DNA of 64,000 nt from Dehalococcoidia bacterium (GTDB lineage Bacteria > Chloroflexota > Dehalococcoidia > Lucifugimonadales > VXLM01): NCBI GenBank assembly GCA_034421575.1, contig DAOUKG010000023.1, forward strand, positions 40,845 to 104,844, given 5' to 3'. This document shows, one piece after another, positions 1 through 64,000 of this stretch (its first letter is position 1; the number at the start of each line of letters is the position of its first letter). The position numbers and the translations under genes were made by a program. The notes under the pieces are model-generated. The model searched no databases, was not told the DNA's origin, and worked only from the letters and a program-made list of their open reading frames with translations.

Positions 1-1091
1 ACTCCGAGCGTCGCGTCAGGCAGGAGATCGGCGACCTTCCCGACGGCGTGTACGACTTCACCCACTACATCGACGGCGACAACATCGAGACCGGCGACGT
101 CGTCATCAACCTCAGCATGGTCATCGAGGGCGACGGCATCACCGTCGACTTCACCGGCTCGTCGCCGCAGGTCAAGGCCGGCATCAACTCGCCCTTCCCC
201 TTCACCGAGTCGTCGGTCTGGGGCGGCATACGCCAGATCATGGACCCCGACATCCCAAACTCCTCCGGCTCCCACCATCCCATCAAGGTCACCTCCCCGG
301 AGGCCACCGTCGTCAACCCCGTCCTTCCCGCTCCATGCGGCGCGCGGGGCATCGTCGGCTACCGCATCATGGAGGCCGTGTGGGGGGCGCTCTCCAAGGC
401 AGTCCCCGACCGCGTCCCTGCCGACGGCGAGGGTGGGAACACCATCATCAGCATCGGCGGATACGACTCTATGCGAAAACCCTTCGCGTTCGTCGACCTG
501 TTCGCCGGAAGTCGCGGCGGCAGGCCGAACGGCGACGGCCCGCTTGGAACGCCTCACCCCGGCGGCAACAGCGCCAACACGCCCGTCGAGATCGCCGAGG
601 TCGAGACGCCCGTGCGCATCGAACGCTACGGCGCGGTTCCCGACTCTGCCGGGCCCGGCAAGTATCGCGGTGCCCCCTCCATCGTGCGAGACGTTCGCCT
701 GCTCGAAGACGAGGCGGTCCTCCAGCTCCGCTCCGACAAGCGACGAAACCGCGCCTTCGGACTGCACGGCGGCAAGCCCGGATCGTCCTCGTGGAACATC
801 GTGAACCCCGACCTGGAAGACGAGCACACCATCACCCCCATGGGAGTCGGCCGCATGAAGCGCGGCGACGTCATCCACCACGTCATGGCGAGCGGCGGCG
901 GCTGGGGCGACCCCTTTGAACGCGACCCGGAACTCGTCCTCCAAGACGTCCGCAACGGCATCTACACAGCCGACCACGTCCGCCGCGAGTTCGGCGTCGT
1001 CATCGACCCGGAATCGCTCGATATCGACCACGCCGCCACGACTACGCTGCGCCAAGACCCCCTCTCCCGTTCTGGGAGAGGGCTGGGGTGA
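1..1091 (+). CDS. Hydantoinase B/oxoprolinase family protein (HyuB-like), 5' end outside window
   Basis: Frame 3 is open from base 3 to the TGA at 1089-1091. The translation (DFTGSSPQVKAGINSPFPF...GARGIVGYRIMEAVWGAL...GGNTIISIGGYD...RRNRAFGLHGG...GGGWGDPFERDPELVLQDVRNGIYT) matches my memory of the hydantoinase_B family. The last ~12 codons and the stop lie inside a hairpin repeat. Confidence 0.85.
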   Translation, partial: SERRVRQEIGDLPDGVYDFTHYIDGDNIETGDVVINLSMVIEGDGITVDFTGSSPQVKAGINSPFPFTESSVWGGIRQIMDPDIPNSSGSHHPIKVTSPEATVVNPVLPAPCGARGIVGYRIMEAVWGALSKAVPDRVPADGEGGNTIISIGGYDSMRKPFAFVDLFAGSRGGRPNGDGPLGTPHPGGNSANTPVEIAEVETPVRIERYGAVPDSAGPGKYRGAPSIVRDVRLLEDEAVLQLRSDKRRNRAFGLHGGKPGSSSWNIVNPDLEDEHTITPMGVGRMKRGDVIHHVMASGGGWGDPFERDPELVLQDVRNGIYTADHVRREFGVVIDPESLDIDHAATTTLRQDPLSRSGRGLG

Positions 1092-1519
1092 GGGCAAATC
1101 CTCAGAACCCGCACTCCTTGCGCCCGCGACGGCGAGTCGCCTCTCCCATCGTGGGCTGACAGGGGTAGGCAAAACGGAATTACAGCCATGATCCGGCCCC
1201 GCCTCCCTGTCATTCCGAGCGAAGCGAGGAATCTAAAATGTTGTGCCACCGTCATGACATGTTTCCGGCTACGGAGCTTGGCTCGGAAAACGAGTATTTG
1301 AGATTCCTCACTGCGCTGCGCTGCGCTCGGAATATTTCATGAGGGTTGCCACCCTCACCACCTGGAATGAAAATGGGTTGGCACGAGCCAGCAGGATCCG
1401 GGGACTGGATTCCGGCCTCCGCCGGAATGACGGGTGGTGGTGGCGCGGTATCGGGGACGGGCAACCACAAGGGTTGCCCCTACGATAGGTTGGCCGGGGG
1501 TTATTTTCTGATGAATGAC
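1056..1519. repeat. Intergenic array of REP-like hairpin modules; its right part (1329-1519) is the left arm of a long inverted repeat
   Basis: Contains ctctcccgttctgggagagggctggggtgaggg, ctgacaggggtaggcaaaacgg..., gtcattccgagcgaagcgaggaatctaaaa and the composite gtaggggcaaccc... module. All of these recur elsewhere in the window. Confidence 0.9.
1329..1519 (-). repeat. Left arm of ~190-bp inverted repeat (partner 4522-4711)
   Basis: On manual alignment, the reverse complement of 1329-1519 equals 4522-4711. The ~155-nt core (gtaggggcaaccc...gaaatattcc) differs at one position. The spurious ORFs 1346..1615(+) and 4371..4694(-) give near-identical peptides. Confidence 0.95.
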
Positions 1520-1819
1520 AATCCGGGCAGATATTCCTTCTCGCTACGCAATACTTTCTACTTTCTTTTCCAACTCACCGACTCTGAACAATTACGGCTC
1601 GATAGAGTTTCTTGACAGGCTTTTTTCAACCTGCAAAACTTTCACCACCCACGATATCTGCAGCAAGAACCTAACCGAATATAGCGATACCAATTGTCAT
1701 AATTCGCTCTCCCGGGTTCCTTGTCGCGCTTGGCACGGCAGCAACAGAACCCTAACTCGCGGAGGAGAGGCAAACGCCTCGGCAGTTTCCAACGCAACTT
1801 GGCCGAGGAGGTGACCAAA

Positions 1820-2401
1820 ATGACCGGAAGATTCGATCTGGTTATTCTCCTAGTGCCCATAGCGATCATAGTGATCGCCGGTCTGTTCCTGCTGGTCGTC
1901 CGGTCCGGCGATGCCGATCAACCTACAGTAGGCCTCACGGCTTCGGCGGAGCTTGAGTCGCCCTCCGGCGATTCTATGGGAACCGTCACCTTCCGGCAGG
2001 CCGCCACCGGCGTCCTGGTCATGGCCGAGGTGAGGGGACTGGCCCCGGGCGGACATGCCTTCATCATTCACGAGGTCGGCTCATGTACTCCCGACTTCAG
2101 TACCGCAGGCGATCACTTCAACCCCGAAGAAACGGAGCACGGCTTCATCCATCCCACCTGGAAGCGCGGCGAAGCGACCGGAGCACACGGCGGCGACCTG
2201 CCCAATATCTACGCCGCCTCCGACGGCTCCGCCCGTGCCGACTTCTTTACCGAAGGCATCATCCTGAACAGTGGCCCCCGCCACTCCGTCTTCGACGCCG
2301 ACGGCTCCGCCATCATCGTGCACGAAAAGCCCGACGCCTATGGCGAACAGGAGTCCGACACCGGCTCCCGCGTAGCCTGCGGAGTCATCAGGCGCACGTA
2401 G
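1820..2401 (+). CDS. sodC: Cu/Zn superoxide dismutase, membrane-anchored or secreted
   Basis: GHAFIIHEVGSC...GDHFNP...GAHGGDLPNI...IIVHEKPD...GSRVACGVI are the Cu/Zn-SOD metal-ligand and disulfide motifs. The ATG at 1820 follows a GGAGGAGG RBS, and the N-terminus is a hydrophobic helix. The upstream ORF extension to 1721 is unlikely to be translated. Confidence 0.9.
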   Translation: MTGRFDLVILLVPIAIIVIAGLFLLVVRSGDADQPTVGLTASAELESPSGDSMGTVTFRQAATGVLVMAEVRGLAPGGHAFIIHEVGSCTPDFSTAGDHFNPEETEHGFIHPTWKRGEATGAHGGDLPNIYAASDGSARADFFTEGIILNSGPRHSVFDADGSAIIVHEKPDAYGEQESDTGSRVACGVIRRT

Positions 2402-2420
2402 AGGCCATCCCACAAGGACA

Positions 2421-2910
2421 CCCCGGCCAACCCCCGTAGGGGCAACCCTTGTGGTTGCCCGCCTTAACCCGCCCGCAATCTCTCCCCCGTCATGGGCTGA
2501 CAGGGGTAGGCAAAACGGGATTGCAGCTATGATCCGGCCACCGCAACCCTGTCATTCCGAGCGCAGCGAGGAATCTAAAATCCATAACCGCATGACCGGA
2601 CAGCCAGGGCCACGCTTCTCATCATGACCAACAGTCAAGCCGGGTAAGATTTTTTCCGTGTCAGCTTTTCGTTGTGACAGACATTTTAGATTCTTCGACT
2701 CCGCTGCGCTGCGCTCAGAATGACAGTGGTGGTGGGGTCGCTTGCAGGTCCATAGATAGTGGGTGGATGGTCAAATGCCTACTCCCTCTCCCGTTCGCGG
2801 GAGAGGGCTGGGGTGAGGGTATACCCCCCTCCGCGATCTCCGCGCCCTCAGCGGTGAATCCTCTTCCTCCTCCCCCGTTCATGCTGAGCCTGTCGAAGCA
2901 TGAGCCTGAA
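2421..2910. repeat. Intergenic array of REP-like hairpin modules, including a split palindromic element
   Basis: Same module set as 1056-1519, 44467-44734 and 62550-62937: gtaggggcaaccc, ctgacaggggtaggcaaaacgg, cattccgagcgcagcgaggaatctaaaa and its inverse, and ctctcccgttcgcgggagagggctggggtgaggg. Confidence 0.9.
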
Positions 2911-2928
2911 CTCCCCCCAATCCCCAAT

Positions 2929-2957
2929 TTGACGAACACGAACATATAATCTATCAT
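2929..2957 (+). promoter_or_regulatory. Sigma-70-like promoter candidate (TTGACG-17 nt-TATCAT) upstream of phyH copy 1
   Basis: TTGACG at 2929-2934, a 17-nt spacer, then TATCAT at 2952-2957. A homologous module lies on the minus strand at 26444-26472. Three phased TGTCCC repeats start 45 nt downstream in both copies. Confidence 0.45.
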
Positions 2958-3281
2958 AGCTCTACATCACCCACGACAACCATGTCGCCAAATACACCCA
3001 ATGTCCCATTTTGTCCCCCAATGTCCCTCAAGAAATACCCCCAACAACCCCCTCTCCCATCGCCGAAGAGACACGGGAAATGCAACAGAATGCAACAAAT
3101 TTAGGACTTCCATCCAACTCCCCCTCCGCGGTCTCTACGCCCTCAGCGGTGAATCCCCTTCCCCGTCGCGGGAGCGTGCTGGAGTGAGGGTGAACTCCCC
3201 TCTTGCCATTTCTTACGACTCCCAGCATACTCTTCACGGCGAAATCGGCCCCGTACACGAGAATCACCCGAGGTGCCAACC

Positions 3282-4160
3282 ATGACCCCGACCAAGGAAC
3301 AAATCGCCTTCTTCGATACGTTCGGATTCATCAGGTTCTCAGGCGCGTTCAGGGCCGAAGCCGACCGCATCATCGAGGCCTTCGAGGGCGTGTGGACCTC
3401 TCACGGCGGGGGCCATAACGAGGAGACGCACGACTTCAAGCGCCGCTCGGCCATCCTCCCGTTCATCGACCAGAGCGAGTACCTGAGCAGCCTCATCGAT
3501 CACCCGCTGATCGACGGGTTCGCTTCCGCAGTGCTGGGACCCGATTACAACTACACGGCGAGCGACGGGAACTTCTACGTGGGCGACACCAACTGGCACT
3601 CGGATAACTTCGCCCAGAAATATATCAACATCAAGGTCGCCTTCTACCTCGACGCTGTCACCAGGGACACCGGCTGCCTGCGCGTGATTCCGGGCTCCCA
3701 CCGGCAGGGCGACCGCTTCGCCGATAGCGTGCATGAGGTCGTTCCCCAGTCCAGGGTCAACCATAATGAGGACCAATGGGGCGTGCACGGGAGCGAGGTG
3801 CCGGCGTACCCCATCGAGTCCGTCCCCGGCGACGTGCTCATCTTCAACCAGGCCATCAAGCACGGATCATGGGGCGGCAGCGACCGGCGGCGGATGTTCA
3901 CCATCAATTTCTCCGAGCGTTACCGCGACGAGGACATCGGCCAACTCCGCGAGGAGATCGGGGGACTCGCAAACTTCTGGTCCGAAAGCGCATACGGCGA
4001 GAAGATGGTCGAGACCGCCAGCCCTCAGCGCATGGTCCACCTCGAACAACGGATGGCGAACGACGATCACTTGCCCGCGCTCGTGGCAAAGGCCAAAGAG
4101 CAAATGCTCGAACCCTCCAGGGGCGGCGGCCAGTTCGACGTGGCCGGCAAGAAGATGTAG
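3282..4160 (+). CDS. Phytanoyl-CoA dioxygenase (PhyH) family Fe(II)/2-oxoglutarate oxygenase, copy 1
   Basis: N-terminal TKEQIAFFDTFGFIRF, WHSD and VIPGSHR motifs, and paralogy with 31458-32240 and 56056-56901. The ATG at 3282 lies 6 nt after GAGGTG. A GTG at 3273 is an alternative start. Confidence 0.8.
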   Translation: MTPTKEQIAFFDTFGFIRFSGAFRAEADRIIEAFEGVWTSHGGGHNEETHDFKRRSAILPFIDQSEYLSSLIDHPLIDGFASAVLGPDYNYTASDGNFYVGDTNWHSDNFAQKYINIKVAFYLDAVTRDTGCLRVIPGSHRQGDRFADSVHEVVPQSRVNHNEDQWGVHGSEVPAYPIESVPGDVLIFNQAIKHGSWGGSDRRRMFTINFSERYRDEDIGQLREEIGGLANFWSESAYGEKMVETASPQRMVHLEQRMANDDHLPALVAKAKEQMLEPSRGGGQFDVAGKKM

Positions 4161-4211
4161 CTCGCCGTCCGTTTCTCCCACCGGAGGGCTGTCAGGGGTA
4201 GGTAGTCCAAA

Positions 4212-4521
4212 GTCGTCATTCCGGCGAAGGAACGTCACCCCGTACCCCGATACGGGGCCGGAATCCAGGGGTGGAGTTGTCCTTCGACACGCTCAGGACG
4301 AACGATTTGTTAGTTTGCCTACCCGTCTGTCTCCCGTTCGTGGGCTGACAGGGGTAGGTAATCCCAGTCGTCATTCCGGCGAAGGAACGTCACCCCGTAC
4401 CCCGATACGGGGCCGGAATCCAGAGGTGGAGTTGTCCTTCGACACGCTCAGGACGAACGATTTGTTGGTTTGCCTACCCGTTTCTCCCCCACCGGAGGGC
4501 GGGGATAGGTAGTCCAAAGCC
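4212..4521 (+). repeat. Tandem direct repeat, 155-bp unit x2
   Basis: gtcgtcattccggcgaaggaacgtcaccccgtaccccgatacggggccggaatccag... starts at 4212 and again at 4367. A third gtcatt start at 4522 opens the next module. Confidence 0.9.
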
Positions 4522-4711
4522 GTCATTGCTACGAAAATAACCCCCGGCCACCCGTCGTAGGGGCAACCCTTGTGGTTGCCCGTCCCCGATACCGCGCCAC
4601 CACCACCCGTCATTCCGGCGGAGGCCGGAATCCAGTCCCCGGATCCTACTGGCTCGTGCCAACCCATTTTCATTCCAGGTGGTGAGGGTGGCAACCCTCA
4701 TGAAATATTCC
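4522..4711 (+). repeat. Right arm of ~190-bp inverted repeat (partner 1329-1519)
   Basis: See 1329-1519. Confidence 0.95.
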
Positions 4712-4939
4712 GGCGAAGGCCGGAATCCAGAGGTGGAGTTGTCCTTCGACAGGCTCAGGACGAACGTATTTTCTCGCAGCCGCACAACAACCCTGCACTG
4801 CCTCGCGCACGGCGTGCAACGCTGCTCAGGACGAGCGTCTATTGGTTTGCCTACCCGTCTCTCCCCCACCTGGACGGCGGGGGAGAGGTAAGTGCTAGTT
4901 CCGGTCTCTCCCCCATCGAACGAGGGAGATGCGAAGAAA

Positions 4940-6052
4940 CTACTCTGTCGGCCAGCCGTCGGGGATCTCGTTCGCCGCGAGCGCGGCTGAGATGGACGCG
5001 GCGGCCTCTGAGGTCACCCAGCTGCCCCATACGCCCTCGTTCCCGCTGAGCCACCAGAGAGCGGCGTCGTTCGCGGTGGCCTCTTCGTTCTCGCTCATCC
5101 ACTTGGCGACGCCCTTGTACTTGCCGATGTCGAATTCCCAGTTGCGGAGCATCGCGACCACGTCAGGCGCGCGCTCCAGCAGCGCCGGCTGCACGGCAAT
5201 GAGAATGGTGGCGTCCTCGTAGGCGCATGCCTTCGTGGTGAACCAGCATTCGTCGCTGTACGCGGGCTCTTCGAGCCTGACCAGGTCCAGCAGTAGCGGC
5301 GGGTCATTGGTGCCCCACTGGTAGCCGAGCCACGGCTCCTTTCTCTCATAGGCGCCGTAGAGATCGGCGTTCCCCGCCGCGCCGTCGCCAGGATTGACGA
5401 CGTGGACGTGGTCGGAGAGACCGTATCCCTCGATCTGCTTGGCGTTGACCTCTTCACAGGCCCAGCCGATGACGCAGGACACCAGGCGCGCCTTTCCGCC
5501 CGTCTCAGCGCTGGCGAACAGCGCCTTGAACTTGTCGTCCTTCAGGTCATCCACGCTGTCGAGATCGGGATGCTCTTCCTGGAGGTAGGCCGGGATCACG
5601 AATGCCGACTGCCAGTCCTTGCCAAGACTCTCGCCGATCGCGACGACCTCGCCTGCCGTCTGGGCTTCCATCCATGCCTCATCCTGGTTGGGCAGCCAGA
5701 TCTCCATGGTCACGTGGGTATCGCCATTCCGCAGTCCATTGAACAACGGGAGCGTGGCCCCGAAGAGAACGTCGGTCGGGTAGCCGTAGCCCTTTTCAAC
5801 GATGTACTGGGCGATTCGGTCCTGTACTTGCGCGCTCGTCCAGTTCAGGTCAGAGAAGACTATCGTCTCCTTGGGACCGGGAGTCGGGGTCACTTCGACT
5901 ATCGTCTCAACGACTTCCGGTTCAGCCGGTACGGCCGTGACCTCGACCACAACGGTCCTCTCGATGACCTCAGGGTCGGATGAGCAAGCTATTGATGCGA
6001 CCGTAACGGTCGCGAGCAAAGCTGCAACTAGAGCTAATATCTTGAGGTTCAT
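4940..6052 (-). CDS. proX: Glycine betaine/proline betaine ABC transporter substrate-binding lipoprotein
   Basis: Lipobox ...VASIAC, then a P/E/V/T-rich linker, then IVFSDLNWTSAQVQDRIAQYIVEKGYGYP...NGDTHVTMEIWLPNQ, typical of ProX/OpuAC-type binding proteins. It is the last gene of the proV-proW-proX order on the minus strand. Confidence 0.85.
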   Translation of the reverse strand: MNLKILALVAALLATVTVASIACSSDPEVIERTVVVEVTAVPAEPEVVETIVEVTPTPGPKETIVFSDLNWTSAQVQDRIAQYIVEKGYGYPTDVLFGATLPLFNGLRNGDTHVTMEIWLPNQDEAWMEAQTAGEVVAIGESLGKDWQSAFVIPAYLQEEHPDLDSVDDLKDDKFKALFASAETGGKARLVSCVIGWACEEVNAKQIEGYGLSDHVHVVNPGDGAAGNADLYGAYERKEPWLGYQWGTNDPPLLLDLVRLEEPAYSDECWFTTKACAYEDATILIAVQPALLERAPDVVAMLRNWEFDIGKYKGVAKWMSENEEATANDAALWWLSGNEGVWGSWVTSEAAASISAALAANEIPDGWPTE

Positions 6053-6131
6053 AATGCTGTTCCTTTCACTAATGGTCCTTGTTCGCTGTTCCTCCGGTGC
6101 GGTTGGCCCCTGAGGTCCGCATGACGATTGG

Positions 6132-6197
6132 CACGAAATAACCTCTGGCCAACCCGTCGTAGGGGCAACCCTCGTGGCTGCCCGTCCCCGATACCGG
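6132..6197. repeat. REP-like hairpin module between proW and proX
   Basis: gaaataacctctggccaacccgtcgtaggggcaaccctcgtggctgcccgtccccgataccgg is the same module as in 1441-1500, 4535-4600 and 62635-62700. Confidence 0.9.
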
Positions 6198-6373
6198 ACT
6201 TATAGCTCTTCGAGCCGCAAAGCATGTTGTGGCCGAGAGCCAGGGAACGTCCGACATGCCGGCAATCACAATGATTGCCCTTGCTCTATGATTTTGAGAT
6301 TCATCTCACATGCTCCTCTCGTTGTTCTCCCATCCCTCCTACTGGTGGGGCTGCTTGAAGGTTGATTGGGTAC

Positions 6374-7438
6374 CTATCCGACGCTGCGGGTATCCTCCTG
6401 TGCGCGTGCGACCGACTGCGTGAGGCGGTCGATGATGATCGCGAGGAACACGATGGAGATTCCGGCGATCGCGCCGTTGCCGGGCTGGTTCTTCTGCAAG
6501 GCGCGCAGCACGTTGTCTCCGAGACCGCCCGCGGCGACCATGCTCGCGATGGTCACCATCGCGAGGGCCATCATCGTGGTCTGATTGATGCCCGCCATGA
6601 TCGTTGGCAGGGCCATGGGAATCTGCACCTTGGTGAGCAGTTGAAACGGAGAGGAGCCGAACGAGCGCGCCGCCTCGACCACCTCGGTGGATACCTGCCT
6701 GATTCCAAGGTTCGTCAGTCGAATGGCGGGCGGCACCGCGTAGATGATGGTGGCGAATACTCCCGCCGGAGCTCCAAGACCGAAGAACAAGACCCCCGGC
6801 AGCAGGTAGACGAAGCTGGGCATGGTCTGCATCGCGTCCAGAATCGGACGAATGATGTTGTCGACGAGTCGATTGCGCGACGCGATCACCCCGATTGGCA
6901 GGCCGATGGCCACCGATATGACGACGGAAACGACCATGAGCGCGATGGTGTCGATGGTGTTCTCCCACAGACCCATGAACCCGAAGTACAGCATCGCTCC
7001 CGTCGTAAAGGCCATCAGCAGCCAGCGCCCCACGGCGTACGAGAGCATGGCGAGTCCGACGATGATGACCGGCCATGGCACCCATTTGAGCACGTCTTCG
7101 ATCTTCACAAGTGAGTAGGCGACCGCGGAGCTAAGCCCCCCAAACATCCAATCGGCCTCGCGCGTCAGCCAGTCCACTCGGTCGTCGATCCAGGTCCCGG
7201 TGACCTGTCGAACGGATTTCGAAAGCGTAACGGTGGTGCCCCCGTCTGTCGGAACCTCCGACGTCGACACCGTCGTGGGGAACCCCATCTCGGGGCCCCA
7301 TACCAGGAGGCACACCAGCAACACTGCGATTACGGCCACCAGGCCTGTCGCCCAACGGTAGAGGAGAGGCATGGCCGCCAGCCGACCACGCAGAGAAGTG
7401 GCCCCCGCTGCGGGACGAGCATCCTGAATCAGGGCCAT
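6374..7438 (-). CDS. proW: Glycine betaine/proline ABC transporter permease
   Basis: Multi-TM protein with a binding-protein-dependent transport signature region (EAARSFGSSPFQLLTKVQIPMALPTIMAGINQ). AAGGAGGA RBS before the ATG at 7438. Confidence 0.9.
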   Translation of the reverse strand: MALIQDARPAAGATSLRGRLAAMPLLYRWATGLVAVIAVLLVCLLVWGPEMGFPTTVSTSEVPTDGGTTVTLSKSVRQVTGTWIDDRVDWLTREADWMFGGLSSAVAYSLVKIEDVLKWVPWPVIIVGLAMLSYAVGRWLLMAFTTGAMLYFGFMGLWENTIDTIALMVVSVVISVAIGLPIGVIASRNRLVDNIIRPILDAMQTMPSFVYLLPGVLFFGLGAPAGVFATIIYAVPPAIRLTNLGIRQVSTEVVEAARSFGSSPFQLLTKVQIPMALPTIMAGINQTTMMALAMVTIASMVAAGGLGDNVLRALQKNQPGNGAIAGISIVFLAIIIDRLTQSVARAQEDTRSVG

Positions 7439-7584
7439 GTCTATCCTCCTTGCAGGGGCGATTCGTGAATCTCCCCTACAGCCATTTTCATGATTGGCAG
7501 GGGCTGGTCTGAAACCCGCCCTGTGGTTATAGAACGCAGACCCGCCCCGCTATGGTCGCCCTTCATTCCAAAGTTCTCGGTCTC

Positions 7585-8778
7585 CTATTCGTCGCTGGAC
7601 ATCCCTGAGAGCAGGACTCCTCTGCGAATCTCTCCCAGCAGGCTTCCATTCTCGGCAACTACGGCAATCGGGTGCCGGGACTTTGCCGCTATCGGGACGA
7701 TGTCGTCGATGTAGGTCTCCGGGGTGGTGGTTAGCGCCGGGGCGACCTCGGCTCCCTCCAGGGTCTGCTTGCGCTCGGCAGCCAGAACGTTCGCCCTCTC
7801 CTCGGTGAGAATTCCTCGAAGCGTGAAGTTGCGCGCTATCAGGAACATCGCGTCCCGGTCGTGCGTGTCCATAGTCCGCAGCGCCGCCCGGGGGCCCTGC
7901 CACTCGTACACCACTGCGTCCGGTTCCCGCATTATCGCCTTCGCCTGGATCACCTTCCCCCTCGACACGTCGCGCACGAACTCGGTCACATAGTCGTCGG
8001 TCGGCAGCGTCACGATCTCCTCGGGCGAACCCTCCTGGATGATCTCCCCGTCCCGCATGATGGCGATGCGGTCTCCCAGCTTGAGCGCCTCGTTCAGGTC
8101 GTGCGTAATGAAGACGATGGTCTTCTTCAGCTCCGACTGCAGTGAGACAAGCTCGTCCTGCATCTCCCTGCGTATCAGCGGGTCGAGGCCGCTGAATGGC
8201 TCGTCCATGAGCAGTACGTCGGGGTTCACCGCCAGGGCCCTGGCAAGGCCAACCCTCTGCTGCATCCCTCCGCTCATTTCGCTTGGATAATAGTCCTCCC
8301 ACCCCTTGAGCCCCACGGTCTCGATGGCCTTTTGCGCTTCCTTGTATCTGGCCGCCTTGTCCATGCCCCGGATCTCGAGCCCATATGCAACGTTGTCGAG
8401 CACCTGCCGGTGCGGCAGCAGCGCGTAGTGCTGGAACACCATGGCGACCTTGCTCCTGCGAAACTCCATGAGCTGGTCGGGCGTGTAGGACAGGATGTTC
8501 TCGCCGTCGAAGCGCACTTGCCCCTTCGTGGCCTCGATCAGCCTGATGAGGCAGCGGACCAGGGTCGACTTTCCACTCCCGGAGAGGCCCATGACCACGA
8601 AGATCTCTCCAGGGTCGACGGTGAAGGACACATCACGCAACCCAACGACGAGACCCAGTTCCTCTTGGATCTCAGCGCGACTCTTCGGGTCGTACTTCGA
8701 ACTCAGCGCGCGCTCAGGGTCGTTGCCAAAGACCTTCCAAACGCCGTCTACCTCTATTTGGTGTTCCGGCTCATCCAT
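7585..8778 (-). CDS. proV: Glycine betaine/proline ABC transporter ATP-binding protein with C-terminal CBS pair
   Basis: Walker A GLSGSGKST, ABC signature MSGGMQQRVGLARA, Walker B LLMDEPFSGLD, and a ~120-aa C-terminal extension as in ProV/OpuAA. Confidence 0.92.
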   Translation of the reverse strand: MDEPEHQIEVDGVWKVFGNDPERALSSKYDPKSRAEIQEELGLVVGLRDVSFTVDPGEIFVVMGLSGSGKSTLVRCLIRLIEATKGQVRFDGENILSYTPDQLMEFRRSKVAMVFQHYALLPHRQVLDNVAYGLEIRGMDKAARYKEAQKAIETVGLKGWEDYYPSEMSGGMQQRVGLARALAVNPDVLLMDEPFSGLDPLIRREMQDELVSLQSELKKTIVFITHDLNEALKLGDRIAIMRDGEIIQEGSPEEIVTLPTDDYVTEFVRDVSRGKVIQAKAIMREPDAVVYEWQGPRAALRTMDTHDRDAMFLIARNFTLRGILTEERANVLAAERKQTLEGAEVAPALTTTPETYIDDIVPIAAKSRHPIAVVAENGSLLGEIRRGVLLSGMSSDE

Positions 8779-9151
8779 GAGGTGAATGTCTCCCGTTGCG
8801 GTAGCCTATCACATATCGGAGGCGAATTCCGGCCGGAGTTTCGTCACAGACGCCGCCGAGACCGCGGAGTGGGATTTTGGCAACTGTTCAGAGTCAGTGA
8901 GAGCACCCGACATTCGGAGCCTCCGTCATACCGACCCTTGCATAACTCCAACTTCTGTCAATGGCACGAAAATAGGCCGCAATATTCCCACGCCGTCATT
9001 CCCGCGAAAGAAACGTCCATTGCCCACCGGCGACAGCCGCCACCACCATCAACAACGCAAGGACAACCACTACATCAAGACCAAACCCTTAATCTCATCC
9101 GGCCCTATGCTACACTTCCAACATGCCGCCAATGCTTAGAGGCAAGAACCC

Positions 9152-10111
9152 TTGAGAAAATACACGCCCATTTCCATTCTGCTTGTCTTGATCGCAGGCT
9201 CGTTCGCTTGCTCCTCCAGCCAAGACGGCCCCCAAGAGACTGACGGTACCCCTGTCCTCCGCACATTGCCGTCCCCGACCCCAACCGCCACAGCTATCCC
9301 CGGGCGAGCCCCAGGTTCCATCGCCGTATCCAACATAGCCACCCCAACACCCGTCTCAGGCGCCGTCGCCGCGTCCAACATTCCCTTTCCGACACCGACG
9401 CCCACCGCCACGCCCGACCCGTTCGTAACGCCGACGGCCACCCCCGTTCCGATTCCCTCACCAACTCCCACGGAGACTCCGGTCCCGATTCCCACGATTG
9501 CCTCATCCCCGGAGGACGAGGCGAGAACCGAAGCCTTCCTCGAAAACTTCATCAGCATCTCGTACGAGGCTTCCTTCGACATGCCCAATGAGCTCACCGA
9601 GAGCGACTATCCCGTCGCGGCCACCGTCAACGGATGGGTGACAGGGAGAGTAGACGACAACGGATCCCAGTTCTTTACGAGAATAGATATGACCAAGCCG
9701 GTCGAACGCTCCATCGAAATCGTCGGCCGCCCCTCCACCTTGGACATGTTCCTCCACGACCTCGATGCGAACAAGTGGTACTTCCTCCCTGAAAATTCCT
9801 CCGCCGTCGATTCCGGGCCGCTGGAGGACATTCTCAGCCTCTGGTTTTTCGGCATGATGTTCTCCACCTTGCCACGCGGCGAAATGCAGCAAGTCCCGGA
9901 CGGATATATCTGGAAGGTCGAAGACCCTACCTTCGGCTCAATGACAGTCACCTACGACCAGACGTACACGCTCGAAACCTACATCCATACCGCTCCCGAC
10001 GGCAGGGAATTCCTTCGCGCACGCTATTTCGACCTCAACAAGCTCCACGACCTGGTCCCCTACGAGGACGTAGAAGAGCTGCTCCCCGACACCTACTGGC
10101 AGTCGCAATAG
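9152..10111 (+). CDS. Hypothetical lipoprotein with long Pro/Thr-rich linker
   Basis: TTG start. Signal plus lipobox (LIAGSFAC), ~100 aa of PTPTATP-type low complexity, then a globular C-terminal domain I cannot place in a family. Confidence 0.6.
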   Translation: MRKYTPISILLVLIAGSFACSSSQDGPQETDGTPVLRTLPSPTPTATAIPGRAPGSIAVSNIATPTPVSGAVAASNIPFPTPTPTATPDPFVTPTATPVPIPSPTPTETPVPIPTIASSPEDEARTEAFLENFISISYEASFDMPNELTESDYPVAATVNGWVTGRVDDNGSQFFTRIDMTKPVERSIEIVGRPSTLDMFLHDLDANKWYFLPENSSAVDSGPLEDILSLWFFGMMFSTLPRGEMQQVPDGYIWKVEDPTFGSMTVTYDQTYTLETYIHTAPDGREFLRARYFDLNKLHDLVPYEDVEELLPDTYWQSQ

Positions 10112-10307
10112 CAACTATCGTATTTGTTCAGAGTTGATGAGGCCGAACGCCCCTACCCCTGTGGACTCCGGCCTTCGCCGGAGTGACGATTGCTGGTGTT
10201 ACTATCAACTCTAAATGCGATTGCCCTGGGGAAGTCGGATCAAGAAGTAACAGCCCTGCTGTGCGTGTGGTAAGGTCATCGGAGAGTCAGCCCGGAATAG
10301 TGGGAGA

Positions 10308-12059
10308 TTGTCCAATCAATTGACTGCTGGGAGCGCCGACCAACCGATCCGATTCGAGCCTGAGGAGACCTGTTCGCCGTCAACCACATTGCTGGTCGGA
10401 TTTCAGGGGGCCGCGCTCGTGCTCGCGCCGACGGTGCTGAACGTGGCCATCGCGATTCGCTCTTCCGGGCTCGATGACACCTACCTGACCTGGAGCGTCT
10501 TCGCCGCACTCCTGATCAGCGCGGCGATCACGGCGCTGCAGGCGTTCCAGCTATGGCGGTTCGGCGCAGGCCATATTGTACTCACCTGTCCCGCGGCGCT
10601 GTTCATCGGGATCATGGTGGCAACGATCTCCGCCGCCGGACCATCCACGTTCATGAGCCTTCTGGTAGTCTGCTGCGTGGTCCAGGTCGCCCTCGCGTGG
10701 TGGCTGCCAACACTCCGCCGCATCTTCACGCCGGTCGTCACCGGGACGGTGACCATGCTGATTGCAGTCAGTGTGCTGCCAATCGCCTTCGACAGCGTTC
10801 AGGACCTGCCCGACGGCGCGACGCCGGTCTCCGGTCCGGTGATCGCCGGAACAACGCTCCTGGTCTCTGTGATCGTTACCCTGGCCGCCAAGGGACGCTG
10901 GCGTATCGTAGGGCCGTTCATCAGCATCCTGGCCGGATGCGTGGCTGCCGCTTTGTTCGGCGTGATCGACGCGGACAGAATCGCCAGCGCGGGCTGGTTC
11001 GGCATCCCTGAACTGCCGGATCTGAGCTTCGATCTCACGCCCGGCAGGGAGTTCTGGGCGCTCCTGCCCTCGTTCGCGATCCTCACCCTGGTGATCGGGA
11101 TCAAGACCATCAGCGACGGCGTTGCGATCCAGCAGGGTTCCAGGAGGAGGTTGCGGGCTATCGATTTCCGCAAGATCCAGGGCATGGTGAGCGTCAACGG
11201 CATTGGCATGTTGTTCGCCGGCATCGCAGGCACGCTGCCTCCGATGTCATATTCCTCGTTCAGTCTCTCGCTGATCAACCTCACAGGCGTCGCAGCCCGC
11301 CAGGTTGGCATCGGCGTGGCGATCGTCACGGTAGGGCTGGCATTCTTCTCGAAACTTGCCGCCCTCCTGCTGACGATTCCCGGACCCGTGTTGGGCGCAT
11401 ACCTGATGTTCGCCATGGGCATGCTCTTCGTCAGCGGCTGGCAGACGATTCTGCGCGACGGGCTCGACCCCAGACGCGTGCTGGTGGTCGCGCTCGCCAG
11501 CGCGTTGGGCCTGGGACTCCATAATCACCCCATCGTCGGTGACGTCTTTGGCGATGAACTGGGCGCGCTGCTCGGCAATGGGGTCACGATCGGCGCCGTC
11601 GTTGCGATCGGAATGACGCTGCTCCTCGAGGCGATCAGCACACGCCGCTCACGCCTCGAGGTAACGCTGGACATGGACTCATTCCCCGCGATCGATCAGT
11701 TTCTTGCCCAACTGGCAACAAGCCTGGCATGGGACGAGGCCTCATCGTTGCGACTGCGGGCCGCGGGCGAAGAAACGCTCGCCAGCCTTCAGGCGCGGGA
11801 GGACGAGTCTGACGGCTCCGAGCATCCGCGCCTGATTATCAACGCAAGGCCGCAGGGGACGACGGTTGAACTGGAGTTCGTCACAACCACACGACAGGAG
11901 AACGTCGACGACCTGCTTGCGTATCTGACCGACGAAGCCTCCATGCCAACGGCAGACGATCTTTCGCTCCGGCTGTTGCGATACCACTCCTCTGCCGTGC
12001 GCCACCAGAAGTTCCACGGCGTGGATATCGTCACGGTACAGGTCGAGGGCAGCCCCTGA
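10308..12059 (+). CDS. Nucleobase/ascorbate-type (NCS2/xanthine-uracil permease-like) transporter with extra ~140-aa cytoplasmic C-terminal domain
   Basis: About 12 predicted hydrophobic helices with an overall xanthine/uracil-permease-like pattern. A soluble tail (LEVTLDMDSFPAIDQFLAQLA...RLIINARPQGTTVELEFV...) follows the last helix. The start codon (TTG at 10308) is uncertain. Confidence 0.55.
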   Translation: MSNQLTAGSADQPIRFEPEETCSPSTTLLVGFQGAALVLAPTVLNVAIAIRSSGLDDTYLTWSVFAALLISAAITALQAFQLWRFGAGHIVLTCPAALFIGIMVATISAAGPSTFMSLLVVCCVVQVALAWWLPTLRRIFTPVVTGTVTMLIAVSVLPIAFDSVQDLPDGATPVSGPVIAGTTLLVSVIVTLAAKGRWRIVGPFISILAGCVAAALFGVIDADRIASAGWFGIPELPDLSFDLTPGREFWALLPSFAILTLVIGIKTISDGVAIQQGSRRRLRAIDFRKIQGMVSVNGIGMLFAGIAGTLPPMSYSSFSLSLINLTGVAARQVGIGVAIVTVGLAFFSKLAALLLTIPGPVLGAYLMFAMGMLFVSGWQTILRDGLDPRRVLVVALASALGLGLHNHPIVGDVFGDELGALLGNGVTIGAVVAIGMTLLLEAISTRRSRLEVTLDMDSFPAIDQFLAQLATSLAWDEASSLRLRAAGEETLASLQAREDESDGSEHPRLIINARPQGTTVELEFVTTTRQENVDDLLAYLTDEASMPTADDLSLRLLRYHSSAVRHQKFHGVDIVTVQVEGSP

Positions 12060-12174
12060 AACAACCCATGGGCGGTGGACGTCGACGCTGAATTTCCGCC
12101 GCCGTTCGTGCCCAAACAGGTGACGTTATGGTAGACTGCCACAAGGCAATTTCCATACCTATGCCAGCAGTGAA

Positions 12175-15100
12175 TTGGAGGTCCAATCGGTGACTGCCTC
12201 CTTTGGAATGCCGGGTAGTTTCCAGAGCATCATGTGGATTGGCATGGTCTGGATCATTGCTGCCGCATCTCTAGCGGCGTGTGGCTGGGAACGGGACCCG
12301 CCCCAAACTGCTTTGCCGGCAGAGACCACTGCGCGATTAGCCGACAAGATTGAAACGCCGGAACCTCAGGTTACCCCGACCAGGGCTCCAAGTCCGCAGC
12401 CTGTGCCAACGGCCACTTCGACATCTACACGAGCCTCCCTGCCTGCCAGGGCTTCAATCCCGGTTCACTCGCCAACGCCAACTGCGACCAACACCCCTAC
12501 GGCTGAACCAACGGCCACTGCGGTCGTCCCGGCGACAACTCCAACTCAAACTCCCACCCCTACCGCCACACCCACCCCGAGTCCCGTGAGAGCGACGGCC
12601 ACTGCGACCAACACTCCTACGGCTGAACCAACGGCCACCGCGGTCGTCCCGGCGACAACTCCACCTCTAACTCCCACCCCTACCACCACACCCACCCCGA
12701 GTCCCGTGAGAGCGACGGCCACTGCCACGCCCACCAGCACGCCCGCTCCTTCAGTGCAGCTTGCGATTGACGCCACAGCAACCCTGGGCGGCTACTGGTC
12801 GGACGGCTCCGCAAACGTCGATATCCTCGTATCTCTGAGAAATGAAGGCAACCTTCGAGCCGAGAGGACTCAGCCCATAGCCGTCACATGTCGCCATGGC
12901 GACGAGGTTATGAGTGGCTGCGGACTGGCGACGACGGTCTCGCTCACGAATGGTTTTGGACCCACTGACACAACACTTTCGTTTCGGGTTCCGATGGGGG
13001 ACGTATCCTTCGATATATTCTACGACCGAGCGAAGTCTGAAACCCTCAACATCGAGGTCCCGGAACGCATCGTCGGCGTTAACCGTGACGTCTGGGAGTG
13101 CTTCAGCGACACTTCCAAAGTAGGCACGTTCTGGGAAGAAGACGAGGGTATTGGCTGTGCGGGATGGTCTACCGAACGTATTCAGAAGTGGGACCAGGAG
13201 TCGCCTTTGCGAGTCTCCGCCAGCGGCGGTCAGGGATTTGTCGCGGAATTCAAAGATGCACTTCAGTATGTGGCTTCCACATTAGACCTTCAATTTGAGG
13301 TGGTCGATCCCGATCAGGTCGTCGATATCAGGGCATATGTCGGTATAACGGTTCGGGAAGCCGTATCAAAAAGAGTGGCATGCTTCACAGAGGCATTTGG
13401 CTGCGCCGAATACAACATACATAACGGCGAAGTGGTCTGGAGTCGAATCGTCGTCTATAACTTGTGGCCTCAACAAGGAACGGAATTCGGCGATCTCGAT
13501 GCCAATAAGAGGAAGCAACTAAGGCACGCGATGATCCATGAGGTTATACACTCCCTCAGTGCAATGAGACATCGCACTGAAGTGCTGAGCGTAATGAACT
13601 CGGAAGCCCACGAAAGCGCGAAGTTGAATCCCATAGACGAGGCGTTGCTGCGCTTGCATTCGCACGAGCTGGTGAAGCCCGGAATGAGAATGAAAGAAAT
13701 CGAAGGGCTGCTGGTCTTTGAAGACCAGCTCTTGGACGCTCACTCGGTACATTCGCAGATAGAAGCATGGACGCTCCTGTCGAACGCGTACACCGCACTC
13801 AGGGAAGCGACTACGGCAGGTTTCAACATCCGGTCTTCATTACCCGACTGTTCCACAGAATTCCCCTGGTCCGACTATGAGGTGGGAAACCTCACCAGCG
13901 CTAGTCCGTACTTCGGATGGTCCAGAATTGGCAACGGTGAAAATCAGGCATATGGACTCCGAGCGCAATTCGATGAATCCGAATACTGGCGCAGGATGCA
14001 GACCGGATGGGAACAGGTCGATGTCGACACATTCTCGAATACCGTGCCGGGTTGGCGTGGAGACCTGTCGGATCCCCACTACATGCTCGAAACCATACTG
14101 AAGTACGCCAACTGGTCGAATTTCGAGATTTCCCACAACGCTGATAGATGGGCCACTCTTCGGATCGGGTTGGAAATGGACGGCGCGGCTAACGGTTCAG
14201 GCGCCGAGAGGGTGGATATTGCTATAGTCATCGATAAGGAGACCTATTCGATATCAGAATACAGCATGAATTGGACGCTCAACGATGAGGCCTGTGGCGC
14301 TTACGTCGTCGAAGCCCGGGACGGCCGGTACGGCATCGACTTCTCCTTCCCCGACGAGATAAGGCAAAACTCCCACTTGGTGGAGAATTGCGAACTCGAA
14401 CAGTTGGGCATTCTCGAAGGGTTTATCCGCCTGCACGGGCATTGGGCTAGAGAATGCCAGCAAGGGAGCATTGAAGATGGCTATGTCCGCTCCTACGGTT
14501 TTGAGCTCAAAGACTGGACGTTAGTACGTTTCGATTTGAATTCATCGGACGAAACGTCCTTCAAATTGCTGAATGTCGACACCACCGGACAAACGGAGGT
14601 GGAGCTGAGTTCAACCGGTTTCCTCGTGGGTGAACCGTACTGTAAAGAGGGGGAGACGTGGAGTTGGGCTCACGTTCTCCTGCCACCAGGGAAATACATC
14701 GTGGGGGCGATTACCGACAATCGCGCCATGCCAGGATCATTCGAACTTACAGTCACAGGGCAGTCGACTCCCCCACCACCCCTTCGATTCAAAGCCATTA
14801 GCGTAAATAGGCTTCAGACTTGCGGTCTCCTTACTGACGGAACCCCTTTGTGCTGGGGAAGGAGAAGTGTTGAAGGGGACGGCGCCGACACGCCACCGGG
14901 TGATTTCGTGTCGATTAGCAGAGGGGGACACGCCTGCGCACTCCGTGGGGACGGCACGCCCGTGTGTTGGGACTTTGTACAGGAAGGCAAACATACCTGC
15001 CAACCCAAAGAAGACGGCGGCATATACTGCACGCGCGATGGACAGCGTATTCCATCGGCGACGACGAGTGTCCGAGACGGAGACACTACCGTCATTCGCA

Positions 15101-15789
15101 CCATTTCAGTAATTTTTGGGTACTATGACCAGACACCTCCGGCAAACCACAGGTTCAAGGCAATCAGCGTAGGTTGGAATTTCACTTGTGCACTACACGA
15201 AGATGGCACTCCAACATGTTGGGGCGGCAACGAGCATGGGCAAGCTTCTCCTCCACCCGGCGAAAAGTTCACGGCCATCAGCAGCGGAACCGGCCATACA
15301 TGCGCCTTACGTTCAGACGGCGCTGCACTGTGCTGGGGCTATAGCCAAAACCACAGCACCGCAGCGCCAGTAGATGAGCGTTTTGTCGCCGTTAGCGCCG
15401 GACCAGAGCACTCTTGCGGATTGCGGGAAGACGGCGTGGCCGTGTGCTGGGGCGACGGTGGCAACACGATATGCACAGGTACAGGTTGCCATTCTGAGTG
15501 GAGCCCGGAGCCTATACCGGAATCGCCCCCGGAAGGTGAGCGTTTTGCATCGCTGAGTACCGACGGTCCTCACTGTGGGCTCCGAATGGACGGCACCCCG
15601 GTATGCTGGACCAAGTACGTTGATTCTGGACTTTCATCTCCGCCCCAAGGGGAACGGTTCACGTCCATCAGCGCGTCCCCTACGCACGCCTGCGGGCTGC
15701 GAGAGGAAGGTGAAGTGGTCTGCTGGGGGGAGGACTGGTTCGGCCAAGCCTCACCCCCGGACGGGAAGGCGTGGATCGAGACCCCTTGA
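12175..15789 (+). CDS. Large secreted lipoprotein: P/T-rich repeats, zincin-like HExxH region and seven RCC1-like repeats
   Basis: Lipobox AASLAAC; the likely start is the internal ATG at 12232. It has a duplicated 40-aa P/T/A segment, MIHEVIHSLSAMRH (an HExxH motif), and a C-terminus with 7 repeats of the type F.AIS.G..H.C.LR.DG.P.CWG....GQ..PP (RCC1/ATS1-like beta-propeller). Confidence 0.8.
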   Translation: MEVQSVTASFGMPGSFQSIMWIGMVWIIAAASLAACGWERDPPQTALPAETTARLADKIETPEPQVTPTRAPSPQPVPTATSTSTRASLPARASIPVHSPTPTATNTPTAEPTATAVVPATTPTQTPTPTATPTPSPVRATATATNTPTAEPTATAVVPATTPPLTPTPTTTPTPSPVRATATATPTSTPAPSVQLAIDATATLGGYWSDGSANVDILVSLRNEGNLRAERTQPIAVTCRHGDEVMSGCGLATTVSLTNGFGPTDTTLSFRVPMGDVSFDIFYDRAKSETLNIEVPERIVGVNRDVWECFSDTSKVGTFWEEDEGIGCAGWSTERIQKWDQESPLRVSASGGQGFVAEFKDALQYVASTLDLQFEVVDPDQVVDIRAYVGITVREAVSKRVACFTEAFGCAEYNIHNGEVVWSRIVVYNLWPQQGTEFGDLDANKRKQLRHAMIHEVIHSLSAMRHRTEVLSVMNSEAHESAKLNPIDEALLRLHSHELVKPGMRMKEIEGLLVFEDQLLDAHSVHSQIEAWTLLSNAYTALREATTAGFNIRSSLPDCSTEFPWSDYEVGNLTSASPYFGWSRIGNGENQAYGLRAQFDESEYWRRMQTGWEQVDVDTFSNTVPGWRGDLSDPHYMLETILKYANWSNFEISHNADRWATLRIGLEMDGAANGSGAERVDIAIVIDKETYSISEYSMNWTLNDEACGAYVVEARDGRYGIDFSFPDEIRQNSHLVENCELEQLGILEGFIRLHGHWARECQQGSIEDGYVRSYGFELKDWTLVRFDLNSSDETSFKLLNVDTTGQTEVELSSTGFLVGEPYCKEGETWSWAHVLLPPGKYIVGAITDNRAMPGSFELTVTGQSTPPPPLRFKAISVNRLQTCGLLTDGTPLCWGRRSVEGDGADTPPGDFVSISRGGHACALRGDGTPVCWDFVQEGKHTCQPKEDGGIYCTRDGQRIPSATTSVRDGDTTVIRTISVIFGYYDQTPPANHRFKAISVGWNFTCALHEDGTPTCWGGNEHGQASPPPGEKFTAISSGTGHTCALRSDGAALCWGYSQNHSTAAPVDERFVAVSAGPEHSCGLREDGVAVCWGDGGNTICTGTGCHSEWSPEPIPESPPEGERFASLSTDGPHCGLRMDGTPVCWTKYVDSGLSSPPQGERFTSISASPTHACGLREEGEVVCWGEDWFGQASPPDGKAWIETP
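12481..12720 (+). repeat. In-frame tandem duplication, 120 bp x2, inside the 1204-aa ORF
   Basis: 12481-12600 and 12601-12720 align base for base with only a handful of substitutions (actgcgaccaacacYcctacggctgaaccaacggccacYgcggtcgtcccggcgacaactcca...). Confidence 0.95.
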
Positions 15790-15826
15790 TTCAAGGTTCT
15801 CTATTCTGTCAAGTCGGGGGCGATAG

Positions 15827-16797
15827 ATGACAAATGACGGCGACCGCGAGGTTGATGTTCGATTCTCGAACGGCGACGTGACGCTAGCCGGGACTCTCGT
15901 CTTGCCTGGAACCGGCGACCCACATCCGGCGGTGGTGTTTATCCACGGCGCAGGTCGGAATACAAGGGAACATACGAGGTTCTTCGCCGACACTTTTGCG
16001 TCCCATGGAATAGCCGGACTCGTGTACGACAAGAGAGGCGTGGGGGACTCGACGGGCGAATTCCCGGACGATCTCATATCCAGCTTTGTAGACCTTGCCG
16101 ACGACGCTATAGCCGGACAATCTTTCCTGAGGGAGCGGCCGGATATCGATTCATCGCGTATTGGGTTTTTTGGGGGTTCAGCCAGGGCGGATGGCTGGCC
16201 CCACTGGCCGCCTCTCGTTCGGACGGGACCGCGTTTGTGATCTGCGTCGGGGGACCTGGCGTAGATGGCGAAAGCCAGATGCAATACGCCATTCCCAACC
16301 TGATGCGTGCCGACGGGTTCACCGAGGAGGCAATCAGCGAGACCCTGAAGGACAGGGCTTATCTCCAAGACCTCCTGCATGAGATCGCTGTTTCCGGCGA
16401 AGGATGGGAAGAACTCGATGCCCAAGTCGAAAGGATCAAGCGTACGGGGCTGCCTCTATACGTCGGGATACCGGAGGCCGAATACCAGGACATTCGAGAC
16501 GTGATCGATATCGACGCCTGGCGTCCTGAGCGTTCGGAAGCCGCAAAGCATGATCCGTATGCGGTCTTGACGAAGGTCACGTGTCCGGTACTGTCAATCT
16601 ACGGCGAATGTGACGCGAGCGTCCCGGTAGCCAAGAGCGTGGAGGTATTCGAAGCGGCGCTGGAAGAGGCAGGGAACGCGGACTATACGATCAAGGTCTT
16701 CCCGAAGGCTAATCATGGGGTTAGAGTCGGCGACGACTACGCGGAGGGATACCTTGAGTTCATGACTTCCTGGCTGGCGGAACGACTCTTCAAGTAG
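15827..16797 (+). pseudogene. Alpha/beta hydrolase (S9 peptidase/dienelactone-hydrolase-like) interrupted by a frameshift at a T6G5 run
   Basis: ORF 15827-16240 (frame 2) reads ...RIGFFGGSARADGW. Frame 1 over the same bases reads FSQGGWLAPLAASRSDGTAFVICVGGPGVDG and continues into ORF 16237-16797. The nucleophile elbow G-x-S-x-G is only restored by a 1-nt shift within gggttttttgggggttc (16163-16179). Confidence 0.8.
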
Positions 16798-16898
16798 GCC
16801 GGGTGTTGCCTGGCCCCGCCCATGCCCGCACTTGACGGCCGAACGTGGCGTCTATAAGGTCGAGGCGCTGGGCATGTCGGTCGGCTGAGGGGAGCGTG

Positions 16899-18074
16899 AT
16901 GACAGCATCCACGACACTCGACGTGAGTGAAGGCAGCATCGATGGCCGCCCATACCGCGTGGGGCTGATCGGCACCGGAATCATGGGGACGAACCATGCC
17001 ATCGGGTACATGCTCAACCCGCGGACGGAGATCGTGGCCGTTGCGGACTCCGATCCGCAGAACCTCGTACGTTTCTCGCGGCGGTTTGGAGTAACGTCCA
17101 CCTACTCGTCCTACGAGGAGATGTTCTCGTGGGAGAGTCTCGATATCGCGGCGCCGATTCTGCCCGCGCGTCCGAACCCTGATGCCGTGATCGCTGCTGC
17201 GCGGGCGGGCATCCCCGCCGTCTTTTGCGAGAAGCCGATCTGCGCCAGCCTGGAGGATGCAGACCGCATGGTCGCCGAGACATCGTCGCGGGGCGTCCAC
17301 TGGGCTGCGGCCGACGCCATGCGAAATCTCCCCGGGTTCTGGCAGGTCAAGGAGATGGTCGACTCCGGCGAACTGGGGCCGGTCAGGTCGATAAACATCT
17401 ACCTCGGTGTGGGAGACGGTCGCGGCGAGATCTGGGGCGCGAACTGCCAGGACCTGAGCGTTGCGCGGCTGTTCGCGGACGACGCCGACGTGGAGTGGGC
17501 AGTTGGATGGGTGCGTGGCAACCCGTTCGACGACGTCGACCAGGCTATGGGCGGCTGCATCCGGTTCGAGAACGGCGTCGAGTGCTTCATCAACATGCGG
17601 GCGGAGTCGAGGCGGGGCATCGAGATCGTGACCGAGAAGGGCGTGATGTTCAGCGACTTCAACAAGTTTCGTGTGTGGAAGCTCGGGGACATGAAGGGCG
17701 AGACGGCACAACTCGATGACCTTGTGGAAAACCCTGACGCGATTCCCGAGGCCGGGCTGAACGAGACTCTGTACGATGAGCGGGGCTGGCGATACCCCGG
17801 AAACCGCATGAAGGCCAGCATACAGGCCATTGTCGACTGCCTGGAGCTCGGCGTGCCGCCCAAATGCAGCGGGGAGAATATGGCGAAGGTGCTCGAAATC
17901 ATAATCGCGCTCCGAGAGTCCCACCGGCGATGCCATGCTCCCGTGCAGCTCCCTATCGAAGACCGCAGTCTCCGCGTCGAGCCTCTGCCGTACCGCTGGA
18001 TCAACCGCAAGGAGGTCTTCGGCGTGGAGAGGTACGAAGAGCTTATGAGTGGACATATCAAGGAGGACGGATGA
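16899..18074 (+). CDS. Gfo/Idh/MocA family oxidoreductase (copy 1)
   Basis: YRVGLIGTGIMGTNHA Rossmann N-terminus and EKP motif (FCEKPICAS). The ATG at 16899 follows GAGGGGAG. Paralogous to 33169, 46394 and 52106. Confidence 0.85.
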   Translation: MTASTTLDVSEGSIDGRPYRVGLIGTGIMGTNHAIGYMLNPRTEIVAVADSDPQNLVRFSRRFGVTSTYSSYEEMFSWESLDIAAPILPARPNPDAVIAAARAGIPAVFCEKPICASLEDADRMVAETSSRGVHWAAADAMRNLPGFWQVKEMVDSGELGPVRSINIYLGVGDGRGEIWGANCQDLSVARLFADDADVEWAVGWVRGNPFDDVDQAMGGCIRFENGVECFINMRAESRRGIEIVTEKGVMFSDFNKFRVWKLGDMKGETAQLDDLVENPDAIPEAGLNETLYDERGWRYPGNRMKASIQAIVDCLELGVPPKCSGENMAKVLEIIIALRESHRRCHAPVQLPIEDRSLRVEPLPYRWINRKEVFGVERYEELMSGHIKEDG

Positions 18075-19627
18075 GACAGGCAACGCCGCAGTACCGGATC
18101 ATCTTCAACTGGGACGGCGCGCCCATGGACTACGACGAGCACCCGCAGTCGATCGATCAGCTCATGCGCCAGATCTACGGGCCGCTGGAGGGGACGCAGG
18201 TCGACGCCATGTTCTGGAGCATCGGCTCCCATGAGGCCGAGTGGCCCTCGGAGGTACACGAGCGGCTCGGCGATGGGGAAGGGCGCGTCTACAAGTCGAT
18301 GCGGGCGATGCGCCACTCGGAAGGCGTGCGGAGCATGTTCGAGCGGGTAGAGAACCCCTTTCAGGCGATGGTCGACCGTGGGCGTGAGCTGGGGATGGAC
18401 GTCTATGTCTCCATTCGGATGAACGACAACCACTTCTATGGGACTCGCCCGGAGGACTTCAAGCGTCTGAATCGCGGTACGAAGCTACGGCAGGACCACC
18501 CCGAATGGCTGTTGGACGTGGGCGACGTGCCGGAGCAGCGGGGCATCGGTTCCTGGAACATGGCCATACCCGAAATGAAGGAGCAGAAGCTGTCGTACAT
18601 CCAGGAGGCATGCTTGCAGGCCGACTGGGACGGCGTCGAGCTCGACTGGCAGAGGCACCCGTTTCACGTGCCGGAGAACTACGGCTACCGGCTGCGTTAT
18701 GCCCTGACCGACTTCCAGCGGGCGATCCGCCGGATGACCGACGACATCGCGGCGCAGAGAGGCCGCCCCTTCTACGTGGCTTCGCGGGTGGCGACGACGC
18801 TCGAATCGTGCCGCAACATCGGCTATGACGTGGAGCGCTGGATCGAGGAGGACCTTACCGACATCATCATCGGAGCGGGTGGGTCGGCCACCGACCCGGG
18901 GATGGAGGTCGCCGAATTCAAGACTCTGACGCGGGATACGCACATCCGGCTCTACGGCGGTTTCGACAGCATCTACCGCCAGCAGGCCGAGCGGCTCATT
19001 TCGCATGACGAGTGGCGCGACGCCTGGCTTCGCGCCGTTGCGACCGGATACTACGACCAGGGCGCGGACGGGATGTACACGTTCAACTGGTTCCCCGGCA
19101 AGGAGGCGTGGGGAGGTCTGCTCGACACCATCGGATCACTCGACACGCTGGCAGGCAGGAACAAGCTCTACACCGCTCTCCACAGAGGCCCGACGTACCT
19201 CGAAGGCATAGCGCCGAACGCCGTCAACGACCGCATCTACGGGCAGACCGCCGTCGTCCTCTTCAGGTCGCTCACCCACGAGGGCCCGACGATTGACGTG
19301 CCCGTCTACGACGACGTTGGGGCGCAGGCCGACGACATAGACGTGATCAGGTTGATGATCGAGTTCGAGCACTGGGCGCCCGACGACGAGGTGGAGGTGA
19401 GCCTGGACGGTGCCGTGCTCGGCGAGCCTGATATCCAAGATGCCGCAGCGCTCAGCGGAGATCCGACGGACGTATCGGAGAACAAGTGGCTCACGTGGGA
19501 CCTGACACCCGCCCAGGCCGCGAAGGGCAGTCACGCGGTCAAGGTAGTCCTCCTCAACCGCGACGAACGCATCGGCGTCCCGCTGATCGTCAAGTCGGTG
19601 GATGTGTACGTGGCGTATGGGGGCTGA
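18071..19627 (+). CDS. Hypothetical protein, possibly a TIM-barrel glycoside-hydrolase-like fold
   Basis: The ATG at 18071 overlaps the upstream TGA (ATGA) and follows AGGAGGA. 518 aa with alternating beta/alpha pattern (IIFNWDG...DVYVSIRMND...DGVELDWQRHP...). I do not recognise a confident family. Confidence 0.6.
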   Translation: MRQATPQYRIIFNWDGAPMDYDEHPQSIDQLMRQIYGPLEGTQVDAMFWSIGSHEAEWPSEVHERLGDGEGRVYKSMRAMRHSEGVRSMFERVENPFQAMVDRGRELGMDVYVSIRMNDNHFYGTRPEDFKRLNRGTKLRQDHPEWLLDVGDVPEQRGIGSWNMAIPEMKEQKLSYIQEACLQADWDGVELDWQRHPFHVPENYGYRLRYALTDFQRAIRRMTDDIAAQRGRPFYVASRVATTLESCRNIGYDVERWIEEDLTDIIIGAGGSATDPGMEVAEFKTLTRDTHIRLYGGFDSIYRQQAERLISHDEWRDAWLRAVATGYYDQGADGMYTFNWFPGKEAWGGLLDTIGSLDTLAGRNKLYTALHRGPTYLEGIAPNAVNDRIYGQTAVVLFRSLTHEGPTIDVPVYDDVGAQADDIDVIRLMIEFEHWAPDDEVEVSLDGAVLGEPDIQDAAALSGDPTDVSENKWLTWDLTPAQAAKGSHAVKVVLLNRDERIGVPLIVKSVDVYVAYGG

Positions 19628-19643
19628 GGGCGGGTGCAAAGCA

Positions 19644-19937
19644 ATGAATGAGACATTCGACCGTTGGGACGCCGCCGAGGAGTTGGCACACCACCCGGAA
19701 GACGCCGCCATGTATCTCGAAGCCTGTGTGGACGAGGACCCAGGGGACGGAAGCGTTATCTTGGCAGCCCTGAACGATATCGCCCGCGCGCAGAGCATGA
19801 GCGGGCTGGCCCGCGACGCCGGGTTGAATCGGAGCAACTTATACAAGGCGCTATCCGAAAGTGGCAACCCTTCCTTTAGCACTGTGCTCAAAATTCTCCG
19901 GGCTTTGAATCTAAGGCTACGCATTGAAGCCGCATAA
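19644..19937 (+). CDS. Addiction-module antidote protein, HigA-family HTH (no adjacent toxin)
   Basis: FDRWDAAEELAHHPEDAAMYLEACVDEDPGDGSVILAALNDIARAQSMSGLARDAGLNRSNLYKALSESGNPSFSTVLKILRALNLRL closely follows the consensus I remember for the 'probable addiction module antidote protein' family. Confidence 0.85.
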   Translation: MNETFDRWDAAEELAHHPEDAAMYLEACVDEDPGDGSVILAALNDIARAQSMSGLARDAGLNRSNLYKALSESGNPSFSTVLKILRALNLRLRIEAA

Positions 19938-20110
19938 GGTTCCCTTCTCAAGACCGCGAAACGCACGACCCCAGCCCCCTCTACACAACCGAACTCGCCT
20001 GCCTCGCCCACGACCCTAGACGGTAGGGATGTGAAACTACCGTTGTGCATGGCCTCTTAAAGAAGGACTGTGCAGTCGTACCCCAAACACCGCTCTTTGC
20101 GTCAGTTCCC

Positions 20111-20139
20111 TTGATAATGCTATCATCGATTGCTATCAT
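20111..20139 (+). promoter_or_regulatory. hicAB promoter candidate with direct-repeat operator. Predicts a leaderless or near-leaderless mRNA
   Basis: TTGATA (20111-20116), a 17-nt spacer, then TATCAT (20134-20139). The GTG start of hicA is at 20146, only 6 nt after the -10. tgctatcat occurs twice (20118-20126 and 20131-20139). Confidence 0.55.
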
Positions 20140-20145
20140 GTCCTT

Positions 20146-20403
20146 GTGAGAAACAAACACCGTAGAACCCTCTCACTAATCTTCCAGCACCCCACCCATG
20201 CGGGAGTACGATGGACTGATATAGAGTCGCTGCTCCTTGCCTGTGGCGCAGAAATCGAAGAGCGGGCTGGTTCTAGAGTTGCCATCAGATTGAAGGGTAT
20301 TCGTGCTCACGCTCACCGCCCACATCCTCGAACTGAAGCCAGCAAAGGCCTGGTCGAAGCGATGAGAGACTTATTCAGAGAGGCAGGGATAGAGCCATGT
20401 TGA
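20146..20403 (+). CDS. hicA: Type II toxin HicA family (mRNA interferase)
   Basis: 85 aa: RRTLSLIFQHPTHAGVRWTDIESLLLACGAEIEERAGSRVAIRLKGIRAHAHRPHP...KGLVEAMRDLFREAGI is a HicA-like pattern. It overlaps the downstream hicB by 7 nt. Confidence 0.8.
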   Translation: MRNKHRRTLSLIFQHPTHAGVRWTDIESLLLACGAEIEERAGSRVAIRLKGIRAHAHRPHPRTEASKGLVEAMRDLFREAGIEPC

Positions 20404-20729
20404 CCTACAAGGGATATCAGGCGAAAGTGGATATCGACTACGATACCGGAGCTCTATATGGGCGGGTGGTCAACACCCGCGATGTCATCTTCTTTGAAGC
20501 GACCTCCTTTGAACAGCTGAAGAAGGAGTTCGAGGTTTCCGTTGACGATTACCTGGCTATGTGCGCTGAGAGGGGCGAAGAGCCGGACAGGCCCTACTCT
20601 GGGAAGATCGCTCTTCGAGTACGACCTGAACTTCACCGGGCAGCGACCACAGCCGCGAAAGTGCAGGGAAAGAGCCTAAACGCGTGGTTGTCCGATGTCA
20701 TTGAAAGTACAGTTGAGCAAACTGCTTAA
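20397..20729 (+). CDS. hicB: Type II antitoxin HicB family with C-terminal RHH-like tail
   Basis: YKGYQAKVDIDYDTGALYGRVVNTRDVIFFEATSFEQLKKEFEVSVDDYLAMCAERGEEPDRPYSGKIALRVRPELHRAA...SLNAWL is the typical HicB arrangement. Confidence 0.85.
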   Translation: MLTYKGYQAKVDIDYDTGALYGRVVNTRDVIFFEATSFEQLKKEFEVSVDDYLAMCAERGEEPDRPYSGKIALRVRPELHRAATTAAKVQGKSLNAWLSDVIESTVEQTA

Positions 20730-20990
20730 CTAGCCAAGAGGTCTTGGCAGGTTTGGTCCAATCGCGGTTATCTTATTGCGGGACTATCGACGTGTGGCAG
20801 CCGACCTTTGAGGAAATGACACGAGCAAAGAGGCCTTCGCTGCTCGATCCCCGAGGAATCACAGCTTGGTCGCTTTAGTGCTCCCCTCTACGTGGGTCGC
20901 TAGGGTCGCCACTCGCGGCCCCGACTGGATACCGGCCTCCGCCGGTATGACGGACTCGTGGCATTGTTACGAGGGATGTAGCTGCGTTTT

Positions 20991-22607
20991 CTACCCCTCG
21001 CTCTCGTAGAGCTCGGTGTTGGGGTAGAAGGCGAACCAGCCGAACCAGAACGATGAGTGAGTGGGGATGCGGGCCAGCGTCTGGGACGAGTCTGCCGCGT
21101 TCACCAATGCCTCTTCCGTGACGTTCCACTCTTGGCCGCTCTGGTCCACGACCTTCATGGGAATGCCGGTCGAGGTGTCGTCCTGAAGGCGCGAGAACTC
21201 CTGGTCGCCGCGCTCGTATGCAGTGGCGGCCTGGGATAGCTCGGAGGCGAGGACGACGATGTTCGTCTCGCCCAGCACGTCGTTGACGACCCGGTCGGTC
21301 TGCAGCGCGGTGACGGGATAGGCCTTCGTAGCCTCGCCGATCCTCACGCCGAGAACCACGTCCTTGGCCTCCAGGCTGTCGTCCCGGATCCATACGGGGA
21401 ACATCGTCTCGGGAGTGTTGAAGTACTGATAGTACGTGGCGTTGGGATTGTCCTCGGGGAAGTACCTTCCCGGCTGGTAGACGCCGGTGTTGAGGGAGAG
21501 CACCGTGGTGTCGGGATGCGTGTTCTTCCACTCGCCCCACGTCGTGAGCAGGGTCGGGAAGAAGTCCAGTTGTATGCCGCTGTCGGCCAGTTCACCTATG
21601 ACCGGCTGTCCCAGTTCCTGGTTCCACAGTGAAAGGGTCTCGCGGTCGTACATGATCTTGTTGCTGCGATAGAGGAACCCCGACGTTCCGAATGTGGTCT
21701 CGATATCGTTGAACTTGCCGCTGTACGCGATGCCTGCGCCGCAGAGCGTGCAGTATGCAAGGGAGATCGGCTCGCCGCCGAGGACGTCGTTCGCCATCTC
21801 GTGCGGGTTCATGATGCGGAGGGGATATGCGCGGTGCTCCCCGTTGATCGACACGCCGAAGACACGCTCGTGACTTTCGAGGTAGTCGGCCTCTTCGGCG
21901 GGAATGCTGGGAGGGAACTCCAATGGTGGTATGCCGTCGGGCGCGACGCCGCCCCACTCGATCTCGAACGGCTCGATGCGCGAGGTATCCTCGTAGCCCT
22001 GCAGGAGCTGCTCGAATCCGGGATGGATGCCTGCGAGGAAGCGGCGCTTGAGCTGCGGGTAGCCGTCGGGAGGACGGTACTCGTCCAGATTTGCGCCGAC
22101 CCACTCGAACCATGAGTGCCATTCCCCGCCGAAGTCCTGTCCTGTGAGCTCCTTGAGCGTGAGAAGCGCCTCCTCCAACACTTCCAGGCGGTTGACGTAT
22201 CTCATGAGCGTCACGATGACGGGCACCATGGACTTGTCCCCCTGGTGACGGGCCGACTGCATCCCGTCGATGGCCAGTCCGGGATTCGGGGAGAGGTCAT
22301 TGAACACGGTGCTGCTGATGCCCTGGAATATCTTGGACATCGGGAGGACAGAGTCGTACTCCCTGTCGCTCAAAGGCGTGGGAACGGCGGTCGGCTCTTC
22401 GGAGCTTGACTCGGCGACGGGGGTAGGGCGCGGCGTGGGGGTATTCGCGGTCTGCTGTGGGGCAGGCTGCGCGGGGGGAGGGGGTGAGAGTTCGTCCTCC
22501 GTCGGGAGTTCAGGCGGGCCCGCGCTCGATCCGCAGGCGACGGCAAAGGCCAGCAACGTCGCGACGGCGACGGCCCAGGTAGTTCGTGAGAGGAATGGGA
22601 TGTGCAT
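20991..22607 (-). CDS. DUF3179 domain-containing lipoprotein
   Basis: Lipobox FAVAC, a P/T/E-rich linker, then a core FGVSINGEHRAYPLRIMNPHEMANDVLGGEPISLAYCTLCGAGIAYS...FGTSGFLYRSNKIMYDRETLSLWNQ that matches my memory of DUF3179. Confidence 0.8.
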   Translation of the reverse strand: MHIPFLSRTTWAVAVATLLAFAVACGSSAGPPELPTEDELSPPPPAQPAPQQTANTPTPRPTPVAESSSEEPTAVPTPLSDREYDSVLPMSKIFQGISSTVFNDLSPNPGLAIDGMQSARHQGDKSMVPVIVTLMRYVNRLEVLEEALLTLKELTGQDFGGEWHSWFEWVGANLDEYRPPDGYPQLKRRFLAGIHPGFEQLLQGYEDTSRIEPFEIEWGGVAPDGIPPLEFPPSIPAEEADYLESHERVFGVSINGEHRAYPLRIMNPHEMANDVLGGEPISLAYCTLCGAGIAYSGKFNDIETTFGTSGFLYRSNKIMYDRETLSLWNQELGQPVIGELADSGIQLDFFPTLLTTWGEWKNTHPDTTVLSLNTGVYQPGRYFPEDNPNATYYQYFNTPETMFPVWIRDDSLEAKDVVLGVRIGEATKAYPVTALQTDRVVNDVLGETNIVVLASELSQAATAYERGDQEFSRLQDDTSTGIPMKVVDQSGQEWNVTEEALVNAADSSQTLARIPTHSSFWFGWFAFYPNTELYESEG

Positions 22608-22737
22608 AGCTGCTCGCTCGGGGTGGGGGATTTGGAGGGTCTATTTGGAGGGTCTATTAGGGAAAACGAATTCTTTGCATATAAAGATAGCAGAACGGCC
22701 TGGTTCATACCGATGGTCGGGGTACCCAATGGGGTGA

Positions 22738-22952
22738 GTGTTCAGAGTTGGTGAGAGGGAATAACCCTCACCCTAGCCCTCTCCCACGAACGGGAGAGGG
22801 GACTGAATTCCCGCCTACGCCGGTATGACGGTGGCTGGGTATCTGGTGTTCTCACGAGGTCTGGGGTGGTTCGGATGCGGATGGCGACCCGTTGGGCGGG
22901 AAGCACGCCCCGCCCCTGCTGGATACCGGCATACGCCGGTATGACGGTAAGG
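22738..22952. repeat. REP-like module array
   Basis: tgttcagagttggtgagaggg, ccctcaccctagccctctcccacgaacgggagaggg and two ggataccggc...cgccggtatgacgg hairpins. The same modules occur at 20925-20955, 44850-44905, 50801-50837 and 51975-52055. Confidence 0.85.
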
Positions 22953-22962
22953 TACTCGTCTG

Positions 22963-23463
22963 CTAGGGCGAAGGCGTGGCCAGGGGTGAGATGTCGTCCC
23001 AGCCGTAGGCGACTACGCCGAGATCGCAATCGCGGACGGTCATGGTCTGGCGCCTGAATTCGGTGCCGCCGAGGGACTCGTAGAATCTTCGATACGGGTT
23101 ATCTTCAAAGACCCACATGTACATGGTCGCATGGCCTTGCGACAAGAGCCACGCGCAGAATTGACCTACCAGTCTATGGCCTATGCCCTGCCGTTGATAG
23201 GACTCCAGCAAATAGATCCCGTACAGTTCGCCGGTGTGGTTAGTGTCGTCCCGAGCGCGACCGCCGTTTACAAACCCGACGACTCCGTCTCCACTGTGCT
23301 CGGCGACGTAGGTAATCTGGGTCTCATCGGCGATGAGCATACGCCAGACGCGCTCACGCTCCACAAGGTCTAAAGTTGCGAGGTGTTCGTCCGGAACGAT
23401 TCCCACGTAGGCGGAACGCCAAGTCTCGACTTGGACGCGGGCGATTGCGGGCGCGTCGGACAT
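22963..23463 (-). CDS. GNAT family N-acetyltransferase
   Basis: Starts at the ATG at 23463 (MSDAPAIARVQVETWRSAY...). The acetyl-CoA-binding motif is QRQGIGHRLV. The longer ORF extension to 23700 overlaps rpsR and is rejected. Confidence 0.85.
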   Translation of the reverse strand: MSDAPAIARVQVETWRSAYVGIVPDEHLATLDLVERERVWRMLIADETQITYVAEHSGDGVVGFVNGGRARDDTNHTGELYGIYLLESYQRQGIGHRLVGQFCAWLLSQGHATMYMWVFEDNPYRRFYESLGGTEFRRQTMTVRDCDLGVVAYGWDDISPLATPSP

Positions 23464-23483
23464 GATCGCCCGACGGATACGCA

Positions 23484-23900
23484 CTAGCTGAAGGAACGCG
23501 CTCGGCCGGCCCTGTGGTGCCTCGTATAGGGGAGCATGGCGAGGTAGCGCGCGCGCTTGATGGCGCGGGCGAGCGGCCTCTGGCACTTCGCGCACATGCC
23601 CGTCTTGCGGCGGGACTCCACCTTCGCCTGGTCGGTGAGGAACCGTCGGAGGAAGTCGATGTCCTTGTAGTCGATCTTCTGTCCCTCGGCGCAGGGGCAT
23701 ATCCGCCGTCGGCGGGGGAAATACCTTCCACGGGGCCGACGCGGCGGGCCGCCACCTGGACGTCCTCCCTGATAGGGTGGGCGTCCTCCCCCCTGGTAGG
23801 GTGGGCGTGGGCCGGATTGCGGAGGCCCTGAAGGCCTGTCCTGCGGCGGGCCCGAAGGGGGTCCCGGCGGAGTGCTGGGTGCTGGAGGTTGGGTTGTCAC
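23484..23900 (-). CDS. rpsR: 30S ribosomal protein S18 with ~65-aa Pro/Gly-rich N-terminal extension
   Basis: The C-terminal [49 protein letters not shown] is canonical S18. The N-terminus is [36 protein letters not shown]. The true start within the extension is unverified. Confidence 0.85.
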
Positions 23901-23942
23901 GTGAGTCGTCTCCCTCGTCTCATCCTGATGGTCGTTGATTAT

Positions 23943-24365
23943 TTACCAGGGCAGGTCTTCGACGCCGTCCGGAGGCGGGCCGGGGGCGTATCCACCGCCG
24001 CCACCGCCCACGTCGCCGCCCTGTCCGGGTCCGCCATCGCCGGGGCGGTTGAGGAATCGAACATCGAAGGCGTTTACGTCAACGCTTGTACGGGTCTGAC
24101 CATCCTGGCCGACGTACTCTCGGACGTTCAATCTGCCGTCGACATATACCTTCATGCCTTTGACGACGTACTGGTTGCAGGTCTCGGCGAGACGGTTCCA
24201 CGCGGACACGCGGAACCACTGCGTCTCTTCACGCTGTTCCCCCTGCGTCGTATACCTATGGGTTGTGGCGACGGAGAACGATGTGACGGGGTTCCCGCTC
24301 GGGGTATACCGCATCTCCGGGTCGCCGCCGACGTTGCCGATGATGATGATCTTGTTCATTGTCAT
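23943..24365 (-). CDS. ssb: Single-stranded DNA-binding protein
   Basis: MNKIIIIGNVGGDPEMRYTPSGNPVTSFSVATT...WFRVSAWNRLAE OB-fold, a Gly-rich tail and an acidic tip DGVEDLPW. Confidence 0.95.
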   Translation of the reverse strand: MTMNKIIIIGNVGGDPEMRYTPSGNPVTSFSVATTHRYTTQGEQREETQWFRVSAWNRLAETCNQYVVKGMKVYVDGRLNVREYVGQDGQTRTSVDVNAFDVRFLNRPGDGGPGQGGDVGGGGGGYAPGPPPDGVEDLPW

Positions 24366-24380
24366 GGTTGGTCTTGCCCC

Positions 24381-24680
24381 CTACAGCCTGACGACGAGCG
24401 CCCGCAGGATGTCCTCGGAGGACTTGAGGTACCTGTCGAGGTTCTGGGCCATGCCCACGTCGAGCTTGAAAGTCGTGAGGGAGTAGTTCCCCTCCATGAA
24501 CTTCTTGATGGGATAGGCGAAGCGCTTGAGGCCCCAGACATCCCGCTCCTTGATCTCGCCGCCCCGCTCCGTGATCCAACCGTCTACCCGGTCGAGGATT
24601 CCCGTGAGCTCTTCCTCGGTCGCCTCGGGACTGAGGATTATCACAACTTCGTAATCTCTGACTCGCTGCTGCGCTACCAC
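24381..24680 (-). CDS. rpsF: 30S ribosomal protein S6
   Basis: RDYEVVIILSPEATEEEL...ERDVWGLKRFAYPIKKFMEGNY. It sits in the conserved rpsF-ssb-rpsR arrangement. Confidence 0.92.
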   Translation of the reverse strand: MVAQQRVRDYEVVIILSPEATEEELTGILDRVDGWITERGGEIKERDVWGLKRFAYPIKKFMEGNYSLTTFKLDVGMAQNLDRYLKSSEDILRALVVRL

Positions 24681-24758
24681 GTCATCTCCTGCCGCAATGG
24701 GACTCTATACAAAATGCACAGATAGGAATTATAGCACGGTCACGGTGTGAACGGACAG

Positions 24759-24913
24759 TAGGTTGTGTTGACGTTTCCCGTCATTCCCGCGAAAGCGGGA
24801 ATCTATTCCTCACAGAGAGTATTTGTGCACCCGACTCTGGATTCCCGCGTTCGCGGGAATGACGACTTGATCGCGGATAAGAATGAGAATATCAAGAATG
24901 TCTACACAACTTA
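24759..24913 (+). mobile_element. MITE copy A (151 bp plus TA flanks)
   Basis: TA|ggttgtgttgacgtttcccgtcattcccgcgaaagcgggaatc...aagaatgtctacacaact|TA. Homologous to 31220-31401 and, inverted, to 43407-43561. Confidence 0.85.
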
Positions 24914-25011
24914 GTACTGCGACGGGTTCGCAGAGTAACCGTCTCGGCATGGAAACACTTGGTTGGATGGCAGAACATCTATGCCCCTGAAGCATCCGAA
25001 ACTTCATAGCC

Positions 25012-26145
25012 CTAGCCGGAGAATGCTCTCATTATCTCCTTGTTGGCGGAAATACTCTGTTTCGTCCTAGTTATCAGGCCCATCTCGCTTAGTGCGTTGA
25101 GATCTCGAGTGATTGTCTTATCCGTCTTGCCGGAGTAGGCTTCAGCCAGCCTGGGCGAGAGAAGACGGATGTCTCGTCGCCGGACGGGGCCGTCACGTTC
25201 GGACAGATCTAACACCAGGTGCCTCCTCCTGGTGTCGGCGGGTCCGGAGCGGTCGCGGAATTTCGTATGGATAGAGTTGGTCCACATATCTTTCCTAATC
25301 TGGTCTCCGATGGCCTCAACCTGCTCAGTTAGGCCATCCACAAAGCCCTGAAGCGCATAGACGAGAAAACCCATCACTCCGTTGTTTTCTCTGCTGGCCC
25401 TGTCCAACCTGCGGTAGTATTCGGAACGAGTCTCGTTATAGTGGTTGCTCAGAAGGTGGCTGGCGGGGTTGGGCACTCCGGCGCTCAGAAGTATTTGGTA
25501 CTCGACCAGTCGTGCGACTCGTCCGTTGCCATCGCCAAAGGGGTGTATCCAGAGCAGGTACAGATGGGCGAGGATGGCTTTCAAAACGGGTAGGGCAAGA
25601 TTCGAGTGTCCCACCTCGGAGCTCATGCCGTCGAGCCATTGGAAGAGGTGATTGAGCAGGTATTCGCAATCTCTCGCGGGCGCTCCTCTATAGCGGGCAA
25701 CGACTACATCATGAGAGCGGATCTCACCCGGCACGATGTCGTCGTCGAGTTCGAGGTCCTGCAGCACCCTGCGATTGAGATACTTGATGTGATTCACGTC
25801 CAGCGGCGGGATTTGATCACCGTCAACCATCTCGTTGAATACGCCCAGTATGTTGCCGACTTCTATGCCGAGGTACTCTTTGGAGGGGGGCAGGCGAAGT
25901 CGCCCGCGCGCGAACTCCGACACCTCTTCTTGGGACAAGGTGTTGCCTTCAATGGCCGTGGTCGCGTGCGCTCCTCTCTCAAGAGAGACGCGATTGAGTC
26001 TCCTTGCGGTTTCCGGCATGAGTGGCATTCCGGCGATAACCTCACACTTGGAGCAGGCGTCTCCCAGCAGAGTCCAGAACCTCACCGGAGCGTCTCTCAT
26101 GTCCAGGGTGAAGGTTATCCATGGATGGGTATCGAGATATGTCAT
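25012..26145 (-). CDS. Fic family protein (class II, with N-terminal inhibitory helix) and C-terminal wHTH-like domain
   Basis: Fic motif HPFGDGNGRVARL. The upstream TTAIEGN fits the (S/T)xxxE(G/N) inhibitory motif. Hand-counted GC is lower (45% and 60% in two 60-nt lines) than in neighbouring genes. Confidence 0.9.
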   Translation of the reverse strand: MTYLDTHPWITFTLDMRDAPVRFWTLLGDACSKCEVIAGMPLMPETARRLNRVSLERGAHATTAIEGNTLSQEEVSEFARGRLRLPPSKEYLGIEVGNILGVFNEMVDGDQIPPLDVNHIKYLNRRVLQDLELDDDIVPGEIRSHDVVVARYRGAPARDCEYLLNHLFQWLDGMSSEVGHSNLALPVLKAILAHLYLLWIHPFGDGNGRVARLVEYQILLSAGVPNPASHLLSNHYNETRSEYYRRLDRASRENNGVMGFLVYALQGFVDGLTEQVEAIGDQIRKDMWTNSIHTKFRDRSGPADTRRRHLVLDLSERDGPVRRRDIRLLSPRLAEAYSGKTDKTITRDLNALSEMGLITRTKQSISANKEIMRAFSG

Positions 26146-26443
26146 TGTGGATTCACATACAAGCGCTCATGTCACAAGAGTTATTTTACAGCAAATTATG
26201 TCCCTCGAAAATGTCCGGTCGCTGAGGGGAGAACGAAACCGAATGTCTTCCTCTGCTTGGCTCAAGGTATTCGCATCTGAGCCCCGACGCGCATTACGTT
26301 GTGAGTGGCGCGCAGGAGCCATGAGAATAAGGTGAATCGGCTGACCCAAACCGGCCGTGGGCCTTGTTTTCGAGGGACATTGCGGGACATTGTGGGACTT
26401 TTCAGGGAGTGTTGTATAGCGGCGGAGTACCCGTCGTGCAAGT

Positions 26444-26472
26444 AGAGTAAACCATATGTTCTTATGCGTCAA
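26444..26472 (-). promoter_or_regulatory. Sigma-70-like promoter candidate (TTGACG-17 nt-TACTCT) upstream of fic. Homologue of 2929-2957
   Basis: The minus strand reads TTGACGcataagaacatatggttTACTCT. Three phased (A/T)GTCCC repeats (26374-26399 on the plus strand) start 45 nt downstream, the same spacing as at 3002-3027. Confidence 0.4.
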
Positions 26473-26799
26473 GTCCGATTTGAACGATCGGGGCAGAGCC
26501 TTTCCGGTATTGCGATAAAGACCGCCTGACCCGTTCGGCCTGAGCCTGTCGAAGGCCAGACTCGTGGTTCGACAGGCTCACCACGAACGTACACTCGAAT
26601 GGCCTTGGCGATGGCCGATTGGCGAAGGACTTAATCACCGATGGGTTGATGTGGTGATAGTTGGACGTTTGGTTGGAATGGCGGGGAGAACAAGACTGCA
26701 CGTGATCGCCAATGGCAGGTCCTCACCTTATTGACACCATCGGAGCAGGCCCGTAGCCTTCCGTGAAGCGAATAGACGTTGAGATGAGGAGCTTTTGAC

Positions 26800-28302
26800 A
26801 TGGCAGTGACCACTGACGCCTGTTTACCGCTTGGGACGGATAAGCACGTATTCGTCGACTGGAACATCATCGAACCGGGGTACGGGGTCGCGTGGGCCGG
26901 GAGGTCGCCCGGAGCGTGGGAGATGCCACAGGGCATCGAGCTTTCGACGCACAAGCCGCGCATCGACGACGGGCCGTTCCTGAGCGCGGACAAGCCGTGG
27001 GAGGCCACCGTCGGGAGTCACGGCGTTCTCTTCGAGGACGAGGGGGTGTACCGGTTCTACTACCGCATCCGCGCCCAGGAAGGCGGGGACGACGGATCGT
27101 ACCCGATGATGCTGGCCTACGCGGAATCGAGCGACGGCGTGACGTGGACGAAGCCTTCGGTCGGAACGGTGGAGTTCGATGGCTCGACGGACAACAATAT
27201 CGTCTACGGGCTGAACGTGGCGCGTGGCCGCTCGGTGAACAGCGCGAGTGTGTTCAAGGACCCGAACGGCGGGCCGAACGACCGCTACAAGCTGCTCTAT
27301 CGCGATCCCACGGAGAGGCAGGCGCCGAACCTCTACGGGGCAGTCTCGCCAGACGGCCTGCACTGGGAGACGCTGGACGAGCCGCTGATAACCAACTACT
27401 TCAGCGACACGCACAACGTCGTCGGGTACGACCCGAGGCGCGGGCAGTACGTAGCCTACGTCCGGGGCTGGACGAAGTTCGGCAGCGGCTCGCTGCACGG
27501 TCGCCGGACGATTGCCCACGCGGCATCGGACACGTTCGCGACGTCGTGGCCGAGGCCGGAGACGATCTACGAGGCTGACGCGCTGGACGGACCGGACACG
27601 GACATCTACACGAACGCCTACACTCCCTGGCCTGACGCGGACGCCTATCTGATGTTCCCGGCGTTCTACCAGAGGAACGCCGACATCGTCGAGATCCAGA
27701 TGCTCACGGGCCGGGACGGGGTGAGCTTTGAGCGACTAACCCGTGAGCCGATTGCGCCCGGCGGGGAGCCGGGAACGCCTTCGGAGGGCGGCTACTACGC
27801 CGGGTCGGGTCTCGTCAGCTACCGTGCCGGCGAGGTCTCGCTGCCCATCTCCGCGACGTGGCATACTCACAACGAGGGGCATTACGGAGTGACACGTACA
27901 TCCGGCACACATGGCGGGCACTGGTCGACCGCAACGTGGCGGAAGGACGGCTTCGTGTCGTTGGAGGCGCGGGACGCGGGCAGCTTCTCGACGGTGCCCA
28001 TCACGTTCGAGGGCGGGAAGCTGACGATCAACGCGTGGACGCGATTCGGCGGGGAGATCAGCTTCGAGCTGGCGGACGCGTCCGGGGAGCACATGGGCAA
28101 GTTCGGGCAGGGCGTGACCGCGGAGCAGGCGACGGCGATTCCGGGCAGGACGTTCGAGGACTGCGATCCATTCACGGGCGACAGCACGTGCCATACGGTG
28201 ACGTGGAACGGGGAGGCGGATATATCAGAGTGGACGAATCGCCCTATGCGCCTACGGGTGAGGATGCGAAGGGCTAGGCTGTACGCGATCCAGACGGCAT
28301 AG
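26800..28302 (+). CDS. Hypothetical protein, predicted beta-propeller glycosidase-like
   Basis: The ATG at 26800 lies 8 nt after GAGGAG. Repeated S-x-D-G-x-x-W motifs (SSDGVTWTKP, SPDGLHWETL, GRDGVSFERL) suggest a propeller fold. No precise family recognised. Confidence 0.6.
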   Translation: MAVTTDACLPLGTDKHVFVDWNIIEPGYGVAWAGRSPGAWEMPQGIELSTHKPRIDDGPFLSADKPWEATVGSHGVLFEDEGVYRFYYRIRAQEGGDDGSYPMMLAYAESSDGVTWTKPSVGTVEFDGSTDNNIVYGLNVARGRSVNSASVFKDPNGGPNDRYKLLYRDPTERQAPNLYGAVSPDGLHWETLDEPLITNYFSDTHNVVGYDPRRGQYVAYVRGWTKFGSGSLHGRRTIAHAASDTFATSWPRPETIYEADALDGPDTDIYTNAYTPWPDADAYLMFPAFYQRNADIVEIQMLTGRDGVSFERLTREPIAPGGEPGTPSEGGYYAGSGLVSYRAGEVSLPISATWHTHNEGHYGVTRTSGTHGGHWSTATWRKDGFVSLEARDAGSFSTVPITFEGGKLTINAWTRFGGEISFELADASGEHMGKFGQGVTAEQATAIPGRTFEDCDPFTGDSTCHTVTWNGEADISEWTNRPMRLRVRMRRARLYAIQTA

Positions 28303-28484
28303 AAACTACCTCAACATGCGCAGTGACGTTCTTCTCTACACAGGGGCTGAAGAACGCACGAGTGCAACGAGCTTGCCGAAGGGCGATTCTCTGCCAACGC
28401 GCATGGTCTTGAGATAGTTTTTCAGCCGGTCGCCCCAACGTCCGGTTACGACAACGCAGCAGCTACAGCGAGGAGTGCGGCCGA

Positions 28485-29948
28485 GTGACCGACCAACGGA
28501 CCATACTGGTCACAGGGGCCACGGGGTACATTGGCGGAAGGCTCATCCCCCGTCTCATCGAGGAGGGGCTCCGGGTTCGCGTCCTCGTCCGCAGCCGTGA
28601 ACGAGTGCTCGCGCGGTCCTGGTTTGATCAGGTCAACGTGGTCGTCGGAGACGCCCTCGACCCTCAAACACTGAAGGAAGCACTGGCCGGTGTGGGGACT
28701 GCCTATTACCTGATCCACAGCATGTCCAGGGGCGACCGATTCCACGAAGTTGACATGCGGGCCGCCCGCTCGTTCGGTCAGGCGGCCAAGGAAGCGGGTG
28801 TCGGACGCATCATCTACCTTGGCGGACTGGGAGACCCGGAAGCCAACCTCTCAAGACACCTGCGTTCCAGACAGGAATCGGGGCGGGCGCTCCGTGAGGG
28901 CGGCGTCCCGGTAACTGAATTCCGCGCCGCCGTCATAGTTGGTTCGGGCAGCATCTCCTTCGAGATGATCCGCTACCTGGTTGAGCGTCTGCCCGTCATG
29001 ATCTGCCCCAAGTGGATCTACTCCAGAATCCAGCCCATCGCCGTCGACGACCTCCTCGAATACCTCGTTGCCGCCCTCAACACCCCCGAAAGCGCAGGAC
29101 GCACCATCGAAGTTGGCGGAAGCGACACGACCACCTACCGTGGACTGATGTACGGCTATGCCAAGGCAAGAGGTCTCAGGCGGCTGATGATTCCGGTCCC
29201 TGTCCTGACTCCGCGTCTCTCCTCCTACTGGGTCCACTGGATGACCCCCATTCCCGCCGGAATCGCCGTTGCGCTCGTCGACGGCCTTCGCAACAACGTC
29301 GTCGTGACCAACGGCCTCTCACGCACGCTCTTCCCACACATCGAACCCAAGGACTACGTCTCGGCCATCGACAGTGTGATGACGGACCTGGACGAGGGAC
29401 GAATAGACACTTCCTGGAGCGATGCCACGGGCACGTTCAACGCGTCGGAGGAGGCGGTGCGCCTGGAATCCCGCGAAGGACTGATTTTCGAGCGCCGCCG
29501 CCGCAGAGTCGGCGCCCCGCCCCGGCTGGTCTTCGATGTTTTCACCGGCATAGGAGCCGCAAGAGGATGGTACTTCGCCAACTGGGCTTGGCGCATTCGC
29601 GGGATGCTGGACCGCATGCTGGGCGGCGCCGGTCTTCGCAGGGGCCGGCGTCATCCCGACCAGCTGCGCGTGGGCGACGCCCTGGACTTCTGGCGAGTGG
29701 AAGCCCTTGAGACCGGCCGGATGGTGCGCCTGAGGGCCGAGATGAAGCTGCCAGGTAACGCATGGCTGCAGTTCGAAGCCCGGGAAGCCCCGGACAATAC
29801 GACCCATCTGGAGCAGACGGCGGCGTTCGATCCGAGAGGTCTGGCCGGCCTGCTCTATTGGTACGCGCTCTACCCCTTCCACGCCTGGATATTTCGCGGA
29901 CTGATAAACTCGATAGCCGGCCGAGCGGAGCGCCGCCCCCGCTCTTGA
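28485..29948 (+). CDS. NAD(P)H-binding SDR/NmrA-like protein with C-terminal DUF2867-like domain
   Basis: GTG start after GAGGAG. The N-terminal ILVTGATGYIGGRLIPRL is a Rossmann motif. The ~150-aa C-terminal region (WRVEALE...NAWLQFE...) resembles DUF2867. Confidence 0.75.
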   Translation: MTDQRTILVTGATGYIGGRLIPRLIEEGLRVRVLVRSRERVLARSWFDQVNVVVGDALDPQTLKEALAGVGTAYYLIHSMSRGDRFHEVDMRAARSFGQAAKEAGVGRIIYLGGLGDPEANLSRHLRSRQESGRALREGGVPVTEFRAAVIVGSGSISFEMIRYLVERLPVMICPKWIYSRIQPIAVDDLLEYLVAALNTPESAGRTIEVGGSDTTTYRGLMYGYAKARGLRRLMIPVPVLTPRLSSYWVHWMTPIPAGIAVALVDGLRNNVVVTNGLSRTLFPHIEPKDYVSAIDSVMTDLDEGRIDTSWSDATGTFNASEEAVRLESREGLIFERRRRRVGAPPRLVFDVFTGIGAARGWYFANWAWRIRGMLDRMLGGAGLRRGRRHPDQLRVGDALDFWRVEALETGRMVRLRAEMKLPGNAWLQFEAREAPDNTTHLEQTAAFDPRGLAGLLYWYALYPFHAWIFRGLINSIAGRAERRPRS

Positions 29949-29983
29949 CCGTTGGGACGATTCGGCATTACCGTAAGGGTGTC

Positions 29984-31222
29984 ATGAACGTCTTCTTCGT
30001 CATCATCCTCATCGCCGTCGTCGTCGAATTCCTGCTCGGCGTCGTTTCCAACCTCCTGAACCTTTCCGCGCTCAGACCCGAAGCGCCGGAGGGACTGGAG
30101 GACGTCTACGAGCCGGAAAAGTACGCCAAGTCGCAGGAGTACACGAAGGTCAACACGGGTTTCGACCTGATAGTCAGCACATTCAAGCTGGCGTTGCTGC
30201 TGACGTTCTGGCTGTTCGGCGGATTCAACTGGCTCGATGAGCTGGTGCGAGGCTGGGAACTCCACGTGATCCTGACGGGCGTGGTCTACATCGGGCTGCT
30301 TGGGCTTGCCTACATGGTGATCACCATGCCATTCAGCATCTACAAGACGTTTGTGATCGAGGCGCAGTTCGGGTTCAACAAGACCACTTGGGGCACGTTC
30401 GTCATGGACAGGGTGAAGGCACTGGGGCTGGCGATCGTGCTTGGAGCGCCACTGCTGGCGGCGGTGCTGGCGTTCTTCGAGTACGCGGGCGACCTGGCAT
30501 GGCTGTACGCCTGGGGCGCCGTGACGGTTGTGACGCTGGCAATTCAGTTCGTCGCGCCGACGTGGATCATGCCCCTGTTCAACAAGTTTACCCCCCTGGA
30601 GGAGGGAGAGCTCAGGGACTCGATCCTCGACTACGCAAAGTCGGTGAACTTCACGGTCAACAACATCCTCGTCATGGACGGGTCGAAGCGTTCCAGCAAG
30701 TCGAACGCCTTCTTCACGGGTTTCGGAAAGAACAAGCGCATCGCCCTGTTCGACACGCTCGTGGAGAACCACACGGCGCCGGAGCTCGTGGCGGTGCTCG
30801 CGCACGAGATAGGGCACTACAAGAAGAAGCACATCATCCAGTCCATGGTGGTGGGCGTGGTCCAAACGGCGATCATCTTCTTCCTGCTCTCTATCTTCCT
30901 GAGCAGCGAGGGGTTGTTCGACGCGTTCCTGATGGATGAGATGTCGGTGTACGCAGGGCTCCTGTTCTTCGTCCTGTTGTATACGCCGGTCGACATCGTG
31001 CTGTCGATGGCGCTCCAGTACGTATCGCGAAAGCACGAGTACGAGGCCGACAGGTGGTCGGTTGATACGTACTCCCGACCCGAGGAGTTGTCCAGCAGCC
31101 TGAAGAAGCTCTCGCAGGACAACCTGTCGAACTTGGGGCCGCACCCCTTCTATGTATTCCTGAACTACACGCATCCGCCGCTGAAGGAACGGATTGGGGC
31201 TATAGAGCGATCTCGTACCTAG
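29984..31222 (+). CDS. M48 family zinc metallopeptidase (Ste24/HtpX-like), multi-pass membrane
   Basis: HEIGHYKKKH (HExxH) plus a downstream E (HEYEAD), several TM helices and C-terminal THPPLKERI. The stop codon TAG (31220-31222) straddles the MITE junction. Confidence 0.88.
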   Translation: MNVFFVIILIAVVVEFLLGVVSNLLNLSALRPEAPEGLEDVYEPEKYAKSQEYTKVNTGFDLIVSTFKLALLLTFWLFGGFNWLDELVRGWELHVILTGVVYIGLLGLAYMVITMPFSIYKTFVIEAQFGFNKTTWGTFVMDRVKALGLAIVLGAPLLAAVLAFFEYAGDLAWLYAWGAVTVVTLAIQFVAPTWIMPLFNKFTPLEEGELRDSILDYAKSVNFTVNNILVMDGSKRSSKSNAFFTGFGKNKRIALFDTLVENHTAPELVAVLAHEIGHYKKKHIIQSMVVGVVQTAIIFFLLSIFLSSEGLFDAFLMDEMSVYAGLLFFVLLYTPVDIVLSMALQYVSRKHEYEADRWSVDTYSRPEELSSSLKKLSQDNLSNLGPHPFYVFLNYTHPPLKERIGAIERSRT

Positions 31223-31401
31223 GTTGTGTTGACATTTCCCGTCATTCCCGCGAAAGAACGTCACCCCGTACCACGATACGGGGCGGGAATCCAGAGTCGG
31301 GTACACATATACTCTCTATGAGGAATGGATTCCCGCTTTCGCGGGAATGACGACTTGATAGCGGATAACAGGGAGAATTTCAAGAATGTCAGCACAACCT
31401 A
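31220..31401 (+). mobile_element. MITE copy B (178 bp plus TA flanks), carrying a nested hairpin insertion
   Basis: TA|ggttgtgttgacatttcccgtcattcccgcgaaag[aacgtcaccccgtaccacgatacgggg]cgggaatccag...aagaatgtcagcacaacc|TA. The bracketed ~27 nt are absent from copies A and C. Confidence 0.9.
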
Positions 31402-31457
31402 TCGAGCGTAGGCGGGTCAGATAGCCATCTTCGACACCGTTGAATGAGGGGCCCGAT

Positions 31458-32240
31458 ATGCTCACACAAGACCAGATCGACCACTATGAGGCGTTGGGAT
31501 TCCTCGTACTTCGTGGACTTCTGTCCCACGACGAAATGGACGAGCTTCGCGCGGCTTCTCTGAGCGTCATGCGGGAACTGCGGGGGACCGACGAGTACCA
31601 GACCGTCGAGAACCAGTCCGTACAGCCGTGGCTGGAACGTCACCCAGCCATGCGGGACCTGATCGACGACGAGCGCATTCACCAGATACCGGAATCATTG
31701 CTGGGGCCGGACTTCTGGCTCGACGGGACGGAGGGACACCTGCGCGTCGGGGATACCCAATGGCACGGCGATGACGTGCATGATGAAGATCTTGGGTGGG
31801 TGAAGATTGCCATCTACCTCGACCCGCTGACGAAGGACGACGGGTGTCTCCGCGTGATTCCGGCGTCGCATCGACGGCATGACCCCGACCACCTGTCGGT
31901 GCTCCGAGAAGGCAACTATGATCCGGATGGCACAGTACTCGGAATGCGACCGGACGAGATTCCCTCAGTGGCGCTGGAGACGGAGCCGGGAGACGTGCTG
32001 GTGTTCACGGAGGGAGTCATCCATGGGGCGTTCGGGGGCGGAGTGGGAAGGCATCAGATATGCGTCAGCTTCGTCGAAAACCCTAAGTCCGAAAGACATT
32101 TGAAGCAGATTATGGACTTCTACGGCAACAGCACGTGGTCGCTCAGGCCCACCCGGAGCTACGTCGACAGCGACAGGCCCCGGATCCGCCGGATGGTGGA
32201 GAAGCCGCTTGAATGGGGTTTCGGAGTGCTGGAATACTAG
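31458..32240 (+). CDS. Phytanoyl-CoA dioxygenase (PhyH) family oxygenase, copy 2
   Basis: MLTQDQIDHYEALGFLVLRGLL, WHGD and VIPASHRRH motifs. An alternative TTG start lies at 31440. Confidence 0.8.
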   Translation: MLTQDQIDHYEALGFLVLRGLLSHDEMDELRAASLSVMRELRGTDEYQTVENQSVQPWLERHPAMRDLIDDERIHQIPESLLGPDFWLDGTEGHLRVGDTQWHGDDVHDEDLGWVKIAIYLDPLTKDDGCLRVIPASHRRHDPDHLSVLREGNYDPDGTVLGMRPDEIPSVALETEPGDVLVFTEGVIHGAFGGGVGRHQICVSFVENPKSERHLKQIMDFYGNSTWSLRPTRSYVDSDRPRIRRMVEKPLEWGFGVLEY

Positions 32241-32338
32241 GGCTGTGCGGGAGAGGGGCGAAAGGGCGAACAGAATGAACATATCGCGCCTATTGTAGAT
32301 AACGCGCGGATGGTATATACTATGCGGATAGAGGCGAT

Positions 32339-32728
32339 ATGGAAGGCAACTCAGGAAAATACCTGTCAATAAAAGAAGCGTCCGTGGCCTACGAGGTCAG
32401 CCGGACGAAGATCCACCGGCTCGTCAAGAGCGGGGCCGTCCGCTCCTCCAGGGACCCGCGTGACGATAGAATTACCCTGGTGAGAGTTGACGACCTCGAC
32501 AGCCGGTTCCGTGGAGATACCGTCATGGACACATATAGCGCGGCGTACACCGGCGTTGCGACCGCTGACAGACTCAACAGGATGAACGCCATCCGTGCGA
32601 GCGGCAGTGTGGCCGGGACCGGGAGCGACAGCACCGACATACTTCGCGCCCAGAGAGAGGCCCGCAGCCGGGAGCTTGACATGCGCTCGGCGGGATCAGA
32701 CGCCGTCGCAGACGAGTACACGCGGTGA
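32339..32728 (+). CDS. HTH (excisionase/MerR-like) DNA-binding protein, putative antitoxin of the downstream PIN toxin
   Basis: LSIKEASVAYEVSRTKIHRLVKSGAV helix-turn-helix. Its stop overlaps the GTG start of the PIN gene (GTGA at 32725-32728). Confidence 0.6.
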   Translation: MEGNSGKYLSIKEASVAYEVSRTKIHRLVKSGAVRSSRDPRDDRITLVRVDDLDSRFRGDTVMDTYSAAYTGVATADRLNRMNAIRASGSVAGTGSDSTDILRAQREARSRELDMRSAGSDAVADEYTR

Positions 32729-33159
32729 CCGTCGTCGTCGATGCCAACATCGCGGTGAAATGGGTCGCTGAGGAACTCGACAGCGCGGAGGCCGTGTCGT
32801 TATACCGTGACTGGGCGGAGCGGGCCGAGCTGCTCATAGCGCCCCCGATCTTCCGGCCTGAGGTCACGAACGTGCTGTACCAGAAGATCCGGCGCGGAGA
32901 GCTTGGTCTTGGCGCAGCGATCGAGGCGATGGACGCGATCTACGATGCCGTATCCATTCAAGAGCCTGCCGGTCTCTACACCGACGCGCTGTCGATAGCG
33001 CAGGCCATAGACGTGGGGGCAACCTACGACCCGCTCTACCTCGCACTGGCAGAGGCTGAACGGTGCGACCTCTGGACGGCGGACAGGCGGTTCGTCCGGG
33101 CGGTGGGATACCGGTCATCACGTGTCCGCTGGCTTGGCGAACTGTCGATGGAACCATAA
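32725..33159 (+). CDS. vapC: PIN-domain ribonuclease toxin (VapC family)
   Basis: VVVDANIAVKW (first acidic residue), E in RPEVTNVL, then TYDPLYLALAE and LWTADRRF. This is the canonical PIN acidic quartet spacing. Confidence 0.8.
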   Translation: MTVVVDANIAVKWVAEELDSAEAVSLYRDWAERAELLIAPPIFRPEVTNVLYQKIRRGELGLGAAIEAMDAIYDAVSIQEPAGLYTDALSIAQAIDVGATYDPLYLALAEAERCDLWTADRRFVRAVGYRSSRVRWLGELSMEP

Positions 33160-33168
33160 GGAGCACAC

Positions 33169-34236
33169 GTGGATCGCGTACGTTTGGCAATCGTCGGATG
33201 CGGGACAATCTCTCGAATGAATACGCCGGGCTACCTGCGCGACGAACGGTGCGAGATCGTCGCCCTTTGCGACCCCCTGCGGGAGCGCGCAGAGGAGTGC
33301 GCTGCGGAGTGGAGAATATCGCCGGCCATCTACACCGACTATGAGGAGGTACTGGCCGATCCGAACGTCGACGCGGTGGAGCTGCTGACGCCGACGCACC
33401 TCCACGCAGACCAGATCGTCGCGGGGCTGGAGGCAGGCAAGCACGTGTCGTGCCAGAAGCCCATCGCCGTCTCCATGGCGGAGGCGGACCGGATAGGCGA
33501 GGCCGTTGCCAAGGCGAAGACACTGTTTCGGATATCAGAGAACTTTCTGTTCTACCCGCCCATCGTCAAGGCGAAAGAGTTGCTGGACTCCGGCGCGATT
33601 GGCGACCCGAACATGGTGAGGATTCGCACGGTGATCGGCAGCTACGAGCTCACCGTGAACGAATTCAATCTTGCCGATGGCGCAATGGAGTGGCGCAGTG
33701 ACGCGGCCCGGCAGCCGGGCGGCAAGCTGTATGACGACGGAGTCCACAAGTACGCTACGGCGATGTATTGGGTGGGTGACTTCGAGAGCGTCTACAGCAT
33801 CGTGACGAAGGCGGACGACTTCATCATCGAGGCGCCGAGTTCCACGATGTGGCGGTTCAAGGACAGGAACTGCCTTGGGGTCATCGACTATGCGCTGGCG
33901 GACGAGATGCCACTCCGAAGTAGGTACTACCCGATGGACGAGTTCTTCGAGATCGTGGGACCTAAGGGCGTTATCTGGGTGACGCGCTGCACGGGCGAGA
34001 TGCTCGACATGCCGCCGGTGGTCCTGCACCGGGGCAGCGAGTCGACCGGCTTCGATGTCCCGATGGACTGGGTCGAGGGCTTCAACGGCGCGGCGAGGAA
34101 CTTCATCGACTGCATCATCTCCGGTGAGCAGCCGGTGATGGACTTCGAGTTCTCCCGAAAGGTGCTGCAGGCGGCACTGGGAGTGTACAGGTCGTCGGAG
34201 ATGAACCTGCCGTTGGAACTGGCGAGCGTCCAGTGA
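33169..34236 (+). CDS. Gfo/Idh/MocA family oxidoreductase (copy 2)
   Basis: VRLAIVGCGTISR Rossmann N-terminus and CQKPIAVS (EKP-like). GTG start 5 nt after AAGGAG. Confidence 0.85.
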   Translation: MDRVRLAIVGCGTISRMNTPGYLRDERCEIVALCDPLRERAEECAAEWRISPAIYTDYEEVLADPNVDAVELLTPTHLHADQIVAGLEAGKHVSCQKPIAVSMAEADRIGEAVAKAKTLFRISENFLFYPPIVKAKELLDSGAIGDPNMVRIRTVIGSYELTVNEFNLADGAMEWRSDAARQPGGKLYDDGVHKYATAMYWVGDFESVYSIVTKADDFIIEAPSSTMWRFKDRNCLGVIDYALADEMPLRSRYYPMDEFFEIVGPKGVIWVTRCTGEMLDMPPVVLHRGSESTGFDVPMDWVEGFNGAARNFIDCIISGEQPVMDFEFSRKVLQAALGVYRSSEMNLPLELASVQ

Positions 34237-34289
34237 CCGGCACGCTTCCCGCTTGACACCCGTAGCTAGCGACGTTGATACTTGACCTT

Positions 34290-35723
34290 ATGAAGCGTCT
34301 GTTGTGGGTCTTCCTATTGCCGGTGTTCATTCTGGCAGCCTGCGGTGGAGATACCACCGATAGCGATCCGACTTCCATCCCTGAGGAGCCCCCTCCTGCC
34401 TCTCCGGAACCCACCACGCCCCCCGAACCCACGTCCACTCCCGAGCCCACAAGCCCTCCCACTGCCTCCACGTCGGAAAACCCGATCCTGCCGACCGTGC
34501 CCGTTCCGTTGGACGAGCCGAATATCGACAACATAACCGCCAGGAAGCTGGCGAGGGCGGGGATTCGCGCAAACATGATCCGGGGTCTGACCCTGGATGC
34601 TCCGTTGGAAACCGTCTTGGAAAGGCAGACCGTCACCTCGCAGGAGTTTCGGCAACGAATTGCAGAGGTATACGAGGGGCAGCGGGACAAGATTGAGGGA
34701 GACCAGCTGCTGTATGAGACCCTCGACCTGATGGAGCCGGGGACGAGTCTCTACGACACGCTCTTGACCTTCAGCAGCGAGGGAACCCTCGGCTGGTTCA
34801 ACTTGGACGAGGAAAAGCAATACGTCGTCCTGGATTCCGAGGACCTCACTCTCGCCCACGAGCGTTCGTACGTCAACGAATACGTCAACCACCTGCAGGC
34901 CGTCAACTTCGACATCCGGGCGAAGTACGAAGCGACCGAGGGCAACGAAGACGCAAGGCAGGCGCTTCGAGCGGTCTTGGAAGGTGACTCCGGCATAGGA
35001 GAGTACATCTACGCCACGGAGCATTTCACGACCGAGGAGCAGGCGGCCTCCGTCCTCGAACCGAGTGATGAGTTTCGCGCCGCCATCAATTTCGCGCCGT
35101 ACATCGCCATACGCAATTTCATCTTCCCCTTCGCTGAGGGTCTCGACTTCGCCGTGCAGCTATTCCAGTCGGCCGGCGGCTGGGGCGCACTCAACCAGGC
35201 CCTCGAGACGCCGCCGGCATCGACGGAACAGATTCTCCACCTTGAAAAGTACGCGGCGGGCGAGATGCCGATAAGCGTAGCAATGCCTGGCCTCGGCGGG
35301 GTCCTTGGCAGCGAGTGGTCGCATGTTCGTACGGACGTGCTCGGCGAACTCTTCATCACGGCCTGGCTGGAGACCGACTTCTCGCAGCAGGCGGCTTCGA
35401 TAGCCGCGACCGGCTGGGGCGGAGACGCCTACTCACTGTTCGAAGGTTCGAACGGCCAGGGCCTCCTCGTCCTCGCGACGGTCTGGGACACCGAACAGGA
35501 CGCCGAGGAATTCTTCGCAGTTGTTCGGCAACACGCCGAAGCGCGCTCCAACGCGAACTGGTTGGACTCATCGGTCGCGCCGGGGGCCGTTTCCATCACC
35601 CTGCCCGACCGCGTGGTCCACGCCGAACAGAAGGGGTCGAGTGTCTTTCTGATCTATGCGCCTGATGCCGCACTCATCGAGACGTTGCGCAATGCGGCGG
35701 CCGGACCGCTGGGGCTGGACTGA
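34290..35723 (+). CDS. Hypothetical lipoprotein with P/T/E-rich linker
   Basis: MKRLLWVFLLPVFILAACGG lipobox, then a PEEPPPASPEPTTPPEPTSTPEPTSPP linker and a ~400-aa domain of unknown family. Confidence 0.6.
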   Translation: MKRLLWVFLLPVFILAACGGDTTDSDPTSIPEEPPPASPEPTTPPEPTSTPEPTSPPTASTSENPILPTVPVPLDEPNIDNITARKLARAGIRANMIRGLTLDAPLETVLERQTVTSQEFRQRIAEVYEGQRDKIEGDQLLYETLDLMEPGTSLYDTLLTFSSEGTLGWFNLDEEKQYVVLDSEDLTLAHERSYVNEYVNHLQAVNFDIRAKYEATEGNEDARQALRAVLEGDSGIGEYIYATEHFTTEEQAASVLEPSDEFRAAINFAPYIAIRNFIFPFAEGLDFAVQLFQSAGGWGALNQALETPPASTEQILHLEKYAAGEMPISVAMPGLGGVLGSEWSHVRTDVLGELFITAWLETDFSQQAASIAATGWGGDAYSLFEGSNGQGLLVLATVWDTEQDAEEFFAVVRQHAEARSNANWLDSSVAPGAVSITLPDRVVHAEQKGSSVFLIYAPDAALIETLRNAAAGPLGLD

Positions 35724-35731
35724 CAGGCCGG

Positions 35732-36265
35732 ATGAAAACCAACAACCGCCCTATATGGGGCTTCCCGGCAGAACTGTCGTATCTCGCGCTTTTCAGCTTG
35801 TTGGTTGTGTCGGGAGTCGCATTTCGGATATGGTACGAGACTGACCGCCGGGTGACCGACGACGGTTGGGATACCGTCGTTGAGATTATCGTAGGCACGG
35901 GACAAATCGGTTTAGCAGCGGCAACGTGTACTGCCGGTATAGCAGCGATATCGGAGGTCATAATGATTGTTTCAGAACGATATAAGGCAAGACGGTATGC
36001 TGAGGGCCGTGCTGAAGGCCGCGCTGAGGGCCGTGTCGAGGGGCTTGCCGACGGAGTGGAAAGAGCAATTCGGCAGACAGCCGAGGAGATTAGCCAGGGT
36101 GTCGAGGTACAGATCGACACTTCTCAGTGGTTTTCCCGTGACGTTATGAGAGTGGTCATCAAAAGAGGCGAGAGCAGGACGGAGGCCTTTGAAGTGACGA
36201 TGGAACAGGCGCTCTCTTCGCGGCTGCACCCTTTGCTAAAAGACCGAATCGAGTCTTTGAACTAG
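35732..36265 (+). CDS. Hypothetical membrane protein with EGRAEGRAEGRVEG repeat
   Basis: Two hydrophobic helices, then YAEGRAEGRAEGRVEGLADG and a charged helical tail. Coding status rests on ORF length and position only. Confidence 0.45.
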   Translation: MKTNNRPIWGFPAELSYLALFSLLVVSGVAFRIWYETDRRVTDDGWDTVVEIIVGTGQIGLAAATCTAGIAAISEVIMIVSERYKARRYAEGRAEGRAEGRVEGLADGVERAIRQTAEEISQGVEVQIDTSQWFSRDVMRVVIKRGESRTEAFEVTMEQALSSRLHPLLKDRIESLN

Positions 36266-36274
36266 ACTATAGAC

Positions 36275-37255
36275 GTGGCAACCAGCGTGACCGATTCACG
36301 CCAAACACTGACCGAGTACGTCGACTCCGCATGGGGCGACGACCCTGCATACGAGGGCTTGGCCCAGGTAGTAGCGGCCATCGCCGATGGAACGCGACTC
36401 GTCCAGGCGAAAGTGCAGGCGGCGGCCATCGCGGACGTGCTCGGAACGACGGGCGACGTCAACGTGCAGGGCGAAGTCGTCCAGATCCTCGATGAGCAGA
36501 GCTCCGACATCTTCGTAGAAGTCCTGTCCAAGTCGGGTGCCGTTGCCGCGGTCGGCTCCGAGGAGATCGAGGAGGGCGTCATCGTCGGGCATGGAGACGC
36601 GCAACGGTACGTTGTCCTCATGGACCCTCTCGACGGCTCGTCCAACATCGACGTTGCCGTGAGCATCGGCTCGATATTCGGGATATGGAAGCGTGAGCCC
36701 GGCGAGGCCGTGACGGCAGACTCCATGCTGAGCCCGGGCAGCAAGCAGATCGCGGCGGTCTACGCCGTGTACGGTTCGAGCACGGTCTTCGTCGTCGCGA
36801 CGGCGGCGGGAGTGCAGGGGTTCACCCTTGACTCGGAGACCGGCGGATTCGAGCTAACGCACCCCGGCATCACCTTCCCCGCGAAGTGCCAGTACTACAG
36901 CGTGCCGGACGGCTACTACCAGAACTGGGACGATCCGACACGCGCCGCCGCGATCATGCTGCGGGACGGCTACTCGCTCCGGTACGTCGGCTCCCTCGTG
37001 GCAGACTTCCATCGCAATCTTCTCAAGGGCGGCATATTCTGGTACCCGGCGGACGACAAGTCGCCCAACGGCAAGCTCAGGCTGATGTACGAGGCCAACC
37101 CCCTCGGATTCGTCGCGGAGCAGGCGGGAGGGGCCGCGTCGTCGGGACGCGAACGCATATTGGATATTCAACCTGCGGCTCTCCACCAGCGGGTGCCCCT
37201 GATGCTGGGCCCTGCGGACGTGGTGGAGAAGACCGTGTCGATTCTCAACTCGTGA
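36275..37255 (+). CDS. fbp: Fructose-1,6-bisphosphatase class 1
   Basis: DPLDGSSNIDVAVSIGSIFGI, YGSSTVFV, GGIFWYPAD...GKLRLMYEANPLGFVAEQAGG. Confidence 0.92.
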   Translation: MATSVTDSRQTLTEYVDSAWGDDPAYEGLAQVVAAIADGTRLVQAKVQAAAIADVLGTTGDVNVQGEVVQILDEQSSDIFVEVLSKSGAVAAVGSEEIEEGVIVGHGDAQRYVVLMDPLDGSSNIDVAVSIGSIFGIWKREPGEAVTADSMLSPGSKQIAAVYAVYGSSTVFVVATAAGVQGFTLDSETGGFELTHPGITFPAKCQYYSVPDGYYQNWDDPTRAAAIMLRDGYSLRYVGSLVADFHRNLLKGGIFWYPADDKSPNGKLRLMYEANPLGFVAEQAGGAASSGRERILDIQPAALHQRVPLMLGPADVVEKTVSILNS

Positions 37256-37277
37256 GTACAGTGAGGAAGGAGCGGGC

Positions 37278-38309
37278 ATGAACCTTCAAGACATGATCGA
37301 CGTAGCGCAGGCCATCGTAGCGCCGGGCAAGGGCATCCTGGCGGCGGACGAGAGCGACAGCACCATCAAGCGGCGCTTCGATTCCATCGGCGTCGAGTCG
37401 ACGTTCGAGAACCGCCGCGACTACCGCGAGGGCCTGTTCCGCACGGCGGGCGCGGACGAGTTCATCAGCGGCGTCATCCTGTACGACGAGACGCTCCGAC
37501 AGGACGGCGCGGACGGAACGTCTCTCGTCGAGGTCCTGTCGAGTCAGGGCATCATCCCCGGCATCAAGGTGGACAAGAGCACGAAGCCGCTGGCGGGCGC
37601 AGACGGCGAACTCATCACCGAAGGTCTCGACGGTCTGCGCGACCGGCTCGCGGAATATGCCGACCTAGGCGCGAAGTTCACCAAGTGGCGGGCGGTCATC
37701 ACCATCGGCGACGGCATACCCACCCGTCGCTGCATCGAGGCGAACGCCCAGGCCCTCGCCCGGTTCGCGACACTGAGCCAGGAGGCCGGACTCGTGCCCA
37801 TCGTCGAGCCGGAGGTCCTCATGGACGGCGACCACGACATCGACACCTGCTACGAGGTCACGACCGACACCCTGCGCGAGGTCTACTACGAGCTTGGCAC
37901 TCATCGCGTCGCGCTGGAGGGCACCCTGCTCAAGCCGAATATGGTCCTCTCCGGCAAGGACGCTTCAAACCGCGCCGACCCCGAGCAGGTCGCGGAGATG
38001 ACGGTGCAGTGTTTCCTGAACACCGTTCCCGCCGCCGTGCCGGGCGTCGTGTTCCTGTCGGGCGGGCAGTCCGACGACGAGGCCACGGTCAACCTCGACG
38101 CCATCAACCGCTATGCCGCGTCCTGCGGAGCGCCGTGGGAGCTGAGCTTCTCCTACGGTCGCGGTCTGCAGGCTGCGCCCCTCAAGGCGTGGAACGGCGT
38201 TGCCGCGAACATCCCGGCGGCGCAGGCAGCCTACTACCATCGCGCGAAGGTAACGTCAGCCGCCCGGCGCGGCGAGTACACCGCCGAGATGGAAGAGGCG
38301 GCGGACTAA
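37278..38309 (+). CDS. Fructose-bisphosphate aldolase class I
   Basis: GKGILAADESDSTIKRRF, GIKVDKS, LLKPNMV (Schiff-base lysine region) and VVFLSGGQS. Confidence 0.92.
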   Translation: MNLQDMIDVAQAIVAPGKGILAADESDSTIKRRFDSIGVESTFENRRDYREGLFRTAGADEFISGVILYDETLRQDGADGTSLVEVLSSQGIIPGIKVDKSTKPLAGADGELITEGLDGLRDRLAEYADLGAKFTKWRAVITIGDGIPTRRCIEANAQALARFATLSQEAGLVPIVEPEVLMDGDHDIDTCYEVTTDTLREVYYELGTHRVALEGTLLKPNMVLSGKDASNRADPEQVAEMTVQCFLNTVPAAVPGVVFLSGGQSDDEATVNLDAINRYAASCGAPWELSFSYGRGLQAAPLKAWNGVAANIPAAQAAYYHRAKVTSAARRGEYTAEMEEAAD

Positions 38310-38344
38310 GAGTCCTGTTTCATAAGTTCGCCACGTAATTCAGA

Positions 38345-38785
38345 GCACCCTTCGACAAGCTCAGAGCTTGCCCCGTACCTGATACGGGGGTGAACGGGAT
38401 AGTCAAAATACGTTCGTGGTGAGCTTGTCGAACCACGAAGAGCAGGTCTAACAAGACAACCAATTACTGTAAGGGACTTGCGAAACGGGACACTAGGACG
38501 GCTCACACCCAACCGCCCTAGACGACACCCCCGATATCTCCCTCCGTAACTATTCAGACTTCGTGAGAGCGCACAACGCACACTACCACCGCCATACCCG
38601 CGAAGGGAGTCCTTTGCACAACCTTCGTCATTCCCGCGAAGGCGGGAATCCAGAGACGTCTGCAAAGCTGGGAGATGCCCACACACTAACAATCTCTCAG
38701 CGGGAGAGGGGTTACGCAAATCTCTCCGAAGGCGGGTATCCATAGGGGTGAGGAGTGTTCACCCCCATCAATTCTGAGCAAAGGC
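38345..38785. repeat. REP-like module array
   Basis: cccttcgacaagctcagagcttgccccgtacctgatacgggggtgaacggg followed by cgttcgtggtgagcttgtcgaaccacgaa. The same two modules occur in the opposite order at 43306-43399. There is also gtcattcccgcgaaggcgggaatccag and a gtgttcaccccc...tctgagc module. Confidence 0.9.
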
Positions 38786-38791
38786 CCCCCT

Positions 38792-39394
38792 ATGCAAAAA
38801 ATCCTGATCGCGACCCACAACGCGGGCAAGCTCAGGGAGTTCTCCTCGATGTTCGCGCGGACGCCGTTCGAGTTGGTCTCCTTGTCCGATGTCGGCATCG
38901 ACGTGGACGTGGATGAGACAGGGACCACTTACGCGGAGAACGCCACACTCAAGGCGGTGACTTATGCCAAGCTGAACGGCCTCCCCACCCTCGCCGACGA
39001 CTCGGGGCTGGAGGTCGACGGCCTCGACGGGGAGCCGGGTGTGCGCTCGGCCCGTTACGCGGGCGAGGACGCCAACGACGACGACCGCATTGCATTCCTG
39101 CTTCAAAAGCTGAACAATATACCTAGGGAGAAGTGGACGGCCCGATTCCGGTGCGTCATCGCCCTGACCCGACCGGACGGTCCGGTTGAACTGTACGAGG
39201 GTCGGTGCGAGGGCGTCATAACCGACAGACCGAGGGGAGCATCGGGATTCGGCTACGATCCCCTCTTCTACATCCCGGAGATGAACAGGACGATGGCCGA
39301 ACTGTCCTTCGACGAGAAGAACGGCGTGAGCCACCGGGGACGCGCAAGCCAGTCGGTGATCTCGGCCCTTCGCGGTCGAGACTGGCAGGTGTGA
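38792..39394 (+). CDS. rdgB: Non-canonical purine NTP pyrophosphatase (dITP/XTP)
   Basis: ILIATHNAGKLREF, DDSGLEVDGLDGEPGVRSARYAG, GFGYDPLFY and SHRGRA. Confidence 0.92.
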   Translation: MQKILIATHNAGKLREFSSMFARTPFELVSLSDVGIDVDVDETGTTYAENATLKAVTYAKLNGLPTLADDSGLEVDGLDGEPGVRSARYAGEDANDDDRIAFLLQKLNNIPREKWTARFRCVIALTRPDGPVELYEGRCEGVITDRPRGASGFGYDPLFYIPEMNRTMAELSFDEKNGVSHRGRASQSVISALRGRDWQV

Positions 39395-39527
39395 TAAGGG
39401 ACCGGAGCAGGAAAACGTGCAGTCAACCACAAATGCTTACCAATTTACCCCCTCTCCCTTGAGGGAGAGGGCTGGGGTGAGGGTGAATACTCACCCCGGT
39501 CGATCCGTCAGGACTCCCGACTGAACC

Positions 39528-40553
39528 ATGACACCCACGACCGTACACGACACATACAACCGGCCCCTGCGGGACGTTCGCGTTTCCGTGACGGACCGGT
39601 GCAATTTCCGCTGCCCGTACTGCATGCCGGCGGAAATATTCGGCGAGCGCTACAAGTTCCTGCCGCGCGAGGAGCTGCTGACGTTCGAGGAGATCGTGCG
39701 GCTGGTGGGCATCTTCGTGGACCTGGGCGCGGTGAAGGTCCGGCTGACGGGCGGAGAGCCGCTGGTTCGCAAGAACATCGAGTCGCTCGTCGAGCAGCTT
39801 GCCGGGGTGGACGGCATCGAAGACCTCACCATGACGACGAACGCCTACCTGCTCCCGTCGATGGCGCAGACCCTGAAGGACGCCGGGCTGCAGCGGGTGA
39901 CCATCAGCCTTGACAGCCTCGACGACGAGGTGTTCCGCAAGATGAACGGGCGCAACTTCGGCGTCGACACTGTGCTCAAGGGCCTCGAGGCGGCTGAGCG
40001 CGTCGGCCTGACGCCGATCAAGATCAACGCCGTCGTGCAGCGCGGCATGAACGACCACACCCTCGTCGACATGGCGCGGTACTTCAAGGAGCGGGGCCAT
40101 ATCCTCCGCTTCATCGAGTACATGGACGTGGGCACCCTCAACGGCTGGCGCATGGACGACGTGGTGCCCGCCAGCCAAATCGTCTCCATGATCAACGCCG
40201 AGCTCCCCCTCGAACCCATCGAGGCTAACTACCACGGCGAGGTCGCAAGGCGTTACCGCTACAAGGACGGCGCCGGCGAGATCGGCGTCATCGCGTCCGT
40301 CACCCAGCCCTTCTGCGGCGATTGCACGAGACTCCGCCTCTCCCCTGAGGGCAGCATCGTCACCTGCCTCTTCGCCAACGTCGGTACCGACCTGCGCGGC
40401 CCCCTGCGCGCCGGAGCGTCCGACGCCGACATCGCGGAGATCATCACCCGCCGCTGGCGCATCCGCGACGACCGCTACTCCGAAGACCGCGCCTCCATGA
40501 CCGACGACCTCCGCACCCGCGAAAAAGTGGAGATGTACCACATCGGCGGGTAG
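39528..40553 (+). CDS. moaA: GTP 3',8-cyclase (molybdenum cofactor biosynthesis protein A)
   Basis: Radical-SAM CNFRCPYCMP, RLTGGEPL, and the C-terminal cluster motif CGDCTRLRLSPEG. Confidence 0.93.
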   Translation: MTPTTVHDTYNRPLRDVRVSVTDRCNFRCPYCMPAEIFGERYKFLPREELLTFEEIVRLVGIFVDLGAVKVRLTGGEPLVRKNIESLVEQLAGVDGIEDLTMTTNAYLLPSMAQTLKDAGLQRVTISLDSLDDEVFRKMNGRNFGVDTVLKGLEAAERVGLTPIKINAVVQRGMNDHTLVDMARYFKERGHILRFIEYMDVGTLNGWRMDDVVPASQIVSMINAELPLEPIEANYHGEVARRYRYKDGAGEIGVIASVTQPFCGDCTRLRLSPEGSIVTCLFANVGTDLRGPLRAGASDADIAEIITRRWRIRDDRYSEDRASMTDDLRTREKVEMYHIGG

Positions 40554-40619
40554 GGGGTGTTATATCATCATGGGTTGGAACAAGATAATTGAGCTAAACA
40601 ACTCTGTTGGAGTTAGATC

Positions 40620-41312
40620 ATGACGCAGAGCGTCAACACCAAGCGCATTGTGTGCCTCGCTAACTCACGCAAAAGGGGTGGTCGCTGTATCGCTGGCAAA
40701 GAAATTCTGGAGGACGGTCGTCCTGGCGGATGGGTTCGGCCTGTGAGTGACCGAGAAAATGAGGGCGTGAAGGAATGCGAACGACAGTATGGGGACGGAA
40801 GTGAGCCTAGAGTCCTTGATGTCGTTGACGTGCCAGTTCTAAGGCCGATGCCTAAGGATTACCAACATGAAAACTGGCAACTTAACCCGAAACGCCGTTG
40901 GGTTAAAGTCGGCTGTGTTGATCAGAATGTTCTATCGCAGTGTGTCGATACAGATGAGACACTTTGGACTAATGGATATAGCACTATCAATGGGTTGAAT
41001 GATCAGATTCCGCTTCTTGCCGCCAAATCTCTTAAGAGCTCGTTACGACTCATCAGGGTTGACAGGATGAAGTTATCAGTCTTTCAACCCGGTAAGAATT
41101 TTGGAGACTATAGACGGCGTGTGCAGGGTCGTTTTCGTTATAGGGGAACTGATTACTGGCTATGGGTTACGGATTCTAATTACGAAGGGCAGTACTTGCA
41201 GCGACCCAACGGTAGTTATCCGATTGGCGGGTGCTTTCTTACCGTCAGTCTTGGTGGGTCTCATAGGGATAATAACTCTTATAAACTTGTCGCCGCTATC
41301 ATTAGACCATGA
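40620..41312 (+). CDS. Hypothetical protein (230 aa), first gene of the low-GC three-gene island
   Basis: ATG 7 nt after GGAG. N-terminal motif RIVCLANSRKRGGRCIAGKE...GGWVRPVS, then two beta-rich halves. I cannot assign it to a named family from memory. GC is clearly lower than in the flanks. Confidence 0.7.
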   Translation: MTQSVNTKRIVCLANSRKRGGRCIAGKEILEDGRPGGWVRPVSDRENEGVKECERQYGDGSEPRVLDVVDVPVLRPMPKDYQHENWQLNPKRRWVKVGCVDQNVLSQCVDTDETLWTNGYSTINGLNDQIPLLAAKSLKSSLRLIRVDRMKLSVFQPGKNFGDYRRRVQGRFRYRGTDYWLWVTDSNYEGQYLQRPNGSYPIGGCFLTVSLGGSHRDNNSYKLVAAIIRP

Positions 41313-41325
41313 TAGAGGAGCATCA

Positions 41326-41961
41326 TTGAGCTTCACGCAGTATCCAGTGCTTACGATCGGCCATTCAAATCATTCTCCAGAGATGTTCTTAGAATTATTG
41401 TCTCGGCACGACGTAAGTGAAGTAGTGGACGTTCGATCGTCGCCACAAAGCCGCTATACTCCCCAGTTTAACTATAATATCCTGACCGAAATACTGGACG
41501 AAGTTGGAATCGGCTATGTGTTTTTGGGCGGAGAACTTGGCGGTAGACCGGTGGACCGCTCGTGCTACGATGACGAAGGGCGCGTCCTGTACGACCGTCT
41601 AGCAGACACGGATTTGTTCAATGATGGCATCGGACGGCTAATACGGGAAGCCGATGAATGCCGTATGGCCTTGATGTGTACTGAGAATGAACCGCTAATT
41701 TGCCACCGCGCGTTGCTGATCGCCAAGACGCTCGCAGAACGCGACGTTGCAGTTGAGCACATCCTGGCCGATGGCAGCCTTGAAAAGCACGCCATCACTA
41801 TGGGTCGACTGTTGGATAGTTTCAATTTACCGCACAACGGCGACCTGTTTCGCTCACCAGATGAGGTGCTCGCAGATGCGATAGCCCGACAGGCGAAGAA
41901 AATAGCGTATGTGGGTAACAGACAACCCGCTTACAAAGAAGATTGGGAGAATGTCCATTGA
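41326..41961 (+). CDS. DUF488 domain protein (long form with ~60-aa C-terminal extension)
   Basis: TTG start 5 nt after GAGGAG and 13 nt after the upstream stop. VLTIGHSNHS...VVDVRSSPQSRYTPQFN...LMCTENEPLICHRALL is the DUF488 signature (TIGHS ... C-x-E-x5-CHR). Confidence 0.8.
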   Translation: MSFTQYPVLTIGHSNHSPEMFLELLSRHDVSEVVDVRSSPQSRYTPQFNYNILTEILDEVGIGYVFLGGELGGRPVDRSCYDDEGRVLYDRLADTDLFNDGIGRLIREADECRMALMCTENEPLICHRALLIAKTLAERDVAVEHILADGSLEKHAITMGRLLDSFNLPHNGDLFRSPDEVLADAIARQAKKIAYVGNRQPAYKEDWENVH

Positions 41962-42395
41962 GAGTGTACACAATCGGGTTCACTAAAATATCGGCCTCAG
42001 ATTTCTTCGAAATATTACGGGAGTCAGGTGCTAAACGTCTAGTGGATGTCCGACTGAACAATGTTTCACAGTTGGCCGGCTTTGCTAAAAGAGACGATCT
42101 TGAGTACTTTCTCCAAAAACTCTCCCGGATGAAATACATTCACATGCCGGAATTAGCACCTACAAAGGAGATGCTGGACGCTTACCGGAATGATCATCGC
42201 GACTGGGGCATTTACGAGCGTGAGTTCATCGACCTAATGAATCAGCGTCGAATTGAGAAGATGGGGATAAAGAGAATCATTTCCAACAGCTGCCTGCTGT
42301 GTAGCGAGGATAAACCCGACAATTGTCATCGCCGGCTGGTCGCAGAGTATCTAAACAGATATTGGGGTGATATTGAAATCGTACACTTGGGCTGA
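41958..42395 (+). CDS. DUF488 domain protein (second, divergent subfamily)
   Basis: The TTG start overlaps the upstream TGA (TTGA at 41958-41961), with GGGAGA 8 nt upstream. RVYTIGFTKISASDFFEILRESGAKRLVDVRLNNVSQLAGFAKRDDLEYFL...CLLCSEDKPDNCHRRLVAEYL. Confidence 0.8.
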   Translation: MRVYTIGFTKISASDFFEILRESGAKRLVDVRLNNVSQLAGFAKRDDLEYFLQKLSRMKYIHMPELAPTKEMLDAYRNDHRDWGIYEREFIDLMNQRRIEKMGIKRIISNSCLLCSEDKPDNCHRRLVAEYLNRYWGDIEIVHLG

Positions 42396-42423
42396 TTTAC
42401 CAAATTCGCCCTCGTGCCACCCC

Positions 42424-42681
42424 TCACTTCGGCAACCCGCGCTCGTCGTATAGCAAATCGCCGTGATCAACAGCCGGTGGCCCATCACGCAACATCCTAG
42501 CCGTACGCTCACTGATAGCCCGCATCGCCTTTAGGCGCTCTTCCACAGTGCGCTCACGTCTCACCCGCTCCAACCGCTCCCTGAGCGCGACAGTGATCGC
42601 ATCCGTAACCGTCTCGCCGGTAAGATTTGCTAGCTCGTCAGCCAGCCGTATGGTCTCTTGGTCTTCGATTTTGAGGCTCAC
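42424..42681 (-). CDS. vapB: VapB-family antitoxin (Rv0623/PSK-transcription-factor-like), with no cognate toxin gene downstream
   Basis: GTG start at 42681. SLKIEDQETIRLADELANLTGETVTDAITVALRERLERV...LLYDERGLPK parallels M. tuberculosis VapB30 as I remember it (...GETLTEAV..ALRERL...YDERGLPA). The longer ORF to 42813 is rejected. Confidence 0.85.
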   Translation of the reverse strand: MSLKIEDQETIRLADELANLTGETVTDAITVALRERLERVRRERTVEERLKAMRAISERTARMLRDGPPAVDHGDLLYDERGLPK

Positions 42682-42806
42682 AGGATCGCCCTTCTGGTGG
42701 AATTTCAATAGCCATATCCAACATACGTCGTCCCAAACGCCTACGGCAACGTTATCCCCGCCGGCTGCGGTATCATATCCCCACCCCACACAAGGACCCC
42801 CACCAC

Positions 42807-43268
42807 ATGCCAAAGACCATCTACCTCGCCAATCCTTACGGGTTCTCCACGCAGCAGAAGGCGAAGCTTCTCCCGCCGTTGATTGCGGTGTTGGAGGGGC
42901 TTGGGTTGGAGGTGTGGGAGCCGTTTGAGCGGAACAACCAGATCGACTTCGCGAAGGCTGGATGGGCCTACCGCATCGGGCAGGCCGACTTCCGTGACGT
43001 GGCCGAGTCGGACGCCATCTTCGCCGTCGTCAACGGCGTTCCCCCGGACGAGGGCGTGATGGTGGAGCTGGGCATGGCCATTGCCCTGGGGAAGCCGACG
43101 TTCCTGTTCCGAGACGACTTCCGCCGCGTCGTCGAGAGCGAGGAGTACCCCCTGAACCTGATGCTGTTCACCGGCCTGCCCGAGCACGGCTGGGAGGACT
43201 ACTACTACACCTCGCTGGACGAGATACCCTCGCCGGACAAGGCCCTCGCGCGGTGGGCGAAGAGCTAG
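42807..43268 (+). CDS. Nucleoside 2-deoxyribosyltransferase family protein
   Basis: IYLANPYGFS...DAIFAVVNG..PDEGVMVELGMAIALGKPTFLF is the catalytic-Glu-containing NDT/Rcl-like signature. Confidence 0.8.
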   Translation: MPKTIYLANPYGFSTQQKAKLLPPLIAVLEGLGLEVWEPFERNNQIDFAKAGWAYRIGQADFRDVAESDAIFAVVNGVPPDEGVMVELGMAIALGKPTFLFRDDFRRVVESEEYPLNLMLFTGLPEHGWEDYYYTSLDEIPSPDKALARWAKS

Positions 43269-43305
43269 CCAGAACCTATGAGGGTGTCCAATAAGCCGCC
43301 CAAGA

Positions 43306-43399
43306 CCGTTCGTGGTGAGCTTGTCGAACCATGAACGTCCCCGCACGCCCTTCGACAGGCTCAGAGCTTGCCCCGTACTTGATACGGGGGTGAACGGGA
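43306..43399. repeat. REP-like modules (order reversed relative to 38345-38443)
   Basis: cgttcgtggtgagcttgtcgaaccatgaacg ... cccttcgacaggctcagagcttgccccgtacttgatacgggggtgaacggg. Confidence 0.9.
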
Positions 43400-43406
43400 C
43401 TCCTTC

Positions 43407-43561
43407 TAGGTTGTGTTGACATTCTTGGAATTCTCATTGTTATCCGCGATCAATTCGTCATTCCCGCGAAAGCGGGAATCCAGAGTCGGGTACACATATA
43501 CTCTCTATGAGGAATAGATTCCCGCTTTCGCGGGAATGACGGGAAATGTCAACACAACCTA
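43407..43561 (-). mobile_element. MITE copy C (151 bp plus TA flanks), inverted relative to copies A and B
   Basis: TA|ggttgtgttgacattcttggaattctcattgttatccgcgatcaa...cgggaaatgtcaacacaacc|TA. Confidence 0.9.
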
Positions 43562-43579
43562 AACACCCTCTGAGTGCAA

Positions 43580-44005
43580 CTACTGCCAGACCGACAGCAT
43601 CACTCCGATGATGGAGTACGATATCACCGGGTATCCGCTGTTGATGAGGAAGAGCTTGATGCTGCGCCCCTCGAAGCTGTAGGTCGTTGCGTACGAAGTC
43701 GCGATGAATCCGACCGACGCGATCAGGCCGAGGATGAGTCCGCAGAGGACGTTGTCGGATGCCATGCCCTGGACCAGCACCGCGAGACCCGTGGTGAAGA
43801 TGAGCGCGCCCACGATGGCTACGACGTAGGGGTACCACTGGCGGGAAGTCCCCTTCATGGCCTCCAGGTCCTCCGCCGTGAAGCCGACTTCCGCCATCCA
43901 CGGCTTGCCCAACGCCCCGTACCACGCCGCGCCGAGGGCCTGGTTGATGATGACCCCGACGATGATCGCCAGGTAGTTCAAGCTCCCAAGGTCGATATTG
44001 TCCAT
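43580..44005 (-). CDS. DUF1761 family membrane protein
   Basis: Starts at the ATG at 44005 (MDNIDLGSLNYLAIIVGVIINQALGAAWYGALGKPWM...). Four hydrophobic helices. The pattern matches my memory of DUF1761. Confidence 0.7.
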   Translation of the reverse strand: MDNIDLGSLNYLAIIVGVIINQALGAAWYGALGKPWMAEVGFTAEDLEAMKGTSRQWYPYVVAIVGALIFTTGLAVLVQGMASDNVLCGLILGLIASVGFIATSYATTYSFEGRSIKLFLINSGYPVISYSIIGVMLSVWQ

Positions 44006-44466
44006 GAGTCTTCGTTCCTTTCGTTGGGCGGCGGTCGAAACGTGCCAGCCTGCCACGCTCCCGGATTTTGTTCACAAATGCTATACGAAAAGCACGGGCG
44101 TTTCAATCGTACTTATCGGAAAGACTCGCGAGTCGCGTCCGTCGTAGCACAAGAGCACTGCACTACATGCAGCCCTCGGCTATGGCAAATAACTTGACAA
44201 TAACAAGAAGAGTGGCGCGAAATGGCGTAAATTTTCGAATTTTTACGTTGGTCTGGCGCCATCATCCTGCCCCGTGTCAGCCGCCCCGTGAGCGAGGAGT
44301 AGCCCCACGGAGCGTCAAAACAGAAATCCGTTCGCCCTGAGCAGCGTTACGTCCCGCGCACGAGGCCGTGCAGAGGTGTCATTAACTGCCGTGTGGCTAC
44401 GAGGAAGCACGTTCGGCCCCGTATCGAGTACGGGGCAGGCTCTGAGCCCGTCGAAGGCCTTCTTAT

Positions 44467-44734
44467 CCCCTCTCCCGTCGTGGGCTGACAGGGGTAGGTA
44501 AAACGGATTTTAGCTACGATCCGGCCACCACAACACTGTCATTCCGATCGTAGCGAAGCGGAGAGAGGAATCTAAAGTGTTCATCCTTCAAACCAAGCCC
44601 TGCACTCTGAAACATCCATGGCGATGGCGTAGCATTTTAGATTCCTCGCTCCGCTCGGAATGACAGTGTTATGGTGGCCGGATCGTAGCTAAAATCCGTT
44701 TTACCTACCCCTGTCAGCCCCCGCCGGGGGAGAG
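44467..44734. repeat. ~268-bp near-perfect palindromic element
   Basis: The left arm ctgacaggggtaggtaaaacggattttagctacgatccggccaccacaacactgtcattccg (44484-44545) is the reverse complement of 44656-44717 with one mismatch. The arms continue imperfectly inward (cgaagcggagagaggaatctaaa / tttagattcctcgctccgctc) around a ~55-nt centre. Confidence 0.92.
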
Positions 44735-45003
44735 ATTGGAGATTCTTCGTCGCTGCGCTCCTCAGAATGACAGACGATTCCTGCATATTTCACTGACTCT
44801 GAACAGTTGTGTTCAGTCTCGGTGAGGTGAACGTCCCCGCCCCCTTGGATACCGGCCCCGTATCGTGGTACGGGGTAACGTTCCTTCGCGGGTATGACGG
44901 GTGGGGATTGGATTTGCGGTGTATGCGACAGGGCGAGTTTCAAACCCGCCCCTACCACGGAATTGTCTCGTTATCCTTCCATGCTAATGGGCAGACCCGC
45001 TAG

Positions 45004-46236
45004 CTACTCCACGTACCATTCCTCGTTGCCCGTCCGCTCGTAGGCTTTCGACCACTCTTCGGAGCCGTCGTCAAACCAGCGCTCGTAGGTGTAGTTGCGA
45101 AAGGTGCCCTCCTCCTGTCCCATGATCTTGGGCAGGTGCGGCTGGCCGAGGGAGTAGATGGTGCGACCGCTGCGGAATCGGACGACGCCTACGTAGGGAG
45201 CAATCTCGTTGGGCACGTTGTCGCGGTACTTGTACAGGAGTTCCTCGTCGACATCGAAACCCAGTCCCGGCTCCTCCGAAACACGCGAGAAGCCCTCGTG
45301 GACGGGGAAACGCTTGCGGGTGATGTCGTCCTCGGCGTCGAGCTGGTCGTCGAGGTGGATGGAGTGGCCTGTGGCGGTCGGCATCGTGCAGGCTACGTGC
45401 ATGGCCATGGACTTGGCCAGCGTCCCGCCGCACATCTGGAAGATTGTCTGGAGATTGAGCTTGCTGTACGTGGTTGCCGTGGCGATCAACTGGCCGATGG
45501 GCGGATACATCATGTACGCGTCCGCCATGCCAAGCTGCGCCTCGTGCCCCCCGCCAAGCTTCCACGACCCGCCGTGGACGACGATGAGCTGAGTCCGGCG
45601 ACGTAGCTCGCGCCAGCTCTCGACGTCGGCGGTGTCGAACGGGTCCTCGATCCATTGGACGATGGGGTGATCGCGCTCAAGCTGGGCGACGATGGGCAGG
45701 ATTCCGCCCAGCGTCCGGCCGCGCCGTCCGGTGAAGTCGTAGTGGACCCTGAAGCCCGGTGGCGCAACCTCCTCGATGATCTTCGTCCACCTGATGATGT
45801 CGCCCAGCGGACTTGTGTGTATCTTGAAGATGGTGTAACCGTCGTCGGCCGCCCGCACGATGTCGTCTGCCAACTCCTGGTCGGTCGGGCCGCCCCAGCA
45901 CCACGCAGCTGACGATATGCTGTCGCGCACCTTCTGCCCGATGAGCTTGTACGCGGGCACTTCGAGGTACTTGCCCATGATGTCGTACATCGCCATGACG
46001 ACGGAGGGATATTGGTTGGAGCCAATGTAGTCGAACGGGTCCGTGTCGATGAGCGGCTCGAACGCCTCGATGGGAGGCGGCGCCTCGCCGTCGAAGTCGC
46101 CGTAGCCCACGATCCCGGCATCGGTGGTCACCTTGGCGGCGACCCGGCGCTCGCATCCATTGCGGGCGGGGTTGTCACGATACCGCTTAGCCAAGGGGGG
46201 AAGGATGGTGAAGACTTCGATGTCGGTGATTTTCAT
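45004..46236 (-). CDS. Enolase-superfamily enzyme (mandelate racemase/muconate lactonizing family)
   Basis: Starts at the ATG at 46236 (MKITDIEVFTI...). It has the capping domain plus a barrel with KIH...(D)FTG...EDP pattern. The upstream ORF extension runs into a repeat and is rejected. Confidence 0.75.
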   Translation of the reverse strand: MKITDIEVFTILPPLAKRYRDNPARNGCERRVAAKVTTDAGIVGYGDFDGEAPPPIEAFEPLIDTDPFDYIGSNQYPSVVMAMYDIMGKYLEVPAYKLIGQKVRDSISSAAWCWGGPTDQELADDIVRAADDGYTIFKIHTSPLGDIIRWTKIIEEVAPPGFRVHYDFTGRRGRTLGGILPIVAQLERDHPIVQWIEDPFDTADVESWRELRRRTQLIVVHGGSWKLGGGHEAQLGMADAYMMYPPIGQLIATATTYSKLNLQTIFQMCGGTLAKSMAMHVACTMPTATGHSIHLDDQLDAEDDITRKRFPVHEGFSRVSEEPGLGFDVDEELLYKYRDNVPNEIAPYVGVVRFRSGRTIYSLGQPHLPKIMGQEEGTFRNYTYERWFDDGSEEWSKAYERTGNEEWYVE

Positions 46237-46393
46237 TTGGGGGCGCTCCTTGGGGGAAGAAAGTAGACAGTATTGCGTAGGAAGCCGGGAGTTGGAGGGC
46301 GAGACTTTAGATTCCTCACTTCGCTCCGCTGCGTTCGGAATGACAGGTGTTGGGACACGAGACATGCCTTCGCGGCAGGTAGCCGGTGGCTAC

Positions 46394-47518
46394 CTAGTAA
46401 TTGGTTGCGCGGTTGATTTGTTGGGCGTATTTCTCTTCTCCGAATAGCCCTTTCTTATTCACCCATCGCCATATCTGGGGCTTGAGTGTCAGGCTGCGGT
46501 CTTCTAGGGGGAGTTTGACTGCCGCGTGGCCCTGGCGGGCGGACTCTCTCATGGCTACTGTCGCCTCGAAGGACTTGTGGTGGACGTGTCCCGGCGCCTT
46601 CGGCTCGATGCCGAGGGTGATGGCGTCGACGATGGACTGCATGGAGTTCACGAGGCGGTCGCCGGGGTACAGCCAGCCGTCCTCGTCGTAGCCACCTTCG
46701 GCGTGAGGACGAAACGGCTTGAAGGTCTTGGAGTCGTCGTATTGCAGGCCGGAGAGGAGGTCTGCGTCGGAGGCGTCGGTCTTGTGGTAGAAGCGGTGGA
46801 GGCGCTTGTCGGTCACGTAGACGCCCTCGGTGCCCGTAACTATCAGCCCCCGCATGGCGCCGATCCTGGCGTGAATGAAGCAGTCGATGCCGTTCGCGTA
46901 CCGGATGTAGCCGCCGATGCCGAGGTACTCGTCGTCGCTCTCACCGAAGGGATCGCCGTTGGTCCAGCCGGTGACCCAGTCGATGTCGGCGTCTTGGGCG
47001 AACATGTGGGCGACGCTGAGTCCCTGGCATCCGCCCTGCATGATCGACTCATAGAGGTTGATGTTCAGCACCTCGCCGATCTCGCCCGCCTCGATCATGG
47101 CGCGGGCTTCCCAAAGCTGGGAGATGCTCCGGTCGACGTTGCCGCCCTGCCACGGGATGCCGTTCGCCTCACATGCGGCGACCATGCGGTCGGCGTCGGC
47201 GAGGCTGGCGGCGATGGGTTTCTCGGAGACGATTCCCTTCGCGCCGGACGTTTCCGCCGCAAGGACGACCATGTCGGGGTTGTACTGGACAGGGAGGACG
47301 CAGTCGACGATGTCGAGCTGCTCGTTGGCGTACATCTCCTCGGCGGTGGTGTAGCCACGGGCGGAGAAGCGACGGGTGGCGAGCTCAAGGTTGTCAGGGT
47401 CGGGATCGGCGATGGCCACGACCTGCGTGTCGGGGAGCAGGTTGAATCCGCGGCCGTGCTGAGTGCCCTGCCGTCCGCATCCGACGATTCCGACGTTGTA
47501 CCTGGCGGTGGTTGTCAT
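46394..47518 (-). CDS. Gfo/Idh/MocA family oxidoreductase (copy 3)
   Basis: YNVGIVGCGRQGTQH Rossmann N-terminus and SEKPIAAS. The C-terminal half is collinear with copy 1 (…AVKLPLEDRSLTLKP..WRWVNKK.LFG). Confidence 0.85.
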   Translation of the reverse strand: MTTTARYNVGIVGCGRQGTQHGRGFNLLPDTQVVAIADPDPDNLELATRRFSARGYTTAEEMYANEQLDIVDCVLPVQYNPDMVVLAAETSGAKGIVSEKPIAASLADADRMVAACEANGIPWQGGNVDRSISQLWEARAMIEAGEIGEVLNINLYESIMQGGCQGLSVAHMFAQDADIDWVTGWTNGDPFGESDDEYLGIGGYIRYANGIDCFIHARIGAMRGLIVTGTEGVYVTDKRLHRFYHKTDASDADLLSGLQYDDSKTFKPFRPHAEGGYDEDGWLYPGDRLVNSMQSIVDAITLGIEPKAPGHVHHKSFEATVAMRESARQGHAAVKLPLEDRSLTLKPQIWRWVNKKGLFGEEKYAQQINRATNY

Positions 47519-47728
47519 TTTAGAGGGCCTCCCTGGCTGGAAGTCGTCGAGGATGGTTCATGATAACGCATTCGTTGGGCGAAGGCAGGGGCGTCGCTCC
47601 AAACGCGGAGAACGCAACCGGTGTTCGATATGGCAACCGAGTCCGTTCGTGGTGAGCCTGTCGAACCATGAACTACGTAGCCACCCTGCCACAGGCTCCG
47701 ACAAAACGGGAGACCATTTGGACTCTCT

Positions 47729-48385
47729 CTAGACCCTCGCCCTGCCCGTCGGACACACCTCCAGCAGACAACATTCCACGCAGTCCGGCTCCTTCTTGCA
47801 CACGTTCGCACTGTGCGTCACGATCAGGGCGTGGTACTCGTTGAAGAGGGATACGTCCGCCGGGAGGCTCTCCATGAAGAGTTGCTGGTAAAGAGTGTAT
47901 GGCCCCTTCTCGGGGGCGAGGCCGAGGCGATGGAAGAGTCGCCTGGTGTAGTGGTCGATGACGAAGACGGGCATGTCGAGGGCGTAGAGGAGGATGTCGT
48001 CGGCGGTCTCCTCGCCGATGCCGTGGATGCTCAATAGCTCTTCGCGCAATGAGACCGGGTCTTCATCCATGAGGGCCTTGATGTCGTCGTCGCGCTCGCC
48101 GAGCCACTCGACGAGTGCCTTCAGCTTCCGCGCCTTCATGTTGTAGTAGCCGGACGAGTAGATAAGCCGCGCGATGTCGTCTTTTTCAGCGCTTCGGAGT
48201 CCGTGGGGCGACAGCAGTCCCGCCTCTGATAGGGCGCGGATGCCCTTCTCGGCGTTGCTCCACGCGGTGTTCTGCACGAGGACCGCGCCCACCATCACCT
48301 CGAACCTGGAGTCCGCAGGCCACCAGTCGCGTGGGCCGTATCGCTCCAGTAGCAGGTCGTAGATGTCGGTCAGGCGGTCGCGCAT
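47729..48385 (-). CDS. Endonuclease III-like HhH-GPD DNA glycosylase family protein with Fe-S cysteine cluster
   Basis: VLVQNTAWSNAEK, HhH LLSIHGIGEETADDILLYAL, and the C-terminal CKKEPDCVECCLLEVC. Confidence 0.75.
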   Translation of the reverse strand: MRDRLTDIYDLLLERYGPRDWWPADSRFEVMVGAVLVQNTAWSNAEKGIRALSEAGLLSPHGLRSAEKDDIARLIYSSGYYNMKARKLKALVEWLGERDDDIKALMDEDPVSLREELLSIHGIGEETADDILLYALDMPVFVIDHYTRRLFHRLGLAPEKGPYTLYQQLFMESLPADVSLFNEYHALIVTHSANVCKKEPDCVECCLLEVCPTGRARV

Positions 48386-48594
48386 GGGGGGTATCTATGG
48401 GAGAGTCGGTCTCGCCGAACTTACGTACACCGGCTCTCCGTAGAGTTCGTGATCGGATGACCGGGACAGGGGGGAGCGCATGTTTTCGCTTGAGGCTGTA
48501 TTGGTAATCATATATGATTTAGCTTGCCAAATGACTCATTGATGCAGTGCCGCTCACGTTGCGGTCGGCCGTACTCCAGGGTAGCAAGATAGAT

Positions 48595-48945
48595 ATGCAG
48601 ATTCAGGAGCATACACAGACAGCACGAGACTTTCTCGATGACGCAGATCATCAGTTTAGCTCCGGGCACGTCCTGCAGGGCTCTGAGAAGCTGTGGGGCG
48701 CTGCGGCCCATGCCGTCATGACGGTGGCCCAAGACCGGGGTTGGGAACACGGGAATCACAATGCGCTGAAGATCGCGGTCGGCAAGCTGATTGCCGAACA
48801 CGATGCTCCGGAATTGCGCGGCGGTTTTGCGGCGGCCCAACAGTTCCACGCCAACTTCTACCACGGCTTTATGGAGGACGATGACGTTACGTTCGCTCGT
48901 CCGCTGGTACATGATTTCGTCGAACGGGTGTTGAGCTACGCCTGA
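48595..48945 (+). CDS. PaREP1/HEPN-like small helical protein
   Basis: EKLWGAAAHAVMTVAQDRGWEHGNH..L......L.........AQQFHANFYHG resembles the PaREP1 family as I recall it. Start taken as the ATG at 48595. Confidence 0.5.
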   Translation: MQIQEHTQTARDFLDDADHQFSSGHVLQGSEKLWGAAAHAVMTVAQDRGWEHGNHNALKIAVGKLIAEHDAPELRGGFAAAQQFHANFYHGFMEDDDVTFARPLVHDFVERVLSYA

Positions 48946-48979
48946 GCAGCAAGAGCGCGAGCGGCACAACAGGATTCCC

Positions 48980-49819
48980 ATGCCGACTTTCCGCGACCGT
49001 CTTTCTTTCGTATCCGAACAGAACCGCAGCCTCCTCTGCGTCGGACTCGACCCCGATCCGGCCAGGATGCCGGTTGGGGACGTTGTGGCCTTCAACTCGG
49101 CCATCGTGGACGCCACGCGCGACCTCGTGTGCGCCTACAAGCCGAATGTGGCGTTCTATGAGGCGCGGGGCAGCGACGGCATACGGGAACTGGAGCGTAC
49201 TATTGCCCATATCCGCGACGTTGCGCCGTCGGTGATCGTCCTGCTCGACGGCAAGCGTGGGGATATCGGCTCGACGAACGCGGCGTACGCGAGGGCGCTC
49301 TTCGAGACGTGGGGCGCGGACGCGGCGACCATCAACGGCTACGCGGGCGGCGCTGACTTGGAGCCGTTCCTCCAGTACGAAGACAAGGCCGTGTTCGTGT
49401 GGTGCCGGTCGTCGAACGAGGGTGCGGCCGAGCTGCAGGACCTTACGGTGCAGTTGGACGGCGAGACGATGCCTTACTACCAGGCGGTGGCTCGCCGGGC
49501 AGTCGAGTGGGGGCCGAAGGGCAGCGTGGGGCTCGTAGTTGGGGCGACGTACCCGAAGGAGCTTGTGGAAGTGCGGGCCATCGCGCCGGAAGCGCCCATA
49601 CTGCTCCCCGGCGTTGGGGCACAGGAGGGAATGTTGCAAGCCTCGGTGGAGGCCGGTGTCGACCGCATGGGGCGCAACCTGCTCGTCAGCAGTTCAAGAG
49701 GGGTGCTGTACGCCTCTTCCGACCCCCAACGCTTTGCCGATGCCGCCCGCAACGCGGCAGAGAAGCTGTGCGACGAGATCAACGCCGTGCTGGAAGACGG
49801 GGGGTACTCATGGTCGTAG
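48980..49819 (+). CDS. pyrF: Orotidine 5'-phosphate decarboxylase (type 2)
   Basis: LCVGLDPD, AYKPNVAFYEA, LDGKRGDIGST and LLPGVGAQ. Confidence 0.9.
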   Translation: MPTFRDRLSFVSEQNRSLLCVGLDPDPARMPVGDVVAFNSAIVDATRDLVCAYKPNVAFYEARGSDGIRELERTIAHIRDVAPSVIVLLDGKRGDIGSTNAAYARALFETWGADAATINGYAGGADLEPFLQYEDKAVFVWCRSSNEGAAELQDLTVQLDGETMPYYQAVARRAVEWGPKGSVGLVVGATYPKELVEVRAIAPEAPILLPGVGAQEGMLQASVEAGVDRMGRNLLVSSSRGVLYASSDPQRFADAARNAAEKLCDEINAVLEDGGYSWS

Positions 49820-50010
49820 ACTTCCGTATGGGAGAGCGGCTGGCGCTGCGGAAGAAGCACCCGTGCGGCGGGTTCGAGTGGGAGGTCACGCGGCTCGGGG
49901 CGGACATCGGGATCCGGTGCGTTACGTGCTCGCGCCACTTGATGATGGCTCGTTCAACGCTGGAGAAGCGGATGAAGAAGGCCCGTCTGTCGGGTGAAAG
50001 GGCGACGTAG
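49810..50010 (+). CDS. DUF951 family small protein
   Basis: LRKKHPCGGFEWEVTRLGADIGIRCVTCSRHLMMARSTLEKRMKK matches the DUF951 pattern (KKHPCGsneW.v.R.GaDi...C..C). It overlaps the pyrF end by 10 nt. Confidence 0.75.
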   Translation: MVVDFRMGERLALRKKHPCGGFEWEVTRLGADIGIRCVTCSRHLMMARSTLEKRMKKARLSGERAT

Positions 50011-50019
50011 GAGAACGCC

Positions 50020-50787
50020 ATGCGACTTGAGTGCAAGACGGCGTTGATCGCGGGCGGCGCTTCGGGCGTCGAAGGGCAGCTGATGGGCATCGGGGGCGCT
50101 GCTGTGCGGCGATTTGTGCGCGAGGGGGCGCAGGTGGTGATCGCGGACATCAAGGACGAGGTCGGCGAGCAGACGGCGGAGGAGATACGAGCCGAGGGTG
50201 GTGAGGCGCTGTACGTCCACCTCGACGTGACGGACGAGGACGATTGGATAGCGGCGGTTGCGGCAGCAGTCGACCGGTTCGGCAAGCTCGACGTGCTGGT
50301 GAACGCTGCCGGTACCTCCATCCGCTACAAGGTGGAGGAAACGCCCGTCGAGGCCTTCGACCAAGAGATGGCGGTACACGCAAGGGGAGCGTTCCTGGGG
50401 GCGAAGCACGCGATTCCGCGTATGCGCGAGGCCGGGGGCGGGTCGATCGTCATCGTGTCATCGATATACGGTATCGTCGGGTCGGCGTCGTCCTCGTACC
50501 CCACGGCGAAGGGTGCGAAGCGGAACTTCACGAAGGCGGCGGCCATCCAGTACGCGGCGGAGGGCATCCGGGTGAACTCTGTCCATCCCGGCTTCGTGAT
50601 GACGCCGCTTACCAAGGACATATTCAACGTGCAGGAGATCATCGGCCCCCGCCTTGCAATGGTGCCCATGGGCCGGCTCGGAACCGTCGACGAGATCGCC
50701 AACGGCATCCTGTTCCTCGCCTCAGACGAATCGTCGTTCATCACGGGCGCGGAACTGGTGATCGACGGGGGCTTCCTGGCTGAGTGA
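50020..50787 (+). CDS. SDR family oxidoreductase
   Basis: Glycine-rich nucleotide motif, NAAG, a catalytic S...YxxxK-type region (SSSYPTAKGA), then PG..TP. Confidence 0.85.
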   Translation: MRLECKTALIAGGASGVEGQLMGIGGAAVRRFVREGAQVVIADIKDEVGEQTAEEIRAEGGEALYVHLDVTDEDDWIAAVAAAVDRFGKLDVLVNAAGTSIRYKVEETPVEAFDQEMAVHARGAFLGAKHAIPRMREAGGGSIVIVSSIYGIVGSASSSYPTAKGAKRNFTKAAAIQYAAEGIRVNSVHPGFVMTPLTKDIFNVQEIIGPRLAMVPMGRLGTVDEIANGILFLASDESSFITGAELVIDGGFLAE

Positions 50788-50862
50788 AGGTAGGCCCTAT
50801 ACCCTCACCCCAACCCTCTCCCGCGAACGGGAGAGGGGGTGATTTGACGGGGAGATGCGCGT

Positions 50863-51951
50863 GTGAGCGACTCTGAGGGGACAGCCGGATACGTCCAGAC
50901 GGTGCTCGGTCCGGTCGAGCCGGAATCGCTGGGCGTCACCCACACCCACGAGCACATCCTTTCGGACCTGTCGCACATAGCCGTCGAGCCGGAAGACCCC
51001 TTCGAGCGTGAGATGTTCCACGCGCCCATGCGGATGGACATCCTGGGCTACCTCAGCTACTACTTTGCCGCCAATCTCGACAACCTGCGACTGGACGACA
51101 TCGACACTGCAATCGCGGAGATTGGCCTGTACAAGCGCCACGGCGGCGGGGCGATTGTGGAGGCTTCCAGCATAGGGCTGAGCCGAAACCCCGAGGGACT
51201 CGCTCGCATATCACAGGCCACCGGCGTCCACATCATCATGGGGTCGTCGTACTACGTCAAAGAGGCGCACCCGCCAGACATGGACGATATCTCGGAAGAC
51301 GCGATCTTCGAGGAGATCGTCCGGGATATAACCGTCGGCGTCGGCTCAACCGGCATCAGGGCGGGGATCATCGGAGAGGTTGGTTGCTCATACCCGCTGT
51401 CGGACAACGAGCGCAAGGTTCTCCGCGCCTCAGCGAGGGCACAGAGGGCGACGGGAGCGGCGATTCTCATCCATCCGGGGCGCGACGAGCCCTCGCCGGA
51501 GGAGATCATCGAGGTCATAGTAGATGCCGGGGGCGATCCGTGCCGCACCATCATCGGGCACCTCGACAGAACAGTGATGGACCGCCAAGTCCTTCTCCGC
51601 ATCGCAGGAATGGGATGCTACCTCGAATGGGACCACTTCAGCTCCGGCTTGCCGTTTTATCCGCCAAACCCAAAGATCACCATGCTGAACGACGCGGACC
51701 GCGCGGAGGTGATCGCTTTCATGATCGAGCACGGCTACGGAGACAAGATACTCACAGGCCACGACGTGGCGTCGAAGCGCAGGCTCACCGTGTACGGCGG
51801 GCCAGGGTACTTCTACATCATCAGGCGCTTAGTGCCGTGGCTGAAGACGCGCGGGTTCTCGGACGAGGATATCGACCGTTTGCTCATCCACAACCCGGCG
51901 AGGGTGTTGACGATGGCGGCGCCGGGCGGGGTAGCTGTTCAGACTTCGTGA
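50863..51951 (+). CDS. Phosphotriesterase-related (PTE/Php family) amidohydrolase
   Basis: LGVTHTHEHIL (HxH metal site), GAIVEAS, ILIHPG and TGHD..SK, typical of the PTE homology protein family. Confidence 0.8.
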   Translation: MSDSEGTAGYVQTVLGPVEPESLGVTHTHEHILSDLSHIAVEPEDPFEREMFHAPMRMDILGYLSYYFAANLDNLRLDDIDTAIAEIGLYKRHGGGAIVEASSIGLSRNPEGLARISQATGVHIIMGSSYYVKEAHPPDMDDISEDAIFEEIVRDITVGVGSTGIRAGIIGEVGCSYPLSDNERKVLRASARAQRATGAAILIHPGRDEPSPEEIIEVIVDAGGDPCRTIIGHLDRTVMDRQVLLRIAGMGCYLEWDHFSSGLPFYPPNPKITMLNDADRAEVIAFMIEHGYGDKILTGHDVASKRRLTVYGGPGYFYIIRRLVPWLKTRGFSDEDIDRLLIHNPARVLTMAAPGGVAVQTS

Positions 51952-52105
51952 GATCCCTCGACGAATACACAGCCACCGTCATACGGTCACCCCGTACCCC
52001 GATACAGGGCGGGTATCCAGAGGGGTAAGAGGTGTTCACCTCATCAACTCTGAACAATTGCCGGCCGGGTAGGGCGGCGTTCTTGGTGAAGGGCCGGAAG
52101 TCCCG

Positions 52106-53197
52106 CTAGCCCTTCGCGAAGAGCTCGTATGCGCGCGCCTCGTCCGGCGTCTGGTAACGGCCGGAGTGGTCGCCGCCGAGCCAGCGGTAGGGGCGCGGGT
52201 AGAGAGTCAAGGAGCGATCCTCAAGCGGCAGCGAGAGGGGAACGGAACCCCACAGAGCGGAGTGCTTGGCGGCTATGGCTGCCTCGAGCGACCTGAGCAA
52301 ATCGTAGCCGGAAATCGCCATCTCGGTGCCATTCTCGACGGCCGAGATGAATGACAGGATCGAGCTCGCGAGATAGCCGTATTTCGGCCAGGCAAACGGC
52401 GTGAACGCACGATCAGACTTGATGCGCGCGCCGTTGTCGTCGAACCCCTGGTAGATGTCCATGACGTCGCCCCAGTCCCAGCGCAGGAGGGAGTCCTCCG
52501 TCCAGACGTCGACGCCGCGACCGGGAGTCGGCTCGCCGTATACGGTCGTCTCGATGCCCGTGCTCATCTTGAACCGACCATTGATGATGAGTCCGCTGTC
52601 CTCATTCGCCTCCAGGGACTCCTGCGGCTTGCCCCACGCGATGACCTCTGTTATCTCGGCGTTCGTCAGGAGCCTGAGGACGGCGATGTGCTGGCATCCG
52701 CCCCCGGAAATCTCTCCTCCCCACCCACTGACCGTAGCGCCCTGGACTTCCCCGTAGTCGCCGTTGCGGAGCCAGCTTGCGGCCTCCTGTACGTCCGCGC
52801 GGGCGCTCTGGAGGTTCCCGCCGTGGAAGACAACGTCCCGCGCCTCGCAAGCCTCGATCATCTCGTCCACGTCCGAGAGTGTCGCTCCGATGGGCTTGTC
52901 GGTGGAGACGCCGCGCACACCGGCTTGGGCGGATGCGATGACGGCGTCCTTGATGAACTTGCCGGGCAGGACGACGACCGCGAGGTCCGGTACCTCGTCC
53001 ATCTTCTGGTACATCTCCTCGGCGTCCTTGTATAGCGCCGAGACGCCGAACCGTTCGCCGACGACCTTCAACCTGTCCTCGTTGTACTCGGCGATGGCCA
53101 CAACCTCGGTATTCTCGAAGGTGTTGTAGACCTCGGTGTAGTGCTGGCCCATACGACCGCAGCCAATGATTGCCACTCTCAACTTTTGGTCGGCCAT
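52106..53197 (-). CDS. Gfo/Idh/MocA family oxidoreductase (copy 4)
   Basis: The ATG at 53197 follows GGAGGAAAC. LRVAIIGCGRMGQHY Rossmann N-terminus, STDKPIGA, and the C-terminal LPLEDRSLTLYP..YRW as in copies 1 and 3. Confidence 0.85.
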   Translation of the reverse strand: MADQKLRVAIIGCGRMGQHYTEVYNTFENTEVVAIAEYNEDRLKVVGERFGVSALYKDAEEMYQKMDEVPDLAVVVLPGKFIKDAVIASAQAGVRGVSTDKPIGATLSDVDEMIEACEARDVVFHGGNLQSARADVQEAASWLRNGDYGEVQGATVSGWGGEISGGGCQHIAVLRLLTNAEITEVIAWGKPQESLEANEDSGLIINGRFKMSTGIETTVYGEPTPGRGVDVWTEDSLLRWDWGDVMDIYQGFDDNGARIKSDRAFTPFAWPKYGYLASSILSFISAVENGTEMAISGYDLLRSLEAAIAAKHSALWGSVPLSLPLEDRSLTLYPRPYRWLGGDHSGRYQTPDEARAYELFAKG

Positions 53198-53391
53198 GTT
53201 TCCTCCGCTCCGGTCAGGCGCCGGCGACAGTTTGAATGATTCGCAAGATTGTATTCGCACGAGGCCGTTAATTCAATGGGGAGGGGTTGGTAGGAAGGCT
53301 TCATGAAACAAGGGAAGGCGATTGGTCGGGTTTTCACCCTTCGACAGGCTTAGAGTGAACAGGGTCCTGCTTTAACTCCGTCTTGGTGGGT

Positions 53392-53877
53392 TCACATCTC
53401 CCCGCCGTCGAAGCGGGCGATTTCGACAAAGCCGCCCGCCTCGTCCGACCAGTCATACAGGACGGAGGCCACGACTCGGTGGGCGTCGATGCCGATGACG
53501 AGCTGCTGGACCGGGTAGGCGGGGCCGTCCCCCCAAGGGCTGGTGGCGACGCCGCGGTCAATATCGGAGAGGTAGGCCCCCCCGTTCGGGTGCGAGTGGT
53601 AGATGATCCGGGCGGGAGTGTCGGAGTCGATGCTGCGGTTCAGGTCCATGAGATCCTGTGCGCCGAAGACATAGGCGGTCTCTGCCGTGCGGCTTGGAGC
53701 CGACGGATGGCCTCCCTGGGCCTGCACGTTTACGCAGGCGCGGACGATGCTCACGGCAGGGGCATCCCTGTCGCCCGCGAGCCAGCCGCAGCACTCATTG
53801 GGGTACTCCCTACGGGCCTGGCGATATATCTCCTCGAGGAGATCTCGCGGAATTTCCAGCGGCTTCGGTGTCGGCAT
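53392..53877 (-). CDS. JAB/MPN (Mov34) family metalloprotease
   Basis: E...ECCGWLAG and the JAMM motif HSHPNGGAYLSDID. Confidence 0.85.
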   Translation of the reverse strand: MPTPKPLEIPRDLLEEIYRQARREYPNECCGWLAGDRDAPAVSIVRACVNVQAQGGHPSAPSRTAETAYVFGAQDLMDLNRSIDSDTPARIIYHSHPNGGAYLSDIDRGVATSPWGDGPAYPVQQLVIGIDAHRVVASVLYDWSDEAGGFVEIARFDGGEM

Positions 53878-53904
53878 CGTTGGAAATAAACCCCGTGGCG
53901 GCTA

Positions 53905-55992
53905 TCAGTCTTCGCGCGGGCCGAAGCCCTCTTCTCCGACTGGCCGTTCCGGCGCTGTCGGGTCTCCGCTCGCGGGGCTGCCGAAATGCTCCGGCCTCCA
54001 GTACCAGATGTGGCCGTGGTCCGCCCCGGCGATCAGTCCGAGATTGCCGTCGTCATTCCAATCGACGGGGGCCATGTGTACGCCGTGCCTCCAGAACTCA
54101 AGGGGGTTGCCGTCGGCGTCGAATACCAGGACATCCGGCTTCCTGAAGACGGGCTGTGTCTTCGTGCCCACGTTCTTGGCGAAGAGGATGTAGCTGCCCC
54201 GGTACGGGCTGCCATGCTGTGGCCCCACGCCTATGAGCAGGTCGAGGAGGCCGTCGCCGTCCCAGTCAATGACGTTGAGTTTCGTCCTCCCTCGACCGTC
54301 ACCGCCCGGCGGCGTGTAGATGCCGTGCGTCTTGATGGTGGAGCCGTCCTCGTAGCGGAGCTTTTCTCCTGGGAGCAGGCTTGAGAGGTCATCGCTGCCT
54401 GCTCGCCTGTAGAGGGCGAGATCGAGGTCGGGGTCCTGGATGACGATGTCCGGCAGGTCGCCGTCGGTGAGGTGGCCGATGCCCGGCTGCTGCCTCCACG
54501 GGCCTATGAGCGGCGATCCGTCCGTGAGGTGCAGCCGCTGAGGCGGGCCGAGCTCCGGTGTGGACTTGGTCCCCCAGTTCGGGTACCACTCATAGAGACT
54601 GATCATGTCGCACACGACGAGATCGAGGAGGCCGTTCCCGTTCCAGTCTGCCAAGACGGGGTTGCTGTAGCCGCCGGTATCGCCGTCGTATGGACTCTGC
54701 GAGCCGCCCCAGTGCTGTCCTCCGGCGGGGTAGGGCGTCGCGAGGCGGCGAATCTCGGTCGTTCCGTAGCGAACGCGCTCCGGCGGTGCGAATCTCAAGG
54801 GGTTGGTCGACAGGGTCTTGTACCAGAAGATGTATCCCTCGATGCCGCCGACGAGGATGTCCTCCATACCGGTGTCGCGCCAGTCGCCGGCCGTGGGAAC
54901 GGAGAAGACCCCCCCGTTGACGTGTGGGTTGTGCTGTTTGAGCTTGCGAGGCGTATTGTAGATTGGCCTGCCGTCGTCGTCCTGACCGTAGAATCGCGCC
55001 CACTCGACGTTTCCGGCGTTGTCTGCCGCGAATATGTCGAAGCGTCCGGGCTCCAGGGCGTCGGATACGCCAATGCTCCCCTGGAAGGTGGCGATGCGGC
55101 TGAAGGGTTCGCCGTGGAGGGTGAAGATCTCGGCGGCCTCTCCCCACTCGGGGTCGTCGCCGATCGCGGTGATTGCCACGTGGTTGATGTGGCCGTAATA
55201 GTTGAGCAGCAGGATGCCCGCGGTCGGGTCGTTGGGGTTGACCTCGCTGATGTGGAAGGTATGCCGTGGCACGTCGACATCGACCCTGCCCGCGTAGGTG
55301 AACTCGATGTCCCCGCCGCTGCTCGTGTTTCGGTACAAATGAAGAGAAGCCGTGCCGAACTTCGAGAACCACCTGCCGTCCTTGTCGTAGCGGTCGCGCT
55401 GGTCCTCCGGGACGATACCCTCAGGGCTCTTGGCCCACATCTCGCCATCCCCGGAATCGAGCACGACGAGGTCGACGACGCCGTCGCCGTTCCAGTCCAA
55501 GGCGGCTGTCGCCCCTCTGCCGAAACCGGCGTCCCCGTCCCGGCCCTTGAGGGTTACGGGCCGTCCCTCGTCGCGTGTCGCGGGAGGGCCGTTTTCTATC
55601 GAAATGGCCGCGACGGCCTTCTGCGAGTATCCCCGTGGAGCTAGGATGACTTCGATCTGTCCGTCGCCGTCGAAGTCTGCGGCTACGACGACTGTGCCCA
55701 CGAGACCCTTGTCACGCTCGTTCCGGTGAAGCGCGCGAGACACCTCACCCCACTGCAGGCCGCGGTCGACGATGGGCGTTCCGTCGGCGATCTCTCCAAT
55801 GAGCTTGTAGCTGTAGATGTTGCCGTTGCCGCCCGTGACAACGATCTCCGGCTCGCCGTCCGCGTCCCAGTCCAGGACTCGAACGGCGGATCCGCCCGCA
55901 AAGAAGTCGCCGATAACGTTCTCATCGCCCAGGACGAGGGGGGAGCCGTCTCCTGCGTTGCCGGCCGGTACGGGGTGGGGGAAGGATGTCAT
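53905..55992 (-). CDS. FG-GAP/VCBS repeat protein (beta-propeller), with no recognisable signal peptide
   Basis: Multiple D-x-[DN]-x-D-G-x-x-[DE] repeats: DWDADGEPEIVV, DFDGDGQIEVI, DWNGDGVVDLVV, DWNGNGLLDLVV, DWDGDGLLDLLI and DWNDDGNLGLIA. Confidence 0.85.
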   Translation of the reverse strand: MTSFPHPVPAGNAGDGSPLVLGDENVIGDFFAGGSAVRVLDWDADGEPEIVVTGGNGNIYSYKLIGEIADGTPIVDRGLQWGEVSRALHRNERDKGLVGTVVVAADFDGDGQIEVILAPRGYSQKAVAAISIENGPPATRDEGRPVTLKGRDGDAGFGRGATAALDWNGDGVVDLVVLDSGDGEMWAKSPEGIVPEDQRDRYDKDGRWFSKFGTASLHLYRNTSSGGDIEFTYAGRVDVDVPRHTFHISEVNPNDPTAGILLLNYYGHINHVAITAIGDDPEWGEAAEIFTLHGEPFSRIATFQGSIGVSDALEPGRFDIFAADNAGNVEWARFYGQDDDGRPIYNTPRKLKQHNPHVNGGVFSVPTAGDWRDTGMEDILVGGIEGYIFWYKTLSTNPLRFAPPERVRYGTTEIRRLATPYPAGGQHWGGSQSPYDGDTGGYSNPVLADWNGNGLLDLVVCDMISLYEWYPNWGTKSTPELGPPQRLHLTDGSPLIGPWRQQPGIGHLTDGDLPDIVIQDPDLDLALYRRAGSDDLSSLLPGEKLRYEDGSTIKTHGIYTPPGGDGRGRTKLNVIDWDGDGLLDLLIGVGPQHGSPYRGSYILFAKNVGTKTQPVFRKPDVLVFDADGNPLEFWRHGVHMAPVDWNDDGNLGLIAGADHGHIWYWRPEHFGSPASGDPTAPERPVGEEGFGPRED

Positions 55993-56055
55993 GGCGTACT
56001 CCTATCGCGATATCTGGTGGAGGCCGTTCCGTGTGGCCGTCCGACTCGTGCTCAG

Positions 56056-56901
56056 TCAACTCATCATTTTGGGGCTATCGTCCATATTTGGCCTGTCGTC
56101 TCGGAACGGCACGAATTTGTGGACCTTCTTCGCGCCGAAGGCGGGGAGGTCGCCGACCATCGCCTGTATTCTTGCGTCCTCACTGGCGAGCCAGCCGGGA
56201 TCGGGGTCAAACATGGTGCCGGCATAGTAGTGGAGGGATGCGAGGTGGTTGTCGGTCTGTGGACGCGCGGCGAACTTCAGCGCGATGTAGCGCCTGCCCG
56301 CCCAGCCGTTGAAGATGGCGTGCCAGATGCTCTGGTTGAAGAAGATGGCGTCGCCGGGGTTGGATTCCAGCGATACGCTGGGCATGTTCGGTCCCGGCAC
56401 CTCGAACGGGCGCACGGGCAAGCTACGGCGCTGGTGCTTGGCTTCCGGCTCGATCTCACCGTGCAATGGCATCCTGTGTGACCCGGGTATGACGCGAAGG
56501 CAGCCGTTTTCCTCTGTAATCGGATCGAGGTAGAGGTTCACCTTGAGGCGGGTGTAGGAGACTTCGTCGTGGTCGCCGGGCCGGTCAGGATGCCAGGGAT
56601 GCTCGGAGTTCACGGTAACGTTGCCCTCGGAGCCCGCCCAGACGAATCCGGGACCGAGAATGCTCTCCGCCGCTTCGAAGATGCGGTCGTCGGTGACCAT
56701 CTGCGTGAGGGCTGCGTCCTTCTCTACGAATGTCCCCACGGCCTGACCATCTTCCGGGTTCAGCGGCTTGCCGTCGCGGAGCTTCAGCCACAGGTTGTCC
56801 GCAGTCTCCGTGATCGAGACTACCTCATCCGCTGAGAAGAGCTGGGGAATGAACAGGAACCCGAAGGTCTTGAAGTGGGCAACCTGACCTGGTGTAAGCA
56901 T
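56056..56901 (-). CDS. Phytanoyl-CoA dioxygenase (PhyH) family oxygenase, copy 3
   Basis: Starts at the ATG at 56901 (MLTPGQVAHFKTFGFLFIPQLF). WHPD and VIPGSHRMP motifs. Confidence 0.8.
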   Translation of the reverse strand: MLTPGQVAHFKTFGFLFIPQLFSADEVVSITETADNLWLKLRDGKPLNPEDGQAVGTFVEKDAALTQMVTDDRIFEAAESILGPGFVWAGSEGNVTVNSEHPWHPDRPGDHDEVSYTRLKVNLYLDPITEENGCLRVIPGSHRMPLHGEIEPEAKHQRRSLPVRPFEVPGPNMPSVSLESNPGDAIFFNQSIWHAIFNGWAGRRYIALKFAARPQTDNHLASLHYYAGTMFDPDPGWLASEDARIQAMVGDLPAFGAKKVHKFVPFRDDRPNMDDSPKMMS

Positions 56902-57093
56902 GTGACGCCCCTCTAACGTAGGTTCTTTGTTGGCGCTGGATATAGTACGTCGGACGGTCGGACATGGCAACACCGAGGGAAGAGCTAACCAACAGGAAGA
57001 GGCTGCCACATGGCCTCGGTCTGGATGACTTCAGCCCGCTTTGTCGAGGACCTGCGAGGAGTTCACAAAAGGATGCGGTTCGCCGATGACGCG

Positions 57094-57129
57094 AAAAACA
57101 GGCCCGCCGGATACCGACGGGCCTGTCTT
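57094..57129 (-). terminator. Rho-independent terminator candidate after the minus-strand binding-protein gene
   Basis: The minus strand reads gacaggcccg-tcggtatccgg-cgggcctgt followed by ttttt. Confidence 0.65.
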
Positions 57130-57165
57130 CTTTAGGCTAGCTGCCTAATCTTTTCCGCTAGGACT

Positions 57166-59580
57166 CTACCAGACCGTCTTCGAGCACTTGTCGTAAGGAC
57201 TGCCGCCCTGGATGAATGCCCAGCTCTGGCAGTACTTCGAGCGGTTGCCCGGATTGTGGTAGTTGTCCAGACCGTCCTCGAAGAATCGCGCCCAGGCCGT
57301 GAAGCCGTTGTGGTCGCGTTCGTGGGTGATCGGCTTGTTGCGGAAGTTGTTCCTCGTGACGAACACACCGCGGAACACGCCGGAGTAGGCGCAGCAGTTC
57401 AGGCCCCAAAGCTGGTCGGCGTTGGTGGCGAACATTTCTTTGCCCATCTCGACTCGTCGCGGGTCAAGGTTGCTGACTCCGAGGCCGGCGATCCACAGAT
57501 CAGAACTGCGTTGGAGCAGTCCGCCGGCGTCAGCCGGGAACTCGCCTGCGGCCGCCAGGGGCAGCCAGTTGGGATCGCCGCCCGTGGGCGCCATTCCCTC
57601 TTCACCGCGGGAGGCGTACCACTTGCCGATCTCGCCCGCAAGGTCGCCGCGGGTAAGAGGCGCGAGGCTCGTCCACTGGACCATCCAGGGGTTGTACTGG
57701 TAGGCCGAGTAGTCGCGGGAGATGCCCGTCGTCTGGAGGCTGTCACGCGTCGTCTGTCGAACGGCGCCGATGATGGTCTTGATGCCTACGCTCTCCCATG
57801 CCGCCCTCAGTATCTCGGCTGCTTGCGAGACTGCGGGGTTCGGGCTGGGACCAACCGTGATCTGCATCTCGACCGTGCCCGATCCGTCCTTGTGCATTCG
57901 GAAACCTTCCTCGTCTCGTGCACTCAGACCCAACGCATCGAGCATCTGGTTGGACTTGCTGGTGTTCTTCTCCATGTGGAGCATGCGGTACTCGTCACCC
58001 GGGTAGTACGGGTTGTTCGGGCGCGGGACGCGGTTCTGCACCACGCCGACGCCGGAAAGGACGAGGTCGTTGAGGACTTCCTTGTCTACCGTGTGGGACA
58101 GAGCGATGCGGAAGTCTTGCGTCCTGATCAACTCACCGATGCGCGGATCCTCGTTGTAGGTCTGCTGCATCGTCGTCGTCAGGTCTGCGCCGCCGCTGCT
58201 CGGCCAGTGGTAGATGGAGAAGTCGCCGCGTTCCATGTTGGAGATGTAGAGCGGGAGCTCACCGGGGATGAACGAAGACGTACGTCCGTCTTCCTCACCG
58301 GCCATCGCGCGGAACTTGATGACGTCCTGGCTCTCCTGCTTAACCATCACTGCGCCGTCGGTGTAGGGGATCTGGTTCCCCTCGGGGTCGACGAACCAGT
58401 GGTACTGGTTCTTCATGAACAGACCCAGAGAGTCGCTCTCCTCGACGTTGCAGTAAGGGGCCGCGCAGGGGTTGCTGTCGATGTTCTGCCAGAAGGCGAG
58501 TTCGCCCTTCAGCATGTCCTGAAGGTCGGTGTAGTTGCCGTCGGCAATGATCTTGTCGACTGCAGCCTGTCCGGCGTACTGCGGGTAGAGGTACTTCATC
58601 CGCGGGTGCCAGACCATGCACACGCGACCGGGCGAGCACAGCGTGCTCGGCGTCGACCGTGACTCCATGATCGTGAAGATCGGGGAGTCGTACTGCAGGG
58701 TCCAGGTGAGGTCGTCAACTACGGAGAACTTCGGCGGGTTCTGCGTTACCGGGTCACTGGCCCACAACGGTAGCGGTCCACCGAAGAGGGCGGGGGTGAG
58801 GTTGACTTCCCAACCGAACTCGACCGATTCCATGTCGAGCGGATGACCGTCGCTCCACTTGAGACCCTCACGCATCGTGAACGTCCAGAGCGTTCCGTCA
58901 TCGCTGACGTTCCAGCCCTTGCCGATCCACGGGAACCAAATCAAGCCGCCGAGGGAGTCACGCCTGTTCCAACTGGCGAGAATCCACTCGCCGATGTAGG
59001 AGTGCGGCTGAGTCTGTCGATAGAATCCACCGTACTCGCCGATGCCGTCCGGGCCGGCGATGACTTCTACGTCATCAGGTACGGGGAGCCTCTCCATGAG
59101 CGGAGGGATCTCTCCGGCCTTGACCAACTGAGCCGAGTGCGGGGACTCGAAGAACTGAGTCGGGCGAGGACCGTCATAATCCTGGTATACCCAAACTTCG
59201 CCGGGTACCGGCTGCTTGGCGGGCTTCCAGGCGTGCGGGCTTCGGAGCGGGCAGTCGGAGACCACGTCGCCCAAGATCACGCACGATGCGGGAACCATTG
59301 CGGTCGGTCCCGTTTCAGGCGCCGGTCCTGCTGGGGCTGCCGGGGCAGCGGGCGCTGCCGGTGCTGCCTGGGCGGGTGCGGGCGCCGGTGCCGGCACTGC
59401 AACCGGAGCGGGCGCGGGTGCCGGTGCTGGTCCTGCAGGAGCCGGTGCTGGTCCTGCGGGTGCGGGCGCCGGTGCTGCTGTGCTGCCACCGGTGTCACCG
59501 TCGTCGCTGCTACAAGCGACCAGTGCCAACGCCAGCAAGAGACCGGCGACTACAGAAACTATAAACCTAGTACTTGGCAT
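57166..59580 (-). CDS. ABC transporter substrate-binding protein, family 5 (peptide/nickel type), ~800 aa, lipoprotein with Pro/Ala linker
   Basis: The ATG at 59580 lies 6 nt after GGAGGA. Lipobox LALVAC, then ~70 aa of (PA)n. The core has family-5 features (WSDGHPL, large bilobed size). Paralogous to 60088-62478. Confidence 0.8.
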   Translation of the reverse strand: MPSTRFIVSVVAGLLLALALVACSSDDGDTGGSTAAPAPAPAGPAPAPAGPAPAPAPAPVAVPAPAPAPAQAAPAAPAAPAAPAGPAPETGPTAMVPASCVILGDVVSDCPLRSPHAWKPAKQPVPGEVWVYQDYDGPRPTQFFESPHSAQLVKAGEIPPLMERLPVPDDVEVIAGPDGIGEYGGFYRQTQPHSYIGEWILASWNRRDSLGGLIWFPWIGKGWNVSDDGTLWTFTMREGLKWSDGHPLDMESVEFGWEVNLTPALFGGPLPLWASDPVTQNPPKFSVVDDLTWTLQYDSPIFTIMESRSTPSTLCSPGRVCMVWHPRMKYLYPQYAGQAAVDKIIADGNYTDLQDMLKGELAFWQNIDSNPCAAPYCNVEESDSLGLFMKNQYHWFVDPEGNQIPYTDGAVMVKQESQDVIKFRAMAGEEDGRTSSFIPGELPLYISNMERGDFSIYHWPSSGGADLTTTMQQTYNEDPRIGELIRTQDFRIALSHTVDKEVLNDLVLSGVGVVQNRVPRPNNPYYPGDEYRMLHMEKNTSKSNQMLDALGLSARDEEGFRMHKDGSGTVEMQITVGPSPNPAVSQAAEILRAAWESVGIKTIIGAVRQTTRDSLQTTGISRDYSAYQYNPWMVQWTSLAPLTRGDLAGEIGKWYASRGEEGMAPTGGDPNWLPLAAAGEFPADAGGLLQRSSDLWIAGLGVSNLDPRRVEMGKEMFATNADQLWGLNCCAYSGVFRGVFVTRNNFRNKPITHERDHNGFTAWARFFEDGLDNYHNPGNRSKYCQSWAFIQGGSPYDKCSKTVW

Positions 59581-59962
59581 TCGATTCCTCCTCTTCATTA
59601 AACCAAATGTTTCGCGAATCCATCCATTCAGGCCGATTCCGAGCGACTCTAGCATAGTGTCCAAAGGGCTGTCAATGCGTCTCGCGCCGAATTGAACGCA
59701 TTTAAGCAAGCTGAAACTCTACGCGGAAACCGCTTTCATGTTGTCCGCAATCCGCTCCGGTCTCGCCGAAAACTCAGTGAATCCCCTCGCCTCCATCGAT
59801 AATTACTACGACCGAAGAGTGCGGAGCGGTTTTCAGTCCGCCCCGGGCGTCTTGGGTCCAAGCATAGACCCGCACCTGTGTCCGAAAATTTAGCAATTCG
59901 CCTAACGATTCTAAGACACATGACAGGTTCGAGAGTCAAGACGCGCCACCTACAACGGAAAC

Positions 59963-59991
59963 TTTTGCACTCCTACAGAAATATGTATAAT
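59963..59991 (+). promoter_or_regulatory. Promoter candidate for the plus-strand binding-protein gene
   Basis: A perfect TATAAT at 59986-59991 is preceded by ttttgcac (-35-like, imperfect spacing). It sits in a relatively AT-rich 500-bp divergent intergenic region. Confidence 0.4.
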
Positions 59992-60087
59992 GTGCGCCAT
60001 CCTTCACGTCATGCGCTGTTGAGTACGGTATCGGAATGCAGTTCGGCTAAGTGGTTCGGATTGAGTATCCAGAAAGGATAGATACCT

Positions 60088-62478
60088 ATGCAAAGACGAT
60101 ATATGATCGGATTCATTGCAGTTCTGTTGGTGGTGTCCCTTGGCCTGTTCGCATGCGGGAGCAGCGACCAGGACGACACGGACACTGCGGCTCCCGCTCC
60201 GGCCCCTGCTGCGCCTGCCCCTGCTCCGGCCCCTGCGCCCGCGCCTGCTCCGGCGCCTGCCCCGGTCGCAGCGCCTGCCCAGGCGCCTTCGATTATCCCG
60301 GCAGCGCCGGCAGCCCCCGCCCCGCCCCCGCCTCCCGCGCCGGCACCGGTTGCCAGGCCGAACATACCGGCCACCTGCTACATCGAAGGACAACAGGTCA
60401 CTTCGTGTCCCGAGGCAAGCCCTCACAAATGGGAGCCTCCAGCAGTGGCTCCGGGAGAATTCCCCATTTGGCACTACACAGGGCCCATGCCGACGAAATT
60501 CTTCGAGTCGCCGATGTCGGCCGAGCTGGTCAAGCAGGGTGTGCTCGATCCGCTCGAAGACCGGGTCCCAGTACCGGAAGACCGCATGTATTCCCAGCCG
60601 CCCGACCAGATTGGAGTGTACGGCGGCGTTAGCCGTCTGAGCACGACGTTCACATTCCTGTCGGAGCAGGCGCTGTCCAACTTCGGCGAGCGTGAGGCTG
60701 ACGGCTTCACGTGGCGTCCCTTCGTCGGCAAGGACTGGGGATGGAGCGATGACGGCAGGACCCTTACGTTCCAAATACGGGAGGGCCTCCGATGGTCGGA
60801 CGGCGTTCCCTTTACGATGGACGACGTGGAGTGGGCATGGACCGCGCTCAAAGAGCCGAGGTACCAGCCCAGCGTCCCCGTCCGATGGCGGGACCCCGTC
60901 ACCGACAACCCCGTCCGCTGGGCGAAAGTGGACGACCTCAACTTCACCCTGACCTTCGACTCGCCGGTGTACAACATCATGGAGTCGCGGCTGAACAGGG
61001 GTTCGATCTGCACGGTGGGCGGATTCTGCTGGTTCACCCCGAAGCACCACGTCTCACAGTTCATGCCGGAGATCGTCGGACAGGCCAAGGTCGACCAGAT
61101 GATGGCTGCGGACGGGCACGAGGCCTTTGGGAGCTGGTGGGGATATCGAACATACGACATGTCTCGCGCCGATACTCCGTGCGCGAGGATCATGTGCGTA
61201 GGCGGAGTCGGCGATGAGAACGCCCAGGGCAAGGAGATCGGCAAGCTGACTCGCAACCACTACTCGTGGGCCTTCGACCCCGAGGGCAACCAGCTTCCCT
61301 ATGTCGACGGTGTCTGGATGTACCAGAACGAGAGCAACGAGGTCGCAACGTTCCGCAAGATGTCGGGCGAGAACGACCAGCCGATCACGTACAACAACAA
61401 CCTGGGCGACGTGCCGCTCTACATCAATAACATGGAGAGGGGCGATTACAGCATCTACCGGTGGCCGTCGTTCGGCGGCAACGACCGCGGTCTCGGCATC
61501 CAGCAGACATGGAACGAAGACCCCTACCTCGGCCAGCTGAACCGTACCCACGAGTTCCGACAGGCCATTTCGTACGCGCTTGACCGCGCCGCCATCAACG
61601 ATACGGTTTTCCTCGGCCTCGGCGCCGTACAGAACTTCGTGCCGCGGCCCGACAGCCCGTGGTACCCGGGCGACGAGGTCCGCGACCTCCACACGCGACA
61701 AAGCACGGCGGAGTCGAATCGCCTGTTGGACGGCCTCGGACTGTCGGCGAAGGACGACGACGGTTTCAGGCTGAGGCCCGACGGTGAACGGCTCACTCTG
61801 CTGTTCACAGGCAATACCAATAATTCGTCCTACATCCAGACTCTGGAGCTGATGAAGCAACAATTGGAAGAGGTGGGGATTGAATTTGGCATCAGAAGCG
61901 GACGGAACACCGCGCGGGCGGGTGAACAGTATCTCTCGTTCACGGCCTCGTCCTACAACTACAATCCGTGGATGCTGGAGGGGGGCGAGCTTTCGCCGTT
62001 GATGCGTTCTCACTCGGTTGGACAAGCGATTGGGGCGTGGTACGAAACGTCCGGCAGGGAGGGCATGGCGCCAGTGCCAGATCCTAACTTCCTGCCGCTG
62101 GCTCCTTCCGATAATTTCCCGGCGGATCCGTCCGGGAAGCTCCAGGAGAACGCCCAGCTTTGGCTCGATGGGCGGCAGCACCCACAGTTCTCTCCCGAAC
62201 GAGCCGAGGCCGGTAAAATGATCTACCGGAACGTGGCGGAGCAGATATGGAACGTCCCAACCGTAGCTTTCACTGGCGTGGCGCGCGGCATCGTGTTCAA
62301 GCGGAACAACATGCGAAACGTTCCCAAGACCCACATCCGCGACATCTTCGGATTCGCGGGCTGGAACTACTCGTTCGAGGACGGCGAGGACAACCTCAAC
62401 CATCCTGGCAACCGCTCGAACCTCTACCGCAGCGTGAGCTTCCTCGACGCCGACTTCTTCTTCGACGACAGCAAGTAG
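60088..62478 (+). CDS. ABC transporter substrate-binding protein, family 5, ~800 aa, lipoprotein with Pro/Ala linker (paralogue)
   Basis: Lipobox LGLFAC, a (AP)n linker, then collinear similarity with the divergent neighbour (FFESP.SA.LVK.G..PPL..R.PVP.D, REGL.WSDG.P...). Confidence 0.8.
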   Translation: MQRRYMIGFIAVLLVVSLGLFACGSSDQDDTDTAAPAPAPAAPAPAPAPAPAPAPAPAPVAAPAQAPSIIPAAPAAPAPPPPPAPAPVARPNIPATCYIEGQQVTSCPEASPHKWEPPAVAPGEFPIWHYTGPMPTKFFESPMSAELVKQGVLDPLEDRVPVPEDRMYSQPPDQIGVYGGVSRLSTTFTFLSEQALSNFGEREADGFTWRPFVGKDWGWSDDGRTLTFQIREGLRWSDGVPFTMDDVEWAWTALKEPRYQPSVPVRWRDPVTDNPVRWAKVDDLNFTLTFDSPVYNIMESRLNRGSICTVGGFCWFTPKHHVSQFMPEIVGQAKVDQMMAADGHEAFGSWWGYRTYDMSRADTPCARIMCVGGVGDENAQGKEIGKLTRNHYSWAFDPEGNQLPYVDGVWMYQNESNEVATFRKMSGENDQPITYNNNLGDVPLYINNMERGDYSIYRWPSFGGNDRGLGIQQTWNEDPYLGQLNRTHEFRQAISYALDRAAINDTVFLGLGAVQNFVPRPDSPWYPGDEVRDLHTRQSTAESNRLLDGLGLSAKDDDGFRLRPDGERLTLLFTGNTNNSSYIQTLELMKQQLEEVGIEFGIRSGRNTARAGEQYLSFTASSYNYNPWMLEGGELSPLMRSHSVGQAIGAWYETSGREGMAPVPDPNFLPLAPSDNFPADPSGKLQENAQLWLDGRQHPQFSPERAEAGKMIYRNVAEQIWNVPTVAFTGVARGIVFKRNNMRNVPKTHIRDIFGFAGWNYSFEDGEDNLNHPGNRSNLYRSVSFLDADFFFDDSK

Positions 62479-62507
62479 TCGACGCAACGAGCTAAGGTAG
62501 ATTAAAC

Positions 62508-62549
62508 AAGAGTCCCCGCTCACAACGAGCGGGGACTCTTCACTTTATT
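62508..62549 (+). terminator. Rho-independent terminator candidate
   Basis: A 14-bp perfect stem aagagtccccgctc / gagcggggactctt with loop acaac, followed by cactttatt. Confidence 0.7.
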
Positions 62550-62937
62550 CCCGTCTCTCCCCCGCCGGGCTGACAGGGGTAGGTAAAACGGAATCGTAGC
62601 TACGATCCGTCCCCGTCTCTCTGTCATTCCTCATAAAATACCCCCGGCCAACCCGTCGTAGGGGCAACCCTTGTGGTTGCCCGTCCCCGATACCGCGCCA
62701 CCACCCGTCATTCCGGCGTAGAGCTTGCCCCGTACTCCGATACGGGGCCGGAATCCAGGAAATCTGGTCAATCGCAAATACGGTCTCATCACACTCACTT
62801 GGTATTGGGACAGGCATTTTAGATTCTTCGACTCCGCTGCGCTGCGTTCAGAATGACAGTCAAGGAGTTCCTTTCTCATTCATGGAACCGGATTGATGGT
62901 CAAATACCTACCCCTGTCAGCCCCCTCTGGAAGAGAG
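62550..62937. repeat. REP-like module array / split palindromic element
   Basis: ctgacaggggtaggtaaaacgg... on the left and ...cctacccctgtcag on the right bracket the gtaggggcaaccc, gtcattccggcg...ccggaatccag and tttagattcttcgactccgctgcgctgcgttcagaatgacag modules. Confidence 0.9.
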
Positions 62938-63107
62938 TTACAGAGAAGGGCATGAATCCCCCTACTCCGCCGTTACCTCGTGCGGCCCAAGATCATCGTC
63001 GACGAGGCGCCGGTGGTAGTTCTTGCCCATCAGGTAGCTCATGTCATACGGTATCGTCGTTGGCGCCGACTCAGGTCTTTAGAGAGTTACTTGGAGGTGA
63101 GGCAGCC

Positions 63108-64000
63108 ATGCTGCGAGACGCGCTCTATTCCAGCGATGGGCAAGACTTGAAAGTCTCTGTAGAGAGAACCGAGGTCTTGCTCAAGTCGGACGAGATTTTG
63201 AACTTTCCGCGCATTATCGAGCTCGAAGGAGACCGCCTCGTGCTCGCTTACGGCAAGGGCAGACACTCGGGTGTCGAGACGCGCCCGGTGGCGGTCTCCG
63301 AGGACTTTGGCCGGACATGGGCGGATTCACCTCCCGGCTTCCCAATGGCCGATAACGTCCAGACGTCGGGAATCTTGGGCTATATGCGTGACGGCACGAT
63401 AGCGTACATCGACGTGTTTCCCGTGAACGCGGGTTGGTCGCAGGGCAAAGGCCTGTACCACCAGGTAGCGAAAGTGGAGGATCCGCTATTCAGACTCCGC
63501 CGGTTTTCCGGGCAGGGCGAGTTGTTGGCGGACGATACCTTCAAGGTTCATGGCATTCCCTGGAGACTGGCTTCCTACGAGCTGTACGGGACTCTGCTGA
63601 CATTGGAGAACGGCGATCTGCTAACCGCGTTCGGGGGTCAGGTGGGCGCGGCCTCCGGATCGCACAAGAGCTTCATCGTGCGGTCCAAAGATGGTGGAGA
63701 GAGCTTCGAATTCGTAACGGCTTTCGGCTACGAGGCGGAAGACGGAGACGGTGGCGATCAGGTGTTCGCCGAGGCCGACCTGGAGGTCCTGGCCAACGGC
63801 GATATCCTCTGTATGATGAGAACGGGCTCCCATACTCCTATGCGCCAGTCCAGATCGACGGACGGGGGCCTGACGTGGAGCGAGCCCGTATCCATCGGGT
63901 GGCCGGCAGTAAAACCCCACCTTCGGCTTCTGAGCAACGGTGTCCTGGCCTGCAGCTCAGGACGGGGTGTCTATGGACATCCACAGGTCACCCACGTCAT
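63108..64000 (+). CDS. BNR/Asp-box repeat protein (sialidase-like beta-propeller), 3' end outside window
   Basis: Not in the ORF track because no stop is reached. The ATG at 63108 follows GGAGGTGA, and my manual translation is open to base 64000. Asp-boxes: SEDFGRTW, SKDGGESF and STDGGLTWSEP. Confidence 0.8.
   Translation, partial: MLRDALYSSDGQDLKVSVERTEVLLKSDEILNFPRIIELEGDRLVLAYGKGRHSGVETRPVAVSEDFGRTWADSPPGFPMADNVQTSGILGYMRDGTIAYIDVFPVNAGWSQGKGLYHQVAKVEDPLFRLRRFSGQGELLADDTFKVHGIPWRLASYELYGTLLTLENGDLLTAFGGQVGAASGSHKSFIVRSKDGGESFEFVTAFGYEAEDGDGGDQVFAEADLEVLANGDILCMMRTGSHTPMRQSRSTDGGLTWSEPVSIGWPAVKPHLRLLSNGVLACSSGRGVYGHPQVTHV

Follow-up and report, generated by a model that had tools for sequence, protein, structure and literature searches.

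The genome of an uncultured Dehalococcoidia bacterium carries a short low-GC segment with three tightly packed genes, bounded by moaA on one side and by an orphan VapB-like antitoxin gene on the other. What do these genes encode, how did they reach this site, and do they form a defence system? We addressed these questions in a stretch of 64,000 nucleotides around the segment (contig DAOUKG010000023.1; hereafter the window). A sequence-only reading of this DNA had proposed an undescribed, horizontally acquired accessory module with a possible role in nucleic-acid- or nucleotide-directed conflict, and had suggested a neighbourhood census, a defence-island check and a comparison with close relatives.

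Composition, boundaries and insertion site

The features of the locus are listed in Table 1. The three coupled, co-directional open reading frames have the coordinates and start codons that had been read from the sequence. A GAGGAG sequence is located 6 nt 5' of the TTG codon of gene 2, genes 1 and 2 are separated by 13 nt, and the start of gene 3 overlaps the TGA end of gene 2 by 4 nt in the form ATTGA. Independent gene prediction on the source contig and on a Logan contig returned identical calls for genes 1 and 2. In the case of gene 3, the Logan contig call agrees and the source contig call is a shorter ORF of 88 aa.

Table 1 Features of the cassette and its right-hand neighbour (positions within the 64,000-nt window)
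Feature	Position	Strand	Remarks
Left junction and AT-rich leader of gene 1	40558-40619	+	cassette side, not moaA flank
Gene 1 (DuOB, PADLOC PDC-M45A)	40620-41312	+	ATG start, 230 aa
Gene 2 (long DUF488, PDC-M45B)	41326-41961	+	TTG start, 211 aa
Gene 3 (short DUF488, PDC-M45C)	41958-42395	+	TTG start, 145 aa
Orphan VapB-like antitoxin gene (PSK_trans_fac)	42424-42681	-	right boundary, outside the system

When all 1.85-kb intervals of the window were compared, segment 40554-42423 had the lowest GC content (48.8% vs a mean of 60.7%, sd 2.8%; 0.08th percentile). GC3 values of genes 1, 2 and 3 were 0.47, 0.55 and 0.53, whereas those of the flanking genes fbp, fba, rdgB, moaA, ndt and DUF1761 were 0.82-0.92, and the description of the segment as compositionally foreign is thus confirmed. 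The flanks were also named correctly: moaA, the VapB-like gene (Pfam PF07704, E 6.2e-22; an 85-aa call on a Logan contig) and a nucleoside 2-deoxyribosyltransferase gene (ndt).

Five related genomes align through the moaA stop codon and a following GGGG. Beyond this point the window and loci L009 and L090, which bear the trio, stay homologous, and L091 and L092 diverge. Among the four closest relatives, the moaA-vapB site holds the trio in two and a different, uncharacterised low-GC cassette of 3.3 kb in a third; in the fourth, moaA is followed by other genes. The moaA-vapB site is a variable hotspot. As the 3' part of vapB is also found in L092, beside a different insert, we assign vapB to the flank and place the end of the variable segment at about 42423. 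The ndt gene (GC3 0.91; 94% identical in a relative) is native flank as well and does not belong to an accessory cluster. Both ndt and vapB were considered as members of the system and rejected, being conserved native flank.

We also considered the REP-like repeats at 38348 and 43348 as ends of the cassette. They were rejected, as they bracket a larger block of 5 kb; part of the REP-like element is dispersed across the window. The search for direct repeats or att sites flanking the cassette yielded only short repeats at chance level, and the window contained no tRNA genes and no Rfam matches. Promoter and terminator scans gave numbers at the level of the shuffled expectation (3 vs 2.3 and 3 vs 2.4), and the + strand of the leader upstream of gene 1 yielded no sigma-70-like promoter.

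The position of vapB's missing toxin partner would now be occupied by the cassette. This placement and the foreign composition could point to a selfish addiction cassette of the toxin-antitoxin type, acting through post-segregational killing, in which one DUF488 protein is the toxin and another component neutralises it; a distant variant of the cassette on a 10-kb Acinetobacter plasmid lies near a RelE/ParE toxin gene. We regard this explanation as very improbable. Searches of Pfam, NCBIfam and PADLOC linked none of the three proteins to a toxin or antitoxin family, the residues of the catalytic motif are intact in both DUF488 proteins, so that neither resembles an inactivated neutraliser, and plasmids seldom carry the cassette (5 of 72,556 records). 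In addition, the orphan vapB is a conserved flank that also stands beside a different insert.

The three proteins and their catalogued counterpart

Gene 1, which had been described as not placeable in any named family, is a full-length match to the Pfam family DuOB (PF22557; 229.8 bits with a cut-off of 27, E 4.6e-68, positions 1-210 of 210). Its AF2 model (pLDDT 90.7) consists of two halves and is nearly all beta-strand. Foldseek searches against PDB and BFVD were taken as fold hints only. All structural matches, for gene 2 as well as gene 1, were weak (E >= 0.0017; query-normalised TM <= 0.45), and the main basis of the OB and phosphatase assignments is therefore how Pfam defines these families. 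For gene 1 (best E 0.012; E 0.012-0.1, TM 0.27-0.36), the matches were mostly tandem-OB nucleic-acid binders, namely RPA70 (DBD-A/B), the HIN-200 proteins AIM2, IFI16 and p202, CST and the N-terminal domain of BrxL; viral SSB and LEF-3 were matched as well. The tandem-OB binders are its best structure matches and would have two consecutive beta-barrels in common with it, without sequence similarity.

In the first OB half of DuOB, the polar residues S16, R17, R40, R45, E54, D67, E84 and N85 are invariant, as are the cysteines C12 and C23. A first half so rich in invariant polar residues, with two cysteines likewise unchanged, is atypical of generic ssDNA binders. Judged from these many invariant polar residues, DuOB could itself be an enzyme and not a passive binder.

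Genes 2 and 3 both belong to DUF488 (PF04343, cut-off 22.2), with 70.8 bits (E 2e-19) and 84.9 bits (E 8.5e-24), respectively, and are 29% identical to each other over the core. Gene 3 also matches PF22751 (DUF488-N3a, the 'active DUF488-N3 subclade') at 42 bits with a cut-off of 27, over positions 37-116 of 118 only; gene 2 had no match to this model even at E up to 10. Gene 2 is characterized by the motifs TIGHSNH, DVRSSP and C118-x-E120-x5-C126-H127-R128 and by a C-terminal helical extension of ~70 aa. Twelve of its residues (G12, H13, S14, N15, H16, D35, R37, C118, E120, C126, H127 and R128) do not vary among 40 homologues, and its conserved residues are kept at >= 97% in 75 loci. The motifs of gene 3 are TIGFT, DVR, LAP and C-S-E-x5-C-H-R-R-L, the last being conserved at >= 97% in the same number of loci. 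The two DUF488 motifs noticed in the sequence are present and invariant across the family.

The AF2 model of gene 2 (pLDDT 81) has an alternating beta/alpha core. Its weak Foldseek matches include Cys-phosphatase folds (DUF442, Cdc14, PRL-3, Siw14, SsoPTP and a baculovirus RNA 5'-phosphatase), the DUF442 phosphatase being matched with a probability of 0.99, an E-value of 0.004 and a TM of 0.38 (query-normalised) or 0.50 (target-normalised). Equally weak matches were obtained to SRP GTPases and CobU, which have unrelated Rossmann-like or P-loop folds. According to the model, gene 2 would have in common with the Cys-dependent PTP-fold phosphatases (1yn9, Siw14 and DUF442 3gxh) the alternating beta/alpha fold and a conserved Cys and Arg after the central strand, with TM values of 0.4-0.5 when normalised to the PDB chain and 0.3-0.4 when normalised to the query. 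However, the canonical phosphatase loop is C-x5-R, whereas both DUF488 paralogues carry C-x-E-x5-C-H-R, and gene 2 has no sequence similarity to the PDB chains. A PDB sequence search found no homologues of genes 1, 2 or 3; two parvalbumin matches to gene 3 (E 0.3-0.95) were dismissed as chance. NCBIfam contains no family for the three genes.

When PADLOC profiles were applied, all three genes matched one catalogued candidate: PDC-M45A for gene 1 (E 2.2e-86; protein residues 6-229, profile positions 3-224 of 230), PDC-M45B for gene 2 (E 4.8e-74) and PDC-M45C for gene 3 (E 9.7e-70; profile positions 1-144 of 145). The layout defined for PDC-M45 (A, B and C, adjacent and on one strand) is that of the trio in the window. 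The candidate is listed as CAS_00153 in supplement file 8 with the remark 'Assign as candidate PDC-M45' and is one of 145 PDC systems, which are untested 'guilt-by-embedding' predictions (Payne, Hughes, Fineran & Jackson 2024, bioRxiv 10.1101/2024.01.29.577857). By these profile matches, the cassette is a further copy of the candidate anti-phage system PDC-M45. It is already represented in PADLOC and Pfam, so it is not a new kind of system and the word 'undescribed' does not apply. No functional study of PDC-M45, DuOB or DUF488 was found in the literature searched.

Distribution and defence context

Conservation extends over more than 3000 clusters at 90% identity and 3723 clusters at 50% identity, and among 185,579 species genomes a DuOB relative is encoded in 564 pattern-matched stretches. 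DuOB is followed by two DUF488 genes on the same strand in 75 of 79 DuOB loci from many phyla, so the co-occurrence looked for in the census does exist. The trio is a self-contained, tightly coupled accessory module of horizontal origin, as had been proposed. In 67 of 73 loci, it has a lower GC content than the flanking DNA (p = 3e-12). There were no matches in 50,697 phage records.

Adjacency to the defence system Hma (helicase-methylase-ATPase) was observed in nine of the 79 loci. In six of them, from several phyla (L021, L038, L042, L053, L059 and L072), HmaB (methylase) and HmaC (ATPase) enclose the trio on the same strand; this order was matched at E = 0 in L021, L042 and L059, and the same value was obtained in L072 for the upstream HmaB and in L038 for the downstream HmaC. 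In the remaining three, a whole or fragmentary Hma gene lies close by. In L060, a type I HsdR gene is located downstream of the trio. The other immediate neighbours include DpdJ, BrxH, DruE, SngC, NsnB, HEPN_Swt1 and Schlafen/AlbA_2 proteins. We also examined the PADLOC neighbours mad3, mad8, AriA and ATPase-Toprim; these were dropped as defence evidence as they are at least partly inflated by ABC-transporter ATPases (a plain ABC_tran protein matches mad3 at E 9e-32).

Hma genes are missing from the window, where the trio is flanked by moaA and vapB/ndt, and ~88% of the loci (70/79) carry the trio without Hma. The trio thus stands as a module of its own rather than as a subunit of Hma. Housekeeping genes, not defence islands, surround most loci, the window among them, a point against a defence role. 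Several copies do lie inside known defence systems, and the idea of a nucleic-acid or nucleotide conflict fits the evidence and the conclusions of two earlier computational studies, but the argument that had been drawn from location is weak because ndt and the orphan vapB are native flank and the wider surroundings are housekeeping genes. On the whole, the census supports a conflict role for the trio.

The housekeeping surroundings could also be expected of a mobile module that repairs nucleic acids or heals their ends and takes no part in immunity. It would let the host deal with damaged RNA or DNA ends, and its usefulness under stress would account for its spread. The mean pairwise identity of the three proteins across phyla (53-66%) is unusually high for fast-evolving immune effectors, and the Cys-phosphatase-fold enzymes include RNA 5'-phosphatases (1yn9). 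We consider a pure repair function unlikely, as it is at odds with the embedding between HmaB and HmaC and the HsdR adjacency in unrelated phyla, with the patchy spread over the species genomes, with a hotspot site that holds alternative cargo, and with the allele-swapped divergence of DuOB in near-identical backgrounds and its tandem copies in some loci (see below).

DuOB divergence, proposed mechanism and known systems

The DuOB protein of the window shares 53-65% identity with its syntenic counterparts in L090 and L009, where the flanks are 90-96% identical. Gene 3 is the most conserved component (99% identical to the L090 copy and 94% to the L009 copy). At the nucleotide level, the C-terminal half of gene 1 drops to an identity of 0.46-0.57, with values mostly of 0.85-0.96 in the flanks and up to 0.98 in gene 3. 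Family-wide, the pairwise identities of genes 2 and 3 are correlated with r = 0.78, and those of gene 1 with either of them with r = 0.46-0.50. Tandem DuOB duplicates, 55-61% identical to each other, were found in seven loci. These comparisons show that DuOB is a fast-changing, mosaic component beside a slowly changing DUF488 pair. We know of no earlier report of this rapid exchange for the PDC-M45 candidate. The divergence of gene 1 could have arisen from recombination alone, without an arms race.

The best explanation of the locus, to which we assign a probability of about 0.55, is a horizontally acquired PDC-M45 cassette in which DuOB acts as a nucleic-acid sensor and the two DUF488 proteins as Cys-dependent phosphotransfer effectors. 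The two predicted OB barrels of DuOB, the presumed specificity subunit, would sense single-stranded DNA or RNA, a particular end or a similar nucleic-acid feature that marks an invader or damage. DuOB would then recruit or activate both DUF488 proteins; natural DuOB-DUF488 fusion proteins were found, which makes a complex probable. For the DUF488 proteins, a cysteine-dependent phosphotransfer chemistry of the rhodanese-phosphatase type that needs no metal is predicted. They may alter phosphate-bearing ribose or nucleic-acid termini, for example by removing or transferring 5', 3' or 2',3'-cyclic phosphates, which would prevent the invader from being replicated, ligated or translated. That two distinct, apparently active paralogues are always present suggests two sequential chemical steps or a heterodimer.

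A more far-reaching version, in which PDC-M45 is an immune system with a new defence chemistry (editing of nucleic-acid or ribose-phosphate termini by DUF488) and DuOB is its swappable specificity subunit, is put forward tentatively. DuOB would in that case be comparable to HsdS of type I restriction as an exchangeable recognition module.

The DUF488 pair might instead act on the phosphates of nucleotide signals, whether NAD+/ADP-ribose-derived or other, or of ADP-ribosylated nucleic acid, with DuOB serving regulation or targeting; the role would still be conflict-related, through metabolite or signal chemistry. Small Acinetobacter plasmids encode DuOB (PF22557, E 1.6e-47) with one DUF488 protein and an mSLOG-DUF4326 fusion in place of the second, and DUF4326, a rhodanese-phosphatase relative, has been proposed to process terminal ribose phosphates of ADP-ribose or its breakdown products. 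Archaeal ParB-CTPase-DUF488 fusions, which bind CTP, point in the same direction. The DUF4326 proposal was made by the research group that later analysed the rhodanese-phosphatase superfamily. However, the canonical trio has no SLOG, Macro, NADAR, TIR or Sir2 partner, the cassette encodes no signal-generating enzyme, and the obligatory partner is a predicted tandem-OB protein whose nearest structural matches bind DNA or RNA. Small-molecule chemistry therefore appears improbable to us.

DUF488 is a very large family, for which no experimentally defined function was found in the literature searched, and the trio of DuOB and two DUF488 proteins is one of the clearest handles on it. Near-identical genomes with the cassette, with alternative cargo or with different genes at one site form a natural comparison set. 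The window contributes evidence for DuOB as the fast-changing part and an independent confirmation of the embedding in Hma and type I restriction systems. The value of the finding lies in prioritisation, not discovery.

In comparison with PDC-M45 as catalogued, the trio shows no structural difference: the order is the same and the matches to all three models are near full length. The copy in the window differs in that it stands in a housekeeping neighbourhood and not inside a defence system. The rationale of the catalogue, embedding in known defence systems, was reproduced independently for Hma and type I RM. A second counterpart is the predicted DuOB/DUF488-N3 conflict system of the RapZ-C-DUF488-DUF4326 clade in the rhodanese-phosphatase superfamily (Burroughs & Aravind 2023). 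The cassette likewise has a full-length DuOB (gene 1) and a DUF488 protein above the PF22751 cut-off (gene 3), but its gene 2 fits the general DUF488 model only and no N3 subclade model. Burroughs and Aravind are said to have predicted a novel DNA-end-processing role in virus-host conflict, which agrees with the mechanism proposed here. In our cassette, both DUF488 paralogues look catalytically competent from their motifs.

Identity and cataloguing of the trio

When the three proteins were searched against Pfam, the g1 product matched PF22557 ('Dual OB-containing domain', DuOB) over its full length (229.8 bits; cut-off 27). Both g2 and g3 were assigned to DUF488 (PF04343) and g3 also passed the cut-off of PF22751 ('Active DUF488-N3 subclade'); g2 matched none of the DUF488 subclade models, even at E-values up to 10. 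The Pfam names DuOB and DUF488-N3a reportedly originate from Burroughs and Aravind in 2023 (NAR Genom Bioinform lqad029), who are said to have predicted DNA-end-processing roles in virus-host conflict. NCBIfam contained no model for any of the three. In PADLOC-DB, g1, g2 and g3 matched PDC-M45A (E-value 2.2e-86), PDC-M45B (4.8e-74) and PDC-M45C (9.7e-70), respectively, over almost the full protein lengths and with the A, B, C order kept. The PDC series was defined by Payne et al. (2024), in whose study genes lying inside BREX, DISARM and type I RM systems yielded 145 cassettes, named 'phage defence candidate' and explicitly put forward as candidates only; the three-family cassette is CAS_00153 in the supplement ('Assign as candidate PDC-M45'). 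Therefore, the sequence-only reading was incorrect in calling the trio undescribed and in placing gene 1 outside any named family. Judged by these profile matches, the trio is a predicted defence system already catalogued in PADLOC and Pfam. Literature searches found no experimental work on the trio or on DUF488 function.

The three co-directional ORFs were found exactly where that reading had placed them. In independent gene calls on the 248-kb metagenome scaffold that contains the window (ENA ERZ23495174 scaffold_152) and on one Logan contig, g1 and g2 were identical on both; g3 was also 145 aa on the Logan contig and shorter (an 88-aa ORF) on scaffold_152. The proposed foreign composition was borne out as well: 40554-42423 has 48.8 % GC against a window mean of 60.7 % (sd 2.8 %, 1.85-kb windows), the lowest of any same-size segment within the 64-kb window, and GC3 was 0.47-0.55 in g1-g3 versus 0.82-0.92 in six flanking genes.

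Coordinates of the trio, its surroundings and related loci (window positions unless a locus, L, is given)
Feature	Position	Strand	Details
g1 (DuOB)	40620-41312	+	ATG start; 230 aa
g2 (long DUF488)	41326-41961	+	TTG start after GAGGAG; 211 aa; 13 nt downstream of g1
g3 (short DUF488)	41958-42395	+	TTG start overlaps g2 stop; 145 aa
VapB-like gene	42424-42681	-	Orphan, beside cassette
52-nt element	38348-38399 and 43348-43399		Direct orientation; 96 % identity; exactly 5000 nt apart
25-nt hairpin CGTCATTCCCGCGAANGCGGGAATC	1408, 4608, 24779, 24840, 31328, 38626, 43456, 43517		8 copies in window
Large inverted repeat	44470-44732
Apparently intact 129-aa and weak-PIN gene pair	~32340-33160		Mapped from L088:1720-2540; ~8 kb upstream
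Insert at equivalent site	L092:7030-10310	-	Dehalococcoidia MAG OY762443; ORFs of 318, 430, 155 and 80 aa
Variant cassette	L171:5016-6704		Acinetobacter pittii plasmid NZ_CP139284; DuOB Pfam E 1.6e-47
Tandem-DuOB loci	~5160-6670 in each		L019, L024, L025, L033, L036, L043, L045
HmaB-trio-HmaC loci			L021 (Latescibacterota), L042 (Acidobacteriota), L059 (Thiobacillus), L038 (Spirochaetia), L053 and L072 ('delta' proteobacteria)
Inverted DUF488 pair	L050 and L054:6676-7618		DuOB; both DUF488 genes after it are short (145 aa) and lie on the other strand
Solitary DuOB	L073:6001-6663		No DUF488 nearby
ABC-transporter ATPase (control)	L091:7639-8607		PADLOC mad3 E 9e-32

Distribution and genomic neighbourhood

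DuOB proteins formed >3000 clusters at 90 % identity and 3723 at 50 % identity, nearly all of them standalone proteins 220-235 aa long. Two degenerate peptide patterns run against genomes of 185,579 species gave 564 stretches encoding a DuOB relative, which is a lower bound. Carriers include Chloroflexota, Binatia, Latescibacterota, Acidobacteriota, Nitrospirota, Thermodesulfobacteriota, Spirochaetia and Alpha-, Gamma- and 'Delta'-proteobacteria, with fairly even identity to the window protein (53-65 %). The co-occurrence suggested for census was upheld across many phyla, as 75 of the 79 fetched loci carried DuOB, then a g2-type and a g3-type DUF488 gene on one strand. The four exceptions were two near-duplicate loci with an inverted DUF488 pair, one locus without DUF488 and one cut by a contig end. 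Two independent representatives, P0290 (449 aa) and P0386 (443 aa), are natural single-chain DuOB-DUF488 fusions, which supports physical coupling of the two families. Several other DuOB proteins have an N-terminal extension of ~100 aa; that of P0091 resembles an HTH/HigA-type region.

The cassette was found in 0 of 50,697 phage records and was rare on plasmids (5/72,556 records, all at ≤36 % identity). Small Acinetobacter plasmids carry a variant made of DuOB (in A. pittii sharing 28 % identity with the window protein), DUF488 and an mSLOG-DUF4326 fusion. Together with a prediction in PMC9503650, this variant favors effectors directed at nucleotide- or ADP-ribose-derived small molecules, an alternative that we consider unlikely. 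The variant likewise occurs in A. baumannii plasmid NZ_CP021348, and a RelE/ParE toxin gene shares the 10-kb A. pittii plasmid.

The 146 immediate neighbours of 76 loci were scanned, followed by single-protein checks and tblastn per locus. In six loci HmaB lies upstream and HmaC downstream of a co-directional trio, with some of the Hma genes fragmented, and three more (L051, L068 and L074) have partial Hma neighbours. Type I HsdR adjoins the trio in L060; DpdJ, BrxH, DruE, SngC, NsnB, HEPN_Swt1 and Schlafen/AlbA_2 proteins were further neighbours. Most loci, the window included, lie among housekeeping genes. A mobile repair module with no immune role is a rival reading that is given a rather low probability.

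MADS, PARIS and Gabija-like neighbours were discounted as defence evidence. Because the control, an ordinary ABC-transporter ATPase, matched mad3 as well as mad8, AriA and GajA, their apparent counts are at least partly inflated, so PADLOC censuses based on HMM hits alone overcount such families.

Trio GC was below flank GC in 67 of 73 loci (mean -4.5 points; Wilcoxon p = 3e-12) and still followed host GC (r = 0.77), a pattern consistent with several rounds of horizontal transfer and partial amelioration afterwards.

The moaA-vapB site and DuOB divergence

Four species-level relatives share fbp-fba-rdgB-moaA (90-96 % protein identity). The comparison of relatives proposed earlier gave a divided picture at the equivalent site: L009 and L090 carry the trio, L092 a different 3.3-kb low-GC insert (50-56 %), and L091 other genes downstream of moaA. 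The site between moaA and vapB is a hotspot with alternative cargo. The four ORFs of the L092 insert matched nothing in Pfam or PADLOC, and it may be another accessory or defence cassette. Junction alignments placed the left boundary a few bases past the moaA stop and the right boundary at the stop of the VapB-like gene (L092, too, retains the 3' part of this gene); the variable segment is therefore ~40558-42423, essentially the limits first proposed. Both ndt and the orphan vapB belong to the native flank. The cargo sits where a VapC toxin gene would be expected; that the trio is itself an addiction cassette seems very improbable. The window VapB shares just 46-47 % identity with its syntenic counterparts in L009 and L090, compared with 90-96 % for the flanks. 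REP/MITE-like intergenic repeats occur in the window, and the 52-nt element pair brackets rdgB-moaA-trio-vapB-ndt.

Between the window and L090, nucleotide identity was ~0.85-0.96 in the flanks, 0.92-0.98 in g3 and 0.49-0.57 in the C-terminal half of g1, with the same pattern in all three pairings. Protein identities to L090 and L009 were 53 % and 65 % for g1, 80 % and 82-83 % for g2, and 99 % and 94 % for g3. Across 75 loci, pairwise identities correlated at r = 0.78 for g2-g3 and at 0.46-0.50 for g1 with either, and in 29 close pairs (g3 ≥85 %) g1 was mostly 53-79 % identical. Variability peaks at about residues 91-115 and 131-140, between the barrels and where the second one starts; the invariant positions of the first barrel include two cysteines and many polar residues. 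To judge from these alignments, alleles of a putative recognition subunit appear to have been exchanged or to have diversified. Seven Chloroflexota loci have tandem DuOB genes (55-61 % mutual identity) upstream of the DUF488 pair, which suggests an expanded recognition repertoire.

Predicted structure and proposed mechanism

A PDB sequence search with all three proteins found no relative. The DuOB AF2 model (pLDDT 90.7) has two beta-rich halves, and its best PDB structural matches were weak (E ≥0.012; TM 0.27-0.36) and mostly tandem-OB nucleic-acid binders: RPA70 DBD-A/B on ssDNA, CST, the BrxL N-terminal domain and the HIN-200 domains of p202, MNDA, IFI16 and AIM2. Viral SSB and LEF-3 appeared in BFVD. 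The g2 model (pLDDT 81) has an alternating beta/alpha core with a helical C-terminal extension; it weakly matched Cys-phosphatase folds (DUF442, probability 0.99; Cdc14, PRL-3, Siw14, SsoPTP and baculovirus RNA 5'-phosphatase) and also unrelated Rossmann-like and P-loop proteins. The g2 and g3 proteins are 29 % identical. C-x-E-x5-C-H-R is invariant in both paralogues and N-terminal T-I-G and D-V-R are also kept; therefore neither resembles an inactivated partner.

As the most likely mechanism, we propose that DuOB would recognise a nucleic-acid feature and set specificity. Its partners, probably joined with it in a single complex, would be the two DUF488 proteins, acting as phosphotransfer enzymes that depend on cysteine; by altering phosphate-carrying ends of nucleic acids or of ribose derivatives, they would disable the invader. 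To our knowledge, there is no earlier report of the moaA-vapB hotspot and its alternative cargo, of DuOB turning over in mosaic fashion and being duplicated in tandem, or of the trio embedded in Hma; these points sharpen the hypotheses and leave the category of system unchanged. The conflict-system idea of the sequence-only reading is plausible and now better supported, but for a system already described in PADLOC and Pfam.
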